Part shown: piece by piece, positions 1-9,619 of the stretch
Layout: the number at the start of each line of letters is the position of its first letter
Position numbering within the stretch: the first letter of the stretch is position 1
Virus record (IMG/VR): IMGVR_UViG_2617270957_000009
Coordinates: 1 to 9,619 of that record
Strand: one strand, 5' to 3'
Length of the DNA stretch: 9,619 bases
From: a virus
Lineage: Duplodnaviria > Heunggongvirae > Uroviricota > Caudoviricetes
Made by a program: the position numbers and the translations under genes
Notes under the pieces: generated by a model
What the model saw: the letters and a program-made list of their open reading frames with translations, nothing else
Told to the model about the DNA's origin: nothing
Database searches by the model: none

Positions 1-687
1 CGGCAGGAAACACTGAATGAATGCACCCGTGCGGAGCAGTCGGCCAGCGTGGTGCTCTGGGAAATCGATCTGACAGAGGTCGGTGGAGAACGTTATTTTT
101 TCTGTAATGAGCAGAACGAAAAAGGTGAGCCGGTCACCTGGCAGGGGCGACAGTATCAGCCGTATCCCATTCAGGGGAGTGGTTTTGAACTGAATGGCAA
201 AGGCACCAGTACGCGCCCCACGCTGACGGTTTCTAACCTGTACGGTATGGTCACCGGGATGGCGGAAGATCTGCAGAGTCTGGTCGGCGGAACGGTGGTC
301 CGGCGTAAGGTTTACGCCCGTTTTCTGGATGCGGTGAACTTCGTCAACGGAAACAGTTACGCCGATCCGGAGCAGGAGGTGATCAGCCGCTGGCGCATTG
401 AGCAGTGCAGCGAACTGAGCGCGGTGAGTGCCTCCTTTGTACTGTCCACGCCGACGGAAACGGATGGCGCTGTTTTTCCGGGACGTATCATGCTGGCCAA
501 CACCTGCACCTGGACCTATCGCGGCGATGAGTGCGGTTATCACGGTCCGGCGGTCGCGGATGAATATGACCAGCCAACGTCCGATATCACGAAGGATAAA
601 TGCAGCAAATGCCTGAGCGGTTGTAAGTTCCGCAATAACGTCGGCAACTTTGGCGGCTTCCTTTCCATTAACAAACTTTCGCAGTAA
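1..687 (+). CDS. L: Tail tip protein L, 3' portion (5' end lies upstream of the window)
   Basis: The frame is open from nt 1 (RQETLNECTRAEQSASVVLWEIDLTEVGGERYFFC...) to TAA at 685-687. The translation matches my recollection of phage lambda gpL almost residue for residue, including the Cys-rich C-terminus (CSKCLSGCKF). The ORF track's Met at 49 is internal; the real start is upstream of the window. Confidence 0.93.
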   Translation, partial: RQETLNECTRAEQSASVVLWEIDLTEVGGERYFFCNEQNEKGEPVTWQGRQYQPYPIQGSGFELNGKGTSTRPTLTVSNLYGMVTGMAEDLQSLVGGTVVRRKVYARFLDAVNFVNGNSYADPEQEVISRWRIEQCSELSAVSASFVLSTPTETDGAVFPGRIMLANTCTWTYRGDECGYHGPAVADEYDQPTSDITKDKCSKCLSGCKFRNNVGNFGGFLSINKLSQ

Positions 688-692
688 ATCCC

Positions 693-1436
693 ATGACACA
701 GACAGAATCAGCGATTCTGGCGCACGCCCGGCGATGTGCGCCAGCGGAGTCGTGCGGCTTCGTGGTAAGCACGCCGGAGGGGGAAAGATATTTCCCCTGC
801 GTGAATATCTCCGGTGAGCCGGAGGCGTATTTCCGTATGTCGCCGGAAGACTGGCTGCAGGCAGAAATGCAGGGTGAGATTGTGGCGCTGGTCCACAGCC
901 ACCCCGGTGGTCTGCCCTGGCTGAGTGAGGCCGACCGGCGGCTGCAGGTGCAGAGTGATTTGCCGTGGTGGCTGGTCTGCCGGGGGACGATTCATAAGTT
1001 CCGCTGTGTGCCGCATCTCACCGGGCGGCGCTTTGAGCACGGTGTGACGGACTGTTACACACTGTTCCGGGATGCTTATCATCTGGCGGGGATTGAGATG
1101 CCGGACTTTCATCGTGAGGATGACTGGTGGCGTAACGGCCAGAATCTCTATCTGGATAATCTGGAGGCGACGGGGCTGTATCAGGTGCCGTTGTCAGCGG
1201 CACAGCCGGGCGATGTGCTGCTGTGCTGTTTTGGTTCATCGGTGCCGAATCACGCCGCAATTTACTGCGGCGACGGCGAGCTGCTGCACCATATTCCTGA
1301 ACAACTGAGCAAACGAGAGAGGTACACCGACAAATGGCAGCGACGCACACACTCCCTCTGGCGTCACCGGGCATGGCACGCATCTGCCTTTACGGGGATT
1401 TACAACGATTTGGCCGCCGCATCGATCTTCGTGTGA
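693..1436 (+). CDS. K: Tail tip assembly protein K (N-terminal JAMM/MPN metalloprotease-like domain plus C-terminal NlpC/P60 cysteine peptidase-like domain)
   Basis: 247-aa ORF starting 6 nt after the L stop. It carries a JAMM motif, H-x-H-x7-S-x2-D, in VHSHPGGLPWLSEAD (His codon at 894-896), and NlpC/P60-type Cys/His residues (TDCYTLF, PNHAAIY, LLHH). An alternative internal ATG at 837 would give 199 aa but would remove the N-terminal part of the MPN fold. No clear Shine-Dalgarno precedes 693, so the start is probably coupled to L. Confidence 0.88.
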   Translation: MTQTESAILAHARRCAPAESCGFVVSTPEGERYFPCVNISGEPEAYFRMSPEDWLQAEMQGEIVALVHSHPGGLPWLSEADRRLQVQSDLPWWLVCRGTIHKFRCVPHLTGRRFEHGVTDCYTLFRDAYHLAGIEMPDFHREDDWWRNGQNLYLDNLEATGLYQVPLSAAQPGDVLLCCFGSSVPNHAAIYCGDGELLHHIPEQLSKRERYTDKWQRRTHSLWRHRAWHASAFTGIYNDLAAASIFV

Positions 1437-2005
1437 AAACGGGGGCTGAAGCCATCCGGGCACTGGCCACACAGCTCCCGGCGTTTCGTCAGAAACTGAG
1501 CGACGGCTGGTATCAGGTACGGATTGCCGGGCGGGATGTCAGCACGTCCGGATTAACGGCGCAGTTACATGAGACTCTGCCTGATGGCGCTGTGATTCAT
1601 ATTGTTCCCAGAGTCGCCGGGGCCAAGTCAGGTGGCGTATTCCAGATTGTCCTGGGGGCTGCCGCCATTGCCGGATCATTCTTTACCGCCGGAGCCACCC
1701 TTGCAGCATGGGGGGCAGCCATTGGGACCGGTGGTATGACCGGCATCCTGTTTTCTCTCGGTGCCAGTATGGTGCTCGGTGGTGTGGCGCAGATGCTGGC
1801 ACCGAAAGCCAGGACGCCCACAGCGACCAGCACGGATAACGGTAAGCAGAACACGTATTTCTCTTCACTGGATAACATGGTTGCCCAGGGCAATGTTCTG
1901 CCTGTTCTGTACGGTGAAATGCGCGTGGGGTCACGCGTGGTTTCTCAGGAGATCAGCACGGCAGACGAAGGGGACGGTGGTCAGGTTGTGGTGATTGGTC
2001 GCTGA
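1334..2005 (+). CDS. I: Tail tip assembly protein I
   Basis: 223-aa ORF with an N-terminal ubiquitin-like region and a Gly/Ala-rich hydrophobic segment (GGVFQIVLGAAAIAGSFFTAGATLAAWGAAIGTGG). Its position between K and J, and its 103-nt out-of-frame overlap with the 3' end of K, match the lambda arrangement. Confidence 0.9.
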   Translation: MAATHTLPLASPGMARICLYGDLQRFGRRIDLRVKTGAEAIRALATQLPAFRQKLSDGWYQVRIAGRDVSTSGLTAQLHETLPDGAVIHIVPRVAGAKSGGVFQIVLGAAAIAGSFFTAGATLAAWGAAIGTGGMTGILFSLGASMVLGGVAQMLAPKARTPTATSTDNGKQNTYFSSLDNMVAQGNVLPVLYGEMRVGSRVVSQEISTADEGDGGQVVVIGR

Positions 2006-2023
2006 TGCAAAATGTTTTATGTG

Positions 2024-2044
2024 AAACCGCCTCCGGGCGGTTTT
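2024..2044 (+). other. Stem-loop in the I-J intergenic region (possible attenuator or RNA stability element)
   Basis: AAACCGCC-TCCG-GGCGGTTTT forms an 8-bp GC-rich stem with a 4-nt loop and a short T run. It sits inside the late operon between I and J, so it is unlikely to be a full terminator. The J ribosome-binding site (GGAG, GAGGA) follows at 2053-2065. Confidence 0.35.
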
Positions 2045-2065
2045 GTCGTTTATGGAGCGTGAGGA

Positions 2066-5000
2066 ATGGGTAAAGGCAGCAGTAAGGGGCATACCCCGCG
2101 CGAAGCAAAGGACAACCTGAAGTCCACGCAGTTGCTGAGTGTGATCGATGCCATCAGCGAAGGGCCGGTTGAAGGTCCGGTGGATGGATTAAAAAGCGTG
2201 CTGCTGAACAGTACACCGGTGCTGGACAGTGAGGGAAATACCAACATCTCCGGCGTCACGGTGGTGTTCCGGGCAGGTGAGCAGGAACAGACACCGCCGG
2301 AGGGATTTGAATCATCAGGTTCCGAGACGGTACTGGGTACGGAAGTGAAATACGACACGCCGATCACCCACACCATTACGTCTGCAAACATCGACCGTCT
2401 GCGCTTTACCTTCGGTGTGCAGGCACTGGTGGAAACCACTTCAAAGGGGGACCGTAATCCATCGGAAGTCCGCCTGCTGGTTCAGATACAGCGTAACGGT
2501 GGCTGGGTGACGGAAAAAGACATCACCATTAAGGGCAAAACCACCTCGCAGTATCTGGCCTCGGTGGTGGTGGATAACCTGCCTCCGCGCCCGTTCAACA
2601 TCCGGATGCGCAGGATGACGCCGGACAGCACCACAGACCAGCTGCAGAACAAAACGCTCTGGTCGTCATACACCGAAATCATCGATGTGAAACAGTGCTA
2701 CCCGAACACGGCACTGGTCGGCGTGCAGGTGGACTCGGAACAGTTCGGCAGCCAGCAGGTGAGCCGTAATTATCATCTTCGCGGGCGCATTCTGCAGGTG
2801 CCGTCGAACTATAACCCGCAGACGCGGCAATACAGCGGTATCTGGGACGGGACGTTTAAACCGGCATACAGCAACAACATGGCCTGGTGTCTGTGGGATA
2901 TGCTGACCCACCCGCGCTACGGCATGGGTAAACGTCTTGGTGCGGCAGATGTGGATAAATGGGCGCTGTATGTCATCGGCCAGAATTGCGACCAGTCGGT
3001 GCCGGACGGTTTTGGCGGCACGGAGCCGCGCATCACCTGTAATGCGTACCTGACCACACAGCGCAAGGCGTGGGATGTGCTCAGTGATTTTTGCTCGGCG
3101 ATGCGCTGTATGCCGGTATGGAACGGGCAGACGCTGACATTCGTGCAGGACCGACCGTCGGATAAGGTGTGGACCTATAACCGCAGTAATGTGGTGATGC
3201 CGGATGATGGCGCGCCGTTCCGCTACAGCTTCAGCGCCCTGAAGGACCGCCATAATGCCGTTGAGGTGAACTGGATTGACCCGGATAACGGCTGGGAGAC
3301 GGCGACAGAGCTTGTGGAGGACACGCAGGCCATTGCCCGTTACGGTCGTAACGTCACGAAGATGGATGCCTTTGGCTGTACCAGTCGGGGGCAGGCACAC
3401 CGCGCCGGGCTGTGGCTGATTAAAACGGAGCTGCTGGAAACGCAGACCGTGGACTTCAGCGTGGGCGCAGAAGGGCTTCGCCATGTACCGGGCGATGTCA
3501 TTGAAATCTGCGATGATGACTATGCGGGTATCAGCATCGGCGGGCGCGTGCTGGCGGTGAACAGCCAGGCGCGGACACTGACGCTCGACCGTGAAATCAT
3601 GCTGCCATCCTCCGGCACCACGCTGATAAGCCTGGTTGACGGAAATGGCAATCCGGTCAGCGTGGAGGTCCAGTCCGTCACCGACGGCGTGAAGGTGAAA
3701 GTGAGCCGTGTTCCTGACGGCGTTGCCGGATACAGCGTGTGGGGACTGAAGCTGCCGACGCTGCGCCAGCGCCTGTTCCGCTGCGTGAGTATCCGTGAGA
3801 ACGACGACGGCACGTATGCCATCACCGCCGTGCAGCATGTACCGGCAAAAGAGGCCATCGTGGATAACGGGGCGCACTTTGACGGCGACCAGAGCGGCAC
3901 GGTGAATGGTGTCACGCCGCCAGCAGTGCAGCACCTGACTGCCGAAGTCACCGCAGACAGCGGGGAGTATCAGGTACTGGCCCGCTGGGACACGCCGAAG
4001 GTGGTGAAGGGCGTAAGTTTCATGCTTCGCCTGACCGTGGCAGCGGATGACGGCAGTGAGCGGCTGGTCAGCACAGCCCGGACGGCGGAAACCACATACC
4101 GCTTCACACAACTGGCGCTGGGGAACTACAGGCTGACAGTCCGGGCAGTAAATGCGTGGGGGCAGCAGGGCGATCCGGCATCGGTATCGTTCCGGATTGC
4201 CGCACCGGCAGCGCCGTCGCAGATTGAGCTGACACCGGGGTATTTTCAGATAACCGCCACGCCGCATCTTGCGGTTTATGATCCGACGGTACAGTTTGAG
4301 TTCTGGTTCTCGGAAAAGCGGATTGCGGATATCAGGCAGGTTGAAACCACAGCACGCTATCTTGGCACGGCGCTGTACTGGATAGCCGCCAGTATCAATA
4401 TCAAACCGGGCCATGATTATTATTTTTACATCCGCAGTGTGAACACCGTTGGCAAATCGGCATTTGTGGAGGCTGTTGGCCAGCCGAGTGATGATGCATC
4501 CGGCTATCTGAATTTTTTCAAAGGAGAGATAGGGAAAACCCATCTGGCTCAGGAGTTGTGGACGCAGATTGATAACGGTCAGCTTGCGCCTGACCTGGCT
4601 GAAATCAGGACGTCCATTACGGGTGTCAGCAATGAAATCACGCAGACCGTCAATAAGAAACTGGAAGACCAGAGTGCAGCGATCCAGCAGATACAGAAGG
4701 TTCAGGTTGATACAAATAATAATCTGAACAGCATGTGGGCTGTGAAGCTGCAGCAGATGCAGGATGGACGCCTTTATATTGCGGGTATCGGTGCCGGTAT
4801 TGAGAACACCCCTGACGGCATGCAGAGTCAGGTGCTGCTGGCGGCGGACAGGATTGCGATGGTTAATCCTGCGAATGGCAACACAAAACCGATGTTTGTT
4901 GGTCAGGGCGATCAGATATTCATGAACGACGTGTTCCTGAAACGCCTGACGGCCCCCACCATTACCAGCGGTGGAAATCCACCGGCATTTTCCCTGACAC

Positions 5001-5548
5001 CGGACGGGCGGCTGACGGCGAAAAATGCCGATATCAGCGGTAACGTGAATGCGAACTCCGGGACGCTCAACAACGTCACGATTAACGAGAACTGTCGGAT
5101 TCTGGGAAAACTGTCAGCTAACCAGATTGAAGGTGATATTGTCAAAACGGTGGGAAAAGCCTTTCCGAGAAATGGCAGTTATGCCAGCGGTACAATAACG
5201 GTCACTGTGTACGATGACCAGGCTTTTGACCGTCAGATAGTAGTCCCCCCCGTTCTGTTTCGCGGTGGTAAGCATGAAAACTTCAACAGCAACAACCAAC
5301 AGTCATACTGGTATTCAACCTGTAAGCTGCAGGTGCTGAAGAACGGACAGGAAATCTTTCAGCAACCCGCGACGGATGTCAGCAGGGTATTTTCATCAGT
5401 CATTGATATGCCTGCCGGACACGGCCATGTCACCCTGACTTTCAATGTTTCTTCATATGGTGCAAATAACTGGACGCCAACGACCAGTATCAGCGACCTT
5501 CTTGTTGTCGTGATGAAGAAATCAACAGCCGGTATCAGTATCAGTTGA
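2066..5548 (+). CDS. J: Central tail fibre / host specificity protein J
   Basis: 1160-aa ORF with a strong RBS (GAGGA 5 nt before ATG). The N-terminal roughly 800 aa match my recollection of lambda gpJ ([34 protein letters not shown]...), including a fibronectin-III-like segment. The C-terminal roughly 350 aa are a mosaic of conserved islands ([38 protein letters not shown]) and divergent stretches. Stop is TGA at 5546-5548. Confidence 0.95.
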
Positions 5549-5565
5549 ATTTTAAAACCCAAATT

Positions 5566-5593
5566 CGGGCACCAGAAATGGTGCCTTTTTTAT
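5566..5593 (+). terminator. Rho-independent terminator downstream of J
   Basis: Stem GGCACC (5568-5573) / GGTGCC (5580-5585) with loop AGAAAT, followed by TTTTTTATTT, 20 nt after the J stop. Confidence 0.7.
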
Positions 5594-5606
5594 TTGTGGA
5601 GTGAAT

Positions 5607-7961
5607 ATGGCAGTACAGATTTCAGGTGTGCTGAAAGACGGTGCAGGAAAACCGATACAGAACTGCACCATTCAGCTCAAAGCAAAACGTAACAGCACCA
5701 CGGTTGTGGTAAACACGGTGGCCTCAGAAAATCCGGATGAAGCCGGACGTTACAGCATGGATGTCGAGTATGGCCAGTACAGCGTTATCCTGCTGGTTGA
5801 AGGTTTTCCGCCTTCACATGCCGGGACCATTACCGTCTATGAAGGTTCCAGTCCGGGGACGCTGAATGATTTTCTCGGTGCCATGACGGAAGATGATGTC
5901 ATGCCGGAGGCATTGCGTCGTTTTGAGGCAATGGTGGAAGAAGCGGCACGCAACGCCGAAGCCGCCTCTCAGAGCGCAGCGGCGGCAAAGAAATCCGAAA
6001 CTGCAGCGGCATCATCGAAGAACGCGGCGAAAACCTCAGAAACGAATGCAGCTAATAGTGCACAGGCGGCAGCGACCTCACAGACTGCATCGGCAAACTC
6101 CGCGACAGCAGCCAAAAAATCAGAAACCAACGCGAAAAATAGCGAGACAGCCGCAAAGACGAGTGAAATCAACGCAAAGTCCAGCCAGACGGCAGCGAAG
6201 ACCAGCGAAACGAATGCCAAAGCCAGTGAAACTGCGGCGAAAAGCAGTCAAGCTGCAGCAGCCGAAAGCGAGAGTGTTGCAGCCGGTTCTGCGACTTCAG
6301 CAGCTGGATCAGCAACTGCTGCGGCTAACAGCCAGAAAGCTGCGAAGACGAGTGAAACTAACGCAAAGTCCAGCCAGACGGCAGCGAAGACCAGCGAAAC
6401 GAATGCCAAAGCCAGCGAAACTGCGGCGAAAAACAGTCAGGATGCAGCAGCCGAAAGCGAGAGTGCTGCAGCTGGTTCTGCAACAGCGGCAGCTAATAGC
6501 CAAAAAGCTGCAAAAGCCAGTGAAACTAACGCAAAGACGAGTGAAACAAAAGCAGCAGCTAGCGAGACAGAAGCAACGTCAGCCGCAACAAGAGCAGAGA
6601 ATGCAGCCCGGATTGCAGAAGATGCCGCTGATCCTGCTTCTGTCCCTCCGCTTCCTGATATCTGGCTACCCATGAATGATTCTCTGGAAGCGATAACAGG
6701 GTATGCCCCGGGCTATAAAACAATAACCATCGGCAGTGATGAAATAACAATGCCTGTTAATGGCATATGCCAATTTAGCCGGGCTTCATCTGCAACGTAT
6801 ATTGATAAGTCAGGGCATATTACCGTGGCAGGGAATAACGTTCCTCGTTTTGAAAAATATGGTTTGCTGATAGAGAATCAGCGAACAAACATGTTCGTAA
6901 ATAGTTTTAATCCTGATGCCTGGAATAAAAGCGGTGGTATATCTGTAACATCATCAACAGATGAATTTGAGTTTAAATATGGACGTTTCACAGTAGGAAG
7001 CGACATAGCAGGAACGACAACAGGGAGAAATATATGCACAGTTGCTGGTAATAAAGGCATAGATGTGACTGGCGATGATCAGTACAGTAAAGGTCCGTAT
7101 GTTACCGCGTCGTTCAGGGTAAGAAGTGATCTCAATGTTCGCGCACGTATCCGTTTTGAACGGTATAACTCGGAAGGATACACTTTCCTTTGTGACGCCT
7201 ATTTGTCATTACAGACCCATGAACTACAAATTACGGGTGGTAATGCCCAGCTATTAACAGCAAACTTTGAAATCGATCCAGGTAGTGGATGGATATATTT
7301 TCAGGCAACCCTGAAATGTTTGCCAGAATGGGGAATGGTTGGTACGCAGTTGCAAATTGCAGCCGACAGAGCTGTGGGGTCTTTTGCAACAGGTGACTGG
7401 ATAGAAGTAACCACCCCGCAATTTGAGTATGGTGCTTGTGCAACTTCCTTTATCATAACGACAACAGAGCCAGCTACTCGTGCATCAGATTTATGTAAAT
7501 TTCCGCTGATGAAAAATATGTATACCATGCCTTTTACGTTCATGGTGGAAGTCCATAAAAACTGGTTTATTTCTCATAATGCTGCACCGCGTGTCATTGA
7601 TTCAGAAAATCACCAGTCCGGGGGCCCATTTATTATGGGGTTTGGTTCTTCTGGAACTATCAGTCAGGACGGTTATTCGTATTGCGATATAGGCGGGGCT
7701 AACCGACGTGTATATGAGTCATGCGGAGTAAGAGATCTCGTTATGGGATTCAGGGTTAAGGCTGACGGCATGACATGCTCATTTGCAAATAAGCATATAA
7801 GCACAGAAACAAAAACAGTATGGAAATATATTCGTGAAGCTGCTGTGATTCGTATCGGGGGACAAACGACGACAGGATTACGACACCTTAATGGTCATAT
7901 AAAAAACCTCCGTTTCTGGAACAGAGCATTGTCAGATACGCAGCTTAAGGAATACGTATAA
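5607..7961 (+). CDS. stf: Side tail fibre protein (lambda Stf-like N-terminus, Ala/Ser-rich repeat shaft, LamG/concanavalin A-like C-terminal domain)
   Basis: The ORF track starts at GTG 5601, but ATG 5607 with GGAG at 5598-5601 (5-nt spacer) is the better start, giving MAVQISGVLKDGAGKPIQNCTIQLKAKRNSTTVVVNTV..., which matches the conserved N-terminus of lambda Stf. The middle is repetitive (AAKTSETNAK...). The C-terminus ends in ...IRIGGQTTTGLRHLNGHIKNLRFWNRALSDTQLKEYV, typical of the final strands of LamG-type jelly-roll domains. Stop is TAA at 7959-7961. Length is 784 aa from ATG 5607. Confidence 0.88.
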   Translation: MAVQISGVLKDGAGKPIQNCTIQLKAKRNSTTVVVNTVASENPDEAGRYSMDVEYGQYSVILLVEGFPPSHAGTITVYEGSSPGTLNDFLGAMTEDDVMPEALRRFEAMVEEAARNAEAASQSAAAAKKSETAAASSKNAAKTSETNAANSAQAAATSQTASANSATAAKKSETNAKNSETAAKTSEINAKSSQTAAKTSETNAKASETAAKSSQAAAAESESVAAGSATSAAGSATAAANSQKAAKTSETNAKSSQTAAKTSETNAKASETAAKNSQDAAAESESAAAGSATAAANSQKAAKASETNAKTSETKAAASETEATSAATRAENAARIAEDAADPASVPPLPDIWLPMNDSLEAITGYAPGYKTITIGSDEITMPVNGICQFSRASSATYIDKSGHITVAGNNVPRFEKYGLLIENQRTNMFVNSFNPDAWNKSGGISVTSSTDEFEFKYGRFTVGSDIAGTTTGRNICTVAGNKGIDVTGDDQYSKGPYVTASFRVRSDLNVRARIRFERYNSEGYTFLCDAYLSLQTHELQITGGNAQLLTANFEIDPGSGWIYFQATLKCLPEWGMVGTQLQIAADRAVGSFATGDWIEVTTPQFEYGACATSFIITTTEPATRASDLCKFPLMKNMYTMPFTFMVEVHKNWFISHNAAPRVIDSENHQSGGPFIMGFGSSGTISQDGYSYCDIGGANRRVYESCGVRDLVMGFRVKADGMTCSFANKHISTETKTVWKYIREAAVIRIGGQTTTGLRHLNGHIKNLRFWNRALSDTQLKEYV
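6156..6512 (+). repeat. In-frame near-perfect tandem duplication (189-nt unit = 63 aa) inside the stf shaft region
   Basis: Copy 1 at 6156-6344 and copy 2 at 6345-6512 are almost identical at nucleotide level (AAGACGAGTGAAA.CAACGCAAAGTCCAGCCAGACGGCAGCGAAGACCAGCGAAACGAATGCCAAAGCCAG...). Copy 2 lacks a 21-nt segment (GSATSAAGSATAAANSQ versus GSATAAANSQ). Degenerate shorter units encoding AAK(T/S)SETNA extend from about 5985 to about 6570. Confidence 0.85.
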
Positions 7962-8230
7962 TGCGGGATATAACATTACGATTCGATAACAGAGAACAGT
8001 TTAACGCAATTGTATATGACAGTGGCCTGTTCAGTCTTGAAGAAGAAAACGGGGTTCTTGTTGATGTTATTGGCTGCATTATCGATTACGAGGAGCCAGA
8101 AAACGAAAGATGTACAGGCATTGATCGCGGTGGTTTTTTCGTAAACATGAGGATTGTTGATAGCAGTAAAAACATATCTTCTTTAATGCCTTTCATTACG
8201 ACAGATCAGCATGTAAGGACATGGGCTTAA
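7961..8230 (+). CDS. Hypothetical small acidic protein (89 aa), translationally coupled to stf; function unknown
   Basis: Its ATG at 7961-7963 overlaps the stf stop codon (TAATG), and AAGGAA lies 8 nt upstream. The ORF is A+T-rich and acidic (MRDITLRFDNREQFNAIVYDSGLFSLEEENGVLVDVIGCIIDYEEPENER...). I recognise no motif. It does not resemble lambda-type Tfa. Confidence 0.6.
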   Translation: MRDITLRFDNREQFNAIVYDSGLFSLEEENGVLVDVIGCIIDYEEPENERCTGIDRGGFFVNMRIVDSSKNISSLMPFITTDQHVRTWA

Positions 8231-8242
8231 TGGAGTAAGACA

Positions 8243-9283
8243 ATGGTTACAAAAACAGTAATTCCTGAAGACATCAAAACGCTAAAATCCGACGTTAGAA
8301 AATTAAAAAACGATCAAGGAAGCTACGCAACAAAATCATATGTAGACAGCAAAGATGAAACCGTTGGTGACTGGTCTGCTTCATGGTATCAGCAGGTATT
8401 GCCAACTAGCGGAGCTATATTTGGGAGAAAACTCCGCTCAACTCACCGGACGGCAGGTGTTGAGGATGCGTATTGCGAACTATACCTCAAAAAATGGATA
8501 GACAGTCCAGGTAACGCAATGGCGCGCCTTAACCTGAACGATAACGGGACAAACATTTGCTGGGACTTTACCAACCTTTATGGCGGTACGATGATTTTTC
8601 CCGGTGGCAGCGGATACCTCAAAATGGGTAACTGCCTTATGTCATACAGCAAGCGTGGAAGTAACGCGCTTATTAAATTTGATTACACCGACACATTACA
8701 GATCAAATATGCTAATCATGGGTCAACCATGACATTAAACACACAGGGAACCGCTTATGCTGGTGTTACCGCTAAATTGTGGGGCAACTCCAGCCGTCCT
8801 GTTGTTTATGAAGTCGGTGTTGATGGTGGCGCTTATATGTTCTACGGTCAGAAACAAACCGATAATACCTATGCGTTCGCTGTTAATGGTGCATGTCATG
8901 CCACCGCCTTTAACCAGGCTTCCGACCGAGATCTGAAAGATAATCTTCAGGTGATTGATAATGCAACAGATCGCATCCGCAAGATGAACGGCTATACCTA
9001 TACCCTTAAGGAAAACGGTATGCCCTATGCAGGTGTCATTGCACAGGAAGCTCTGGAAGCAATCCCGGAAGTTGTAGGCTCCGCAATGAAATATCAGGAC
9101 GGTGGAAACGGCTCGGAAGGGGAAGAAGGTGAGCGTTACTACACTGTAGATTATTCTGGTATTACTGGCTTGCTTGTTCAGGTAGCCAGAGAGTCAGACG
9201 ACAGAATAACAGCACTGGAAGAAGAAAACGCAGAATTAAGACAAAGATTATCTGCAATTGAGGCGGCGCTTGCGTCTAAATAA
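8243..9283 (+). CDS. Tail fibre / tailspike-like protein with C-terminal peptidase S74 intramolecular chaperone (auto-processing) domain
   Basis: GGAG lies 7 nt upstream of the ATG. The C-terminal roughly 120 aa fit the S74 chaperone-domain pattern: SDRDLKDN...(K)MNGYTYTLKENG.PYAGVIAQEALEAIPEVV...ERYYTVDYSGITGLLVQVARE, followed by a coiled-coil-like tail (ITALEEENAELRQRLSAIEAALASK). The N-terminal 226 aa are Gly/Thr/Tyr-rich and beta-rich in character. Confidence 0.82.
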   Translation: MVTKTVIPEDIKTLKSDVRKLKNDQGSYATKSYVDSKDETVGDWSASWYQQVLPTSGAIFGRKLRSTHRTAGVEDAYCELYLKKWIDSPGNAMARLNLNDNGTNICWDFTNLYGGTMIFPGGSGYLKMGNCLMSYSKRGSNALIKFDYTDTLQIKYANHGSTMTLNTQGTAYAGVTAKLWGNSSRPVVYEVGVDGGAYMFYGQKQTDNTYAFAVNGACHATAFNQASDRDLKDNLQVIDNATDRIRKMNGYTYTLKENGMPYAGVIAQEALEAIPEVVGSAMKYQDGGNGSEGEEGERYYTVDYSGITGLLVQVARESDDRITALEEENAELRQRLSAIEAALASK

Positions 9284-9289
9284 TATTAA

Positions 9290-9312
9290 GGGGCCGAGCG
9301 CCCCGTTTTATT
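9290..9312 (+). terminator. Rho-independent terminator after the S74 fibre gene
   Basis: Stem GGGGC (9290-9294) / GCCCC (9300-9304) with a 5-nt loop, followed by GTTTTATT, immediately after the TAA stop at 9281-9283. Confidence 0.65.
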
Positions 9313-9325
9313 GGGTAGGATGAAA

Positions 9326-9619
9326 ATGGATATAACACCTTTCCTTCATGCACTTTGTGCTGTGGCTGCACAGCTACTGATTGGTCTTTTTACCGGGAAC
9401 TGGGCTTACGGAGCGATAGTCGGTTGTACGTTCTTCATTGCGCGTGAACACACCCAGGCAGAATATCGCTGGATTGAAATGTTCGGGCATGGCAAGCGAA
9501 TGAATATGCCGTGGTGGGGCGGTTTTGATCCTCGTGCTTGGGATGTGGCAAGCCTGATGGATTTTGCTGTGCCGGTGGTGGCGTGTCTGCTGGTCTGGCT
9601 GTTGGTTAATCGTGGGTGA
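9326..9619 (+). CDS. Small predicted inner-membrane protein (about 97 aa, three hydrophobic segments), function unknown
   Basis: The ORF runs to TGA at 9617-9619. AGGA at 9317-9320 is well spaced for ATG 9326; in-frame alternatives are ATG 9320 and TTG 9311. Hydrophobic helices: FLHALCAVAAQLLIGLFTG, AYGAIVGCTFFIA and LMDFAVPVVACLLVWLLV, with a Trp/Gly-rich loop (PWWGGFDPRAWD). I do not recognise the family. Confidence 0.6.
   Translation: MDITPFLHALCAVAAQLLIGLFTGNWAYGAIVGCTFFIAREHTQAEYRWIEMFGHGKRMNMPWWGGFDPRAWDVASLMDFAVPVVACLLVWLLVNRG

Follow-up and report, generated by a model that had tools for sequence, protein, structure and literature searches.

The 3′ portion of gene J in the window (the whole 9,619-nucleotide stretch of viral DNA analyzed here) encodes the well-known phage 21 version of the end of this protein. 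This version is common in E. coli prophages, so the allele is already known and ordinary. We consider it probable that positions 4480–5548 are the distal fibre half of a phage-21-like prophage, consisting of phage 21 cassettes, shaped by recombination and directed at LamB.

Gene J and its divergence from lambda

The J gene follows L (49–687), K (693–1436) and I (1334–2005), each with a match to the corresponding Pfam family. This is the order of a lambdoid tail module, as expected for a lambda-like J. Its product scores above the curated cut-offs of six Pfam families, arranged in the expected order (FNIII-A_GpJ, Phage-tail_3, Ig_J, Ig_J_second, Phage_Tail_Tip and Ig_GpJ_C). The resulting layout comprises a hub, two Ig/FNIII domains, a tail-tip fibre and a C-terminal Ig-like receptor-binding domain (Table 1). 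Over its whole length, the protein shares 98% of its residues with phage 21 J and 83% with lambda J. As in phage 21, lom is absent 3′ of J; the next gene begins at 5601, and the intervening hairpin and T run are the same element that carries a terminator annotation in phage 21. No Rfam matches were found anywhere in the window, and no repeats above chance level were found in 4300–5700. Minus-strand open reading frames of 61–77 residues inside J were taken as spurious.

Table 1. Features of gene J and its 3′ flank in the window.
Feature	Residues	Position	Strand	Basis or remark
J, tip attachment protein / central tail fibre	1–1160	2066..5548	+	Open reading frame and translation, 1160 aa
Conserved body of J (hub domains and two Ig/FNIII domains)	1–805	2066..4480	+	Sequence identity
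Long allele of the alpha-helical shaft	806–890	4481..4735	+	Alignment, AlphaFold2 model
Stretch with 28 residues missing in lambda J	837–867	4574..4666	+	Alignments
Upper beta-prism fibre	891–940	4736..4885	+	Moderately diverged
Lower prism, shared stretch joining alleles	941–1010	4886..5095	+
Patch in the conserved prism, unlike phage 21 and like other J alleles		4930..5030	+
C-terminal block with Ig-like receptor-binding domain (~1021–1160)	1011–1160	5096..5545	+
Codon I1025	1025	5138..5140	+	Ile kept in the window (translation)
Hairpin, longer than the loop of lambda	1071–1080	5276..5305	+	First codon E1071 (gaa)
Second hairpin, ANNWTP	1133–1138	5462..5479	+	Equivalent to phi330 A1015–P1020
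Terminator-like hairpin and T run 3′ of J		5567..5596	+

Comparison with lambda J (NC_001416) divides the protein into two unequal parts. Residues 1–805 align without gaps and are 97.0% identical (781/805), compared to 51.4% (185/360, with 38 gap columns) for residues 806–1160 (Fisher p = 9e-78). The original prediction, which took the first ~800 residues to be nearly identical to lambda gpJ and placed a mosaic C-terminal region at 4480–5548, is thus borne out on both points, with codon 806 starting at 4481. The body is likewise conserved in phage 21 (98.3%) and in PhiR47_1, PhiR11_1 and 434 (97.6–98.0%). The alternation of conserved and replaced blocks that had been noticed in the last ~350 residues is also real, and tracks domain boundaries. 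Identity to lambda is 28% for residues 806–890, 56% for 891–940, 90% for 941–1010 and 45% for 1011–1160 (45.5% for 1021–1160), so that the C-terminal 150 residues are far from identical to those of lambda J. Both peptides quoted in support of the mosaic occur in the J translation.

The same pattern is evident in the DNA. Identity to lambda is 88–96% up to approximately nt 4450, falls past the left junction to 16–32% at 4550–4700, is ~60% at 4700–4900, recovers to 88–92% at 4900–5000 and is 37–76% from 5100 to the stop codon. The G+C content across the left junction drops from ~0.63 (3600–4200) to ~0.49 (4400–4800), with the step located near nt 4400.

Phage 21 alleles and the conserved prism

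Phage 21 J (CPT_21_21, UMO75436.1, GenBank OL657228) also has 1160 residues, of which 1139 are identical in the window. Of the 21 substitutions, 14 are located in residues 1–805; the other seven, which account for all differences in residues 901–1010, are located in the prism (residues 912–1008). Both diverged blocks are identical to phage 21 J, over 95/95 residues in 806–900, including the long shaft with its extra 28 residues, and over 150/150 in 1011–1160 (tblastn, 100% to OL657228).

The shaft, a domain name taken from the lambda structure paper (PMC11101478), is helical at residues 811–836 and from residue 840 on in a single-sequence AlphaFold2 model. Residues 806–890 are as distant from 434, PhiR47_1 and PhiR11_1 as from lambda (28%), 62–65% identical to phi330 and BP-4795, and 100% identical to phage 21. 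The extra 28 residues appear as gaps of 21 and 7 residues in the lambda alignment and are predicted to be helical. Two shaft forms can be distinguished: a short form in lambda, 434, PhiR47_1 and PhiR11_1, and a long form in phage 21, phi330 and BP-4795.

The upper prism lies within the Pfam Phage_Tail_Tip match (residues 872–1000) and is 96% identical to phage 21. The lower prism is 86–93% identical to lambda, phage 21, 434, PhiR47_1, PhiR11_1 and phi330, and 76% identical to BP-4795. Within this conserved stretch, a short patch departs from phage 21. It holds 18 of the 44 DNA mismatches between the window and phage 21, mostly with the lambda or PhiR47_1 base in the window, and positions 5000–5049 are 100% identical to PhiR47_1, compared to 84% for phage 21. 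Four of the seven prism substitutions (D955, R960, A974 and T984) are located in the patch; these four and the downstream E1008, five of the seven in all, carry the lambda residue.

The alleles are widespread. The receptor-binding domain is present at ≥99% amino-acid identity in 22 phage records. A set of 5,426 complete E. coli genomes includes ~1,083 records with its DNA at ≥95% identity; for the long shaft, the number of records at ≥95% is ~3,415. At least four receptor-domain types are combined with the two shaft forms.

We infer from these identities that the block-wise divergence from lambda is the product of homologous recombination between lambdoid phages. In the window, the distal half of the fibre is made up of the shaft, the beta-prism and the Ig-like receptor-binding domain; the shaft and the receptor-binding domain would act as swappable cassettes joined via the prism stretch of residues 941–1010. 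Both are phage 21 alleles in the window, and the conserved joint would hold a short patch from another J lineage. Positive selection is known to act on receptor-binding domains, and J has been altered by point mutations in laboratory coevolution (bioRxiv 10.1101/2023.04.13.536812; PMC11336670), so the divergence might have arisen in place, by point mutations under diversifying selection and without cassette exchange. However, this is hardly credible given the sharpness of the junctions (from 96% to 20% DNA identity in ~150 nt), a shaft 28 residues longer than that of lambda together with the G+C drop at the left junction, and a fully conserved stretch flanked by two blocks whose identity to lambda is 28% and 45%. 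Moreover, other phages carry the same cassettes at 100% identity in different combinations. We rejected a point-mutation origin on the grounds of this varied pairing of shaft and receptor-domain alleles.

The receptor-binding domain and its likely receptor

The C-terminus of J had been taken to determine the receptor, and its assignment as a receptor-binding domain is supported by both sequence and fold. Residues 1038–1160 match Pfam Ig_GpJ_C, and an AlphaFold2 monomer model of the domain (mean pLDDT of 83) is most similar to the A8 gpJ structures 9wca and 9wcb (TM 0.84, 82% identical), followed by lambda gpJ in 8xck and 8xcj (TM 0.78, 48% identical). In the lambda gpJ–LamB structures, loops L1–L4 enter LamB and the signal passes via the prism and shaft (PMC11101478). 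These contact loops are not conserved in the window, which has a longer hairpin at 1068–1092 and shorter loops at 1036–1040 and 1131–1133. Because the domain is 45% identical to that of lambda and its loops are of other length, the residue-level contacts of lambda cannot be conserved. To this extent, the original prediction that the phage probably does not use the same receptor contact as lambda on LamB is correct. A change of receptor, however, does not follow. Divergence of the J C-terminus from lambda does not by itself imply such a change, since both lambda and phage 21 use LamB at a mutual identity of 45% in this region. The phage 21 domain is ~81% identical to those of A8 and phi330, which use a different receptor.

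LamB is reported as the native and only receptor of phage 21 (OL657228) (bioRxiv 10.1101/2023.04.13.536812; PMC11336670). Since residues 1011–1160 of the window are those of phage 21, the likeliest receptor is the same as that of lambda. Thus, judging from the sequence, J of the window likely recognizes LamB, through a binding surface unlike that of lambda. Following the lambda gpJ precedent, the J domain, as a trimer, would engage a trimeric porin in the outer membrane whose mouth takes up the distal loops, and binding would be relayed up the prism and shaft, upon which the tail tip opens. In phage 21, the substitution I1025T adds the use of OmpC, the ancestor being scored 'L' only (PMC11336670). 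This substitution is absent in the window and, by analogy, OmpC use may be one substitution away. OmpC as the native receptor of phage 21 was considered and rejected, as the papers give LamB as native and OmpC as an evolved gain.

Residues at the prism end can change the receptor use of phage 21 (PMC11336670), and the seven prism differences between the window and phage 21 count against carrying over the LamB assignment. J of the phage 21 stock used in the receptor tests departs from the GenBank sequence only at G18903A, a change that results in E1071K (bioRxiv 10.1101/2023.04.13.536812). Residue 1071 is glutamate in the window and in GenBank phage 21, and lysine in the laboratory stock. LamB dependence is thus reported for the E1071K stock, by the data of one laboratory. 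A literature search for '21EL' and LamB found no independent evidence of LamB use; the phage 21 genome announcement makes no receptor statement, and PMC12803456 cites only the same laboratory on this point. Receptor data were also sought for other phages that carry this same receptor domain: the paper using the PhiR phages contains no lamB or ompC plating of them, and the mEp paper does not mention mEp460.

Residue 1071 is the first of a hairpin that corresponds to E953–S962 of phi330. In the phi330 model, this hairpin is predicted to project into the OmpC barrel (PMC12502783); its sequence is the same in the window, in phage 21, in A8 and in phi330. The second hairpin, whose phi330 equivalent is predicted to contact OmpC (PMC12502783), is also the same in the window, A8 and phi330. 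An alternative is that the wild-type E1071 allele binds OmpC, alone or with LamB, and that exclusive LamB use is a laboratory trait of E1071K, a substitution of the residue with which the first hairpin begins. Apart from phage 21, the closest receptor-tested relatives are OmpC users. A8 gpJ, 82% identical in the receptor domain, has been solved in complex with OmpC (9wcb), and cells that lack both lamB and ompC receive DNA by way of it when they are complemented with OmpC; phi330, with an 81% identical domain, fails only on an ompC deletion (PMC12502783). A single substitution suffices to give phage 21 the use of OmpC (PMC11336670), and lysine at 1071 was found in 0/23 natural relatives inspected. 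On the other hand, the nearest receptor-tested phage, with one difference in 140 residues, is LamB-only, and nothing indicates that E1071K alters receptor use. The window is also not nearly identical to the OmpC users, A8 and phi330, from which it differs at 26–27 of 140 residues (81–82% identity), and these differences cluster in other loops (1030–1038, 1047–1049, 1099–1107 and 1119–1122). We regard OmpC binding by the wild-type allele, alone or with LamB, as rather unlikely. If true, one charge change at the tip of a porin-entering hairpin would switch the receptor, and the window allele, A8 and phi330 would form a natural series mapping the choice between LamB and OmpC by one Ig-like domain.

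A receptor other than LamB or OmpC, such as OmpF, FhuA or BtuB, is very unlikely. FhuA is used by other lambdoid J alleles (PMC11893012), and OmpF can be reached by evolved phage 21 (bioRxiv 10.1101/2023.04.13.536812). However, the receptor-tested members of this domain lineage (phage 21, A8 and phi330) all use LamB or OmpC, and OmpF use by phage 21 required four J mutations that are absent in the window.

Beyond annotation, in which the window is to be labelled with the phage 21 allele of J, these results matter little. Host-range prediction for the prophage should start from LamB as the preferred assignment, with OmpC as the alternative, and assume no new receptor. The one point that may interest specialists is a possible effect of E1071K in the laboratory stock of phage 21.

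Comparison with known systems

Lambda gpJ (P03749; structures 8iyk and 8xck, and 8xcj with LamB) has the same gene position and domain order as J of the window. Phage 21 resembles the window beyond J as well, since sitDCBA is located downstream of the tail genes on the source contig (JOMX01000086.1), as is sitABCD in phage 21. The stf gene, in contrast, has 21-like DNA for ~250 nt after its start and then continues as in PhiR47_1 and PhiR11_1, unlike phage 21; this switch is the right-hand junction of the mosaic.

PhiR47_1 is the best overall match to the window, but its receptor domain is only 60% identical. PhiR11_1 is collinear with the window outside J, including the downstream region, but has a short shaft and a 434-like receptor domain. 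This domain of 434 and PhiR11_1 is 39% identical to that of the window and is combined with a lambda-type short shaft, whereas residues 1–805 and the lower prism of these phages are nearly identical to the window. Phage 434 has been described as OmpC-targeting (PMC12502783).

The A8 gpJ chimera (9wca, and 9wcb with OmpC) and phi330 J belong to the same receptor-domain lineage as the window, although their receptor by experiment is OmpC. A string search of supplementary sequences for the phage 21 allele in a second engineered chimera, 1A2, returned only the A8 type, which is weak evidence given that the searched text was machine-read and imperfect. Phi330 shares the long shaft type of the window, and the fusion point of the A8 chimera is located in the same conserved prism stretch.

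Divergence of the J C-terminus and its source

As originally predicted, roughly the first 800 residues of J are nearly identical to lambda J (781/805 over aa 1-805, 97.0% by alignment), and the last 350 or so alternate between conserved and replaced blocks (185/360 over aa 806-1160, 51.4%, with 38 gap columns; p = 9e-78 for the contrast between the two parts, Fisher's test). Both peptides quoted in that prediction are present in the J translation, and its coordinates (4480-5548) hold. The alternation tracks the domains of the lambda tail-fibre structures, from which the domain boundaries were taken (PMC11101478), and the C-terminal 150 residues are far from lambda-like (Table). DNA identity to lambda, 88-96% before nt 4450, falls to 16-32% at 4550-4700, recovers to 88-92% at 4900-5000, and is 37-76% from 5100 on. 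The G+C content drops from ~0.63 to ~0.49 across the left junction of the divergent region.

Table. Features of the window, of J and of the adjoining contig sequence
Feature	Position	Strand	Basis or remark
L	49-687		ORF and Pfam
K	693-1436		ORF and Pfam
I	1334-2005		ORF and Pfam
J, 1160 aa	2066-5548	+	ORF and Pfam
J helical shaft	aa 806-890		28% identity to lambda, 28 extra residues
J upper beta-prism	aa 891-940		56% identity to lambda
J lower prism	aa 941-1010		90% identity to lambda
J C-terminal block with receptor-binding domain	aa 1011-1160		45% identity to lambda
Antisense open frame, 625 aa	2666-4543	-	within G+C-rich part of J
Terminator-like hairpin	5567-5596		after J
Side tail fibre gene (stf), 786 aa	5601-7961		followed by three smaller ORFs
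ORF, 346 aa, Peptidase_S74 domain (aa 227-278)	8243-9283		Pfam
ABC-3, ABC-3, ABC_tran and ZnuA genes	9712-13161 of source contig	-	Pfam; just past the window's end

By sequence, the divergent end is the phage 21 allele. Residues match those of phage 21 J (OL657228) at 1139/1160 positions of J, including all 95 residues of the shaft region (aa 806-900) and 150/150 of the C-terminal block. The receptor-binding domain occurs at an amino acid identity of at least 99% in 22 phage records, among them those of phage 21, mEp460_4F5, the Lambda_ev phages, 1H12 and PhiR47_2. A scan of 5,426 complete E. coli genomes gives ~1,083 records with the receptor-domain DNA at ≥95% identity and ~3,415 with the long shaft plus upper prism, also at ≥95%; thus, the short shaft of lambda is not the commoner form.

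The Pfam match to Phage_Tail_Tip covers aa 872-1000, and that to Ig_GpJ_C, which represents the C-terminal receptor-binding domain, covers aa 1038-1160. For aa 1001-1160, an AlphaFold2 model built from 24 sequences shows a beta-sandwich with a mean pLDDT of 83. Its best solved matches are A8 gpJ, closed (9wca) and open with OmpC (9wcb) (TM 0.84, 82% identical), followed by lambda gpJ, closed (8xck) and open with LamB (8xcj) (TM 0.78, 48% identical). In a single-sequence model of aa 801-910 the inserted stretch is predicted helical, with helices covering aa 811-836 and everything from aa 840 onward; going by this weak model, the shaft might be ~4 nm longer if the 28 extra residues extend the three-helix shaft. 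The template for J signalling is lambda gpJ (PMC11101478). By analogy, the distal loops of the trimeric receptor domain would enter the porin trimer at its extracellular mouth, after which the domain base would spread, the prism twist, the helical shaft flip and the tail tip open. The window offers nothing against a lambda-type mechanism; the prism is conserved and the longer shaft is predicted to be helical.

Receptor of the window J

The receptor-tested phage closest to the window's receptor domain is phage 21. According to the Meyer laboratory reports, LamB is its native and only receptor, I1025T alone adds OmpC, and OmpF follows after further J mutations (bioRxiv 10.1101/2023.04.13.536812, PMC11336670). 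The window J keeps I1025 in translation, and on these grounds its receptor is probably LamB. The suggestion that the divergent C-terminus makes a receptor contact other than lambda's agrees with the low identity of that block, but the change of receptor that it implied does not follow, given the identity to phage 21, for which LamB is reported.

This assignment falls short of certainty for three reasons. The laboratory stock of phage 21 behind the published receptor and coevolution studies carries, according to the same preprint, G18903A in J relative to OL657228 (bioRxiv 10.1101/2023.04.13.536812). The change maps to codon 1071, gaa to aaa (E1071K), and the window has gaa at 5276-5278. Residue 1071 is the first of a 10-residue hairpin (aa 1071-1080), a likely contact, which is the counterpart of phi330 E953-S962, predicted by its authors to point into the OmpC barrel (PMC12502783); ANNWTP (aa 1133-1138) is the equivalent of the other predicted contact, A1015-P1020. 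The window, phage 21, A8 and phi330 have the same residues in both hairpins, and lambda differs from them in both. Finally, A8 and phi330, the next closest tested relatives after phage 21, both use OmpC: A8 gpJ delivers DNA into cells that lack both lamB and ompC once these are supplied with OmpC (PMC11338833) and was solved OmpC-bound (9wcb), and phi330 fails on the ompC deletion only (PMC12502783). Relative to the window, these two have substitutions at 26-27 of 140 positions, clustered at 1030-1038, 1047-1049, 1058-1060, 1087-1092, 1099-1107 and 1119-1122. OmpC, or dual use, is a distinctly less likely reading than LamB, and any other receptor is very improbable. The accessible portions of the phage 21 receptor and coevolution work contain no discussion of E1071K, and whether this substitution matters for the LamB-only phenotype reported there is the sole thread of interest.

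Gene context and mosaic origin

The window is the tail-tip section of a lambdoid prophage. Its exact J protein is on record in one contig, JOMX01000086.1 (assembly GCA_000711415.1), where the four transporter genes adjoining the tail fibre genes belong to the same Pfam families as the sitDCBA iron/manganese transporter; phage 21 likewise has sitDCBA-type cargo at the same place, after the tail genes. Between J and stf (5549-5600) there is no lom and only the terminator-like hairpin, a layout common to the window, phage 21 and PhiR11_1, whereas lom follows J in lambda, 434, PhiR47_1, phi330 and BP-4795. The stf gene is itself mosaic, with a long Ala/Ser/Lys/Thr-rich repetitive stretch mostly missing from phage 21, and AT skew reaches 0.57 at 6000-6600 within it. 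Peptidase_S74 is an intramolecular chaperone of endosialidase-type fibres, and its presence in the 346-aa ORF suggests that this is another fibre or spike protein, one that carries a self-cleaving chaperone; the PhiR11_1 counterpart is annotated as hypothetical. The antisense frame is taken as a composition artefact; J also holds short minus-strand ORFs. The whole window gave no Rfam matches, and repeats in 4300-5700 are at chance level only.

Across eight J genes (window, lambda, 21, 434, PhiR47_1, PhiR11_1, phi330 and BP-4795), the shaft and receptor-binding domain assort independently: shafts are of two types and receptor domains of four or more. In the lower prism, six of the other seven genes are 86-93% identical to the window and BP-4795 is 76% identical. 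PhiR11_1 shares the window's gene coordinates downstream of J but has a short shaft and a 434-like receptor domain (39% identical to the window's), and PhiR47_1 is the best overall DNA match, yet its receptor domain is just 60% identical. The conserved joint of the window itself appears recombinant from its sequence. Over nt 4930-5030 there are 18 differences from phage 21, at which the window mostly has the lambda or PhiR47_1 base, and nt 5000-5049 are 100% identical to PhiR47_1. The prism has seven amino acid differences from phage 21; five of these residues, four in the patch and E1008, are lambda's. The conserved prism would provide the homology for exchange of J cassettes; engineers grafted natural J ends onto lambda at aa 964, in the same stretch (PMC11338833).

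On the right, 21-like DNA runs past the J terminator and ~250 nt into stf, then becomes PhiR47_1/PhiR11_1-like. The K region (nt 601-1400) is 99-100% identical to lambda and 94-97% to phage 21, whereas the sequence on either side is as close to one as to the other, indicating fine-scale mosaicism also within the conserved tail genes. The J mosaic is ordinary lambdoid mosaicism. That the J C-terminus determines host range and undergoes mosaic exchange between lambdoid phages has been described already, as has the present allele; what is new in the window is only the combination of a phage 21 shaft and receptor domain with a lambda/PhiR47_1-like joint patch and a PhiR47_1/PhiR11_1-like side fibre.

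Follow-up and report, generated by a model that had tools for sequence, protein, structure and literature searches.

The window (the whole 9,619-nt stretch of viral DNA analysed) probably carries a mobile three-gene side-fibre cassette of a lambda-like E. coli prophage, specifying a fibre with two receptor-binding units. Downstream of J, stf, an 89-aa ORF, and the gene for a 346-aa fibre protein with an S74 chaperone form one terminator-bounded unit (Table 1). Their reading frames and coordinates agree with a preliminary description made from the sequence alone (5607-7961, 7961-8230, and 8243-9283), and all three proteins gave full-length PHROG family matches. The interval between J and stf lacks lom, which is present there in the closest relatives, phage PhiR47_1 and E. 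coli strain 1517k. Between 7900 and 9619, the remaining ORFs of at least 50 aa are two short overlapping ones within the 346-aa gene and ORF 9311.

Table 1. Features of the fibre locus, in window coordinates
Feature	Position	Strand	Basis or remarks
Terminator-like hairpin and T-run between J and stf	5567..5586	+	8-bp stem, 5 GC pairs, TTTTTATTTG tail
stf, side tail fibre	5607..7961	+	Full-length PHROG 1419 match; 784 aa from ATG 5607, 786 aa from GTG 5601
Stf N-terminal tail-attachment domain	5607..5999	+	Pfam PF08400 phage_tail_N, 226.6 bits, residues 3-133
Stf shaft, Ala/Ser/Thr/Lys-rich, 189-bp (63-aa) tandem repeats	6141..6554	+	
Stf C-terminal receptor-binding module, ~440 aa, low GC, exchangeable	6648..7958	+	
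GTA head-spike-fibre-like domain within Stf C-terminal module	about 6867-7484	+	NCBIfam NF048003
Terminal ConA/LamG-like lectin domain of Stf	about 7570-7946	+	Laminin_G_3 sub-threshold here, above threshold in homologue L071
89-aa acidic small protein, PHROG 1361, in tfa position	7961..8230	+	TAATG overlap with stf
Second, short fibre precursor, 346 aa, PHROG 4563	8243..9283	+	
Putative N-terminal docking peptide of second fibre	8243..8287	+	Alignment; predicted helix 9-29 follows (AF2)
Body of mature second fibre	8288..8920	+	AF2: two beta-rich domains, residues ~58-118 and 150-214
S74 intramolecular chaperone, residues 227-346	8921..9280	+	Pfam PF13884
GC-rich hairpin and T-run closing the fibre operon	9290..9304	+	

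The mechanical stf ORF opens at GTG 5601; however, ATG 5607, the start used in the preliminary description, is likely the true one because it sits 5 nt after GGAG and family alignments begin there. The encoded Stf is 97.6% identical to that of PhiR47_1. Its residues 3-96 matched the solved chain 9e7m_Ta ("Tail fiber protein", E 1e-49), and its shaft was weakly similar to the coiled-coil region of DT57C LtfA. Near 6600, the GC content drops from approximately 0.53-0.55 to 0.42-0.44, coinciding with a mosaic breakpoint relative to phage Tritos near Stf residue 320, and from residue ~327 on, Stf is 38-48% identical to fibres with unrelated N-termini (loci L047, L068, and L071). NCBIfam NF048003 (GTA head-spike-fibre) matched residues 423-628 at 47.9 bits (cut-off 36). 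The LamG-like tip described previously was borne out only in part in the window itself: Laminin_G_3 scored 21.1 bits on the last 50 residues of the window Stf, under its cut-off of 27.6, but 33.8 bits on the homologous fibre C-terminus of L071, which is 37.7% identical to Stf residues 348-784 over 446 aligned positions (E 2e-89).

The stop codon of stf (TAA, 7959-7961) shares a nucleotide with the ATG of the 89-aa ORF, and AAGGA lies 9-10 nt upstream. This start is confirmed by the N-terminus MRDITLRF, which is kept in relatives only ~30% identical. The ORF had been described as acidic, coupled to stf, and unrecognisable. Its pI of 4.38 and the TAATG overlap bear out the first two properties; the third holds for Pfam, NCBIfam, and the PDB, where no family match was found, but not for PHROG, where the protein is a full-length member of family 1361 (E 1e-30). 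The family has 12 invariant residues at ~30% identity and comprises 339 clusters at 90% identity, some of them on 500-700 contigs. AF2 predicted a beta-alpha-beta-beta-alpha fold (pLDDT 67.7).

Consistent with the earlier statement that tfa is absent, Pfam, NCBIfam, and PHROG gave zero matches to Caudo_TAP or Tfa in the window, and tblastn with lambda Tfa and a DUF4376 Tfa-like protein gave nothing at E <= 10 in any frame. PhiR47_1, a complete and viable phage, has no Tfa anywhere in its genome. The lambda stf (orf-314)/tfa junction shows the same 1-nt stop/start overlap as the junction of stf and the 89-aa ORF. Immediately past the cassette, Tritos and L039 retain a piece of the 3' end of tfa, which indicates that an ancestral stf-3'/tfa segment was displaced by the cassette. 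The small protein probably stands in for Tfa, without being homologous to it, or caps the Stf tip.

The 346-aa ORF has GGAG 7 nt ahead of its ATG, and its product is 94.5% identical to Tritos TRITO_21 and 90% identical to Nonagvirus ESCO3_00080. The N-terminal consensus is M-x-T-x-T-x-IP-x-DI-x-x-LK, with M1, T3, T5, I7, P8, D10, I11, L14, and K15 invariant across three phage groups, and behind this putative docking peptide the fibre body is freely swapped (227, 234, 346, 363, and 557-586 aa versions). The proposal that the protein carries its own intramolecular chaperone was well supported. Peptidase_S74 (PF13884) matched residues 227-278 at 49.8 bits (cut-off 22), the Ser227/Lys232 dyad (A-S-D-R-D-L-K) hardly varies among 57 relatives, the region aligns with the chaperone of phage S16 gp37 in 6f45, and AF2 placed a long terminal helix at 304-344. 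With Lys232 acting as the general base, the chaperone is predicted to cleave itself off before Ser227, which would leave residues 1-226 (24.9 kDa) as the mature fibre. The two beta-rich domains modelled in this fibre presumably make up the second receptor-binding region. Residues 110-225 show 30-36% identity to segments of P2 gpH, P1, and other tail fibres, and part of the body locally matches T4 gp34 fibre repeats.

PhiR47_1 and 59 complete E. coli genomes carry the module at 93-97% identity; at a coverage of at least 80%, it was found in 59 of 5,426 such genomes and several isolated lambdoid phages. The cassette occurs in the lambdoid phages PhiR47_1, PhiR11_1, PhiR55_1, and Tritos, in Queuovirinae (Nonagvirus ESCO3, Seuratvirus VogelGryff and SA126VB), and in the T5-like phages AKFV33 (orf137-135) and IrisVonRoten (gp22-24). 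Across cassettes elsewhere, identity to the window is 34-45% for the Stf C-terminus and 30-33% for the small protein, and the order and spacing of the three genes are always constant. Among relatives, the second fibre is swapped, truncated (viable PhiR47_1), or cleanly deleted (L037/L039), and the pair of Stf tip and small protein is retained. The arrangement had been considered under-described, a view at odds with these genome counts, with the number of small-protein clusters, and with the published T5-like version, which was noted as a two-gene fibre in 2012 and 2016 (PMC3326045, PMC4728585). The 2021 BASEL paper describes siphovirus lateral fibres as one polypeptide or as two or more proteins. 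The cassette is already known from T5-like phages, and it is a mobile and common cassette of E. coli lambda-like prophages. A limited literature search found no paper specifically on the lambdoid cassette or the small protein.

The small gene lay directly upstream of the docking peptide in 80 of 80 loci, namely the 80 nearest to the window among 175 candidates, which are mutually non-independent. Conversely, no docking-peptide fibre was present within ~4.5 kb of the small gene in 24 of 61 small-gene loci. These comprised 19 loci from one prophage lineage, L068 and L069, the clean deletion in L037/L039, and L071, which carries an S74 fibre but without the docking peptide. The 19-locus lineage appears to end at host genes, which we take to be zntB, dbpA, and ttcA. 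Where an adjacent second fibre is absent, the dN/dS of the small gene is 0.07-0.30 (dS up to 0.5), and judged from these ratios the gene is under purifying selection in such lineages. A homologous lectin-type fibre C-terminus precedes the small gene in every fibre checked, behind N-termini that vary (lambda Stf-type, tail-collar type, and others). The small protein co-varied with the Stf C-terminus (Spearman 0.55) and the second-fibre N-terminus (0.52) alike; sequence co-variation singles out neither partner. Recombination breakpoints flank the small gene on both sides.

By homology, Stf would be anchored to the tail tip via its conserved N-terminal domain and would run on as a repeat-rich trimeric shaft into a ~440-aa module with lectin-type domains, the GTA head-spike-fibre-like and ConA/LamG-like parts of which would form the first glycan-binding unit. 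The 89-aa protein would be made in step with Stf through the stop/start overlap. Its context, selection, and co-occurrence suggest that it serves the C-terminal module of Stf as a dedicated partner, acting as a Tfa-unrelated assembly factor and/or as a cap remaining on the fibre end, and that it may be a precondition for mounting the second fibre. The 346-aa protein, given the family membership of its C-terminal S74 chaperone, would trimerise with the help of that chaperone, which would then cut itself off before Ser227 to give the mature 226-residue fibre. This fibre would plug into the Stf distal end (tip and/or small protein) via the 15-residue peptide as a second receptor-binding unit, a freely exchangeable and optional add-on. 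Docking of the second fibre is most likely on the Stf end and not on the tail itself, because the same peptide serves lambdoid, Queuovirinae, and T5-like phages, whose tail tips differ and which have no partners in common other than the homologous C-terminal module of Stf and the small protein. The composite or two-receptor fibre without Tfa put forward previously is thus retained, together with docking on Stf, whereas docking on the tail tip is the less likely option. The cassette most likely functions in recognition of O-antigen or another surface glycan before J binds the terminal receptor.

It is possible, but rather unlikely, that the 89-aa protein has a purely structural role, as an adaptor or hinge that stays in the virion and links the Stf tip to the second fibre. 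Its sole job would then be to provide a socket for the docking peptide, much as gp35/gp36 act as connectors in the T4 long fibre. The adjacency of small gene and peptide in the best 80 of 175 loci agrees with such a role, as does the fixed stoichiometry suggested by translational coupling to Stf. Apart from the Stf tip, moreover, lambdoid, Queuovirinae, and T5-like cassettes have no elements in common but the peptide and the small protein, and between Tritos and L064 the small protein is 94% and the N-terminal 20 residues of the second fibre 100% identical, compared with 41% for the Stf C-terminus. However, a plugless socket should decay, and the small gene is intact and selected for where no second fibre adjoins it; DT57C and phiEco32 also mount a second fibre without a small protein, though by an unrelated docking system. 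The adaptor role overlaps with the explanation that we prefer, and a retained cap could fill both roles.

Other readings were far less probable. It is improbable that Stf and the 346-aa protein are independent fibres, each on the tail tip, with the small protein unrelated to both. Tail binding by a short fibre that brings its own chaperone is conceivable in principle, and cryo-EM of DT57C revealed weak densities near the tail tip, tentatively folded-back LtfB; but neither Pfam nor PHROG recognised a tail-attachment domain in the 346-aa protein, the three genes keep their order and spacing, and a common tail receptor is implausible because the same 15-residue peptide occurs in phages with unrelated tail tips (lambda J-type, T5 pb3/LtfC-type, and Queuovirinae). 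Slightly harder still to credit is a view of the small ORF and the 346-aa gene as leftovers of fibre-gene recombination without a role in the particle, the latter being the stranded 3' end of an older, longer stf. Long single chains joining an Stf N-terminus, such a tip, and a chaperone do exist, PHROG 6578 matches both Stf 35-223 and residues 148-342 of the 346-aa protein, residues 508-1073 of DT57C LtfA can be aligned with the second fibres of AKFV33 and IrisVonRoten starting at the first residue of each, and the second fibre can be lost or shortened, as noted above. Yet the three-gene order is kept not only in prophages but also in virulent phages of the T5-like and Queuovirinae groups, the small protein combines its invariant residues with a dN/dS well below 1, and the second-fibre gene comes with a ribosome-binding site of its own, its start is conserved, and the catalytic dyad is intact. 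Least credible of all is a canonical stf-tfa pair in which the 89-aa protein would belong to the Tfa/gp38 assembly family as a shortened and strongly diverged member. Its position and 1-nt overlap with stf are those of lambda tfa, but BLASTP against lambda Tfa gave no alignment at E <= 100, the family profile matched lambda Tfa with a probability of 0.2%, zero family members matched Caudo_TAP or DUF4376 at E <= 1, and the protein is under half the length of Tfa.

The window cassette, a Stf-borne second fibre in our reading, may be regarded by analogy as the lambdoid functional counterpart of the two-protein lateral fibres of AKFV33 (orf137/ltpA, orf136, orf135/ltpB) and IrisVonRoten/Bas32 (gp22, gp23, gp24), which have the same three-gene order with overlapping or abutting stop/start codons. 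Their proximal fibre has a C-terminal module homologous to the window Stf (34-45% identity, ~650-750 aligned residues), their small protein is homologous to that of the window (31-33% identity), and their distal fibre carries the N-terminal peptide and S74 chaperone. In contrast to the lambda Stf N-terminal domain of the window, the proximal N-terminus is of T5 pb1/LtfA type and held by the LtfC collar; the distal fibres, at 557-586 aa, exceed the 346 aa of the window protein, are "T-shaped" with a pair of binding domains, and align with that protein in the chaperone region alone. The BASEL paper models IrisVonRoten gp24 as attached to the proximal fibre gp22, which bears a galectin-like tip (10.1101/2024.09.12.612763), and the AKFV33 ORF137 product was found in virions by proteomics covering four gel bands (PMC3326045); the small protein goes undiscussed in both papers.

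DT57C LtfA/LtfB and phiEco32 gp14/gp15 follow the same principle, a tail-bound first fibre bearing a second one with a receptor-binding domain and S74. Genetics in DT57C showed that the first fibre can carry the second, and both units of these branched fibres serve O-antigen recognition (PMC4728585, PMC10713586). Unlike in the window, LtfB and gp15 have a 45-aa N-terminus of their own in common (MSRPLMPKSG...), the proposed docking region (LtfA 223-471/gp14 239-508) has no counterpart in the window Stf, and no small ORF lies between the two fibre genes; DT57C LtfA has its own S74 chaperone. Lambda Stf-Tfa (Ur-lambda side fibres) shares with the window the PF08400 domain, the position after J, and the 1-nt overlap, whereas the C-terminal two-thirds of Stf are unrelated and Tfa is replaced in the window by the non-homologous 89-aa protein and the second fibre. 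The S74 chaperones of K1F endosialidase, T5 pb1, and S16 gp37 have the C-terminal position, Pfam match, Ser-Lys dyad in S-D-x-x-x-K, and long terminal helix in common with that of the window, which, unlike them, sits on a very short fibre (226 mature residues) without its own tail-binding domain. What is new is the conserved second-fibre peptide and its tie to the small gene, together with the persistence of that gene under selection without a second fibre and its constant partnership, in the tfa slot, with a lectin-type fibre.

The window comes from a lambda-like Escherichia coli prophage. In it, J, which contains the complete set of lambda J domains in Pfam, is followed directly by stf and by genes for an 89-aa protein (hereafter the small protein) and a 346-aa second, distal fibre. 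Because one hairpin with a T-run lies after J and another after the 346-aa gene, these three genes form one bounded unit, the cassette. ATG 5607, preceded by GGAG, is the likely start of stf, and the stop codon of stf overlaps the start of the 89-aa ORF in the sequence TAATG. The latter start was fixed by the first residues of the small protein, which are conserved even in relatives only ~30% identical. As the preliminary description had proposed, the 89-aa ORF is thus coupled to stf, and its product is acidic (pI 4.38).

Features of the fibre cassette and its surroundings in the window
Feature	Positions	Strand	Remarks
L (partial), K, I, J	J 2066-5548		distal tail genes ahead of the cassette
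Antisense ORF in J	2666-4543	-	625 aa
Spacer between J and stf	5549-5606		58 nt, terminator-like hairpin
Hairpin and T-run after J	5567-5586
stf	5607-7961	+	proximal fibre
Spurious ORF over the stf shaft	5893-6675		260 aa
Tandem repeats of the stf shaft	6141-6554		189 bp, 63-aa units
Small-protein gene	7961-8230	+	89 aa
Second-fibre gene	8243-9283	+	346 aa
Hairpin and T-run after the 346-aa gene	9290-9304
Small ORF after the terminator	9311-9619		at least 102 aa, runs off the window end; PHROG 1443, unknown function; hydrophobic stretches

The window lacks lom in the spacer between J and stf; at this position lom is present in the closest relatives, phage PhiR47_1 and Escherichia coli strain 1517k, and absent in PhiR11_1 and Tritos. 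The GC content of this part of J is high (0.57-0.64), which most likely accounts for the long antisense ORF there as an artefact. Homologues of the small ORF after the terminator were found downstream of the cassette in PhiR47_1, Tritos, strain 1517k, and the related locus L039, and directly after the small protein in locus L068, where the second fibre is absent. A DNA search suggested that many lambda-like phages have a homologue, annotated 'FIG00639828', in the neighbourhood of stf-tfa.

Stf is a full-length member of PHROG 1419, and its N-terminal domain was assigned to PF08400 (residues 3-133, 226.6 bits) and matched the solved tail-fibre chain 9e7m_Ta with an E value of 1e-49. The shaft consists in part of tandem repeats with a strong A-over-T skew, and this composition bias gives rise to long spurious ORFs in alternative frames and antisense to stf. 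Residues 423-628 matched the NCBIfam GTA head-spike-fibre domain. The LamG-like tip attributed to Stf stayed below threshold in the window, where Laminin_G_3 (PF13385; cut-off 27.6 bits) scored 21.1 bits and covered the final 50 residues only, whereas the homologous tip of a fibre in locus L071 (37.7% identity, E 2e-89) exceeded the cut-off with 33.8 bits over 126 residues.

The 346-aa protein is a full-length member of PHROG 4563 and carries its own intramolecular chaperone, as previously suggested: PF13884 (Peptidase_S74) matched residues 227-278 at the C-terminal end with 49.8 bits against a cut-off of 22, and the Ser227/Lys232 dyad is kept. The motif S227-D-R-D-L-K232 aligns with S-D-R-R-I-K of 6f45, and its Ser and Lys are each at least 90% conserved in 57 relatives. 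From its sequence, the second fibre is predicted to cleave itself before Ser227, and the mature protein would comprise residues 1-226 (24.9 kDa). In the AF2 model (pLDDT 65.7), an N-terminal helix at residues 9-29 precedes two beta-rich domains, and the chaperone ends in a long helix; residues 110-225 resemble parts of P2 gpH, P1, and other fibres. The N-terminal 15 residues, here called the docking peptide, are nearly fixed in all cassettes, with M1, T3, T5, I7, P8, D10, I11, L14, and K15 invariant. The remainder of the protein is exchanged wholesale, so that in lambdoid prophages one and the same Stf and small protein are followed by versions of 227 (as in PhiR55_1), 234, 346, and 363 aa, while T5-like phages and some Queuovirinae have versions of 557-586 aa (574 aa in IrisVonRoten). 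In PhiR47_1, the second-fibre gene (record positions 39892-40932) is split into a 294-aa and a 37-aa ORF with loss of the terminal helix of the chaperone; the viability of this phage with a truncated second fibre fits dispensability of the protein on some hosts.

A comparison of synteny with related prophages showed that the same three-gene order recurs. The closest chromosomal relative is a prophage adjoining dusA in E. coli strain 1517k (97.5% identity), in which RefSeq labels the three products, in order, 'prophage tail fiber N-terminal domain-containing protein', 'hypothetical protein' (89 aa), and 'tail fiber domain-containing protein'. PhiR47_1 carries the entire module at 93% identity, and 59 complete E. 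coli genomes contain it at a coverage of at least 80%. The order of a large fibre, a protein of ~90 aa whose start overlaps or abuts the fibre gene, and an S74 fibre was also found in the lambdoids Tritos, PhiR11_1, and PhiR55_1, in the Queuovirinae ESCO3, VogelGryff, and SA126VB, and in the T5-like phages IrisVonRoten (gp22-24) and AKFV33 (orf137-135). The view that the arrangement is rare or under-described was therefore abandoned, given its presence in these genomes and in three phage groups and the T5-like form in the literature.

Searches of the window for Tfa/gp38 (Caudo_TAP, DUF4376) with Pfam, NCBIfam, and PHROG detected none, and tblastn of all frames returned nothing at E <= 10, confirming that no Tfa is encoded on either strand; PhiR47_1, a viable relative, has no Tfa in its complete genome either. 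The small gene occupies exactly the place of tfa in lambda with the same 1-nt overlap, yet its product is unrelated to Tfa: BLASTP gave no alignment with lambda Tfa and hhalign a probability of 0.2%, and no tfa hidden by remote homology was found.

Near position 6600, the GC content falls from ~0.53-0.55 to 0.42-0.44, and at the same place, near residue 320, identity to the Tritos Stf falls from ~98% to 30-65%. From approximately residue 327, Stf shares 38-48% identity with fibres whose N-termini differ widely from its own, among them a tail-collar-type fibre. This breakpoint and the homologous C-termini on different N-termini imply that the moving unit is the Stf C-terminal module and everything after it. 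In Tritos (6529-6636) and L039 (5246-5352), a 3' remnant of a lambda-type tfa (residues 156-191, ~36 codons, 86-89% identical) lies just downstream of the homologue of the ORF at 9311; the equivalent position in our sequence lies beyond the window end. This recombination scar beyond the cassette points to replacement of an ancestral stf-3'/tfa segment by the cassette. Further downstream in L039 (5473-7117), from which the second fibre is deleted, lie an extra truncated stf (347 aa, PF08400) and a gene for a 197-aa DUF4376 protein, which we take to be Tfa-like; if so, they would form a second, canonical-looking fibre gene pair in one prophage.

The small protein, formerly described as unrecognisable, has no sequence relatives that we could find in Pfam, NCBIfam, or the PDB, but it is a full-length member of PHROG 1361. 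In a profile search this family comprised 339 clusters, every one unnamed, some of them on 500-700 contigs. A word-indexed homologue search with the 89-aa protein as sole query returned fragments only; an exhaustive HMMER search gave six hits, among which two Ig/cadherin-repeat proteins with marginal E-values and one frameshifted read-through were not accepted as homologues. AF2 predicted a beta-alpha-beta-beta-alpha fold with moderate confidence. Since there was no relative in these databases, no similarity to Tfa, and a fold of only moderate confidence, the function of the small protein must be deduced from its context.

A homologous lectin-type fibre C-terminus was present upstream of the small gene in every fibre checked, and the small gene lay directly upstream of the second fibre in all 80 loci retrieved via the docking peptide (the best 80 of 175). 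Conversely, 24 of 61 small-gene loci had no peptide-bearing second fibre in the ~4.5 kb inspected around the small gene. Nineteen of these 24 represent one prophage lineage, where a gap of ~470 nt separates the small gene from what are presumably the host genes zntB, dbpA, and ttcA. Purifying selection on the small gene is clear within this lineage (dN/dS 0.07-0.30, dS up to ~0.5). L037 and L039 showed a clean deletion of the second fibre that left its last ~35 codons, and L068 and L069 have a different fibre N-terminus. In L071, the small gene is accompanied by an S74 fibre with a different N-terminus: the locus (514-6282) encodes, in this order, a 1,325-aa fibre with the Laminin_G_3 tip, the small protein, and an S74 fibre of 500 aa that starts MSITTEGKV and may represent a third docking variant.

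The docking peptide is the same in phages whose tail tips are unrelated. It must therefore bind something that these phages have in common, and the only candidates are the small protein and the C-terminal module of Stf. Sequence co-variation does not decide the partner of the small protein, since the correlations with the Stf tip (0.55) and the peptide (0.52) are similar and recombination breakpoints lie on both sides of the small gene. Co-variation with the Stf C-terminus alone, seen between the window and Tritos, was weakened by this wider comparison.

Two-protein lateral fibres are already known in T5-like phages. The fibres of AKFV33 were reported in 2012 to consist of two novel proteins, with ORF137 in virions and the only product reported from the locus in proteomics of four gel bands (PMC3326045). 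Golomidova et al. counted AKFV33 as one of the T5-like phages that have two ltf genes and showed genetically in DT57C that LtfA carries LtfB (PMC4728585), in agreement with cryo-EM of DT57C (PMC10713586). In the second BASEL paper, IrisVonRoten gp24 was modelled on the proximal fibre gp22, with a galectin-like end domain (10.1101/2024.09.12.612763). None of these four papers discusses the small protein, and a limited search found nothing specific on the lambdoid version, the ECOR PhiR phages, or virion proteomes of cassette phages. The window resembles AKFV33 and IrisVonRoten in having, contiguously and on a single strand, the homologous proximal C-terminal module, a PHROG 1361 protein, and an S74 fibre that opens with the T-x-IP-x-DI-x-x-LK peptide. 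That the cassette belongs to the docking system of DT57C LtfA/LtfB and phiEco32 gp14/gp15 was rejected. LtfA is similar to Stf only in the repeat-rich shaft (LtfA 58-248), whereas gp14 has no match to Stf, which contains no gp14-like docking region. The 45-aa N-termini of LtfB and gp15 are unrelated to that of the second fibre, and DT57C and phiEco32 lack the small gene, so the docking system of the window is a separate one.

The anatomy of the genes, their families and distribution, their co-occurrence, and the selection on the small gene are observed; from these we infer what the small protein does, where the second fibre docks, and which glycans are targeted. In the most likely mechanism, Stf would be anchored via its N-terminal domain and offer a first binding unit of lectin type. 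Made in step with Stf, the small protein would act on the Stf tip or remain there, serving as an assembly factor unrelated to Tfa, as a cap, or as both. The second fibre would fold with its own chaperone, be cleaved before Ser227, and plug in by its N-terminal peptide. The Stf tip and the small protein would then be the core, to which the second fibre adds a further specificity that is optional and exchangeable. The proposal of a composite two-receptor fibre without Tfa is thus retained, but not that of a rare or undescribed one: the cassette recurs and has T5-like kin, and is a new lambdoid case of the known two-protein lateral fibre, not a new kind of system. A bolder and rather doubtful reading is that the 89-aa protein (PHROG 1361) founds a Tfa-unrelated class of fibre accessory proteins and, staying on the lectin-type tip of the proximal fibre, forms a universal socket for the 15-residue plug, so that any S74 distal fibre with this plug would be exchangeable among lambda-like, Queuovirinae, and T5-like phages. 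If true, three siphovirus groups would have in common a natural host-range system of the plug-and-play kind.

Whether a siphovirus gets past a given O-antigen or capsule type is decided by its side or lateral fibres, and the modular rules of these fibres therefore matter for host-range prediction and for the engineering of lambda-based delivery particles. The cassette is widespread in E. coli prophages, is common to virulent T5-like and Queuovirinae phages, and offers a defined, conserved docking peptide; its small partner protein could serve to mount foreign receptor-binding fibres on lambda Stf without Tfa. PHROG 1361, a very common 'hypothetical protein' family, thereby gains a concrete, testable candidate function.

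What the first reader, a model, noticed from the sequence alone, without database searches (positions are those of the whole stretch)
6640..9283. Compositional break inside stf marks a probable horizontally exchanged receptor-binding cassette
Up to about 6640 the sequence is GC-rich with lambda-like codon usage. From about 6650 (Stf residue about 348, just after the repeat shaft: ...DPASVPPLPDIWLPMND...) through the end of the S74 gene it is visibly A+T-richer by eye; I did not compute exact values. The membrane protein gene after 9326 returns to higher GC. This pattern fits modular swapping of the distal fibre domain together with its two downstream genes.
Basis: seen in the sequence. Interest (0 to 1): 0.6.

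Follow-up and report, generated by a model that had tools for sequence, protein, structure and literature searches.

The report
Mosaic side-tail-fibre receptor cassette in lambdoid phage
The drop in G+C inside the side tail fibre gene is real and marks a swappable host-recognition cassette that this lambda-like phage shares with unrelated virulent coliphages, which is a well-documented way for phages to change host range, so the finding is sound but ordinary in kind.

Summary
The compositional break is real. G+C falls from 0.51 (4241-6713) to 0.44 (6714-9619), beyond every block shuffle. Third-position GC in stf falls from 0.51 to 0.34 at about nt 6462, and CTG among Leu codons falls from 0.57-0.75 to 0.17. 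Three corrections apply. The largest break in the window is at about 4240, inside J. The G+C of 6000-6640 is held up by Ala codons. The return to higher GC after 9326 is weak.

The shared recombination junction lies at about 6483-6550, not 6650. The protein module starts at 6648 (PLPDIW). The region is two independently assorting modules, not one cassette:
- Module A is the last shaft repeats, a 437-aa distal module and orf89.
- Module B is the S74 fibre, which is itself mosaic. Nt 8304-8755 differ at 2 positions from the virulent Nonagvirus ESCO3.

The same gene layout occurs in Nonagvirus, T1-like and T5-like phages. An rV5-like phage has the distal module plus the small gene only. In those phages the cassette's GC roughly matches the rest of the fetched locus. 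Function is inferred: a glycan-binding distal domain, a cognate small assembly or adaptor protein, and a second fibre docked through a conserved N-terminal peptide. I rate it a new member of a known kind, of modest interest.

The parts
5601..5999 (+). stf N-terminal virion-anchor domain (Stf residues 1-133). It is the conserved left flank of the variable region.
   Evidence: PF08400 matches residues 3-133 with E = 1.1e-67. Nt 5590-5956 are 86% identical to lambda stf. Some part of 5601-7100 is found in 4816 of 5426 E. coli genomes, and in the sampled rows homology most often ends at 5956-5959.
6000..6647 (+). Ala-rich repeat shaft of Stf (residues 134-349), containing a 189-nt tandem duplication at 6141-6554.
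   Evidence: Tandem Repeats Finder reports period 189, 1.8-2.1 copies and 83-92% matches. GC2 is 0.68 and GC3 0.42. AT skew is 0.56-0.61. Homology to relatives ends at 6054-6073, 6133, 6179-6185 and 6230.
6483..6550 (+). Left recombination junction zone of the exchanged module, shared by many prophages.
   Evidence: Tritos and PhiR49_1 are near-identical up to about 6482. A 21-nt indel follows at 6489/6490, and full divergence starts at about 6549. Megablast end points at 6483-6494 recur in many E. coli genomes. The GC3 change point is at about 6462.
6648..7961 (+). Stf distal module (residues 350-786). It starts at the conserved PLPDIWLPMNDSLEAITG motif, contains a CBM-like beta-sandwich (about residues 432-612, nt 6894-7436) and ends in a conserved RIGGQT...RHLxGH...W...L.D.Q tail. 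It is the presumed glycan-binding receptor domain.
   Evidence: It aligns full length at 33-54% aa identity with lateral tail fibres of T5-like, T1-like, Dhillonvirus, Queuovirinae, Vequintavirinae and other lambdoid phages. NF048003 GTA_spike_fiber scores 47.9 bits against a cutoff of 36, at residues 423-628. phmmer matches the RcGTA head spike fibre 6tb9 at E = 5.7e-4. The AF2 model is confident only for query residues about 85-265, and Foldseek matches these to phage Pa193/E217 baseplate and tail-fibre complex chains and to CBM4/6/16/22. A search of 50%-identity cluster representatives finds 2096 at E <= 0.001; the full-length matches mostly start at query residue 1-5 and run to the C-terminal end of proteins of 388-1247 aa.
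7961..8230 (+). orf89, a small protein of family phrog_1361. Its start overlaps the stf stop codon by one base. It is the cognate partner of the distal module, with a role as assembly factor or adaptor inferred.
   Evidence: phrog_1361 matches at E = 9.6e-31. A homologue lies directly downstream of the distal module in all 13 phages examined, including three with no second fibre. Pairwise identity co-varies with the distal module (r = 0.86). There is no significant Pfam, NCBIfam or PDB match. The AF2 model has pLDDT 66 with a beta-alpha-beta-beta-alpha order and no significant fold match.
8243..8302 (+). Conserved N-terminal peptide of the second fibre (MVTKTVIPEDIKTLKSDVRK). It is the probable docking peptide and a recombination linker between modules A and B.
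   Evidence: The pattern M-x-T-x-T-x-IP-x-DI-x-x-LK is shared by second fibres of lambdoid, Nonagvirus, T1-like (tunus) and T5-like (AKFV33 orf135) phages, while the rest of the proteins is 21-28% identical in several of them. Breakpoints flank it: homology resumes at 8224 in Tritos and ESCO3 and ends at 8286 in PhiR55_1.
8304..8755 (+). Body of the second fibre (residues about 21-171), the presumed second receptor-binding domain. This tract was recently exchanged with a virulent phage.
   Evidence: It has 2 mismatches in 452 nt against the virulent Nonagvirus ESCO3, and the flanks are 65-87% identical. PhiR11_1 is only 50-62% identical over about 8329-8628.
8921..9283 (+). S74 intramolecular chaperone domain of the second fibre (residues 227-346). 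The motif S227-DRDLK sits where such domains cleave themselves off.
   Evidence: PF13884 matches residues 227-278 at E = 4.3e-13. phmmer matches the phage long tail fibre distal subunit 6f45 at E = 1.4e-3. PhiR47_1 and GN02100 are 65-72% identical over about 8590-9190 and about 98% again from 9190.
9290..9304 (+). GC-rich hairpin followed by a T-rich tract, directly after the S74 stop codon. It is terminator-like and lies in the right junction.
   Evidence: Pattern scan: GGGGCCGAGCGCCCC followed by GTTTTATTGG.
9326..9619 (+). Complete 97-aa membrane protein gene (phrog_1443). It is the conserved right flank of the variable region.
   Evidence: phrog_1443 matches at E = 2e-58. Two hydrophobic segments are present and the gene ends in a stop codon at 9619. 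It is 90-95% identical at the nucleotide level from 9317-9325 in PhiR55_1, PhiR49_1, PhiR49_2 and Lambda_2E9, whatever lies upstream.

Best explanation
The window is the tail-tip end of a lambda-like (pro)phage of E. coli. Its side tail fibre locus is a mosaic. A lambdoid N-terminal anchor and Ala-rich shaft are joined to a lateral-tail-fibre cassette that circulates among many coliphage families. The low G+C and the AT-biased codon usage belong to that cassette wherever it is found.

Shown here:
1. The variable region runs from about 6483 to about 9316. It lies between two conserved flanks, the stf 5' part and the membrane-protein gene.
2. It consists of two independently assorting modules. 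Module A is the last shaft repeats, the 437-aa distal module and orf89. Module B is the S74 fibre.
3. Breakpoints cluster at conserved sequences: the end of the anchor domain (5956), the shaft repeats (6054-6230 and 6483-6550), the coding sequence of the second fibre's conserved N-terminal peptide (8224-8303), the borders of the S74 domain (about 8756 and about 9190), and 9317. This fits homologous recombination between diverged alleles, leaving high-identity tracts flanked by intermediate identity.
4. One tract (8304-8755) is 99.6% identical to a virulent Nonagvirus, so exchange between the temperate and virulent pools has been recent.

Inferred:
5. The distal module carries a CBM-like beta-sandwich and binds a surface glycan (O-antigen or LPS) as primary receptor.
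6. orf89 is the cognate assembly factor or adaptor of that module. It takes the genomic place of lambda's Tfa, which is absent.
7. The S74 protein is a second short fibre. It trimerises with the help of its C-terminal chaperone domain, cleaves it off at about Ser227, and docks through its conserved N-terminal peptide onto the first fibre. This would give a branched fibre with two receptor specificities that can be exchanged separately.
For: Composition and codon usage.

Discordant best hits and junction map.

The same three-gene layout (fibre, small ORF, second fibre) occurs in Nonagvirus ESCO3 and JenP1, T1-like tunus and T5-like AKFV33. The rV5-like phage FFH2 has the distal module plus the small ORF only.

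The distal module aligns full length from the PLPDVW motif in all these families. In the 50%-identity cluster search the full-length matches mostly start at query residue 1-5.

Cassette composition across phages: in the virulent phages the distal module has GC 0.38-0.48 and GC3 0.27-0.40, and the rest of each fetched locus has GC 0.38-0.45. Other lambdoid carriers have distal-module GC 0.40-0.45. Lambda's own stf C-part and tfa have GC 0.52 and 0.49.

Linkage of the distal module with orf89, and independent assortment of the second fibre.

ESCO3 tract with 2 mismatches in 452 nt.

Domain evidence.

[quoted passage not shown] Branched two-protein lateral fibres are described in DT57C (PMC4728585, PMC10713586). 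Relaxed homologous recombination at diverged flanks makes lambdoid mosaics, including at stf-tfa (PMC3945230). Stf N-terminal parts tolerate foreign C-terminal parts (PMC11338833).
Against: No experiment or complex model supports steps 5-7. The AF2 model of the distal module is confident for only about 180 of 439 residues, and the orf89 model is of low confidence with no fold match.

The docking parts of the DT57C system are not homologous here. The LtfB N-terminus is unrelated, and LtfA matches only the Ala-rich shaft. The branched model therefore rests on analogy plus the conserved N-terminal peptide.

Lambda itself shows a milder GC decline across stf and tfa, and a very AT-rich neighbouring gene (ea47, GC 0.31). 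Low GC alone is therefore not proof of a recent import.

The direction of transfer between temperate and virulent phages cannot be told from these data.

The whole stretch 5590-9604 is colinear at 92-97% identity in PhiR47_1, PhiR11_1, GN02100 and 1517k. In the most recent history of this lineage the locus has been inherited as a block.
Confidence: 0.75

Rival explanations
1. One three-gene cassette (distal Stf domain, orf89 and S74 gene) was imported in a single event at about 6650 and about 9300.
For: The low-GC stretch is continuous from about 6500 to 9283. The whole of 5590-9604 is colinear at 92-97% identity in PhiR47_1, PhiR11_1, GN02100 and 1517k. The three-gene layout is conserved in Nonagvirus, T1-like and T5-like phages.
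Against: PhiR55_1 shares the distal module and orf89 at 100% aa identity but has an unrelated 227-aa second fibre. Tritos and ESCO3 share the S74 fibre at 89-95% but the distal module at only 50%. Lambda_2E9 and PhiR49_2 have the module plus the small ORF and no second fibre. The two alleles are found in different numbers of genomes, 141 against 470-705. The S74 gene has at least two internal junctions. The shared left junction is at 6483-6494, not 6650.
Confidence: 0.12
2. The compositional shift is not a trace of exchange. It reflects amino-acid composition (an Ala-rich shaft next to a globular domain) and the general GC gradient of lambdoid genomes from the late operon towards the AT-rich b region.
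For: GC2 is 0.68 in the shaft, which inflates total GC up to about 6640. Lambda shows a gradient of its own: J 0.57, stf N-part 0.58, stf C-part 0.52, tfa 0.49, ea47 0.31. GC already drops at 4240.
Against: The shift is as strong at synonymous sites: GC3 falls from 0.51 to 0.34 and CTG/Leu from 0.57 to 0.17. It coincides with nucleotide-homology breakpoints. The cassette is more AT-rich than lambda's own distal fibre genes and is close in GC to the surrounding DNA of the virulent phages that carry it. Discordant best hits show exchange directly.
Confidence: 0.08
3. The locus is an invertible or alternative-expression host-range switch of the Mu G / P1 C / e14 type, in which a site-specific invertase flips alternative fibre C-termini.
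For: Such invertases are associated with stf genes in several phages (PMC3945230). Tritos has a PinR recombinase gene a few hundred bases downstream of its cassette.
Against: All genes in the window's cassette are on one strand. No invertase gene lies in the window. The only inverted repeats are two weak pairs, of 25 nt at 80% and 22 nt at 82% complementarity, and neither brackets alternative C-terminal exons.
Confidence: 0.02
4. The S74 protein is not part of the side tail fibre. It would be an independent short fibre or spike that attaches elsewhere on the tail tip, and orf89 would be its adaptor rather than a partner of the Stf distal module.
For: No physical evidence places it on Stf. Its docking parts are not homologous to LtfB or phiEco32 gp15. 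orf89 lies between the two fibre genes.
Against: orf89 homologues persist where no second fibre exists (Lambda_2E9, PhiR49_2, FFH2) and co-vary with the distal module, not with the second fibre. The second fibre's conserved N-terminal peptide is found next to this distal module in four phage groups whose tail tips are otherwise different.
Confidence: 0.2

Closest known systems
Side tail fibre Stf with assembly protein Tfa of Ur-lambda
   Same: Same genomic position downstream of J. Same N-terminal anchor domain (PF08400, E = 1e-67; nt 5590-5956 are 86% identical to lambda stf). Same presumed role as a primary-receptor fibre.
   Different: No homology to lambda after about nt 5956. There is no Tfa homologue. 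The distal part is a CBM-like / GTA-spike-fibre-type module, followed by an unrelated 89-aa protein and an extra S74 fibre gene. There is no lom gene between J and stf.
Lateral tail fibre loci of small siphoviruses and T5-like coliphages (Drexlerviridae, Dhillonvirus, Queuovirinae, Markadamsvirinae), as surveyed in the BASEL collection (PMC8594841)
   Same: The same distal module (33-54% aa identity, full length), the same small downstream ORF and, in several phages, the same type of second fibre with the same N-terminal peptide. Examples are JenP1 gp23-25, ESCO3 78-80, the tunus locus and AKFV33 orf137-135. [quoted passage not shown]
   Different: The N-terminal anchor and shaft here are lambdoid. 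The host genome is temperate and more GC-rich, which is why the cassette stands out compositionally.
Branched L-shaped tail fibres LtfA-LtfB of T5-like phages DT57C and DT571/2, and phiEco32 gp14-gp15 (PMC4728585, PMC10713586)
   Same: Two fibre genes in tandem. The second protein has no virion anchor of its own and ends in an S74 chaperone domain. The two receptor specificities can be exchanged separately.
   Different: The docking parts are not homologous. The LtfB N-terminus is unrelated to the MVTKTVIP...LK peptide, and LtfA lacks the PLPDVW module. LtfA itself ends in an S74 domain. The annotated DT571/2 ltf locus has no small ORF between ltfA and ltfB.
Head spike fibre Rcc01080 of the Rhodobacter capsulatus gene transfer agent (PDB 6tb9; NCBIfam NF048003)
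   Same: Weak but above-cutoff sequence similarity of Stf residues 423-628.
   Different: That protein sits on the capsid of a gene transfer agent. Identity is low, and the flanking parts of the Stf distal module are not covered.
Classical tail-fibre mosaicism among unrelated phages (lambda Stf/Tfa, T4 gp37/gp38, P2 H, Mu S, P1 S)
   Same: Receptor-binding C-terminal parts and their helpers move between unrelated temperate and virulent phages. The examples are recalled from memory; the ancient stf exchange among temperate and virulent phages is stated in PMC3945230.
   Different: A different module family is involved here. The exchange is recent (99.6% identity over 452 nt), whereas the 2014 survey of 84 genomes found no mosaic above 90% identity between temperate and virulent E. 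coli phages.

Membership tests
Lambdoid side tail fibre (Stf) | N-terminal 'prophage tail fibre N-terminal' domain (PF08400), in a gene downstream of J | tested here: met
   PF08400 matches residues 3-133 at E = 1.1e-67, 226.6 bits against a cutoff of 26.6. J is at 2066-5548 with all its Pfam domains.
Lambda-type Stf-Tfa pair | A Tfa-type tail fibre assembly protein encoded directly downstream of stf | tested here: not met
   The downstream 89-aa protein has no significant Pfam or NCBIfam match. It matches phrog_1361, a family of unknown function. The window shows no nucleotide homology to lambda after 5956.
Pan-coliphage lateral tail fibre cassette (distal module plus phrog_1361 small protein) | A C-terminal module of about 435 aa that starts at PLPD(V/I)W and ends in RIGGQT..RHL.GH, with a small ORF of 88-110 aa immediately downstream | tested here: met
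   Alignment of 13 phages from 5 groups. tblastn covers the query full length in 195 phage records. The small ORF is adjacent in every locus fetched. This 'family' is defined here from the data, not from the literature.
S74 intramolecular-chaperone fibres and spikes (K1F endosialidase, T5 pb1 type) | C-terminal Peptidase_S74 domain (PF13884) | tested here: met
   PF13884 matches residues 227-278 at E = 4.3e-13, 49.8 bits against a cutoff of 22.
S74 intramolecular-chaperone fibres and spikes (K1F endosialidase, T5 pb1 type) | Autocleavage at the conserved Ser at the start of the domain, releasing the mature trimer | not testable with these tools
   The motif S227-DRDLK is present at the start of the domain. 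The expectation that cleavage occurs there comes from general knowledge of the family and from PMC4728585.
DT57C / phiEco32-type branched lateral fibre | Second fibre N-terminus homologous to LtfB / gp15, and first fibre with a gp14-like docking region | tested here: not met
   blastp of Stf and the S74 protein against DT571/2 LtfA and LtfB finds only Ala-rich shaft matches (E = 4e-5). The S74 protein has no match at all, so its N-terminus has none. phiEco32-like phages match AKFV33 orf135 only from residue 49 onwards.
DT57C / phiEco32-type branched lateral fibre | Physical attachment of the second fibre to the first | not testable with these tools
   Only monomer structure prediction was available. 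The indirect support is the conserved N-terminal peptide across four phage groups.
GTA head-spike-fibre domain (NF048003) | Score above NCBI's curated cutoff | tested here: met
   47.9 bits against a cutoff of 36, at residues 423-628. phmmer matches 6tb9 at E = 5.7e-4. The confident part of the AF2 model is a CBM-like beta-sandwich.
Recent recombination mosaic in the sense of De Paepe et al. 2014 | A tract above 90% identity between otherwise dissimilar genomes, flanked by regions of intermediate identity | tested here: met
   Against ESCO3, nt 8304-8755 are 99.6% identical. The left flank 8224-8303 is about 83% identical and the right flank 8756-9219 is 65-87% identical. Elsewhere in the fetched 9-kb ESCO3 locus only two short stretches at 67-70% identity match.
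Invertible tail-fibre segment (Mu G, P1 C, e14 P) | Invertase gene plus inverted crossover sites bracketing alternative fibre C-termini on opposite strands | tested here: not met
   All genes are on the + strand. Only two weak inverted pairs were found. No recombinase gene lies in the window.

The most novel reading that the evidence does not exclude
The small protein orf89 (phrog_1361), the PLPDVW distal module and the conserved N-terminal peptide of the second fibre might together form a portable 'socket and plug' system. It would be shared by lambdoid, T1-like, T5-like and Queuovirinae phages, and in part by rV5-like phages. It would let any S74-type fibre be hung on the side or lateral tail fibre without a Tfa-type chaperone. 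In this reading the temperate and virulent coliphage pools trade the plugged-in receptor domains on a recent timescale: nt 8304-8755 are 99.6% identical between this lambdoid and a Nonagvirus, a genus reported to carry a 7-deazaguanine DNA modification. A 2014 survey of 84 genomes had found no recent mosaic between temperate and virulent E. coli phages.
Probability: 0.3. Interest if true: 0.55.

Novelty: new member of a known kind. Interest (0 to 1): 0.3.

Why it matters
Host range in lambda-like phages, and in lambda-derived delivery particles, is set largely by J and Stf. This locus gives naturally validated fusion points for building chimeric fibres:
- the end of the anchor domain (about residue 119);
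- the shaft repeats (about residues 294-316);
- the PLPDVW motif (residue 350);
- the first 20 residues of the second fibre.

It also points to a cassette that may carry two receptor specificities and needs no Tfa-type chaperone. The near-identical tract shared with a virulent Nonagvirus shows that prophages and candidate therapeutic virulent phages draw on one pool of receptor-binding modules. That is relevant to predicting host-range shifts and to the safety arguments made for phage therapy. None of this changes the general picture of tail-fibre mosaicism.

Tried and rejected
1. Structure of the distal module. AF2 with 25 homologues gave mean pLDDT 54. Only about 180 residues were usable and the C-terminal 160 residues were unmodelled. 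The fold matches therefore speak only for the central beta-sandwich.

2. orf89. The single-sequence homologue search found only 4 near-identical fragments. A profile search found 351 proteins, and none of the 120 listed carries an informative name or a Pfam domain. A profile search against PDB sequences and Pfam scans of 10 family members found nothing significant. The AF2 model had pLDDT 66, and the best Foldseek match had E = 0.57. The function remains an inference from gene linkage.

4. Homology to the DT57C/DT571-2 branched-fibre docking parts was tested and not found. The analogy is kept, but membership is rejected.

5. An invertible-segment reading was rejected for lack of inverted sites and of an invertase.

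6. A literature search for the source of the PhiR (ECOR) phages, or for a description of this Stf type in lambdoids, found nothing relevant.

7. The Gifsy-1 Stf paper was checked, but that Stf is of the Ur-lambda type, about 51% identical to it, and not this module.

8. The exact source of the window is not in the collections searched. The best whole-window match is 94.7% identity over 95% of the window. The best match for 5590-9604 is E. coli 1517k at 97.5%.

Full report
**What the window is**

The window carries the distal tail genes of a lambda-like phage, all on the + strand:
- L, 49-687
- K, 693-1436
- I, 1334-2005
- J, 2066-5548, with all the Pfam domains of lambda J
- a 786-aa side tail fibre gene, stf, 5601-7961
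- an 89-aa ORF, 7961-8230
- a 346-aa protein with a C-terminal Peptidase_S74 domain, 8243-9283
- a complete 97-aa membrane protein gene, 9326-9619

 Nt 1-4562 are 96% identical to phage lambda. The exact sequence is not in the collections searched. The best whole-window match is an E. coli prophage at 94.7% identity over 95% of the window. Nt 5590-9604 match the dusA-integrated prophage of E. coli 1517k at 97.5%.

**Checking the observation**

The break is real and exceeds chance. Likelihood segmentation of G+C gives three segments: 1-4240 at 0.589, 4241-6713 at 0.514 and 6714-9619 at 0.441. The split at 6713 has LLR 18.0, and none of 200 block shuffles of the whole window exceeded 11.4.

The shift is as clear at synonymous sites. 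GC3 is 0.60-0.72 in L, K, I and the J N-part. It is 0.36 in the stf distal part, 0.37 in orf89 and 0.42 in the S74 gene. CTG makes up 0.75 of Leu codons in the early genes and 0.16-0.20 in the cassette. Rare codons double.

- The largest break in the window is at about 4240, inside J (LLR 62). The sequence is therefore not uniformly GC-rich up to 6640.
- Total G+C stays at 0.54 through 6000-6641 only because the shaft is Ala-rich (GC2 0.68, GC3 0.42). On third positions the change point in stf is at about nt 6462 (0.51 to 0.34).
- The return to higher GC in the membrane gene is weak: GC 0.515 and GC3 0.505 over 294 nt, not resolved by segmentation. Codon usage does move part of the way back (CTG/Leu 0.50).

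**Discordant best hits and junctions**

| Relative | Where it matches the window |
|---|---|
| Lambda | homology ends at 4562 in J; resumes at 86% for 5590-5956; then stops |
| Lambda_2E9 | 95% identical for 1-6133; then only 9317-9619 |
| PhiR49_2 | in stf, up to 6230 |
| Tritos, PhiR49_1 | near-identical up to about 6482; 21-nt indel at 6489/6490; fully diverged from about 6549 |
| PhiR55_1 | 97% identical for 5590-8286; then an unrelated gene; matches again from 9317 |
| Tritos | resumes at 8224 and is 95% identical to the window's end |
| ESCO3 (virulent Nonagvirus) | only 8224-9219, with 2 mismatches in 8304-8755 |
| PhiR47_1, E. coli GN02100 | mostly 92-100% up to about 8590; 65-82% (mostly 65-73%) over about 8590-9190; about 98% again afterwards |

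A spread sample of megablast hits of 5601-7100 in 5,426 complete E. coli genomes shows discrete, recurrent end points at 5956-5959, 6054-6073, 6179-6185, 6230 and 6483-6494. Some part of the query is found in 4,816 genomes, but only 127 carry a match covering at least 80% of 5601-7100.

**Anatomy of the exchanged region**

Stf has three parts:
- the lambdoid anchor domain (PF08400, residues 3-133);
- an Ala-rich shaft with a 189-nt tandem duplication at 6141-6554;
- a distal module from residue 350 (nt 6648).

The distal module begins with the motif PLPDIWLPMNDSLEAITG and ends in RIGGQT...RHLNGH...W...L.D.Q. It aligns over its full length, at 33-54% identity, with the C-terminal parts of lateral tail fibres of T5-like, T1-like, Dhillonvirus, Queuovirinae and rV5-like phages, and of other lambdoids including phage 21.

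A search of 1.84 billion cluster representatives found 2,096 relatives at E <= 0.001. The full-length matches mostly start at query residue 1-5 and run to the C-terminal end of proteins of 388-1,247 aa. This is the behaviour of a portable module with a fixed N-terminal boundary.

The central part of the module:
- exceeds NCBI's cutoff for the GTA head-spike-fibre domain;
- weakly matches the solved RcGTA head spike fibre;
- is the only confidently modelled part of the AF2 prediction, where it forms a beta-sandwich that resembles carbohydrate-binding modules and chains of phage baseplate and tail-fibre complexes.

**orf89**

orf89 belongs to phrog_1361, a family of unknown function. A homologue of 88-110 aa lies immediately downstream of the distal module in all 13 phages examined. 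These include Lambda_2E9, PhiR49_2 and rV5-like FFH2, which have no second fibre. Its pairwise identities track those of the distal module (r = 0.86). It has no significant Pfam, NCBIfam or PDB relative, and its low-confidence model has no significant fold match.

**The second fibre**

The second fibres are very diverse (227-557 aa), yet they share an N-terminal peptide, M-x-T-x-T-x-IP-x-DI-x-x-LK. This holds across lambdoid, Nonagvirus, T1-like and T5-like phages. The window's version has:
- a body at residues about 21-171;
- a neck;
- an S74 intramolecular chaperone domain from Ser227 (PF13884, E = 4e-13).

**One cassette or several**

The distal module and orf89 travel together, but the second fibre assorts independently.
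- PhiR55_1 has a 100% identical distal module and orf89, and a second-fibre body that is 22% identical.
- Tritos has a 50% identical distal module and a 95% identical second fibre.
- In complete E. coli genomes the distal+orf89 allele occurs in 141 genomes, and the S74 allele in 470 at 80% coverage or more.
- Among the records listed in either spread table, only strain 1517k appears with both.

The coding sequence of the conserved N-terminal peptide (8243-8302) lies exactly between the breakpoints at 8224 and 8286-8303. It therefore acts as the linker at which the two modules are recombined.

**Why the composition differs**

The cassette is AT-rich wherever it is found. In the virulent phages the distal module has GC 0.38-0.48 and GC3 0.27-0.40, and the rest of each fetched locus has GC 0.38-0.45. 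In other lambdoids the module has GC 0.40-0.45, below their tail genes. Lambda's own stf C-part and tfa are at 0.52 and 0.49.

The break therefore reflects a module family whose composition is closer to that of the AT-richer virulent coliphage genomes than to the lambdoid late operon. Low GC alone does not date the import, because lambda also shows a milder gradient towards its AT-rich b region.

**Mechanism**

What is shown: recombination breakpoints cluster at conserved sequences, and high-identity tracts are flanked by intermediate identity. This is the signature that De Paepe et al. attribute to relaxed homologous recombination by phage Rad52-like recombinases, which they demonstrated experimentally at lambda stf-tfa (PMC3945230).

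What is inferred:
- The distal module binds a surface glycan. BASEL authors propose O-antigen binding for these lateral fibre loci and note the same pattern of variation, together with the one-protein or two-or-more-protein architectures (PMC8594841).
- orf89 is the module's cognate assembly factor or adaptor.
- The S74 protein docks on the first fibre through its N-terminal peptide, giving a branched fibre.

The precedent for the last point is LtfA-LtfB of DT57C (PMC4728585, PMC10713586). I tested for homology to that system and found none in the docking parts. It is therefore an analogy and not membership.

**Rivals**

- A single en-bloc cassette is contradicted by the independent assortment described above.
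- A purely compositional explanation is contradicted by the synonymous-site shift, by its coincidence with homology breakpoints, and by the direct evidence of exchange.
- An invertible switch is not supported. All genes are on one strand, there is no invertase, and only two weak inverted repeats exist.

**Novelty and interest**

All four proteins fall in existing PHROG families. Near-identical loci exist in deposited phages and in more than 100 E. coli genomes. Tail-fibre mosaicism is a classical finding.

The one point of some interest is the 99.6% identical 452-nt tract shared with a virulent Nonagvirus. A 2014 survey of 84 genomes found no mosaic above 90% identity between temperate and virulent E. 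coli phages.

I rate this a new member of a known kind, with modest interest.

Noticed in passing
window 4240-5548: The strongest compositional break of the window lies inside J at about 4240 (GC 0.589 to 0.514). Nucleotide homology to lambda and to 6 of the 9 relatives compared first ends at 4562 (J residue about 832). The C-terminal receptor-binding part of J is therefore a second, separately exchanged module.
   Followed up: partly
window 5549-5600: There is no lom gene between J and stf. PhiR47_1, PhiR55_1, GN02100 and 1517k carry a 600-nt lom gene at this point, and the alignments break at window 5590-5594. Lambda_2E9, PhiR11_1 and Tritos lack lom, like the window.
   Followed up: partly
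window 5567-5586 and 9290-9304: Terminator-like hairpins, each followed by a T-rich tract, sit in the two intergenic gaps that bound the fibre genes: after J and after the S74 gene. Eleven terminator-like sites were found in 5400-9619 against 3.6 expected from shuffles. Most of them lie inside genes and are probably not functional.
   Followed up: no
window 5893-6675: The Ala-rich repeat shaft produces spurious long ORFs in other frames (260 aa on the + strand and several on the - strand) and an extreme AT skew of 0.56-0.61. These are by-products of the repeats, not genes.
   Followed up: partly
window 9326-9619: The 97-aa membrane protein (phrog_1443, at least two hydrophobic segments) is conserved at 90-95% nucleotide identity downstream of every lambdoid variant of the cassette, with or without a second fibre. 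It is absent from the annotated genes downstream of the cassette in the Nonagvirus, T1-like and T5-like loci fetched. Its function is unknown. In 1517k and in PhiR47_1 and PhiR55_1 a DinI-like gene and the integrase gene follow it.
   Followed up: partly
phage collection records MG0656xx ('Campylobacter phage C12, C14, A116...') and OR849447/OR848352 ('Listeria phage LM 4-14-1'): These records give hits to the Stf distal module of the same kind as rV5-like or T5-like coliphages, at similar identities (for the Campylobacter-labelled records, the same 65.5% nucleotide identity over the same query stretch as rV5-like coliphages). They look like mislabelled or contaminant contigs rather than evidence that the module occurs in Campylobacter or Listeria phages.
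   Followed up: no
E. coli plasmid records, e.g. NZ_CP101200.1 (46 kb) and NZ_OZ369305.1 (106 kb): The S74 fibre allele also occurs at 40 places on plasmid records in complete E. coli genomes. These may be phage-plasmids. The distal+orf89 allele was found only on chromosomes.
   Followed up: no
L004 (Tritos) 9737-10327: Tritos has a PinR-type site-specific recombinase gene, on the opposite strand, just downstream of its copy of the cassette and membrane gene. Nothing in the window suggests an invertible segment, but the window ends before the equivalent position.
   Followed up: no
window 7754-7778 and 8891-8915: A 25-nt inverted repeat (80% complementary) links the stf 3' part and the start of the S74 domain. 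It is probably a chance match.
   Followed up: no

Follow-up and report, generated by a model that had tools for sequence, protein, structure and literature searches.

The side tail fibre gene in the window (the whole 9,619-nt stretch of viral DNA that was analysed) carries a tandem 189-nt repeat. We read it as an old block of two units within the fibre's coiled-coil rod, the fibre being of lambda type; whole units would rarely be gained or lost by unequal exchange. We give this reading a probability of roughly 85%. The repeat is an ordinary feature, and hundreds of independent assemblies, among them complete genomes and isolated phages, have the two-copy state.

Tandem Repeats Finder reports period-189 arrays at 6141-6481 (1.8 copies, 92% matches, score 598) and 6152-6554 (2.1 copies), and a separate repeat search returns two 189-nt copies spaced 189 nt apart (Table 1). 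The tandem in-frame duplication placed by an earlier note at 6156-6512 is real; its coordinates describe this repeat with a 6-nt shift of register. Global alignment of copy 1 with copy 2 gives 153/168 identical positions (91%), with 15 substitutions and one 21-nt gap, so that the copies are duplicated as described but are not near-identical; the 21-nt indel was correctly described and equals exactly one heptad. Ten of the substitutions are synonymous, and the remaining five lie in four non-synonymous codons. When copy 1 is scanned along the sequence, identity is 91.8% at 189 nt downstream, 38-59% at every other offset that is a multiple of 21 nt, and ~33% at other in-frame offsets; with one offset so far above all the rest, the repeat is not due to chance. 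Both copies lie in the frame of a single 786-codon ORF, copy 2 joining copy 1 in frame. Minus-strand ORFs over the array (e.g. 6309-6503) are taken as by-products of low-complexity coding sequence. No Chi sites are found in the window.

Table 1. Features of the side tail fibre gene and its repeat (window coordinates)
Feature	Position	Strand	Description and basis
Stf-like side tail fibre gene	5601-7961	+	ORF from GTG 5601; likely start ATG 5607 after GGAG; PF08400, 9e7m and phrog_1419 matches
Array of ~34 heptads	5916-6635	+	aa 106-345; 21-nt periodicity; predicted alpha-helical rod corresponding to the proximal coiled coil of lambda Stf
Copy 1, 9-heptad unit	6150-6338	+	189 nt, 63 aa: AAKTSEINAKSSQTAAKTSETNAKASETAAKSSQAAAAESESVAAGSATSAAGSATAAANSQK; Tandem Repeats Finder, repeat search, alignment; mostly c1-type diagnostic bases
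56-nt core	6171-6226, partner 6360-6415	+	Longest in-register run identical between the copies; from mismatch positions
Extra heptad in copy 1 (21-nt indel vs copy 2)	6291-6311	+	Second AAGSAT heptad; alignment gap, placement alignment-dependent
Copy 2 of unit	6339-6506	+	168 nt, 56 aa; repeat searches, alignment; c2-type diagnostic bases at positions 3, 6, 15, 21
Third unit, head only, degenerate	6507-6554	+	AAKASETNAKTSETKA...; Tandem Repeats Finder row 6152-6554 and translation
Mosaic joint, shared N-domain/shaft module vs type-specific C-terminal module	6447-6489	+	Identity drop against phage ev207 stf
C-terminal, presumed receptor-binding region	6636-7958	+	Not of lambda/T4 gp37 type; NF048003 GTA_spike_fiber aa 423-628, E=2e-12; phrog_1419, phrog_5939

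The N-terminus of the encoded protein matches the phage_tail_N collar domain (PF08400, aa 3-133, E=1.1e-67, 226.6 bits, with the cut-off at 26.6) and the Ur-lambda Stf N-domain chain 9e7m (aa 3-96, E=9.8e-50), and a phrog_1419 match spans its full length. Upstream lie the tail-tip genes Phage_tail_L (49-687), JAB/NlpC K (693-1436), Lambda_tail_I (1334-2005) and J (2066-5548), and stf adjoins L-K-I-J on the downstream side, which is the lambdoid tail operon order. These matches and the gene order support the assignment as an Stf-type side tail fibre of a lambda-like prophage, and agree with the placement of the repeat in the Stf shaft by the earlier note. Membership of the family rests on the N-domain and shaft, the distal module being different from that of lambda. 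The C-terminal region has no Pfam match. The ORFs downstream of stf match phrog_1361, a Peptidase_S74 fibre protein and phrog_1443, and no Tfa homologue is detected there. The lom gene is missing from the operon in the window and present in relatives.

As read from the sequence, the 189-nt repeat is a higher-order unit of nine 7-residue heptads within an array with an Ala/Ser core. Ala occupies column 3 of the array in 32/33 heptads and Ser occupies column 6 in 29/33, giving a 3/4 spacing, and identity within the array is 43-59% at 21-nt offsets vs 33% at other in-frame offsets. No Pfam repeat family matches the array, the only Pfam hits to the protein being PF08400 and a sub-threshold CarboxypepD_reg, and an NCBIfam SMC match to the fibre is compositional. 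A single-sequence AF2 monomer model contains helices at residues 101-225 and 235-343 (pLDDT mostly 70-90); it folds the rod back at aa 226-234, and is thus silent on oligomer state and length. In Ur-lambda Stf, StfN and a linker are followed directly by the proximal coiled coil, at residues 102-393 (PMC12617516). By analogy with this fibre, the array presumably forms a proximal alpha-helical coiled-coil rod, and the rod would be a trimer (PMC12617516). At a rise of 1.48 A per residue, gain or loss of one 63-aa unit would change the rod by ~9.3 nm. The fold-back of the monomer model is an artefact known from lambda Stf too. The Ala/Ser core departs from the canonical hydrophobic one, and counts against a coiled-coil reading.

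The age of the duplication can be judged from 110 distinct two-copy alleles, in which copy 1 (c1) and copy 2 (c2) are distinguished by diagnostic bases at unit positions 3, 6, 15, 21 and from 126 onward. Identity between alleles is 95.9% for c1 with c1 and 95.7% for c2 with c2, while c1 with c2 gives 91.0% between alleles and 91.2% within alleles; the c1/c2 pattern is also present in E. ruysiae and Escherichia sp. E1V33. Because the two copies in one allele are as different as those in separate alleles, and because the diagnostic bases are shared, the duplication is not recent, contrary to the earlier note. The comparison shows an old two-unit arrangement, the standard architecture for a group of Escherichia prophage Stf proteins.

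The length of the window's fibre type (stf with the same C-terminal type as the window) is likewise stable. The spacing between the LNDFL and PPLPD motifs is 261 aa, as in the window, in 74/75 close proteins, two of these 74 clusters representing 830 and 2185 member sequences, and the sole exception (P0084) has scrambled residues in the array. Among 131 complete-genome matches covering at least 80% of the gene, from the 4,888 E. coli records of this search, the 40 listed are all of the same length and colinear, bar one IS2 insertion. No one-copy allele with the window's C-terminal type is found in complete genomes. The collapse of the repeat in short-read assemblies, which the earlier note anticipated, was not observed: ~70 partial proteins from draft contigs span both copies without loss, and break off further along, within the C-terminal domain.

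A sister Stf type (~791 aa, e.g. P0120) is encoded by phages ev207, Tritos, HannyBb, PhiR63_1 and IdasGreatGrand and by many E. coli, E. marmotae and E. ruysiae prophages. Its N-domain and shaft DNA is mostly 93-100% identical to that of the window until ~6446 (in ev207 stf, two 60-nt bins fall to 85-88%), with the same c1/c2 pair and diagnostic bases, but identity is ~50% past ~6450, over the later heptads and C-terminal domain. Many phage matches stop at query 894, corresponding to window position 6494, and the one shaft module is found joined to several different C-terminal domains. Since copy 2 has 63 aa in the sister type, the 56-aa copy 2 is specific to the window's fibre type.

Copy-number variants occur in the sister type, and partial, one, two and three copies are found among related phages and prophages. 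One-copy alleles are present in phage IdasGreatGrand (732 aa) and in the complete E. coli chromosomes CP124498 (735 aa), LR898874 (738 aa) and OZ001728 (728 aa). The single unit of IdasGreatGrand, CP124498, LR898874 and the one-copy IMG/VR loci is a hybrid, c1-type at the 5' end and c2-type at the 3' end; that of OZ001728 is of pure c1 type. In one three-copy allele (L034), the middle unit is the reciprocal hybrid, c2-type at the 5' end and c1-type at the 3' end, and in the other (L001, from GCA_036902485.1), two units are 189/189 identical. The switch points of the hybrids in one- and three-copy alleles fall at unit positions 22-125, a range that includes the 56-nt core. Anchor-to-anchor spacings are 173, 215, 229, 271, 278 and 341 aa in the sister type and 265 and 272 aa in the window type, differing within each type only by multiples of 7 aa, and the variants are encoded by uninterrupted ORFs of 728-854 aa. 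The hybrids and identical units are signatures of rare unequal crossover or slippage. We find no description of the unit or of its copy-number variation in the literature searched.

Units were typed by anchor-to-anchor spacing, a 50-nt DNA core and the diagnostic sites, as a fuzzy protein motif over-counted them owing to the resemblance of neighbouring heptads to the core. For the one-copy query, the number of records with at least 80% coverage (1000) is non-discriminating; the top five colinear matches were taken as candidates, of which three were verified. The three-copy query on complete E. coli genomes joined overlapping pieces of two-copy alleles as '100% covered', and this search cannot separate two from three copies. 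Even with variant-enriched searches, a few percent of the distinct alleles are variants; this is a census of alleles and yields no frequencies.

These data bear on the suggestion that the duplication is recent or the locus actively hypervariable, with frequent shifts of copy number among close isolates or inside one population. The 91% identity of the copies with a 56-nt identical core, and the existence of one- and three-copy alleles in the wider family, are in keeping with it, and the 189/189-identical units of L001 imply at least one recent gain somewhere. For the window, however, this reading is very improbable and largely refuted: the copies are orthologous by position over the 110 alleles and several Escherichia species, identity within alleles is no higher than that between paralogues of different alleles, the spacing is the same in 74 close protein clusters and the 40 complete-genome matches listed of 131, and variants are scarce despite the enrichment. 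Neither the frequent change among close isolates nor the near-identical units of a contingency locus are found. The earlier note's suggestion that copy number could vary between isolates holds for relatives, which have one to three copies and hybrid units, but not for the window type, whose copy number is constant in these clusters and matches.

Assembly artefacts, whether in the window's duplication or in the one- and three-copy variants of relatives, are a very improbable source of these patterns. A collapsed assembly would yield the same c1/c2 hybrid as a true deletion, and L002/P0079 (GCA_049220325.1), which has one copy with the window's C-terminal type, could be such a collapse, being a 2,248-nt contig that starts within the gene and runs into an IS element at its end. 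Draft assemblies are the only source of the two three-copy alleles, and none is found among isolated phages. Two copies nevertheless recur widely across independent assemblies, and one-copy alleles with intact ORFs are present in three circular complete chromosomes; the c2/c1 hybrid in the middle of L034 is specific, and an assembler would not invent it.

Under the preferred reading of an old two-unit block, an ancient duplication produced the two-unit state, which the window's fibre type now carries unchanged. Misaligned homologous recombination or replication slippage may then occasionally remove or add one whole unit, which is made possible by the highly conserved core shared by the units (56 nt identical in the window). 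Because all indels are multiples of 21 nt, they leave the reading frame and heptad register untouched and alter rod length alone. As for the recombination pathway, we infer that relaxed phage Rad52-type recombinases are a plausible agent (PMC3945230).

Copy-number change might also serve as adaptive tuning of fibre length, by which the reach of the fibre is fitted to the host surface (the depth of its O-antigen or capsule, for instance) or else to that of the central J fibre. The intact variant ORFs and register-keeping indels, the joining of one shaft module to several C-terminal domains, and the strong predominance of two copies, which is compatible with selection on length, would all suit such tuning. 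Register-keeping indels are, however, equally expected from purifying selection alone, and the variants are rare and scattered, making adaptive tuning unlikely. We are similarly doubtful that the 63-aa unit is a modular length ruler, in which rare ~9-nm gain or loss, combined with an exchange of modules at the joint near the end of copy 2, would be selected for reach to different glycan depths or receptor-binding domains; if it were, copy number would be an adaptive parameter of host range or adsorption rate, beyond neutral variation.

On the reading of an old block with rare unequal exchange, the tandem duplication, however conspicuous in this prophage fibre gene, is a stable, ancient design element, rather than a marker of recent rearrangement or an assembly hazard. 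The one-, two- and three-unit alleles show clearly, in natural phages and prophages, the reciprocal products of unequal exchange in a coiled-coil rod. In practice the consequences are modest; joints such as the one at which the conserved N-domain and shaft are fused to varied receptor-binding modules are useful for the design of chimeric Stf fibres for engineered lambda-based vectors.

Among known fibres, lambda and Ur-lambda Stf resemble the window's fibre in the nearly identical N-terminal collar (aa 3-96, E=1e-49), the long Ala/Ser/Thr/Lys/Glu-rich heptad region at the same position, and the location of the gene after J. Lambda-type records align over the first 473 nt of the gene only, so the array sequence differs past that point, and the array is ~240 aa long vs 292 aa in Ur-lambda Stf. 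The C-terminus of the window's fibre is of the GTA_spike_fiber/phrog_1419 type, without a detected Tfa, whereas lambda has a gp37-like distal part with a Tfa chaperone. Residues 35-227 of the phage T5 L-shaped fibre pb1 (8hqz) are weakly similar to aa 153-347 (E=2.8e-7), a low-complexity match with high bias for which homology is not established.

In the trimeric adenovirus fibre shaft, the number of pseudo-repeats sets shaft length between serotypes; this shaft folds as a triple beta-spiral, unlike a helical coiled coil. In streptococcal M protein and similar coiled-coil surface fibrils, heptad-based in-frame blocks are gained and lost by intragenic homologous recombination, so that length changes with the register kept, and M-protein size variants are frequent and immune-selected. 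Compared with M protein, repeat variants in these side tail fibres are rare, and two copies persist stably from species to species.

The Stf shaft encoded in the window contains a real in-frame tandem duplication. It is a long-established structural element of a protein family that is already known, and units are gained or lost only rarely, by textbook unequal exchange. Tandem Repeats Finder detects an array of period 189 (92% matches, score 598), and sequence identity at an offset of 189 nt is 91.8%, compared with 38-59% at every other 21-nt multiple, placing the similarity far above the surrounding low-complexity background and confirming the in-frame duplication proposed in the earlier note. 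The two copies are identical at 153 of 168 aligned bases (91%), with one 21-nt gap, 15 substitutions of which 10 are synonymous, and a longest identical stretch of 56 nt. Their description as near-identical was therefore overstated, and the 21-nt indel is present as described, comprising exactly one heptad (a repeat of the 'AAGSAT' heptad within copy 1).

The repeat lies within a 786-codon ORF that follows the distal genes (L, K, I and J) of a lambdoid tail operon, and translation probably starts at ATG 5607, just after a GGAG. At the N-terminus, aa 3-133 form a PF08400 'prophage tail fibre N-terminal' domain (E=1e-67), and aa 3-96 can be aligned at almost every residue with the collar domain of Ur-lambda Stf (structure 9E7M/9MGH, E=1e-49), so the name Stf is justified for the N-domain and shaft. 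The gap between J and stf is without lom, and a T-run followed by the GGAG precedes the ATG; an Ail/Lom gene occupies this position in most related loci (L001, L083-L085, L237-L239), and phage ev207 (locus L086) is likewise without it. Three ORFs follow stf, among which (7961-9619) no Tfa-type assembly protein was seen.

Features of the window discussed here
Feature	Position (nt)	Length	Remarks
L	49-687		tail operon, upstream of stf
K	693-1436		tail operon, upstream of stf
I	1334-2005		tail operon, upstream of stf
J	2066-5548		tail operon, upstream of stf
J-stf gap	5549-5600
stf ORF	5601-7961	786 codons
Period-189 array	6141-6481		2.1 copies when taken to 6554
Copy 1	6150-6338	63 aa	codon register
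Copy 2	6339-6506	56 aa	codon register
Gly-bearing 'AAGSAT' heptads	6276-6317		aa 226-239; found in each unit
Stf C-terminal region	6636-7958	440 aa
Downstream ORF 1		89 aa	overlaps stf stop; phrog_1361 match
Downstream ORF 2	8243-9283	346 aa	fibre protein; Peptidase_S74 intramolecular chaperone domain, phrog_4563
Downstream ORF 3	starts 9311		phrog_1443

The age of the duplication was assessed on a set of 120 different array alleles drawn from IMG/VR, genomes and isolated phages, of which the 110 clean two-copy alleles were compared. Between alleles, copy 1 is 95.9% identical to copy 1 and copy 2 is 95.7% identical to copy 2, whereas copy 1 and copy 2 are 91.0% identical between alleles and 91.2% within alleles. 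The bases that distinguish the copies (unit positions 3, 6, 15, 21, and 126 onward) are conserved in nearly all alleles, and the genomes representing the species E. ruysiae and Escherichia sp. E1V33 show the pattern too. Because the copies are no more alike within an allele than between alleles, each copy keeps its own position-specific bases across alleles, and the pattern recurs in other Escherichia species, the duplication is older than the diversification of this Stf fibre group, with weak concerted evolution, and the suggestion that it is recent is rejected. Copy 1 of the window carries two copy-2-type bases, and some polymorphisms are common to both paralogous positions, compatible with occasional short conversion tracts between the copies.

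In the fibre type of the window, copy number is constant. The spacing between the LNDFL and PPLPD markers is 261 aa, as in the window, in 74 of 75 close proteins (97-99% identity, both markers present), which include two clusters representing 830 and 2185 member sequences; the exception, P0084, has a spacing of 262 aa and scrambled residues in the array. In 131 complete E. coli genomes the match spans 80% or more of the gene; the 40 of these that were listed each align colinearly in one piece without change of length, with one IS2 insertion as the sole departure, and a one-copy query with the window C-terminal type gave no colinear match in complete genomes. The suggestion of active variation does not hold for this type. 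Its only one-copy example (L002/P0079, GCA_049220325.1) is from a 2.2-kb draft contig (JAQQQV010000189.1), with an IS (rve transposase) breaking the gene at codon 534, and may be an assembly artefact caused by collapse. General collapse in short-read assemblies, also predicted, does not hold: short draft contigs yield about 70 'partial' proteins in which both copies are complete, the truncation falling beyond them in the C-terminal domain. Since perfect identity between copies extends over only 56 nt, collapse is not expected at the k-mer and read lengths in common use; short reads might under-count alleles whose units include an identical pair (e.g. L001).

Variation of the kind suggested in the note does occur in the wider family, with one-, two- and three-copy alleles. 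The sister type is 93-100% identical to the window over most of the shaft as far as ~6446 and carries another C-terminal domain; in this type variation is real but rare. One-copy alleles are present in phage IdasGreatGrand (732 aa), as intact ORFs in the complete chromosomes CP124498 (735 aa), LR898874 (738 aa) and OZ001728 (728 aa), and in the IMG/VR loci L087-L089. Three-copy alleles are present in E. coli GCA_036902485.1 (L001, 854 aa) and the IMG/VR locus L034, with none among isolated phages; P0072 and P0073 are also 854 aa. Phages ev243, PhiR40_1 and PhiR49_2 retain only a fragment of one unit. The E. ruysiae genome encodes a second Stf (L242) with a conserved N-domain, the sister-type junction motif and a different, shorter heptad array (spacing 173 aa) lacking the 63-aa unit.

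The one-copy alleles of IdasGreatGrand, CP124498, LR898874 and IMG/VR have copy-1-type bases at positions 3-21 and copy-2-type bases from 126 onward, and the middle unit of L034 is the reciprocal (5' copy-2-type, 3' copy-1-type), with the switch within the conserved core in both cases, giving these variants the hallmarks of unequal exchange. Two units of L001 are identical at 189/189 positions, indicating a separate and recent gain, and the single unit of OZ001728 is pure copy-1-type, representing a separate loss or an ancestral state. L034 and L001 on the one hand, and the hybrids and OZ001728 on the other, thus document no fewer than two gains and one-copy alleles of at least two kinds. Anchor-to-anchor spacings (173, 215, 229, 271, 278 and 341 aa in the sister type, 265 and 272 aa in the window type) differ within each type solely by multiples of 7 aa, and only events preserving the heptad register survive. 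The enzymes responsible may be lambdoid Rad52-type recombinases, which are known to recombine diverged repeats (PMC3945230). At least one place matching the gene is present in 4,816 of 5,426 complete E. coli genomes (median 2, up to 13 per genome), making shaft sequences of multiple resident prophages available for ectopic recombination.

The end of the repeat is the seam between a shared N-domain/shaft module and interchangeable distal modules, since identity to ev207 stf, mostly 93-100% upstream of about 6447-6489, falls sharply there to ~50%, in the copy-2 tail and exactly at the 21-nt indel, and many phage matches stop at the equivalent position (query 894). Module shuffling inside the heptad array is exemplified by P0067 (718 aa), in which a different, non-PF08400 N-terminal region is fused part-way through copy 1, followed by copy 2 and the window C-terminal type. 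The C-terminal region of the window Stf is not lambda/T4 gp37-like and has no Pfam match. Its hits are to NCBIfam NF048003 (GTA/head spike fibre domain; aa 423-628, E=2e-12) and to phrog_1419/5939, and it probably holds the receptor-binding fold.

Residues 106-345 form ~34 consecutive heptads, with Ala in column 3 (32/33) and Ser in column 6 (29/33), giving the 3/4 spacing of a and d positions. A single-sequence AlphaFold2 model contains long helices at 101-225 and 235-343 (pLDDT mostly 70-90); the sole break in the monomer, where the chain folds back, is at the Gly-containing heptads 226-234, and may be a flexible point in the rod or only a modelling artefact. Full-length AlphaFold models of Ur-lambda gpStf show an artificial fold-back, and that protein has a matching layout of StfN (1-91), linker (92-101) and proximal trimeric coiled coil (102-393) (PMC12617516). 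The rod is presumably trimeric, and at 1.48 A per residue one unit would span ~9.3 nm and the whole array ~36 nm. Given the heptad layout, the helical model and the Ur-lambda domain map, the 189-nt unit is a nine-heptad higher-order repeat within the proximal rod, and the window Stf shares with gpStf the order of N-domain followed by proximal heptad/coiled-coil region. We found no description of this 189-nt/63-aa unit in the literature, and it is a fresh example of a kind of feature that is already known.

Follow-up and report, generated by a model that had tools for sequence, protein, structure and literature searches.

The window, i.e. the whole stretch of 9,619 nucleotides that was analysed, contains a lambdoid tail fibre locus in which a small ORF lies between an stf-like fibre gene and a second fibre gene. 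The following features were identified, all but the last on the plus strand:

5567-5586, plus strand: terminator-like hairpin in the gap between J and stf, preceding the unit of stf, small ORF and second fibre gene (consensus scan only)
5601-7961, plus strand: stf-like proximal lateral tail fibre gene, 786 aa (PF08400, phrog_1419)
6759-7958, plus strand: C-terminal module of the fibre (aa 387-786), to which the small ORF is constantly linked
7947-7951, plus strand: Shine-Dalgarno-like AAGGA, 9 nt 5' of the small-ORF ATG
7959-7963, plus strand: TAATG stop/start overlap between stf and the small ORF, read from the sequence
7961-8230, plus strand: gene for an acidic 89-aa protein, member of PHROG 1361, ATG start
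8243-9283, plus strand: second (distal or branch) fibre gene, 346 aa (full-length match to phrog_4563)
8243-8320, plus strand: N-terminal peptide of the second fibre, about 26 aa (MVTKTVIPEDIKTLK...), putative docking element
8921-9076, plus strand: Peptidase_S74 intramolecular chaperone domain, aa 227-278 of the second fibre (PF13884, E 4e-13)
9290-9304, no strand assigned: weak GC-rich hairpin 3' of the second fibre gene (consensus scan only)

The stf-like fibre is composed of the N-terminal anchor of lambda Stf, a stalk of Ala/Ser/Thr-rich repeats and a C-terminal receptor-binding module. Phage_tail_N (PF08400) was matched by aa 3-133 (E 1e-67) and phrog_1419 by the protein over its full length; a 189-nt tandem repeat is located in the gene at 6141-6554. 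Within the module, a domain resembling the head spike fibre of RcGTA (aa 423-628) is followed by a LamG/galectin-like end (...GHIKNLRFWNRALSDTQLKEYV). The fibre gave matches to NF048003 GTA_spike_fiber (E 2e-12) and to Rcc01080 of PDB 6TB9 (aa ~391-641, E 7e-4). A galectin-like C-terminal domain has been described for Gp22 of phage IrisVonRoten, which is homologous to the window fibre (PMC11990801), and the RcGTA head spike fibre is reported to bind polysaccharide (PMC10218006). The module is present in 215 phage records and its N- and C-terminal motifs are invariant in the fibre-module alignment (A3). As the constant partner of the small ORF, it had been overlooked in the initial annotation of this DNA. 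Neither an S74 domain in the 786-aa fibre nor a Caudo_TAP gene in the locus was detected, and the 89-aa protein is likewise devoid of a Peptidase_S74 domain.

The initial annotation described an acidic ORF of 89 aa at 7961-8230, connected to stf by a TAATG overlap and preceded by a good ribosome binding site. These features were confirmed. The stop codon TAA of stf (7959-7961) and the start codon of the small ORF (7961-7963) have one base in common, the AAGGA element lies at the position given above, and purine-rich elements were found at the equivalent spot of the fibre/small-ORF junction in related loci. The deduced protein has a pI of 4.38 (~4.4) and contains 16 acidic (D+E) and eight basic (K+R) residues. 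By consensus scan, no promoter- or terminator-like site was seen between stf, the small ORF and the second fibre gene. The GC content of the small ORF (0.39) is similar to that of the fibre module (0.43) and differs from that of J (0.56), indicating that small ORF and module moved together. A programmed-frameshift extension of Stf was also considered as an explanation for the ORF. It was rejected because junction geometry and relative frame differ among the homologues (1-nt overlap, 4-nt overlap or a gap with an intervening stop), while the Shine-Dalgarno-like element is kept.

The small protein had been regarded as unrecognisable. This holds true for Pfam and NCBIfam, in which no family was matched at significance (no Pfam match at E <= 1), but not for PHROG 1361, whose profile (positions 1-92 of 92) was matched by residues 1-89 with an E value of 9.6e-31. 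PHROG 1361 is a catalogued family with function unknown, and its members are labelled hypothetical protein in public records. The possibility that the frame is not conserved in homologous regions had been raised by the initial annotation. However, the complete ORF was retained in 42/42 loci first collected, and the frame is kept in about 150 related loci. Pairwise dN/dS values of the gene (54 comparisons) did not exceed 0.30, the median being 0.16. The small ORF is thus a real gene under purifying selection. A search of 1.84 billion cluster representatives with the single small-protein sequence returned one true full-length relative along with truncated or frameshifted fragments; weak matches to two long repeat proteins (P0007 and P0008) were judged to be spurious. 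Two scans of representative bacterial genomes gave no match to the small gene, a result limited by the pattern method employed, and PADLOC revealed no match either. An origin of the gene as a split-off fibre domain was dismissed, since hhalign detected no similarity between the small family and the fibre module and fusion proteins were not seen. One 126-aa chimera at a contig end was disregarded.

As a single-sequence AlphaFold2 model was poor (pLDDT 54), it was replaced by a model based on an alignment of 84 sequences (pLDDT 83). According to this model, which comprises five strands and two short helices, the protein is predicted to be a small alpha/beta sandwich. At its C-terminal end an R-x-W-A motif is invariant, which is situated on a less ordered tail. 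The invariant residues include D3, F8, G38, R64, R86 and W88. No informative structural neighbours of the model were found, the best match of the sequence to solved structures had an E value of 1.4, and no chain resembling the small protein was detected in solved phage structures.

To which gene the small ORF is linked can be read from a scan that was seeded on the fibre module and made no use of the small ORF. It adjoined the module in 78 of 80 loci, corresponding to 78/78 intact loci, as the two exceptions are due to an IS insertion within the small ORF (L066) and to a contig end. Another apparent exception, phage 4A7, has a transposon within the fibre gene. Fibre and small ORF overlap by 1 or 4 nt in the 78 loci. 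In the opposite direction, all 42 loci collected with the small ORF as seed contain the gene directly 3' of a long fibre ORF, with an overlap or a gap of at most 11 nt and a Shine-Dalgarno-like purine run. Coupling to stf and co-expression with the fibre, as initially proposed, are therefore supported by other genomes. For representatives from several lineages, profile comparison verified that the fibre carries a phrog_1419/5939-type module. Module and small gene were found together in lambdoid, T5-like, T1-like and rV5-like phages, in Dhillonvirus, Queuovirinae and Jouyvirus, in a podovirus of 62 kb whose portal is of SU10 type and in a metagenomic contig of 126 kb. The pair is also present in a P2-like prophage of Azotobacter, where the module protein comprises only 414 aa and is encoded outside the fibre locus; partner proteins that stand alone in this way have 369-453 aa. 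In 25 environmental viral loci, the module ORF adjoined the small gene in 20 and lay within about 450 nt in three, the remaining two having too little upstream sequence. One locus (L127) possesses a single small gene beside two paralogous module fibres. In rV5 itself, no small gene is annotated after gp41, and BF23 has a single T5-type Ltf, not a two-gene fibre locus. The small gene accompanies the fibre module wherever it is present, whatever the type of phage, the stalk or the downstream genes. Its constant partner is the C-terminal module of the upstream fibre, not the whole of stf or the 346-aa protein.

The second fibre gene, which begins 12 nt after the small ORF in the window, starts 9-12 nt past it in 86 related loci. 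In these loci a motif of its N-terminus (T.T.IP.DI..LK) is conserved. Within the phage collection, the N-terminal 26 aa were found only in phages containing module and small ORF, whereas the residues thereafter occur internally in other fibres, and it may be inferred that the N-terminal peptide is a docking element. On the other hand, the second fibre gene is missing from many related loci. In several alleles the fibre gene and the small ORF are followed by a terminator, in others a 97-aa membrane ORF lies directly 3' of the small ORF. At least 15 unique intact variants of the small gene without a second fibre share the same conserved core, and dN/dS among them ranged from 0.11 to 0.30. Thus, the second fibre is optional in this family. 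Moreover, no covariation was seen between the small protein and the N-terminus of the second fibre: between the window and L005, the first 40 aa of the second fibre are 90% identical and the rest 95%, while the small proteins share only 33% identity. Its identity tracks neither the last 150 aa nor the preceding 250 aa of the upstream fibre. L007 and L020 have small proteins that are 88% identical but last 150 aa of the fibre that are only 47% identical; conversely, L001 and L007 share 85% identity over the last 150 fibre residues but 34% over the small protein.

Judging from these sequence data, the small protein most likely serves the fibre tip as a dedicated assembly chaperone or remains on it as an accessory subunit. 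The 89-aa protein is probably a dedicated partner of the C-terminal receptor-binding module of the Stf-like fibre and would help it to fold or assemble. By translational coupling it would be made in step with the fibre. It may bind the module at a site conserved throughout the family. Free recombination between the small-gene variants and the different module alleles points to the invariant N- or C-terminal motifs of the module as this site. There the protein would aid folding or assembly of the module, as Tfa, gp38 or gp57A do for other fibres. The upstream fibre itself possesses no chaperone, in contrast to the second fibre with its S74 intramolecular chaperone. The initial annotation had offered three roles, a novel fibre chaperone, an adaptor between the two fibre proteins or an unrelated moron; on the basis of position and linkage the novel fibre chaperone is the most plausible. 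A protein leaving after assembly, as a chaperone does, is favoured over one staying on the virion. Against the reading as partner of the module stands the missing covariation with its variable parts (L007 versus L020 and L001 versus L007), in which the protein departs from Tfa-type chaperones.

A protein that stays is nevertheless possible, though on the unlikely side: a structural subunit could cap or clamp the module and, where a second fibre is present, serve as the socket for its N-terminal peptide, forming the branch node. Such a docking role is conceivable because most loci continue directly with a second fibre whose N-terminal peptide is conserved; the gene is encoded between two fibres in the window and in the 86 related loci with T.T.IP.DI..LK, and the restriction of the 26-aa stretch to phages with module and small ORF fits as well. 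A stoichiometric complex would also be consistent with translational coupling, and the invariant R-x-W-A on the C-terminal tail resembles a docking peptide. However, many intact and selected copies have no second fibre nearby, covariation with the second-fibre N-terminus is missing (window versus L005), L127 has a single small gene for two paralogous module fibres and no similar chain exists among solved phage structures. The virion proteins of AKFV33 were identified from four gel bands only (PMC3326045), which do not cover a product of 10 kDa such as the small protein. More doubtful is a universal socket on the lectin-like tip of the proximal fibre, formed by the small protein as a stoichiometric subunit of the virion, into which interchangeable distal fibres would plug with their conserved N-terminal peptides of about 26 aa. 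A pure joint serving solely to connect the two fibre proteins, comparable to T4 gp35/gp36, is very improbable and already largely refuted, even though the gene is flanked by two fibre genes in the window and in the majority of related loci. The at least 15 intact variants lacking a second fibre have the same conserved residues and low dN/dS values, and the pair also exists with the stand-alone module proteins of 369-453 aa. Together with the lack of covariation with the second-fibre N-terminus, the selected copies that have no second fibre weaken the adaptor role proposed initially.

Linkage to the module and intact variants without a second fibre indicate that the gene is not merely a joint and not a moron either. 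A moron or another function unrelated to the fibre, e.g. exclusion or anti-defence, might be suspected from the small size, the absence of a recognisable domain and the GC content, which is low compared to J. But the low GC is common to the fibre module, an own promoter or terminator was not found, PADLOC gave no match, and virulent phages from several families carry the gene, which without exception accompanies a single structural module. Its occurrence in strictly virulent T5-like, T1-like and rV5-like phages, tied to a structural gene, led us to reject the moron, which is hardly credible. Rather improbable is a modulation of the lectin-like module, for instance by a protein that masks the sugar-binding site inside the cell against premature binding or aggregation and is then released. 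The obligate linkage to a module of carbohydrate-binding type with a LamG-like end would suit this idea, as would a weak CBM_4_9 match on the Azotobacter partner protein, Laminin_G_3 domains in other, non-partner genes of the L132 contig, the polysaccharide binding reported for the RcGTA head spike fibre (PMC10218006) and the acidic, soluble nature of the small protein. However, nothing specifically favours masking over a folding role, and no precedent was found in the literature searched.

Lateral fibres bearing the module are widespread in phages of E. coli and Salmonella, among them members of the BASEL reference collection and biocontrol phages specific for O157, e.g. AKFV33. If a functional module requires the small gene, the latter must accompany such fibres when they are expressed, modelled or grafted onto phages or delivery particles, but it has been left out of current annotations and published fibre models. 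A partner of the kind favoured here would be a fibre helper with no structural relationship to Tfa, gp38, gp57A or the intramolecular chaperone S74. Module and small gene constitute an ancient two-gene cassette reaching well past the enteric phages. Should distal fibres indeed plug into a socket formed by the small protein, this would explain the swaps of branched lateral fibres among sipho-, myo- and podoviruses and introduce a new protein fold into the host-recognition machinery of phages.

The small gene shares with the Tfa/Caudo_TAP genes (lambda Tfa, Mu U, P2 G) the position directly 3' of a fibre gene and the tight coupling to it. In the lambdoid locus of the window it fills the slot of lambda tfa (in lambda, orf-314 followed by orf-194). 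The C-terminal part of Tfa-type chaperones follows the fibre tip. By contrast, covariation with the tip was not observed for the small protein, whose predicted fold is different as well. It had been noted to be much smaller than Tfa-type chaperones; it is indeed half the size and unrelated in sequence, without a PF02413 match at E <= 1 and with an hhalign probability of 0.1% against lambda Tfa. Like gp57A and gp38 of T4, it is a small acidic protein that is not restricted to a single fibre allele (L127). However, gp57A is an alpha-helical oligomer, while an alpha/beta sandwich is predicted for the small protein, and no homology was detected. The T4 proteins gp35 and gp36, which link the proximal and distal half-fibres, are similarly encoded between proximal and distal fibre genes, but again no homology was found and the small protein persists without a distal fibre. 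The same three-gene module is present in IrisVonRoten (Bas32): the C-terminal module of Gp22 is 50% identical, bas32_0023 is homologous to the small protein of the window (about 35% identity) and Gp24 carries the same N-terminal peptide as the second fibre. The window differs in its shorter distal fibre (346 aa) and in its anchor, which is lambda Stf-N and not T5 LtfA-N. The lateral fibre of IrisVonRoten has been modelled with a proximal Gp22 and a T-shaped distal Gp24, the 92-aa protein between them not being discussed (Humolli et al. 2025, PMC11990801). The branched LtfA/LtfB lateral fibres of the T5-like phages DT57C and DT571/2 are likewise encoded by tandem genes, and the second fibre is thought to be attached to the first. 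In DT57C, S74 occurs on both fibres and a small gene between them is not mentioned (Golomidova 2016, PMC4728585; Ayala 2023, PMC10713586). Only residues 27-62 of the second-fibre query are common to DT57C-type fibres, the N-terminal peptide being absent. A discussion of the small protein was not found in the literature on DT57C, BF23, rV5, AKFV33, CRISPRi-ART and engineered STF (PMC4728585, PMC10713586 and PMC3326045 among them). Rcc01080 of RcGTA (PDB 6TB9) is homologous to the first domain only of the fibre module, and some of the stand-alone partner proteins of the small gene are similar to it in size.

The window represents the tail-tip end of a lambdoid prophage and contains the following genes:

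49-687, L
693-1436, K
1334-2005, I
2066-5548, J
5601-7961, Stf-like fibre (786 aa)
7961-8230 (+), small ORF (89 aa)
8243-9283 (+), second fibre (346 aa), a putative distal or branch fibre
9311-9619 (+), small membrane-type ORF

The nearest phage records were induced ECOR prophages. PhiR55_1 encodes a small protein identical to that of the window, and PhiR47_1 is 93% identical over 99% of the 5601-9619 query. The Stf-like protein starts with the lambda Stf N-terminal anchor (PF08400, aa 3-133), which is followed by an Ala/Ser/Thr-rich stalk encoded by tandem repeats. Its C-terminal part contains the phage head spike fiber domain NF048003 of NCBIfam (aa 423-628), matches the solved RcGTA head spike fibre Rcc01080 (PDB 6TB9, E 7e-4) and closes with a LamG-like strand (...GHIKNLRFWNRALSDTQLKEYV). 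These approximately 400 C-terminal residues (aa 387-786) are referred to as the module. A Peptidase_S74 intramolecular chaperone domain is present in the second fibre. Long ORFs of up to 260 aa in an alternative frame (5893-6675, +) and on the minus strand (within 5969-6673) of the stalk region overlap the 189-nt and 42-nt tandem repeats encoding the stalk, and look like by-products of repeat composition rather than genes. In the 52-nt gap between J and stf (5549-5600), a terminator-like hairpin (5567-5586) is the sole feature; lom, which L005 and L006, two related E. coli prophages, have at this place, is missing. The membrane-type ORF was listed with 102 aa from a TTG codon, while its homologues begin at the methionine of MDITP, giving about 97 aa. 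It matched phrog_1443 (E 2e-58; function unassigned there), and PADLOC and Pfam searches with it gave no match.

In the initial annotation, the small ORF was described as an acidic reading frame tightly coupled to stf. This description was confirmed, since the 89-aa product has a pI of 4.38, the first base of its ATG is also the last base of the stf stop codon (TAATG) and a Shine-Dalgarno-like AAGGA is located 9 nt upstream. That the protein has no recognizable motif holds true for Pfam and NCBIfam families, but PHROG 1361, which carries no assigned function, covers its full length (E 1e-30). Homologues have 85-110 aa and 27-42% identity; the first profile yielded about 100 clusters of them (90% identity level) and a broader one 201 proteins, all named members being labelled hypothetical protein. 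The complete frame, whose loss in homologous regions had been named as a refutation, is kept in all 42 loci first collected and ends exactly at the profile end. Pairwise dN/dS values of the gene had a median of 0.16 and did not exceed 0.30. Ten residues are nearly invariant (D3, F8, D35, I37, G38, G58, N62, R64, R86, W88), and the extreme C-terminus consists of the motif R-x-W-A. The small ORF is a real, conserved and functional gene. Prophage copies of the cassette have suffered repeated mobile-element insertions and truncations, and in phage 4A7 (L129, 2876-5292) a three-gene transposon lies within the fibre gene. Separate E. coli protein entries exist for truncated small proteins of 64-72 aa (P0001, P0003), and one of these bears an unrelated name, 'CP4-44 prophage; predicted disrupted hemin or colicin receptor'.

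In the 42 loci first collected, the small gene is situated directly downstream of a fibre gene, either overlapping it by 1 or 4 nt or separated from it by up to 11 nt. The N-terminal anchors of these fibres vary (lambda Stf-N, T5 LtfA-N, Seuratvirus and a fourth type), but all of them end with the same module. To avoid circularity, viral contigs were also scanned with the module rather than the small ORF as seed. The small ORF adjoined the module in 78 of 80 loci; the stf-coupled arrangement, whose conservation had been proposed as a check, recurs in other genomes. As to the two exceptions, an insertion sequence lies inside the small ORF in one (L066, 4203-4607) and the contig stops 24 bases past the fibre in the other. 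The pair also exists in Jouyvirus Lambda_2E9, the T1-like phage Tuinin, Dhillonvirus KarlBarth, a 126-kb metagenomic contig and, with a 110-aa variant of the small protein, the rV5-like myovirus CarlMeissner. A 62-kb podovirus with an SU10-type portal (L127, 276-5267) possesses two paralogous module fibres (781 and 783 aa) followed by a single small gene; each paralogue carries the head-spike-fibre-like domain twice besides the LamG-like end. In a P2-like prophage of Azotobacter beijerinckii (L131, 3747-5285), a 414-aa module protein and its 94-aa partner are encoded off the usual fibre locus, between the lysis genes and the tail-completion genes R and S; this cassette may be a head or tail decoration instead of a tail fibre. 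Among 25 environmental viral loci, the small gene has a module ORF directly adjoining it in 20 and at a distance of up to about 450 nt in three, the upstream sequence of the other two being too short. In the environmental viral loci L138, L139 and L141, an extra short ORF separates a module protein of about 420 aa from the small gene, the sole arrangement seen in which the two do not abut. From the pairing across such diverse settings, it follows that the conserved unit is a two-gene cassette of lectin-like module and small protein. Over 2066-8230 the GC content falls, with 0.56 for J, 0.43 for the module and 0.39 for the small ORF, consistent with acquisition of both as a unit from low-GC phages, e.g. 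T5-like ones. Four records labelled Campylobacter or Listeria phage (MG065692.1, MG065653.1, MG065666.1, OR847733.1) match the fibre cassette of T5-like/rV5-like coliphages, with a small partner 99% identical to the rV5-like one in MG065653.1 and 33-55% amino-acid identity in the other three; these entries appear to be mislabelled or contaminated.

A second fibre is encoded in 86 loci, where it begins 9-12 nt past the small gene or shares 10 nt with it, and opens with the conserved peptide M-x-T-x-T-x-IP-x-DI-x-x-LK (window 8243-8320, +). This stretch of about 26 residues was found, within the phage collection, only in phages possessing the module and the small gene. Distal fibres that are otherwise very unlike, and 98 to 586 aa long, share it (window, L002, L003, L034 and others). 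The residues thereafter (27-62 in the T5-like version) are internal to long fibres of the DT57C type and of Kuravirus. The opening peptide resembles a portable docking element. A second fibre is missing from many loci. In one prophage type with several diverged alleles, fibre and small gene are followed by an intrinsic terminator, and in several lambdoid phages (L037, L042, L093) the 97-aa membrane ORF comes straight after the small gene. Fifteen distinct small-protein variants from such loci share the same conserved core, and their genes are under purifying selection (dN/dS 0.11-0.30). The small gene is independent of the second fibre.

To look for covariation, pairwise identities of the small protein were set against those of two fibre regions (the final 150 aa and the 250 aa before them) and of two parts of the second fibre (its first 40 aa and the remainder). 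The small protein closely tracked none of these regions (Spearman 0.20-0.29). L007 and L020 have small proteins 88% identical and fibre ends 47% identical, L001 and L007 fibre ends 85% and small proteins 34% identical, and the window and L005 second fibres 95% and small proteins 33% identical. Thus, recombination shuffles the three parts freely, which implies that small-protein variants may be interchangeable and recognize a feature shared by all modules. Candidate recognition sites are the invariant motifs of the module, F.RAS.ATY...PRFE..GLLIE..TN at its start and G.H.R...W..L.D.Q at its end.

The gene is real, coupled to the fibre gene and obligately linked to the module; its product is likely a helper or add-on subunit of the tail-fibre tip. 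On balance, we regard it as a probable accessory or assembly factor of the module, a transient chaperone being the favoured form. The small protein would be made together with the fibre and bind a conserved part of the module, which would need it for folding or assembly. Such a role is suggested by the position of the gene, which corresponds to that of tfa in lambda, by the lack of S74 in the upstream fibre and of a Caudo_TAP gene at the locus while the second fibre brings its own chaperone, and by the single small gene serving two paralogous fibres in L127. The main alternative, somewhat unlikely in our opinion, would be a small subunit retained on the fibre tip, where it may act as the socket into which the N-terminal peptide of the second fibre fits. 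The adaptor between the two fibres proposed in the initial annotation is, if taken as a pure joint, largely excluded by the loci without a second fibre. The suggestion of a moron was contradicted, because virulent phages carry the gene, it has no transcription signals of its own and its low GC content is common to the module; a PADLOC search gave no match either. That the small protein is an extension of Stf made by programmed frameshifting is excluded, since the geometry of the junction varies.

For an assembly factor, the pairs Stf-Tfa, gp37-gp38 and H-G would be closest in the way of working. The small gene is not a member of these families: its product has no Caudo_TAP domain (hhalign probability against lambda Tfa 0.1%) and differs from Tfa-type proteins in size, predicted fold and the missing covariation with the tip. 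No paper assigning a function to the PHROG 1361-type family was found in the literature. In AKFV33, ORF137 and ORF135 were named as fibre proteins and ORF136 was passed over (PMC3326045). DT57C LtfA and LtfB both carry S74, unlike the window, where it occurs on the second fibre alone, and the papers mention no small gene there (PMC4728585, PMC10713586). Among described systems, the lateral fibre of BASEL phage IrisVonRoten is the nearest relative, and was modelled with a proximal Gp22 having a galectin-like C-terminal domain and a T-shaped distal Gp24 (Humolli et al., PMC11990801). The 92-aa gene between them, which Humolli et al. leave undiscussed, is a homologue of the small gene. The small gene is of practical use when fibres are engineered or their structures modelled, and it provides a simple testable hypothesis. 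Compared with the known systems, it is likely that a familiar kind of function is exerted here by an unfamiliar, uncharacterised and widely distributed protein family, rather than by a new kind of system.

Follow-up and report, generated by a model that had tools for sequence, protein, structure and literature searches.

In the window, by which we mean the whole stretch of 9,619 nucleotides of viral DNA that was analysed, the gene at positions 8243-9283 (+ strand) encodes the 346-aa precursor of a protein that we regard with good confidence as the distal, exchangeable subunit that binds the receptor in a side (lateral) tail fibre built of two parts and encoded by a lambda-like E. coli prophage. 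Judged from its sequence and its neighbours, this distal fibre gene is the third gene of a mobile three-gene cassette, which recurs in many groups of coliphages. The protein itself is of an ordinary phage kind. Its family is already well annotated and the S74 assignment adds nothing new: public records carry PF13884 and the names 'tail fiber domain-containing protein', 'peptidase S74' and 'endosialidase chaperone'. The useful outcome is the context, in which the outer subunit would be swappable behind an anchor of 15 residues.

The protein matched phrog_4563 ('tail fiber protein') over positions 1-346 of 346 (E=8e-213), and its open reading frame is closed by the stop codon TAA at 9281-9283. 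A sequence-only reading of the same DNA had placed a self-cleaving S74 chaperone domain in the C-terminal part and had left its support to profile searches. The domain was borne out by Pfam: PF13884 (Peptidase_S74) matched residues 227-278 with its model positions 1-57 (E=4.3e-13), starting at Ser227, and the score of 49.8 bits against a gathering cut-off of 22 bits is far beyond what chance would give. The S74 intramolecular chaperone domain (residues 227-346, 13.2 kDa; 8921-9280, +) forms the extreme C-terminus of the 346 residues, with a T4 gp34-like fibre domain upstream, and 8921-9283 is exactly Ser227 through the stop codon. The predicted scissile bond is Ala226|Ser227. Ser227 (codon TCC, 8921-8923, +), the predicted nucleophile, stands at position 1 of the Pfam model, is preceded by GCT for Ala226 and is followed by D228, R229, D230, L231 and K232; Lys232 (codon AAA, 8936-8938, +) is the predicted general base of a Ser-Lys dyad. 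In an alignment of 42 homologues (36-94% identity), S227, D228, L231 and K232 were invariant. The profile of these homologues matched the chaperone of phage S16 gp37 in the PDB (6f45, E=2.5e-7), where SDRRIK lines up with SDRDLK, and gave a weak match, via IMC columns, to myelin regulatory factor (7dc3, E=0.09). In T5 pb1 the catalytic pair is Ser1264/Lys1269, and the mutation S1264A blocks cleavage (PMC4690869); the spacing of Ser227 and Lys232 is the same, which supports the predicted dyad. The motif, the S+5 position of the lysine and the C-terminal location all fit the cleavage site that had been proposed from the letters, and a cut at Ala226|Ser227 would yield fragments of 24.9 kDa (residues 1-226) and 13.2 kDa (residues 227-346), where about 24 and 13 kDa had been expected. 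That the protein ends in a self-cleaving S74 folding domain is thus confirmed at the level of sequence, with the cleavage itself predicted by homology.

Structure prediction was of more limited use. The AF2 monomer of the 346-aa protein, made from the 42-sequence alignment, had a pLDDT of 62 and a pTM of 0.32, with the chaperone region below 50, too low for judging the catalytic geometry; a long helix was predicted at the end of the S74 domain (residues 304-345, pLDDT 66-88). R185 and E190 were also invariant in the 42 homologues, and their structural placement was hampered by the unreliability of the monomer around the site. In T5 pb1, cleavage is tied to correct folding of the trimer via two upstream 'folding sensor' residues, Arg1250 and Asp1239, of a neighbouring chain (PMC4690869).

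The three genes of the cassette lie on one strand with very short spacers, in the order proximal fibre, ~90-aa gene, distal fibre. The first (5601-7961, +) encodes a Stf-like proximal side tail fibre of 786 aa, which matched phrog_1419 over its full length and PF08400 (phage_tail_N) with E=1e-67. Its lambda-type tail-attachment N-terminus (residues 3-133, the PF08400 domain) is followed by a shaft of Ala-rich repeats and then by a conserved domain at the C-terminus; 189-bp tandem repeats occur in the gene at 6141-6554. The C-terminal domain of ~437 aa (residues 350-786; 6648-7958, +) starts with PLPDIWLP and matched NF048003 GTA_spike_fiber (E=2e-12), with a weak Laminin_G_3 match at its extreme C-terminus, and tblastn found it in 218 phage records. 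Within the cassette this part does not depend on lineage, and we propose it as the docking platform for the distal subunit. The second gene (7961-8230, +) encodes an 89-aa protein of phrog_1361 ('unknown function') and is always found between the proximal and distal fibre genes. Its AF2 model (pLDDT 69) has a beta-alpha-beta-beta-alpha topology, and the fold matched only uncharacterised phage proteins. Exhaustive phmmer searching returned six matches, of which two distant ones in Ig-like and cadherin repeat proteins were judged spurious because the model is alpha/beta. Word-indexed protein searches, both with this protein and with the 44-residue N-terminus of the distal protein, returned only fragments and were uninformative on distribution. 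The 89-aa protein is a candidate assembly factor or adaptor. Direct reading of the sequence shows a Shine-Dalgarno GGAG (8232-8235, +) that precedes the ATG at 8243 by 7 nt, and a terminator-like hairpin GGGGCCGAGCGCCCC followed by a T-run (9290-9310, +) lies directly 3' of the distal gene. A 102-aa hydrophobic ORF then follows (9311-9619, +; phrog_1443, 'unknown function'); it is given as context only, with no proposed fibre role, and it comes directly after the ~90-aa gene in cassettes that have no distal gene. NCBIfam holds no model for the 346-aa, the 89-aa or the 102-aa protein.

The same arrangement recurred in a sample of 130 sequences, namely the window and 129 other stretches, some viral contigs being present twice. 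There were 129 ~90-aa genes in the sample; S74 fibres of at least 300 aa started 10-13 nt after such a gene in 95 of 97 cases, and 49 of 50 small genes lay downstream of the conserved proximal C-terminal domain. Homologues of the 89-aa protein occupied the same position in every cassette. The cassette was found in lambda-like phages (the window, Tritos, PhiR47_1), in the 9g-like Nonagvirus (ESCO3, JenP1) and also in T5-like and T1-like phages, Dhillonvirus and relatives. The N-termini of the proximal fibres varied with lineage and tail type, whereas the ~437-aa C-terminus could be aligned across lambda-like, 9g-like, T5-like and Dhillonvirus-like loci. An invertible segment of the Pin/Gin type was considered as well (in Tritos, pinR lies downstream) and was rejected, as the search for crossover sites and inverted repeats yielded none that was credible. 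Cassettes that lack the distal gene retain the ~90-aa gene and an intact proximal fibre, which argues against a sole role of the small protein as adaptor of the distal fibre. A comparison of the proximal C-terminal domains between cassettes that have the distal gene and those that lack it revealed no segment that tells them apart, and no docking surface was located.

These cassettes without a third gene also bear on whether the S74 domain is retained uncleaved, or whether the protein as a whole serves the Stf-like fibre in trans, as a chaperone of its assembly, instead of binding a receptor. Such a role would suit a Stf-like fibre that comes with neither a Tfa-type chaperone gene nor an S74 domain of its own, the cleavage is predicted from homology, and the GenBank product name in ESCO3 is indeed 'endosialidase chaperone'. 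However, that name merely repeats the title of the Pfam domain, and the intact proximal fibres in cassettes without the third gene imply that the proximal fibre does not need it. Furthermore, the catalytic Ser and Lys are invariant, and the hypervariability of the body among alleles is typical of receptor-binding proteins. We therefore consider both versions very unlikely and keep to the distal receptor-binding subunit.

The distal gene is common. It was matched in 705 of 5426 complete E. coli genomes (about one in eight), in 470 of them with at least 80% coverage, and all 51 full-length copies from viral contigs and phage records sit in a lambda-type Stf cassette. One database cluster of the full-length 346-aa form has 2132 members, and plaque-forming isolates (Tritos, 2G7b, HannyBb, ESCO3) carry the gene. 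In the isolated phage PhiR47_1 it is disrupted by an amber codon at position 295; disrupted copies in isolated phages mean that the subunit is dispensable under some conditions. These disruptions, together with many database fragments of 254 aa or shorter, could be taken to mean that the ORF is a decaying and functionless recombination remnant, the C-terminal piece of a longer S74 fibre. In fact, phrog_6578 (1210 aa) matches both the N-terminal part of Stf and the C-terminal part of the 346-aa protein, indicating that single-polypeptide versions exist. Nevertheless, the dominance of the full-length form in the cluster, the genomes and the alleles, the intact Shine-Dalgarno sequence and terminator, the presence in phages that form plaques and a patterned conservation, in which anchor and chaperone are conserved and the body is variable, make decay highly improbable and agree better with a working distal subunit.

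This pattern was evident from the 51 alleles. Mean pairwise identity was 0.91 in residues 1-33 and again 0.91 in residues 227-346. The most variable segment, residues 34-110 (8342-8572, +), showed the highest column entropy and a mean identity of 0.66, and is a candidate receptor-binding region. A second variable segment (residues 171-226; 8753-8920, +), with a mean identity of 0.80, lies just before the cleavage site and carries the T4 gp34-like motif WGN..R..V.EVG..FY.Q. Here the 42-homologue profile matched the T4 gp34 structures 5nxf and 4uxe at E~2e-8; Foldseek of the AF2 monomer against the PDB likewise gave T4 gp34 (probability 0.96-0.97) and nothing else significant. Residues 171-226 would become the distal tip after departure of the chaperone.

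Residues 1-33 (8243-8341, +) begin with the peptide MVTKTVIPEDIKTLK and continue into what is predicted to be a short coiled coil, with a helix predicted by AF2 at residues 9-29, and they are conserved across otherwise unrelated distal fibres. Distal proteins of unrelated body all start with M-[VAT]-[TRS]-x-T-x-I-[PQ]-x-D-I-x-x-L-K, including the 346-aa and 227-aa S74 types, a 340-aa gp34-like type without S74, a T5-like type of 575-586 aa and the Phage_tail_C_2 type of KarlBarth. In Wifcevirus and others the same receptor-binding body matched only from residue 29 or 49 on, so that outside the cassette this body lacks the anchor. The N-terminal peptide is likely the anchor of the distal subunit, with the proximal fibre or the ~90-aa protein as its most likely docking partner. 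Similarly, for the lateral fibres of Drexlerviridae it has been noted that relatedness among the distal subunits is confined to the far N-terminus, 'where these are likely attached' (PMC8594841). The type of small protein covaried with distal residues 2-4 (VTK with the 89-aa type, ATS with the 93-aa type), though physical linkage alone can explain this. The sequence-only reading had described the mature fibre as unusually short and lacking an obvious attachment domain. It held true in that no catalogued attachment domain was found, but residues 1-33 are a conserved probable anchor with a predicted coiled coil, which all distal fibres of the cassette have in common. The shortness of the protein would follow from its being the distal subunit alone, while the long shaft and the tail-attachment domain belong to the 786-aa protein; S74 distal subunits even shorter, of 227 aa, exist.

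The 346-aa protein could instead be an independent short fibre, attached directly at the baseplate or tail tip (to gpJ or some other tail protein) and not carried by Stf. Its docking partner is one that we infer, the gene has a Shine-Dalgarno sequence and a terminator of its own, and some phages do have several independent fibres (PMC11990801). However, the same anchor recurs in five groups of phages that have unrelated tail tips (lambda J; T5 pb3/pb4 with LtfC; T1-like; 9g-like; Dhillonvirus), and nothing accompanies it throughout except the ~90-aa protein and the C-terminal domain of the proximal fibre. An independent fibre is thus very unlikely, and attachment through the Stf-like protein is preferred.

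The distal subunit may then be made and mounted as follows. The C-terminal S74 chaperone (residues 227-346) would bring three chains into register, its long helix forming a trimeric coiled coil by homology, and would act as a template on which the beta-rich body (residues ~34-226) folds. With the trimer correctly formed, Lys232 would activate Ser227 for the cut at Ala226|Ser227, and the 13-kDa chaperone would depart and expose the tip, by analogy with T5 pb1 and K1F endosialidase. The mature 25-kDa trimer would be held on the virion by residues 1-33, the N-terminal peptide and short coiled coil, docked on the conserved C-terminal region of the 786-aa Stf-like fibre, with the 89-aa protein possibly as adaptor or assembly factor; the conservation of gene context and the published model of the homologous IrisVonRoten fibre point to this docking. 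The Stf-like protein in turn would attach to the tail tip via its lambda-type N-terminal domain, which was recognised by Pfam. From the allele pattern, a variable surface glycan, e.g. O-antigen, is the probable ligand of segments 34-110 and 171-226; the link to O-antigen comes only from how the literature generally sees the lateral tail fibres of related siphophages (PMC8594841).

A wider reading is that the N-terminal ~15 residues (MVTKTVIPxDIxxLK), the ~90-aa protein and the proximal C-terminal domain make up a universal plug and socket, in which the ~90-aa protein is a new fibre adaptor or chaperone. We put this forward tentatively and consider it rather doubtful. If true, five unrelated siphophage lineages (lambda-, T1-, T5-, 9g- and Dhillonvirus-like) could exchange distal subunits. 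If anchor and socket were confirmed, they would offer a compact handle to retarget lambda-based delivery particles and other siphophages, with only the distal gene (about 1 kb) exchanged. The analysis also draws attention to the ~90-aa protein as a conserved fibre-associated protein.

Among known systems, lambda Stf with Tfa shares the PF08400 N-terminal domain and the position downstream of J, and the lambda side tail fibre has the same role as that of the window, being accessory and dispensable on laboratory hosts. It is different in that lambda Stf has its own receptor-binding C-terminus, folded by the separate chaperone Tfa, whereas in the window a LamG/GTA-spike-like C-terminus is followed by the ~90-aa gene, the distal subunit with S74 is a protein of its own, and there is no tfa gene. 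The paper on Gifsy-1 Stf made no mention of chaperones or cleavage. T5 pb1 (PDB 4UW7/4UW8; PMC4690869) and the chaperone of K1F endosialidase resemble the window's protein in their C-terminal S74 domain with a Lys five residues after the Ser; both are cut N-terminal to the Ser after trimer folding, and the chaperone, which has a trimeric coiled coil, masks the receptor-binding tip. However, T5 pb1 is a single polypeptide of 1396 aa that carries its own tail-attachment end, and its 'bullet' domain before the cleavage site had no detectable relation to residues 34-226 of the window's protein, which resembles T4 gp34 before Ser227. In the T5-like phages DT57C and DT571/2 (PMC4728585, PMC10713586) the fibre is likewise built from a pair of proteins, LtfA and LtfB. 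The second, S74-bearing protein has no domain for tail attachment and is kept in place by the first, as is proposed for the window, and the docking module is proposed to be a short stretch (~45 aa) at the N-terminus of LtfB. In contrast, LtfA has its own S74 domain and receptor-binding end, so that the fibre is branched and not end-to-end, no ~90-aa gene is described between the pair, and the N-terminus of LtfB is related to phiEco32 gp15.

The closest system is that of IrisVonRoten (Bas32, T5-like), which has three homologous genes in the same order: gp22 (proximal), gp23 (92 aa) and gp24 (distal). gp22 is 45% identical to the window's Stf-like protein over the shaft and C-terminal domain (E=0), and between gp23 and the 89-aa ORF the identity is 33% (E=9e-13). 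gp24 starts with MVTKTVIPTDITKLK and ends in a PF13884-type chaperone 29% identical to that of the window; the anchor and the chaperone of the two distal proteins matched with E=4e-4 and 1e-6, respectively. An AlphaFold-Multimer model placed the IMC-bearing 'T-shaped' distal fibre of IrisVonRoten on its proximal fibre, which has a protruding galectin-like C-terminal domain, this attachment being a prediction (PMC11990801). The bodies are different: gp24 has 574 aa and two receptor-binding domains (gp12-like and T5-like), and the 226-aa mature body of the window's protein is unrelated to either. The proximal ends differ as well, since the N-terminus of gp22 is T5 pb1/LtfA-like and uses LtfC, whereas that of the window is the lambda Stf PF08400 domain.

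The window represents the distal end of a lambda-like tail operon in which all genes lie on the + strand: besides gpL-, gpK- and gpI-like ORFs, it carries gpJ (1160 aa, 2066-5548), an Stf-like fibre (786 aa, 5601-7961), an 89-aa ORF (7961-8230), the 346-aa ORF under study (8243-9283) and a hydrophobic 102-aa ORF (9311-9619), which matched phrog_1443 and no Pfam or NCBIfam family. A Shine-Dalgarno GGAG is located 7 nt 5' of the ATG of the 346-aa gene, and a GC-rich hairpin with a T-run (9290-9310) lies 3' of the gene. The part of the Stf-like gene coding for the Ala-rich shaft contains a 189-bp tandem repeat (6141-6554; 1.8-2.1 copies, 83-92% matching) that encodes SETNAK-type peptide repeats and gives rise to long spurious ORFs in alternative frames on both strands (e.g., 5893-6675 +).

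The sequence-only reading had placed an autoproteolytic S74 chaperone domain at the C-terminus of the 346-aa protein, starting at Ser227, and this was borne out. Codon 8921-8923 is TCC (Ser227), preceded by Ala226 and followed by D-R-D-L-K, with the Lys232 codon at 8936-8938. Pfam PF13884 (Peptidase_S74) covered residues 227-278 (E=4.3e-13; score 49.8 bits, cut-off 22), and Ser227 aligned with model position 1. S227, D228, L231 and K232 were invariant among 42 homologues (36-94% identity), and the profile of these homologues matched the intramolecular chaperone of S16 gp37 (6f45) at E=2.5e-7 (SDRRIK vs SDRDLK). In T5 pb1, the scissile bond lies between Thr1263 and Ser1264, Lys1269 activates Ser1264, the S1264A mutation abolished cleavage, and the receptor site is masked by the chaperone (PMC4690869). 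The Ser-to-Lys spacing in the 346-aa protein was identical to that of Ser1264/Lys1269, and the predicted cleavage products were 24.9 and 13.2 kDa. Given the Pfam match, the invariance among homologues, the 6f45 match, the pb1-like spacing and the predicted product sizes, the S74 finding is real and its interpretation correct, and we infer that the protein cleaves itself. Proteins of this kind are already known and annotated; phrog_4563 ('tail fiber protein') matched the 346-aa protein over its full length.

The gene was matched in 705 of 5426 complete E. coli genomes, CFT073 among them, with at least 80% of its length covered in 470 of the 705. Isolated phages with the gene belonged to two unrelated groups, lambda-like phages (Tritos, 2G7b, HannyBb, PhiR47_1) and Nonagvirus (ESCO3, JenP1), and all of them had a 650-800-aa fibre, a ~90-aa gene and the 346-aa gene in that order. 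Among metagenome homologues of 38-45% identity, the same trio was found in a T5-like genome, where it adjoined pb4 and LtfC, and in a Dhillonvirus-like genome. In IMGVR_UViG_2724679539_000001 (loci L095 / L096), two opposite-facing copies of the 346-aa gene were observed ~7 kb or less apart.

Viral contigs encoding the ~90-aa protein or relatives of the 346-aa protein were surveyed, and their ORFs were scored with HMMs from alignments made in this analysis. The small gene was directly 3' of the conserved proximal C-terminal domain in 49 of 50 cases, the single exception being cut by the contig end. Of the 97 S74 proteins that were 300 aa or longer and had enough upstream sequence, 95 started 10-13 nt after a small gene; the 5' end was disrupted in the other two. 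The third place in the cassette proved to be an exchangeable slot. Its occupants were the S74 type of 346 aa, a 227-234-aa type (PF13884 from residue 109, E=6.6e-6), a type of 330-340 aa that has a T4 Gp34_trimer domain and lacks S74, T5-like S74 fibres of 575-586 aa and, in KarlBarth, a Phage_tail_C_2 type; the slot may also be empty, and the homologue of the 102-aa ORF then comes immediately after the ~90-aa gene (L011, L037, L039, L046 and L047 among the loci compared). The 102-aa ORF always came after the fibre cassette. The 227-234-aa 'mini' distal fibres (L012, 4783-5466; L013, L017, L030-L032, L034-L036, L038, L048) had the same anchor and a longer heptad region, and their predicted mature protein is only ~108 aa. 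A lambda-like clade (L011, which is Lambda_2G7a, L046 and L047) had the proximal fibre and a 92-aa gene and never a distal fibre gene; Lambda_2G7a carried sitABCD manganese transporter cargo 3' of the cassette. Tritos (L001) had a pinR-type invertase gene just downstream of its cassette (7626-8216). A search in and around the distal fibre gene found neither inverted repeats nor crossover sites of gix/hix type.

How so short a fibre without an obvious tail-attachment domain is anchored had been left as a question, and the three-gene cassette together with an N-terminal anchor supplies an answer at the level of inference. All slot occupants started with M-[VAT]-[TRS]-x-T-x-I-[PQ]-x-D-I-x-x-L-K, and a variable number of heptad-like repeats usually came next. 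In pairwise comparisons, otherwise unrelated occupants shared the N-terminus alone, plus the chaperone where present. Wifcevirus and others had the same receptor-binding body outside the cassette and matched only from residue 29 or 49, indicating that the anchor is missing there. T1-like phages, tunus and JK16 among them, also had the anchor, ~300 nt 3' of the proximal domain. The N-termini of the proximal fibres tracked phage lineage in the alignment of large fibres: lambda Stf PF08400 in the window and ESCO3, T5 pb1/LtfA-like in the T5-like locus and another type in Dhillonvirus-like loci. Their last ~437 residues, from PLPDVWIPFNDSL on, were conserved throughout, and 218 phage records had this domain, the groups including T1-like, T5-like, 9g-like, Dhillonvirus, lambda-like and rV5-like phages. 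The tail tips of these lineages are not related to each other, which leaves the anchor with just two constant partners, the ~90-aa protein and the C-terminal region of the proximal fibre. The case for the short fibre probably riding on the Stf-like fibre is built mainly on this. Within the conserved C-terminal domain of the proximal fibre, Stf residues 423-628 (6867-7484) matched NCBIfam NF048003 ('GTA head spike fiber domain') above cut-off (E=2e-12).

Among 51 distinct 346-aa alleles, mean pairwise identity was 0.91 in the anchor (residues 1-33), lowest at residues 34-110 (0.66), 0.90 in the conserved residues 111-170, 0.80 in the variable residues 171-226 and 0.91 in the chaperone (residues 227-346). 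This pattern, in which a variable binding body lies between an attachment end and a folding domain that are both constant, is the one usually seen in receptor-binding proteins. Just before Ser227, a T4 gp34-type motif was matched by profile (5nxf and 4uxe, E~2e-8) and by Foldseek (probability 0.96-0.97). The monomer model of the 346-aa protein was poor, and neither catalytic geometry nor a docking interface could be read from it. In PhiR47_1 (L002), which was isolated as a plaque former, the distal S74 gene (6344-7400) has an in-frame TAG (amber) at codon 295, inside the chaperone domain, and the reading frame is intact beyond it; this suggests that the stop is suppressed or that the phage did not need the distal subunit on its isolation host. 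The distal gene was also split in KarlBarth and truncated in L044, and such disruptions in isolated phages point to a subunit dispensable on some hosts, as is typical for lateral fibres.

For the ~90-aa protein, no Pfam or NCBIfam family was found, and an exhaustive phmmer search returned only six matches. Its AF2 model (pLDDT 69) had a beta-alpha-beta-beta-alpha topology, and the 89-aa protein gave no informative fold match. It was conserved beside the proximal fibre in every cassette, including those of rV5-like myophages, where the CarlMeissner (L009) counterpart is 110 aa. Because the gene is kept in cassettes without a distal gene, its role is at least partly tied to the proximal C-terminal domain. 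The small-protein type correlated with distal residues 2-4, which may reflect linkage alone. The protein may represent a new assembly factor or a new adaptor of the fibre, the two being equally likely, and the residual interest lies in this uncharacterised partner and the modular anchor.

Lateral fibres of siphophages may be built from a single polypeptide or from at least two (BASEL papers; PMC8594841), and in Drexlerviridae the relationship among distal subunits is confined to the far N-terminus, 'where these are likely attached' (PMC8594841). In T5-like IrisVonRoten, AlphaFold-Multimer placed the IMC-bearing distal fibre gp24 on the proximal fibre gp22, whose C-terminus forms a protruding galectin-like domain (PMC11990801). 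This locus is a homologous cassette to that of the window: gp22 shared 45% identity with the Stf-like protein, gp23 (92 aa) shared 33% with the 89-aa ORF, and gp24 starts MVTKTVIPTDITKLK and ends in a related chaperone. The last ~50 Stf residues (7800-7946) matched Laminin_G_3 weakly, below cut-off (E=4e-4), which is consistent with the galectin-like domain of gp22. LtfA/LtfB of DT57C provides another precedent, in which an S74 fibre without a tail-attachment domain is carried by the other fibre via a short N-terminal module (PMC4728585, PMC10713586).

Follow-up and report, generated by a model that had tools for sequence, protein, structure and literature searches.

A conserved small membrane-protein gene linked to phage receptor-binding modules and, in Alphaproteobacteria, to Kdo/capsule loci

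Serotype-conversion genes lie beside the tailspike or fiber genes of a number of phages: gtrABC of P22, oac of Sf6, the polymerase-inhibitor genes of epsilon15, iap of D3, and neuO of CUS-3. The gp15 gene of HK97 sits within a group of tail genes, and T5 Llp and the Cor proteins of phi80 and N15 are lipoproteins. In the lambdoid late operon, the Q-modified RNA polymerase reads through intrinsic terminators. P22 gtrABC has been described as a prophage-expressed interference system (PMC10883804), and membrane-protein morons dominate in the study from which several lambda-like phages related to the one described here derive (PMC6969025). On the bacterial side, Kps-type capsules are built intracellularly on a lipid anchor (PMC11041684); KpsS adds beta-Kdo to phosphatidylglycerol, and KpsC extends it (PMC12220298).

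We analyzed a gene for a small membrane protein at the end of a 9,619-nt stretch of Caudoviricetes DNA (IMG/VR record IMGVR_UViG_2617270957_000009, positions 1 to 9,619; hereafter, the window). The window encodes homologs of lambda L, K, I, J, and Stf, all on the + strand. The Stf-like side tail fiber (786 aa; 5601..7961, +; probable start ATG 5607) has a phage_tail_N domain at its N terminus, a shaft of Ala/Ser/Thr/Lys repeats, and a C-terminal domain homologous to Laminin_G_3 fibers. It is followed by the gene for an 89-aa acidic protein (7961..8230, +; phrog_1361), which in E. coli prophages is the usual immediate upstream partner of the membrane-protein gene. In the window, the immediate upstream neighbor is instead the gene for a 346-aa tail fiber with a C-terminal Peptidase_S74 intramolecular chaperone domain (8243..9283, +; PF13884, E 4.3e-13; phrog_4563), which, compared with other prophages, is an insertion that separates the ~90-aa ORF from the membrane-protein gene. 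Homologs of the 89-aa protein also follow each LamG-type fiber in a P1-like element and accompany LamG-type fibers in Comamonas. The 89-aa ORF was considered as an obligatory, family-wide partner and rejected, as a phmmer search among species-representative loci returned homologs only in the four Escherichia-type loci.

The membrane-protein gene (9326..9619, +) encodes 97 aa, and its TGA stop codon (9617-9619) coincides exactly with the end of the window. A database look-up revealed that this 97-aa sequence is already on record. A second in-frame ATG, at 9320, would give a 99-aa form. The conserved start is ATG 9326 (MDITPF...) and not ATG 9320: AGGA at 9317-9320 precedes the former with a 5-nt spacing, homologs are 95-98 aa long, and the MKM extension is confined to one type of upstream junction, described below. 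The Shine-Dalgarno-like GGGTAGGA (9313..9320, +), as read from the sequence, lies ahead of ATG 9326 with a spacing of 5 nt and directly adjoins ATG 9320, which is not conserved.

The original prediction placed the gene beyond a terminator that left essentially no room for a promoter, and both points hold. A GC hairpin (GGGGC/CGAGC/GCCCC, 9290-9304) lies between the stop codon of the 346-aa fiber gene (9283) and the ORF, and together with the T-run GTTTTATT (9290..9312, +) it forms a terminator-like 3′ end of the fiber cassette. Our terminator scan detected it on both strands, giving two hits from one hairpin versus 0.5 expected. The hairpin is modest, with five GC pairs and a 61-nt fold of -17.1 kcal/mol (z = -1.3). 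The interval from the T-run to the ribosome-binding site is only ~11 nt long and contains no promoter-like site. The same junction occurs in HannyBb and 42 related loci and is missing from the 36 loci with a second arrangement, in which the membrane-protein gene lies 12 nt 3′ of the preceding ORF, with an identical spacing between the strong Shine-Dalgarno AAAGGAGG and ATG GAT. From this comparison of loci, the hairpin can be assigned to the inserted 346-aa fiber cassette and is specific to one of the two junction types.

A promoter search upstream of the gene, also suggested with the original prediction, did not yield a credible candidate. The only consensus match in 8900-9619 was a 9/12 site at 8933-8962, which is at chance level (one found, 0.9 expected). 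Neither junction type contains a sigma-70-like site between the fiber gene and the ORF, as judged by a consensus scan that atypical promoters could escape. In HannyBb, a scan of the 90 nt downstream of the gene gave no terminator-like site; the window itself ends at the stop codon. We infer from lambda biology that the gene, which would have no promoter of its own and would be last in a lambda-like late tail operon (L-K-I-J-Stf-...), is likely expressed late, together with the fibers: as Q-type antitermination acts on intrinsic terminators, terminator-resistant late transcription would pass the small hairpin. Control of the gene by an invertible-segment switch (an invertase lies downstream in HannyBb and Rac) was also considered and rejected, as the inverted repeats are only short and at chance level.

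The proposal that the gene differs in GC composition from the upstream cassette is correct for its neighbors, although the contrast is small, as its GC content is 0.513 compared to 0.451 for the 346-aa fiber gene and 0.393 for the 89-aa ORF. However, this value equals the window mean (0.524, sd 0.07 in 300-nt windows). Since the gene matches the mean of a mosaic window, its GC content is not evidence of a separate origin. The term moron is likewise only partly apt: the gene does encode a small membrane protein at the end of a fiber module, but a self-contained unit is unsupported, with no promoter found and a hairpin limited to one junction type.

As predicted, the complete ORF at the distal end of the fiber module encodes a small, non-structural-looking protein with three transmembrane (TM) helices. 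The AF2 model (mean pLDDT 94.8) contains helices at residues 4-23, 26-53, and 74-96, and hydropathy agrees on three hydrophobic helices. In TM helix 1 (residues 4-23; 9335..9394, +), H8 and Q16 are near-invariant, and the helix also has a GxxxG motif (G20, G24). The hydrophobic part of TM helix 2 is short (residues 26-39; 9401..9442, +), the helix running on to residue 53. Residues 40-73 (9443..9544, +) form a conserved loop, predicted to be cytoplasmic, with the motif RE-x2-QAEYRWI ... G-x-G-x-R-x-NMPWWGGFDPR-x-W, and TM helix 3 (residues 74-96; 9545..9613, +) contains the near-invariant P83. In an alignment of 101 diverse members, with identity down to about 30%, R40, E41, and W72 are invariant, while H8, Q44, A45, E46, R58, and P83 are kept in at least 90%. 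The window protein carries R40, E41, Q44, A45, E46, and W72 together with the three helices and thus has the family motif.

Charge distribution gives a predicted orientation. The mean number of K+R residues is 5.4 in the 40-73 loop versus 0.09 in the TM1-TM2 turn, and the C-terminal tail past TM3 averages about five residues. By the positive-inside rule, the N terminus is predicted to be cytoplasmic, followed by a TM1-TM2 hairpin, a 34-residue cytoplasmic loop, TM3, and a C terminus outside. With this topology, the conserved polar residues H8, R40, E41, Q44, E46, R58, and W72 are predicted to lie at the cytoplasmic face.

The protein is a full-length match to PHROG 1443 (E 1.8e-58; residues 3-98 of the 99-aa form versus positions 1-96 of the 97-position profile), a family annotated as function unknown. 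We found 457 homologs, and the family comprises 425 clusters at 50% identity. Among the 150 clusters listed, lengths range from 57 to 146 aa, mostly 90-120 aa, and members match this profile only. The conserved motif spans Alpha-, Beta-, and Gammaproteobacteria and Desulfuromonadota. The gene is present in 1900 of 5426 complete E. coli genomes (35%), often in several copies, which makes it one of the commonest unexplained prophage genes of this species, and it also occurs in the classic phage 21. Source names for the homologs are "hypothetical," "putative membrane protein," or "Transmembrane protein," save one evident mis-annotation, and our literature search returned no paper on this membrane protein.

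The window protein had no meaningful hit among the profiles of Pfam, NCBIfam, and PADLOC (PADLOC, 0 families). In particular, it matched no established family of structural or lysis proteins; such a match would have spoken against the original prediction. Among the 101 diverse members, Pfam hits were scattered, weak, and limited to TM segments (the PhoR N terminus in eight and VirB3 in four). Neither the window protein nor these members matched a GtrA or acyltransferase profile. Searching PDB sequences with the family profile gave one chance hit (E 0.83), and no fold relative was found.

The gene immediately followed fiber or tailspike genes in all 13 phage contexts we examined. Besides the lambda-like context of the window, these include HP1/P2-like Aeromonas and Leclercia prophages, in which the gene overlaps or abuts the fiber gene; a 186/P2-like Enterobacter prophage and a P1-like Leclercia element; a siphovirus with an SGNH-esterase tailspike; an Ackermannviridae-like Salmonella phage, in which the gene stands between two pectate-lyase tailspikes; Cobetia phage Carin-5, in which it lies between spike genes; phiHAP-1, in which it follows the tail fiber assembly gene; and Comamonas, Trichlorobacter, and Chelativorans prophages as well as a Leclercia tailspike prophage. 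The neighboring receptor-binding proteins bear glycan-directed domains (S74, pectate lyase, SGNH esterase, and Laminin_G_3). PHROG annotation of neighbors in diverse genomes was largely uninformative, two flanking genes in Leclercia and Silvania loci resisted classification, and none of the phage loci inspected had a glycosyltransferase neighbor. Part of the linkage to fiber genes could reflect hitch-hiking with a recombination-prone cassette. Some of the carriers are virulent phages and have no lysogenic state, which argues against a function confined to lysogeny.

A second set of neighborhoods came from Alphaproteobacteria. Kps or Kdo genes lie within 6 kb of the gene in 25 of 47 alphaproteobacterial loci, the gene usually being 2-70 nt downstream on the same strand. 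About half of the loci lie outside recognizable capsule loci (e.g., beside rpoC or an ABC transporter). Among 76 upstream neighbors in species-representative genomes, seven were Capsule_synth (KpsS/C-like) and four were Poly_export/SLBB (KpsD-like). We distinguished at least four arrangements, in Sphingomonadales and Hyphomicrobiales; with the homolog denoted as target, these are KpsS-like-target-epimerase-UGD, KpsD-target, KdsA-PhyH-target, and KpsD-OMP-target-KdsA-KpsU-KpsF. Synteny with KpsS/C, KpsD, KdsA, KpsF, and KpsU is thus conserved for the alphaproteobacterial homologs and not for the window gene, which lies in a prophage. The capsule-locus copies share 45-55% identity with the phage protein and retain all conserved residues, and in a neighbor-joining tree the Chelativorans prophage copy groups with capsule-locus copies from Hyphomicrobiales. 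No annotation source we searched records the presence of the family in bacterial capsule/Kdo loci.

The explanation that we favor for these neighborhoods, to which we assign a probability of roughly 0.4, is that the gene encodes a late-transcribed accessory protein that acts on envelope glycan assembly at the cytoplasmic face of the inner membrane. The binding partner of the 97-residue integral inner-membrane protein would be either a lipid-linked sugar intermediate or the peripheral transferase or export machinery through which such an intermediate passes, and its chromosomal relatives would act likewise in Kdo-linked, Kps-type capsule or glycolipid pathways. The locations fit, as these capsules are synthesized intracellularly and the conserved loop is predicted to be cytoplasmic. 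Phages would keep a copy beside fibers and tailspikes that bind or cut glycans, such that the infected or lysogenic cell alters or reduces the glycan its fibers recognize; the altered surface could protect the cell from superinfection or keep progeny from being lost on cell debris. Of the functions offered in the original prediction, lysogenic conversion or exclusion is plausible in a receptor-related form, and the link to capsule loci sharpens it. The assignment is one of guilt by association; the protein has no homology to any characterized protein.

Several observations weigh against this reading. At 97 aa, the protein is small for an enzyme. Its sequence is very highly conserved even though the adjacent receptor-binding proteins differ greatly in specificity, a pattern that speaks against tailoring to particular receptors and fits a generic membrane function equally well. 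E. coli kps loci carry no such gene, and the recorded hosts of the carrier phages include several K-12 or E. coli C strains; E. coli K-12 is not known to have a Kps capsule. The enterobacterial target therefore cannot simply be KpsS/C. A more specific and more doubtful version of the glycan-assembly reading is that the family is an unrecognized, conserved inner-membrane component of Kdo-linked (Kps-type) capsule or glycolipid assembly, working from the cytoplasmic side on the lipid anchor or its transferases, which phages of at least five unrelated architectures have captured and kept beside their receptor-binding genes to switch off or remodel a host glycan during infection or lysogeny.

The main rival, which we regard as unlikely, is generic superinfection exclusion, in which the protein would block an incoming phage genome at the inner membrane in the manner of HK97 gp15, T4 Imm, or P22 SieA, independently of any glycan. 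Such a role would suit a small phage-encoded inner-membrane protein whose gene lies in or beside tail genes, is very common in E. coli prophages, and is carried by temperate and virulent phages alike, as with Imm-type proteins; the predominance of membrane-protein morons in lambda-like coliphages (PMC6969025) is also consistent with it. However, orthologs with identical conserved residues occur in non-prophage chromosomal Kdo/capsule operons, where exclusion makes little sense, and the protein is found with sipho-, myo-, and Ackermann-type tails alike, despite their differing routes of DNA entry. PADLOC and Pfam searches also gave no match to known exclusion families.

Less probable still is a helper of fiber or tailspike assembly, which would aid folding, trimerization, or attachment in place of Tfa/gpG-type chaperones. 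The chromosomal capsule-locus orthologs have no fiber to assemble, and in phages the membrane protein is >60% identical across receptor-binding proteins that are mutually unrelated. Although the gene always directly follows receptor-binding genes and is embedded in the structural operons of virulent phages, S74 fibers with their intramolecular chaperone need no separate one, and phiHAP-1 has an assembly gene in addition to this gene. Two loci are in keeping with such a role: in the 186-like prophage, a 71-aa ORF and then the membrane-protein gene come after the fiber gene, with no recognizable assembly-protein homolog among the called genes, and in HannyBb the gene sits at a site where a remnant of a tail fiber assembly gene persists. 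Known fiber chaperones are soluble, whereas this protein is membrane embedded.

We consider a holin, antiholin, or other lysis-timing membrane protein, the remaining option of the original prediction, to be highly improbable. The protein has the size (about 100 aa) and the three TM helices of a holin, and the M-K-M at the N terminus of the window's longer form resembles the dual-start motif of lambda S. We rejected the dual-start idea, as MKM occurs only where the junction is of the hairpin type and does not characterize the family. The predicted N-in/C-out topology with almost no C-terminal tail is the opposite of that of class I holins, and the homologs in chromosomal capsule loci also argue against lysis. 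Carrier phages have separate lysis cassettes (holin and lysozyme in locus L175, LysC in L004, and LydB in L172), with no endolysin gene adjacent to the membrane-protein gene. While one of the 101 diverse members weakly matches Phage_holin_8 (E 0.0036), profile searches of the window protein gave no holin match. Equally remote is a mobile passenger of no benefit to the phage, hitch-hiking with fiber cassettes: fiber modules are recombination hot spots and the gene occupies cassette borders with two junction types, but it is under strong purifying selection (pN/pS 0.11, 38 alleles), its motif is deeply conserved across the four bacterial groups named above, and virulent phages have kept it.

The glycan-assembly reading would have consequences for phages and bacteria. 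The gene travels with receptor-binding modules, the part that is swapped in host-range engineering. If its product alters surface glycans or excludes other phages, the gene would matter for phage-therapy cocktails, for the serotype and capsule expression of lysogens, and for the prediction of phage-host range. In Sphingomonadales and Hyphomicrobiales, our analysis flags an unannotated gene in Kdo/capsule loci that may be a missing accessory of the Kdo-phosphatidylglycerol-anchored capsule pathway. Should the family prove to be a captured Kps-type component, it would constitute a class of glycan-directed host-takeover or self-exclusion factors that is both new and widespread, with representatives in about one-third of E. 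coli genomes.

Among known systems, serotype-conversion genes share with this gene a position next to a receptor-binding gene and products that are phage-borne membrane or membrane-associated factors, some of them very small hydrophobic proteins. Serotype-conversion proteins intervene in making the surface polysaccharide recognized by the fiber; for the protein described here, such a role is proposed. In contrast to those systems, the protein has no sequence or fold relation to them, is encoded by a single gene with no transferase partner, occurs also in virulent phages, and is highly conserved beside differing receptor-binding specificities; its chromosomal relatives lie in Kdo/Kps rather than O-antigen loci. 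GtrA-like flippases (about 120 aa), which act with GtrB and GtrC, have four TM helices, whereas this protein has three and does not match GtrA.

HK97 gp15, T4 Imm, and P22 SieA are, like this protein, small phage-encoded inner-membrane proteins. They are not homologous to it, and the family differs from them in its non-phage capsule-locus orthologs and its strictly conserved, predicted cytoplasmic motif. T5 Llp and phi80/N15 Cor share genetic linkage to the gene for a receptor-binding protein; unlike these, the membrane protein is polytopic and has no lipobox, as residues 8-11 (H-A-L-C) place Leu at -1 relative to the pattern [LVI][ASTVI][GAS]C and are not preceded by a basic n-region. In the diverse alignment, moreover, C11 is not a conserved position. 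Class I holins such as lambda S share its size, its three TM helices, and, in the window, the MKM start, but they are N-out/C-in with a charged cytoplasmic C-terminal tail, whereas this protein has the opposite predicted topology, no charged tail, and a long conserved TM2-TM3 loop. A last likeness, by analogy, is to the KdhB system. KdhB, a small membrane protein, is a separate second component encoded immediately downstream of, and overlapping, the gene for a Kdo-acting enzyme, a position that may be likened to that of the membrane-protein gene after glycan-directed spikes and beside Kdo-pathway genes.

The window covers the distal portion of a lambda-like late tail operon, with every gene on the + strand: homologues of L (49..687), K (693..1436), I (1334..2005) and J (2066..5548); an Stf-like side fibre of 786 aa with a phage_tail_N domain (5601..7961); an acidic 89-aa ORF of the phrog_1361 family (7961..8230); and a fibre of 346 aa that ends in a Peptidase_S74 chaperone domain (8243..9283). 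The flagged ORF, which begins 36 nt past the 346-aa fibre gene (counted to ATG 9320), is complete, as its TGA forms the window's final three bases. Of two in-frame ATGs, at 9320 and 9326, we took the second as the start (9326..9619, +) because AGGA at 9317-9320 gives it a 5-nt spacer; homologues are mostly 95-98 aa with the N terminus MD(I/L)(T/S)P; D2 is invariant in an alignment of 80 close and moderately distant members; an identical 97-aa protein is already recorded in E. coli; and a second genomic arrangement has AAAGGAGG before the same ATG GAT, with no upstream ATG. The originally predicted ORF is real, with its start corrected, and the GC contrast and terminator invoked to set it apart from the upstream genes are weaker arguments than claimed. 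The gene is under purifying selection, with pN/pS at 0.11 across 38 different alleles found in E. coli prophages.

The Stf-like gene was called from GTG 5601 (VNMAVQISG..., window 5601-5609); ATG 5607 (MAVQISGVLKDG...) looks the more natural start and gives an N terminus that we take to resemble that of lambda Stf. Within this gene, a 189-bp tandem repeat (about two copies, 83-92% matches, 6141-6554) codes for SETNAK/SQTAAK-type shaft repeats and explains why AT skew is so extreme (0.4-0.6) across 5850-6750. The C-terminal ~220 residues of the fibre (window 6900-7961) share homology with a pair of Laminin_G_3 (ConA-like lectin) fibres encoded by a P1-like Leclercia element (L172 2892-6601; E 5e-15 and 3e-15), and a Pfam search of the 786-aa fibre returned no LamG match. 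In lambda-like, P1-like and Comamonas prophages, every LamG-type fibre is followed by an acidic ~90-aa ORF of the phrog_1361 family, with the pattern MRD-x-LRF...VWA (the window copy; L172 4994-5278 and 6601-6888; phage Lambda_4C10, L002 4721-4999; and a further locus, L099 5714-5998). Its product may be a fibre-specific chaperone; from the distribution of homologues across loci, we rejected it as a universal partner of the membrane protein. A 625-aa ORF antisense to J (2666..4543, -), in a region of GC 0.58-0.64, is most likely a spurious long ORF in GC-rich coding sequence.

Searches with Pfam, NCBIfam and PADLOC profiles gave no family match for the protein, and the family profile found no match among PDB sequences. 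The sole hit was PHROG 1443 (E 1.8e-58), annotated "unknown function", so that no known structural or lysis family was matched. The source names that we came across were almost all "hypothetical protein", apart from "putative membrane protein" in phage 21, a single "Transmembrane protein" in UniRef and a single clear mis-annotation, and our literature searches found no publication about the protein. The family is wholly uncharacterised and very widespread. Of 5426 complete E. coli genomes, 1900 carry the gene's DNA (median 2 copies per carrying genome, maximum 7). Matches at the DNA level occur in 53 deposited coliphage records and at the protein level in 73 phage records, and 433 viral contigs in IMG/VR carry a relative. 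HMMER against 1.84 billion representatives yielded 425 clusters at 50% identity; the best 150 of these are 57-146 aa long, mostly 90-120 aa, and none of those 150 has a fused extra domain.

The prediction of a small protein with three transmembrane helices at the distal end of the fibre module was essentially right. An AlphaFold2 model built from an 80-sequence alignment is very confident (mean pLDDT 94.8), with helices at residues 4-23, 26-53 and 74-96. Hydropathy resolves these as TM1, a short TM2 of ~14 apolar residues whose helix extends as a polar stretch, a 34-residue loop and TM3. Across 101 diverse members, Lys+Arg averages 5.4 in the TM2-TM3 loop versus 0.09 in the TM1-TM2 turn, which by the positive-inside rule predicts N-in, a cytoplasmic loop and C-out. 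For so small a membrane protein, conservation is striking: R40, E41 and W72 are invariant in these 101 members, H8, Q44, A45, E46, R58 and P83 are conserved in at least 90% of members down to ~30% identity, and the family motif reads (A/G)RE-x-(T/A)QAEYRWI ... G-x-G-x-R-x-NMPWWGGFDPR-x-W. The predicted topology puts H8, at the cytoplasmic end of TM1, and R40/E41, at that of TM2, on the same membrane face, where they would fit a putative ligand or lipid-headgroup site or catalytic center rather than a mere membrane anchor.

Between the stop codon of the 346-aa fibre gene and the flagged ORF lies GGGGC-CGAGC-GCCCC (9290-9304), followed by GTTTTATT. The hairpin has 5 GC pairs, its 61-nt context folds at -17.1 kcal/mol (z = -1.3), and together with GTTTTATT it is a plausible, if modest, intrinsic terminator. 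As the original prediction had anticipated from the lack of room, a consensus scan found no promoter-like site between hairpin and ORF; the sole match in 8900-9619 scored 9/12, which is chance level. E. coli prophages show two types of junction upstream of the gene. One, as in the window, consists of an S74 fibre, the hairpin and GGGTAGGATGAAAATGGAT (42 loci); in the other, exemplified by Lambda_4C10 and the Rac prophage of BL21(DE3), the gene lies 12 nt past a ~92-aa phrog_1361 ORF with a strong Shine-Dalgarno and no hairpin (36 loci). Megablast similarity shared by both types begins at window 9317, which assigns the hairpin to the fibre cassette. Judged against the common orf92-membrane-protein arrangement (L002 4721-5011), the S74 fibre gene plus hairpin (8243..9312) looks like an inserted cassette that has separated the ~90-aa ORF from the membrane-protein gene. 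The hairpin thus does not delimit a separate transcription unit. Elsewhere among phages, the gene abuts or overlaps a fibre gene or sits between two tailspike genes. The simplest expression route would be co-transcription with the late operon. Lambdoid late transcription is rendered terminator-resistant by Q, as established for lambda, and late expression of the window gene would by analogy depend on Q.

In all 13 phage contexts examined, the gene comes immediately after distal tail, fibre or tailspike genes, separated from them by no more than one ORF, of 70-95 aa. These include lambda-like E. coli prophages such as the window; HP1/P2-like prophages of Aeromonas and Leclercia; a 186/P2-like Enterobacter prophage; the P1-like Leclercia element; a siphovirus prophage whose spike carries Tail_spike_N and SGNH-esterase; an Ackermannviridae-like Salmonella phage with the gene between two pectate-lyase tailspikes (relatives Det7, Ag3 and P46FS4); the 154-kb Cobetia phage Carin-5, with the gene between spike genes; Halomonas phiHAP-1, where it follows a tail fibre assembly gene and precedes the sheath gene; and, after receptor-binding genes, prophages of Comamonas, Trichlorobacter and Chelativorans and a Leclercia tailspike prophage. 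Glycan-directed modules (S74, pectate lyase, SGNH esterase, Laminin_G_3) are present in the receptor-binding proteins encoded beside the gene. Carriage by virulent phages and the position inside structural operons argue that the function is not confined to lysogeny. The description of the gene as a "moron" was only partly right.

Beyond the gene in phage HannyBb (L001 6440-7238, past the window's end) lies a relic of a tail fibre assembly protein C terminus and then, on the other strand, a DNA invertase; BL21 Rac, too, carries pinR together with a partial pseudogene of an assembly protein. We found no convincing inverted repeats, and the region is probably a dead invertible fibre segment. In Lambda_4C10, an IS element with three mobile-element ORFs separates the fibre gene from the orf92/membrane-protein pair (L002 2137-4553), with a moron encoding the sitABCD manganese/iron transporter located downstream, in opposite orientation (5397-8846).

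A family scan over one genome per species gave 80 loci. Those examined in Gamma- and Betaproteobacteria were prophage contexts; in Alphaproteobacteria most were on ordinary chromosome. Among 76 immediate upstream neighbors, seven were Capsule_synth (KpsS/KpsC-type beta-Kdo transferases) and four Poly_export/SLBB (KpsD-type). When annotated proteins of two loci were used as queries against all ORFs, Kps/Kdo genes lay within 6 kb of the family member at 25 of 47 alphaproteobacterial loci, where the family gene is usually 2-70 nt 3' of a KpsS-like or KpsD-like gene on the same strand. There are at least four arrangements, in which "target" marks the family gene: KdsA ... sulfatase-family (opposite strand) beside KpsS-like, target, epimerase and UDP-glucose dehydrogenase; GT2 beside KpsD-like and target, then KdsA, PhyH, KpsF and KpsU; KdsA, PhyH and target divergent from KpsF, KpsU, phosphatase, KpsC-like and GT4; and, in Hyphomicrobiales, KpsD-like, OMP, target, KdsA, KpsU and KpsF. 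The remaining alphaproteobacterial loci occupy assorted chromosomal settings, for example beside rpoC, and the capsule link is therefore frequent, not universal.

The capsule-locus proteins are 45-55% identical to the phage protein and retain all conserved family residues. In a neighbor-joining tree the family broadly tracks host taxonomy, and the Chelativorans prophage copy clusters with Hyphomicrobiales capsule-locus copies, a grouping consistent with chromosome-phage exchange. Four Sphingomonadales loci (L144, L179, L181 and L121) share a PhyH-type dioxygenase and a membrane protein of the sulfatase family (LtaS/EptA-like) next to the KpsS-like gene and the family member, and L179 also has a fatty-acid hydroxylase and an SDR. 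We saw no KpsM/T/E within 10 kb of these four, so the product of the locus might be a Kdo-glycolipid instead of a classical capsule.

KpsS puts beta-Kdo onto phosphatidylglycerol and KpsC extends the linker (PMC12220298); the capsule is built intracellularly on its lipid anchor, then exported via KpsMT-KpsE-KpsD (PMC11041684). The predicted cytoplasmic loop faces the membrane side of this lipid-anchored synthesis. A protein common to Kdo/capsule loci and phage glycan-directed receptor-binding modules would act on envelope glycoconjugate assembly, and such an assembly factor is the most economical reading of the shared habitat. For the window gene itself, we give a probability of about 40% to an accessory protein, expressed late, that would alter or throttle the surface glycan which such fibres recognize; the functional case for it is guilt by association throughout. 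The kps loci of E. coli lack the gene, and some hosts of phages carrying it are listed as K-12 or E. coli C. K-12 is known to lack a Kps capsule. Since the protein is highly conserved beside very different receptor-binding proteins, an enterobacterial target must be general, such as a lipid, a Kdo-handling step or the export machinery, not a serotype-specific sugar.

Superinfection exclusion at the membrane would suit the protein's size and the gene's position but not the chromosomal orthologues in capsule operons, and we consider it unlikely. The position would also fit a role in fibre assembly, which is more doubtful still, as S74 fibres are self-chaperoned, the gene is found together with an assembly gene and the bacterial copies do not fit. 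The small holin or antiholin initially entertained is very improbable: the MKM start is confined to one junction type, the protein lacks a C-terminal tail and has a predicted topology opposite to that of class I holins, and lysis is encoded by separate cassettes in carriers of the gene. Pure hitch-hiking is scarcely credible given purifying selection and deep conservation.

The family's occurrence both behind phage receptor-binding genes and within bacterial Kdo/capsule loci appears to be unrecorded in the sources searched and offers a concrete, testable lead to its function. Glycan-modifying conversion genes lie beside tailspike genes in P22 (gtrABC), Sf6 (oac), epsilon15, D3 (iap) and CUS-3 (neuO), and we liken the window gene to these. 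P22 gtrABC is an interference system expressed from the prophage (PMC10883804).
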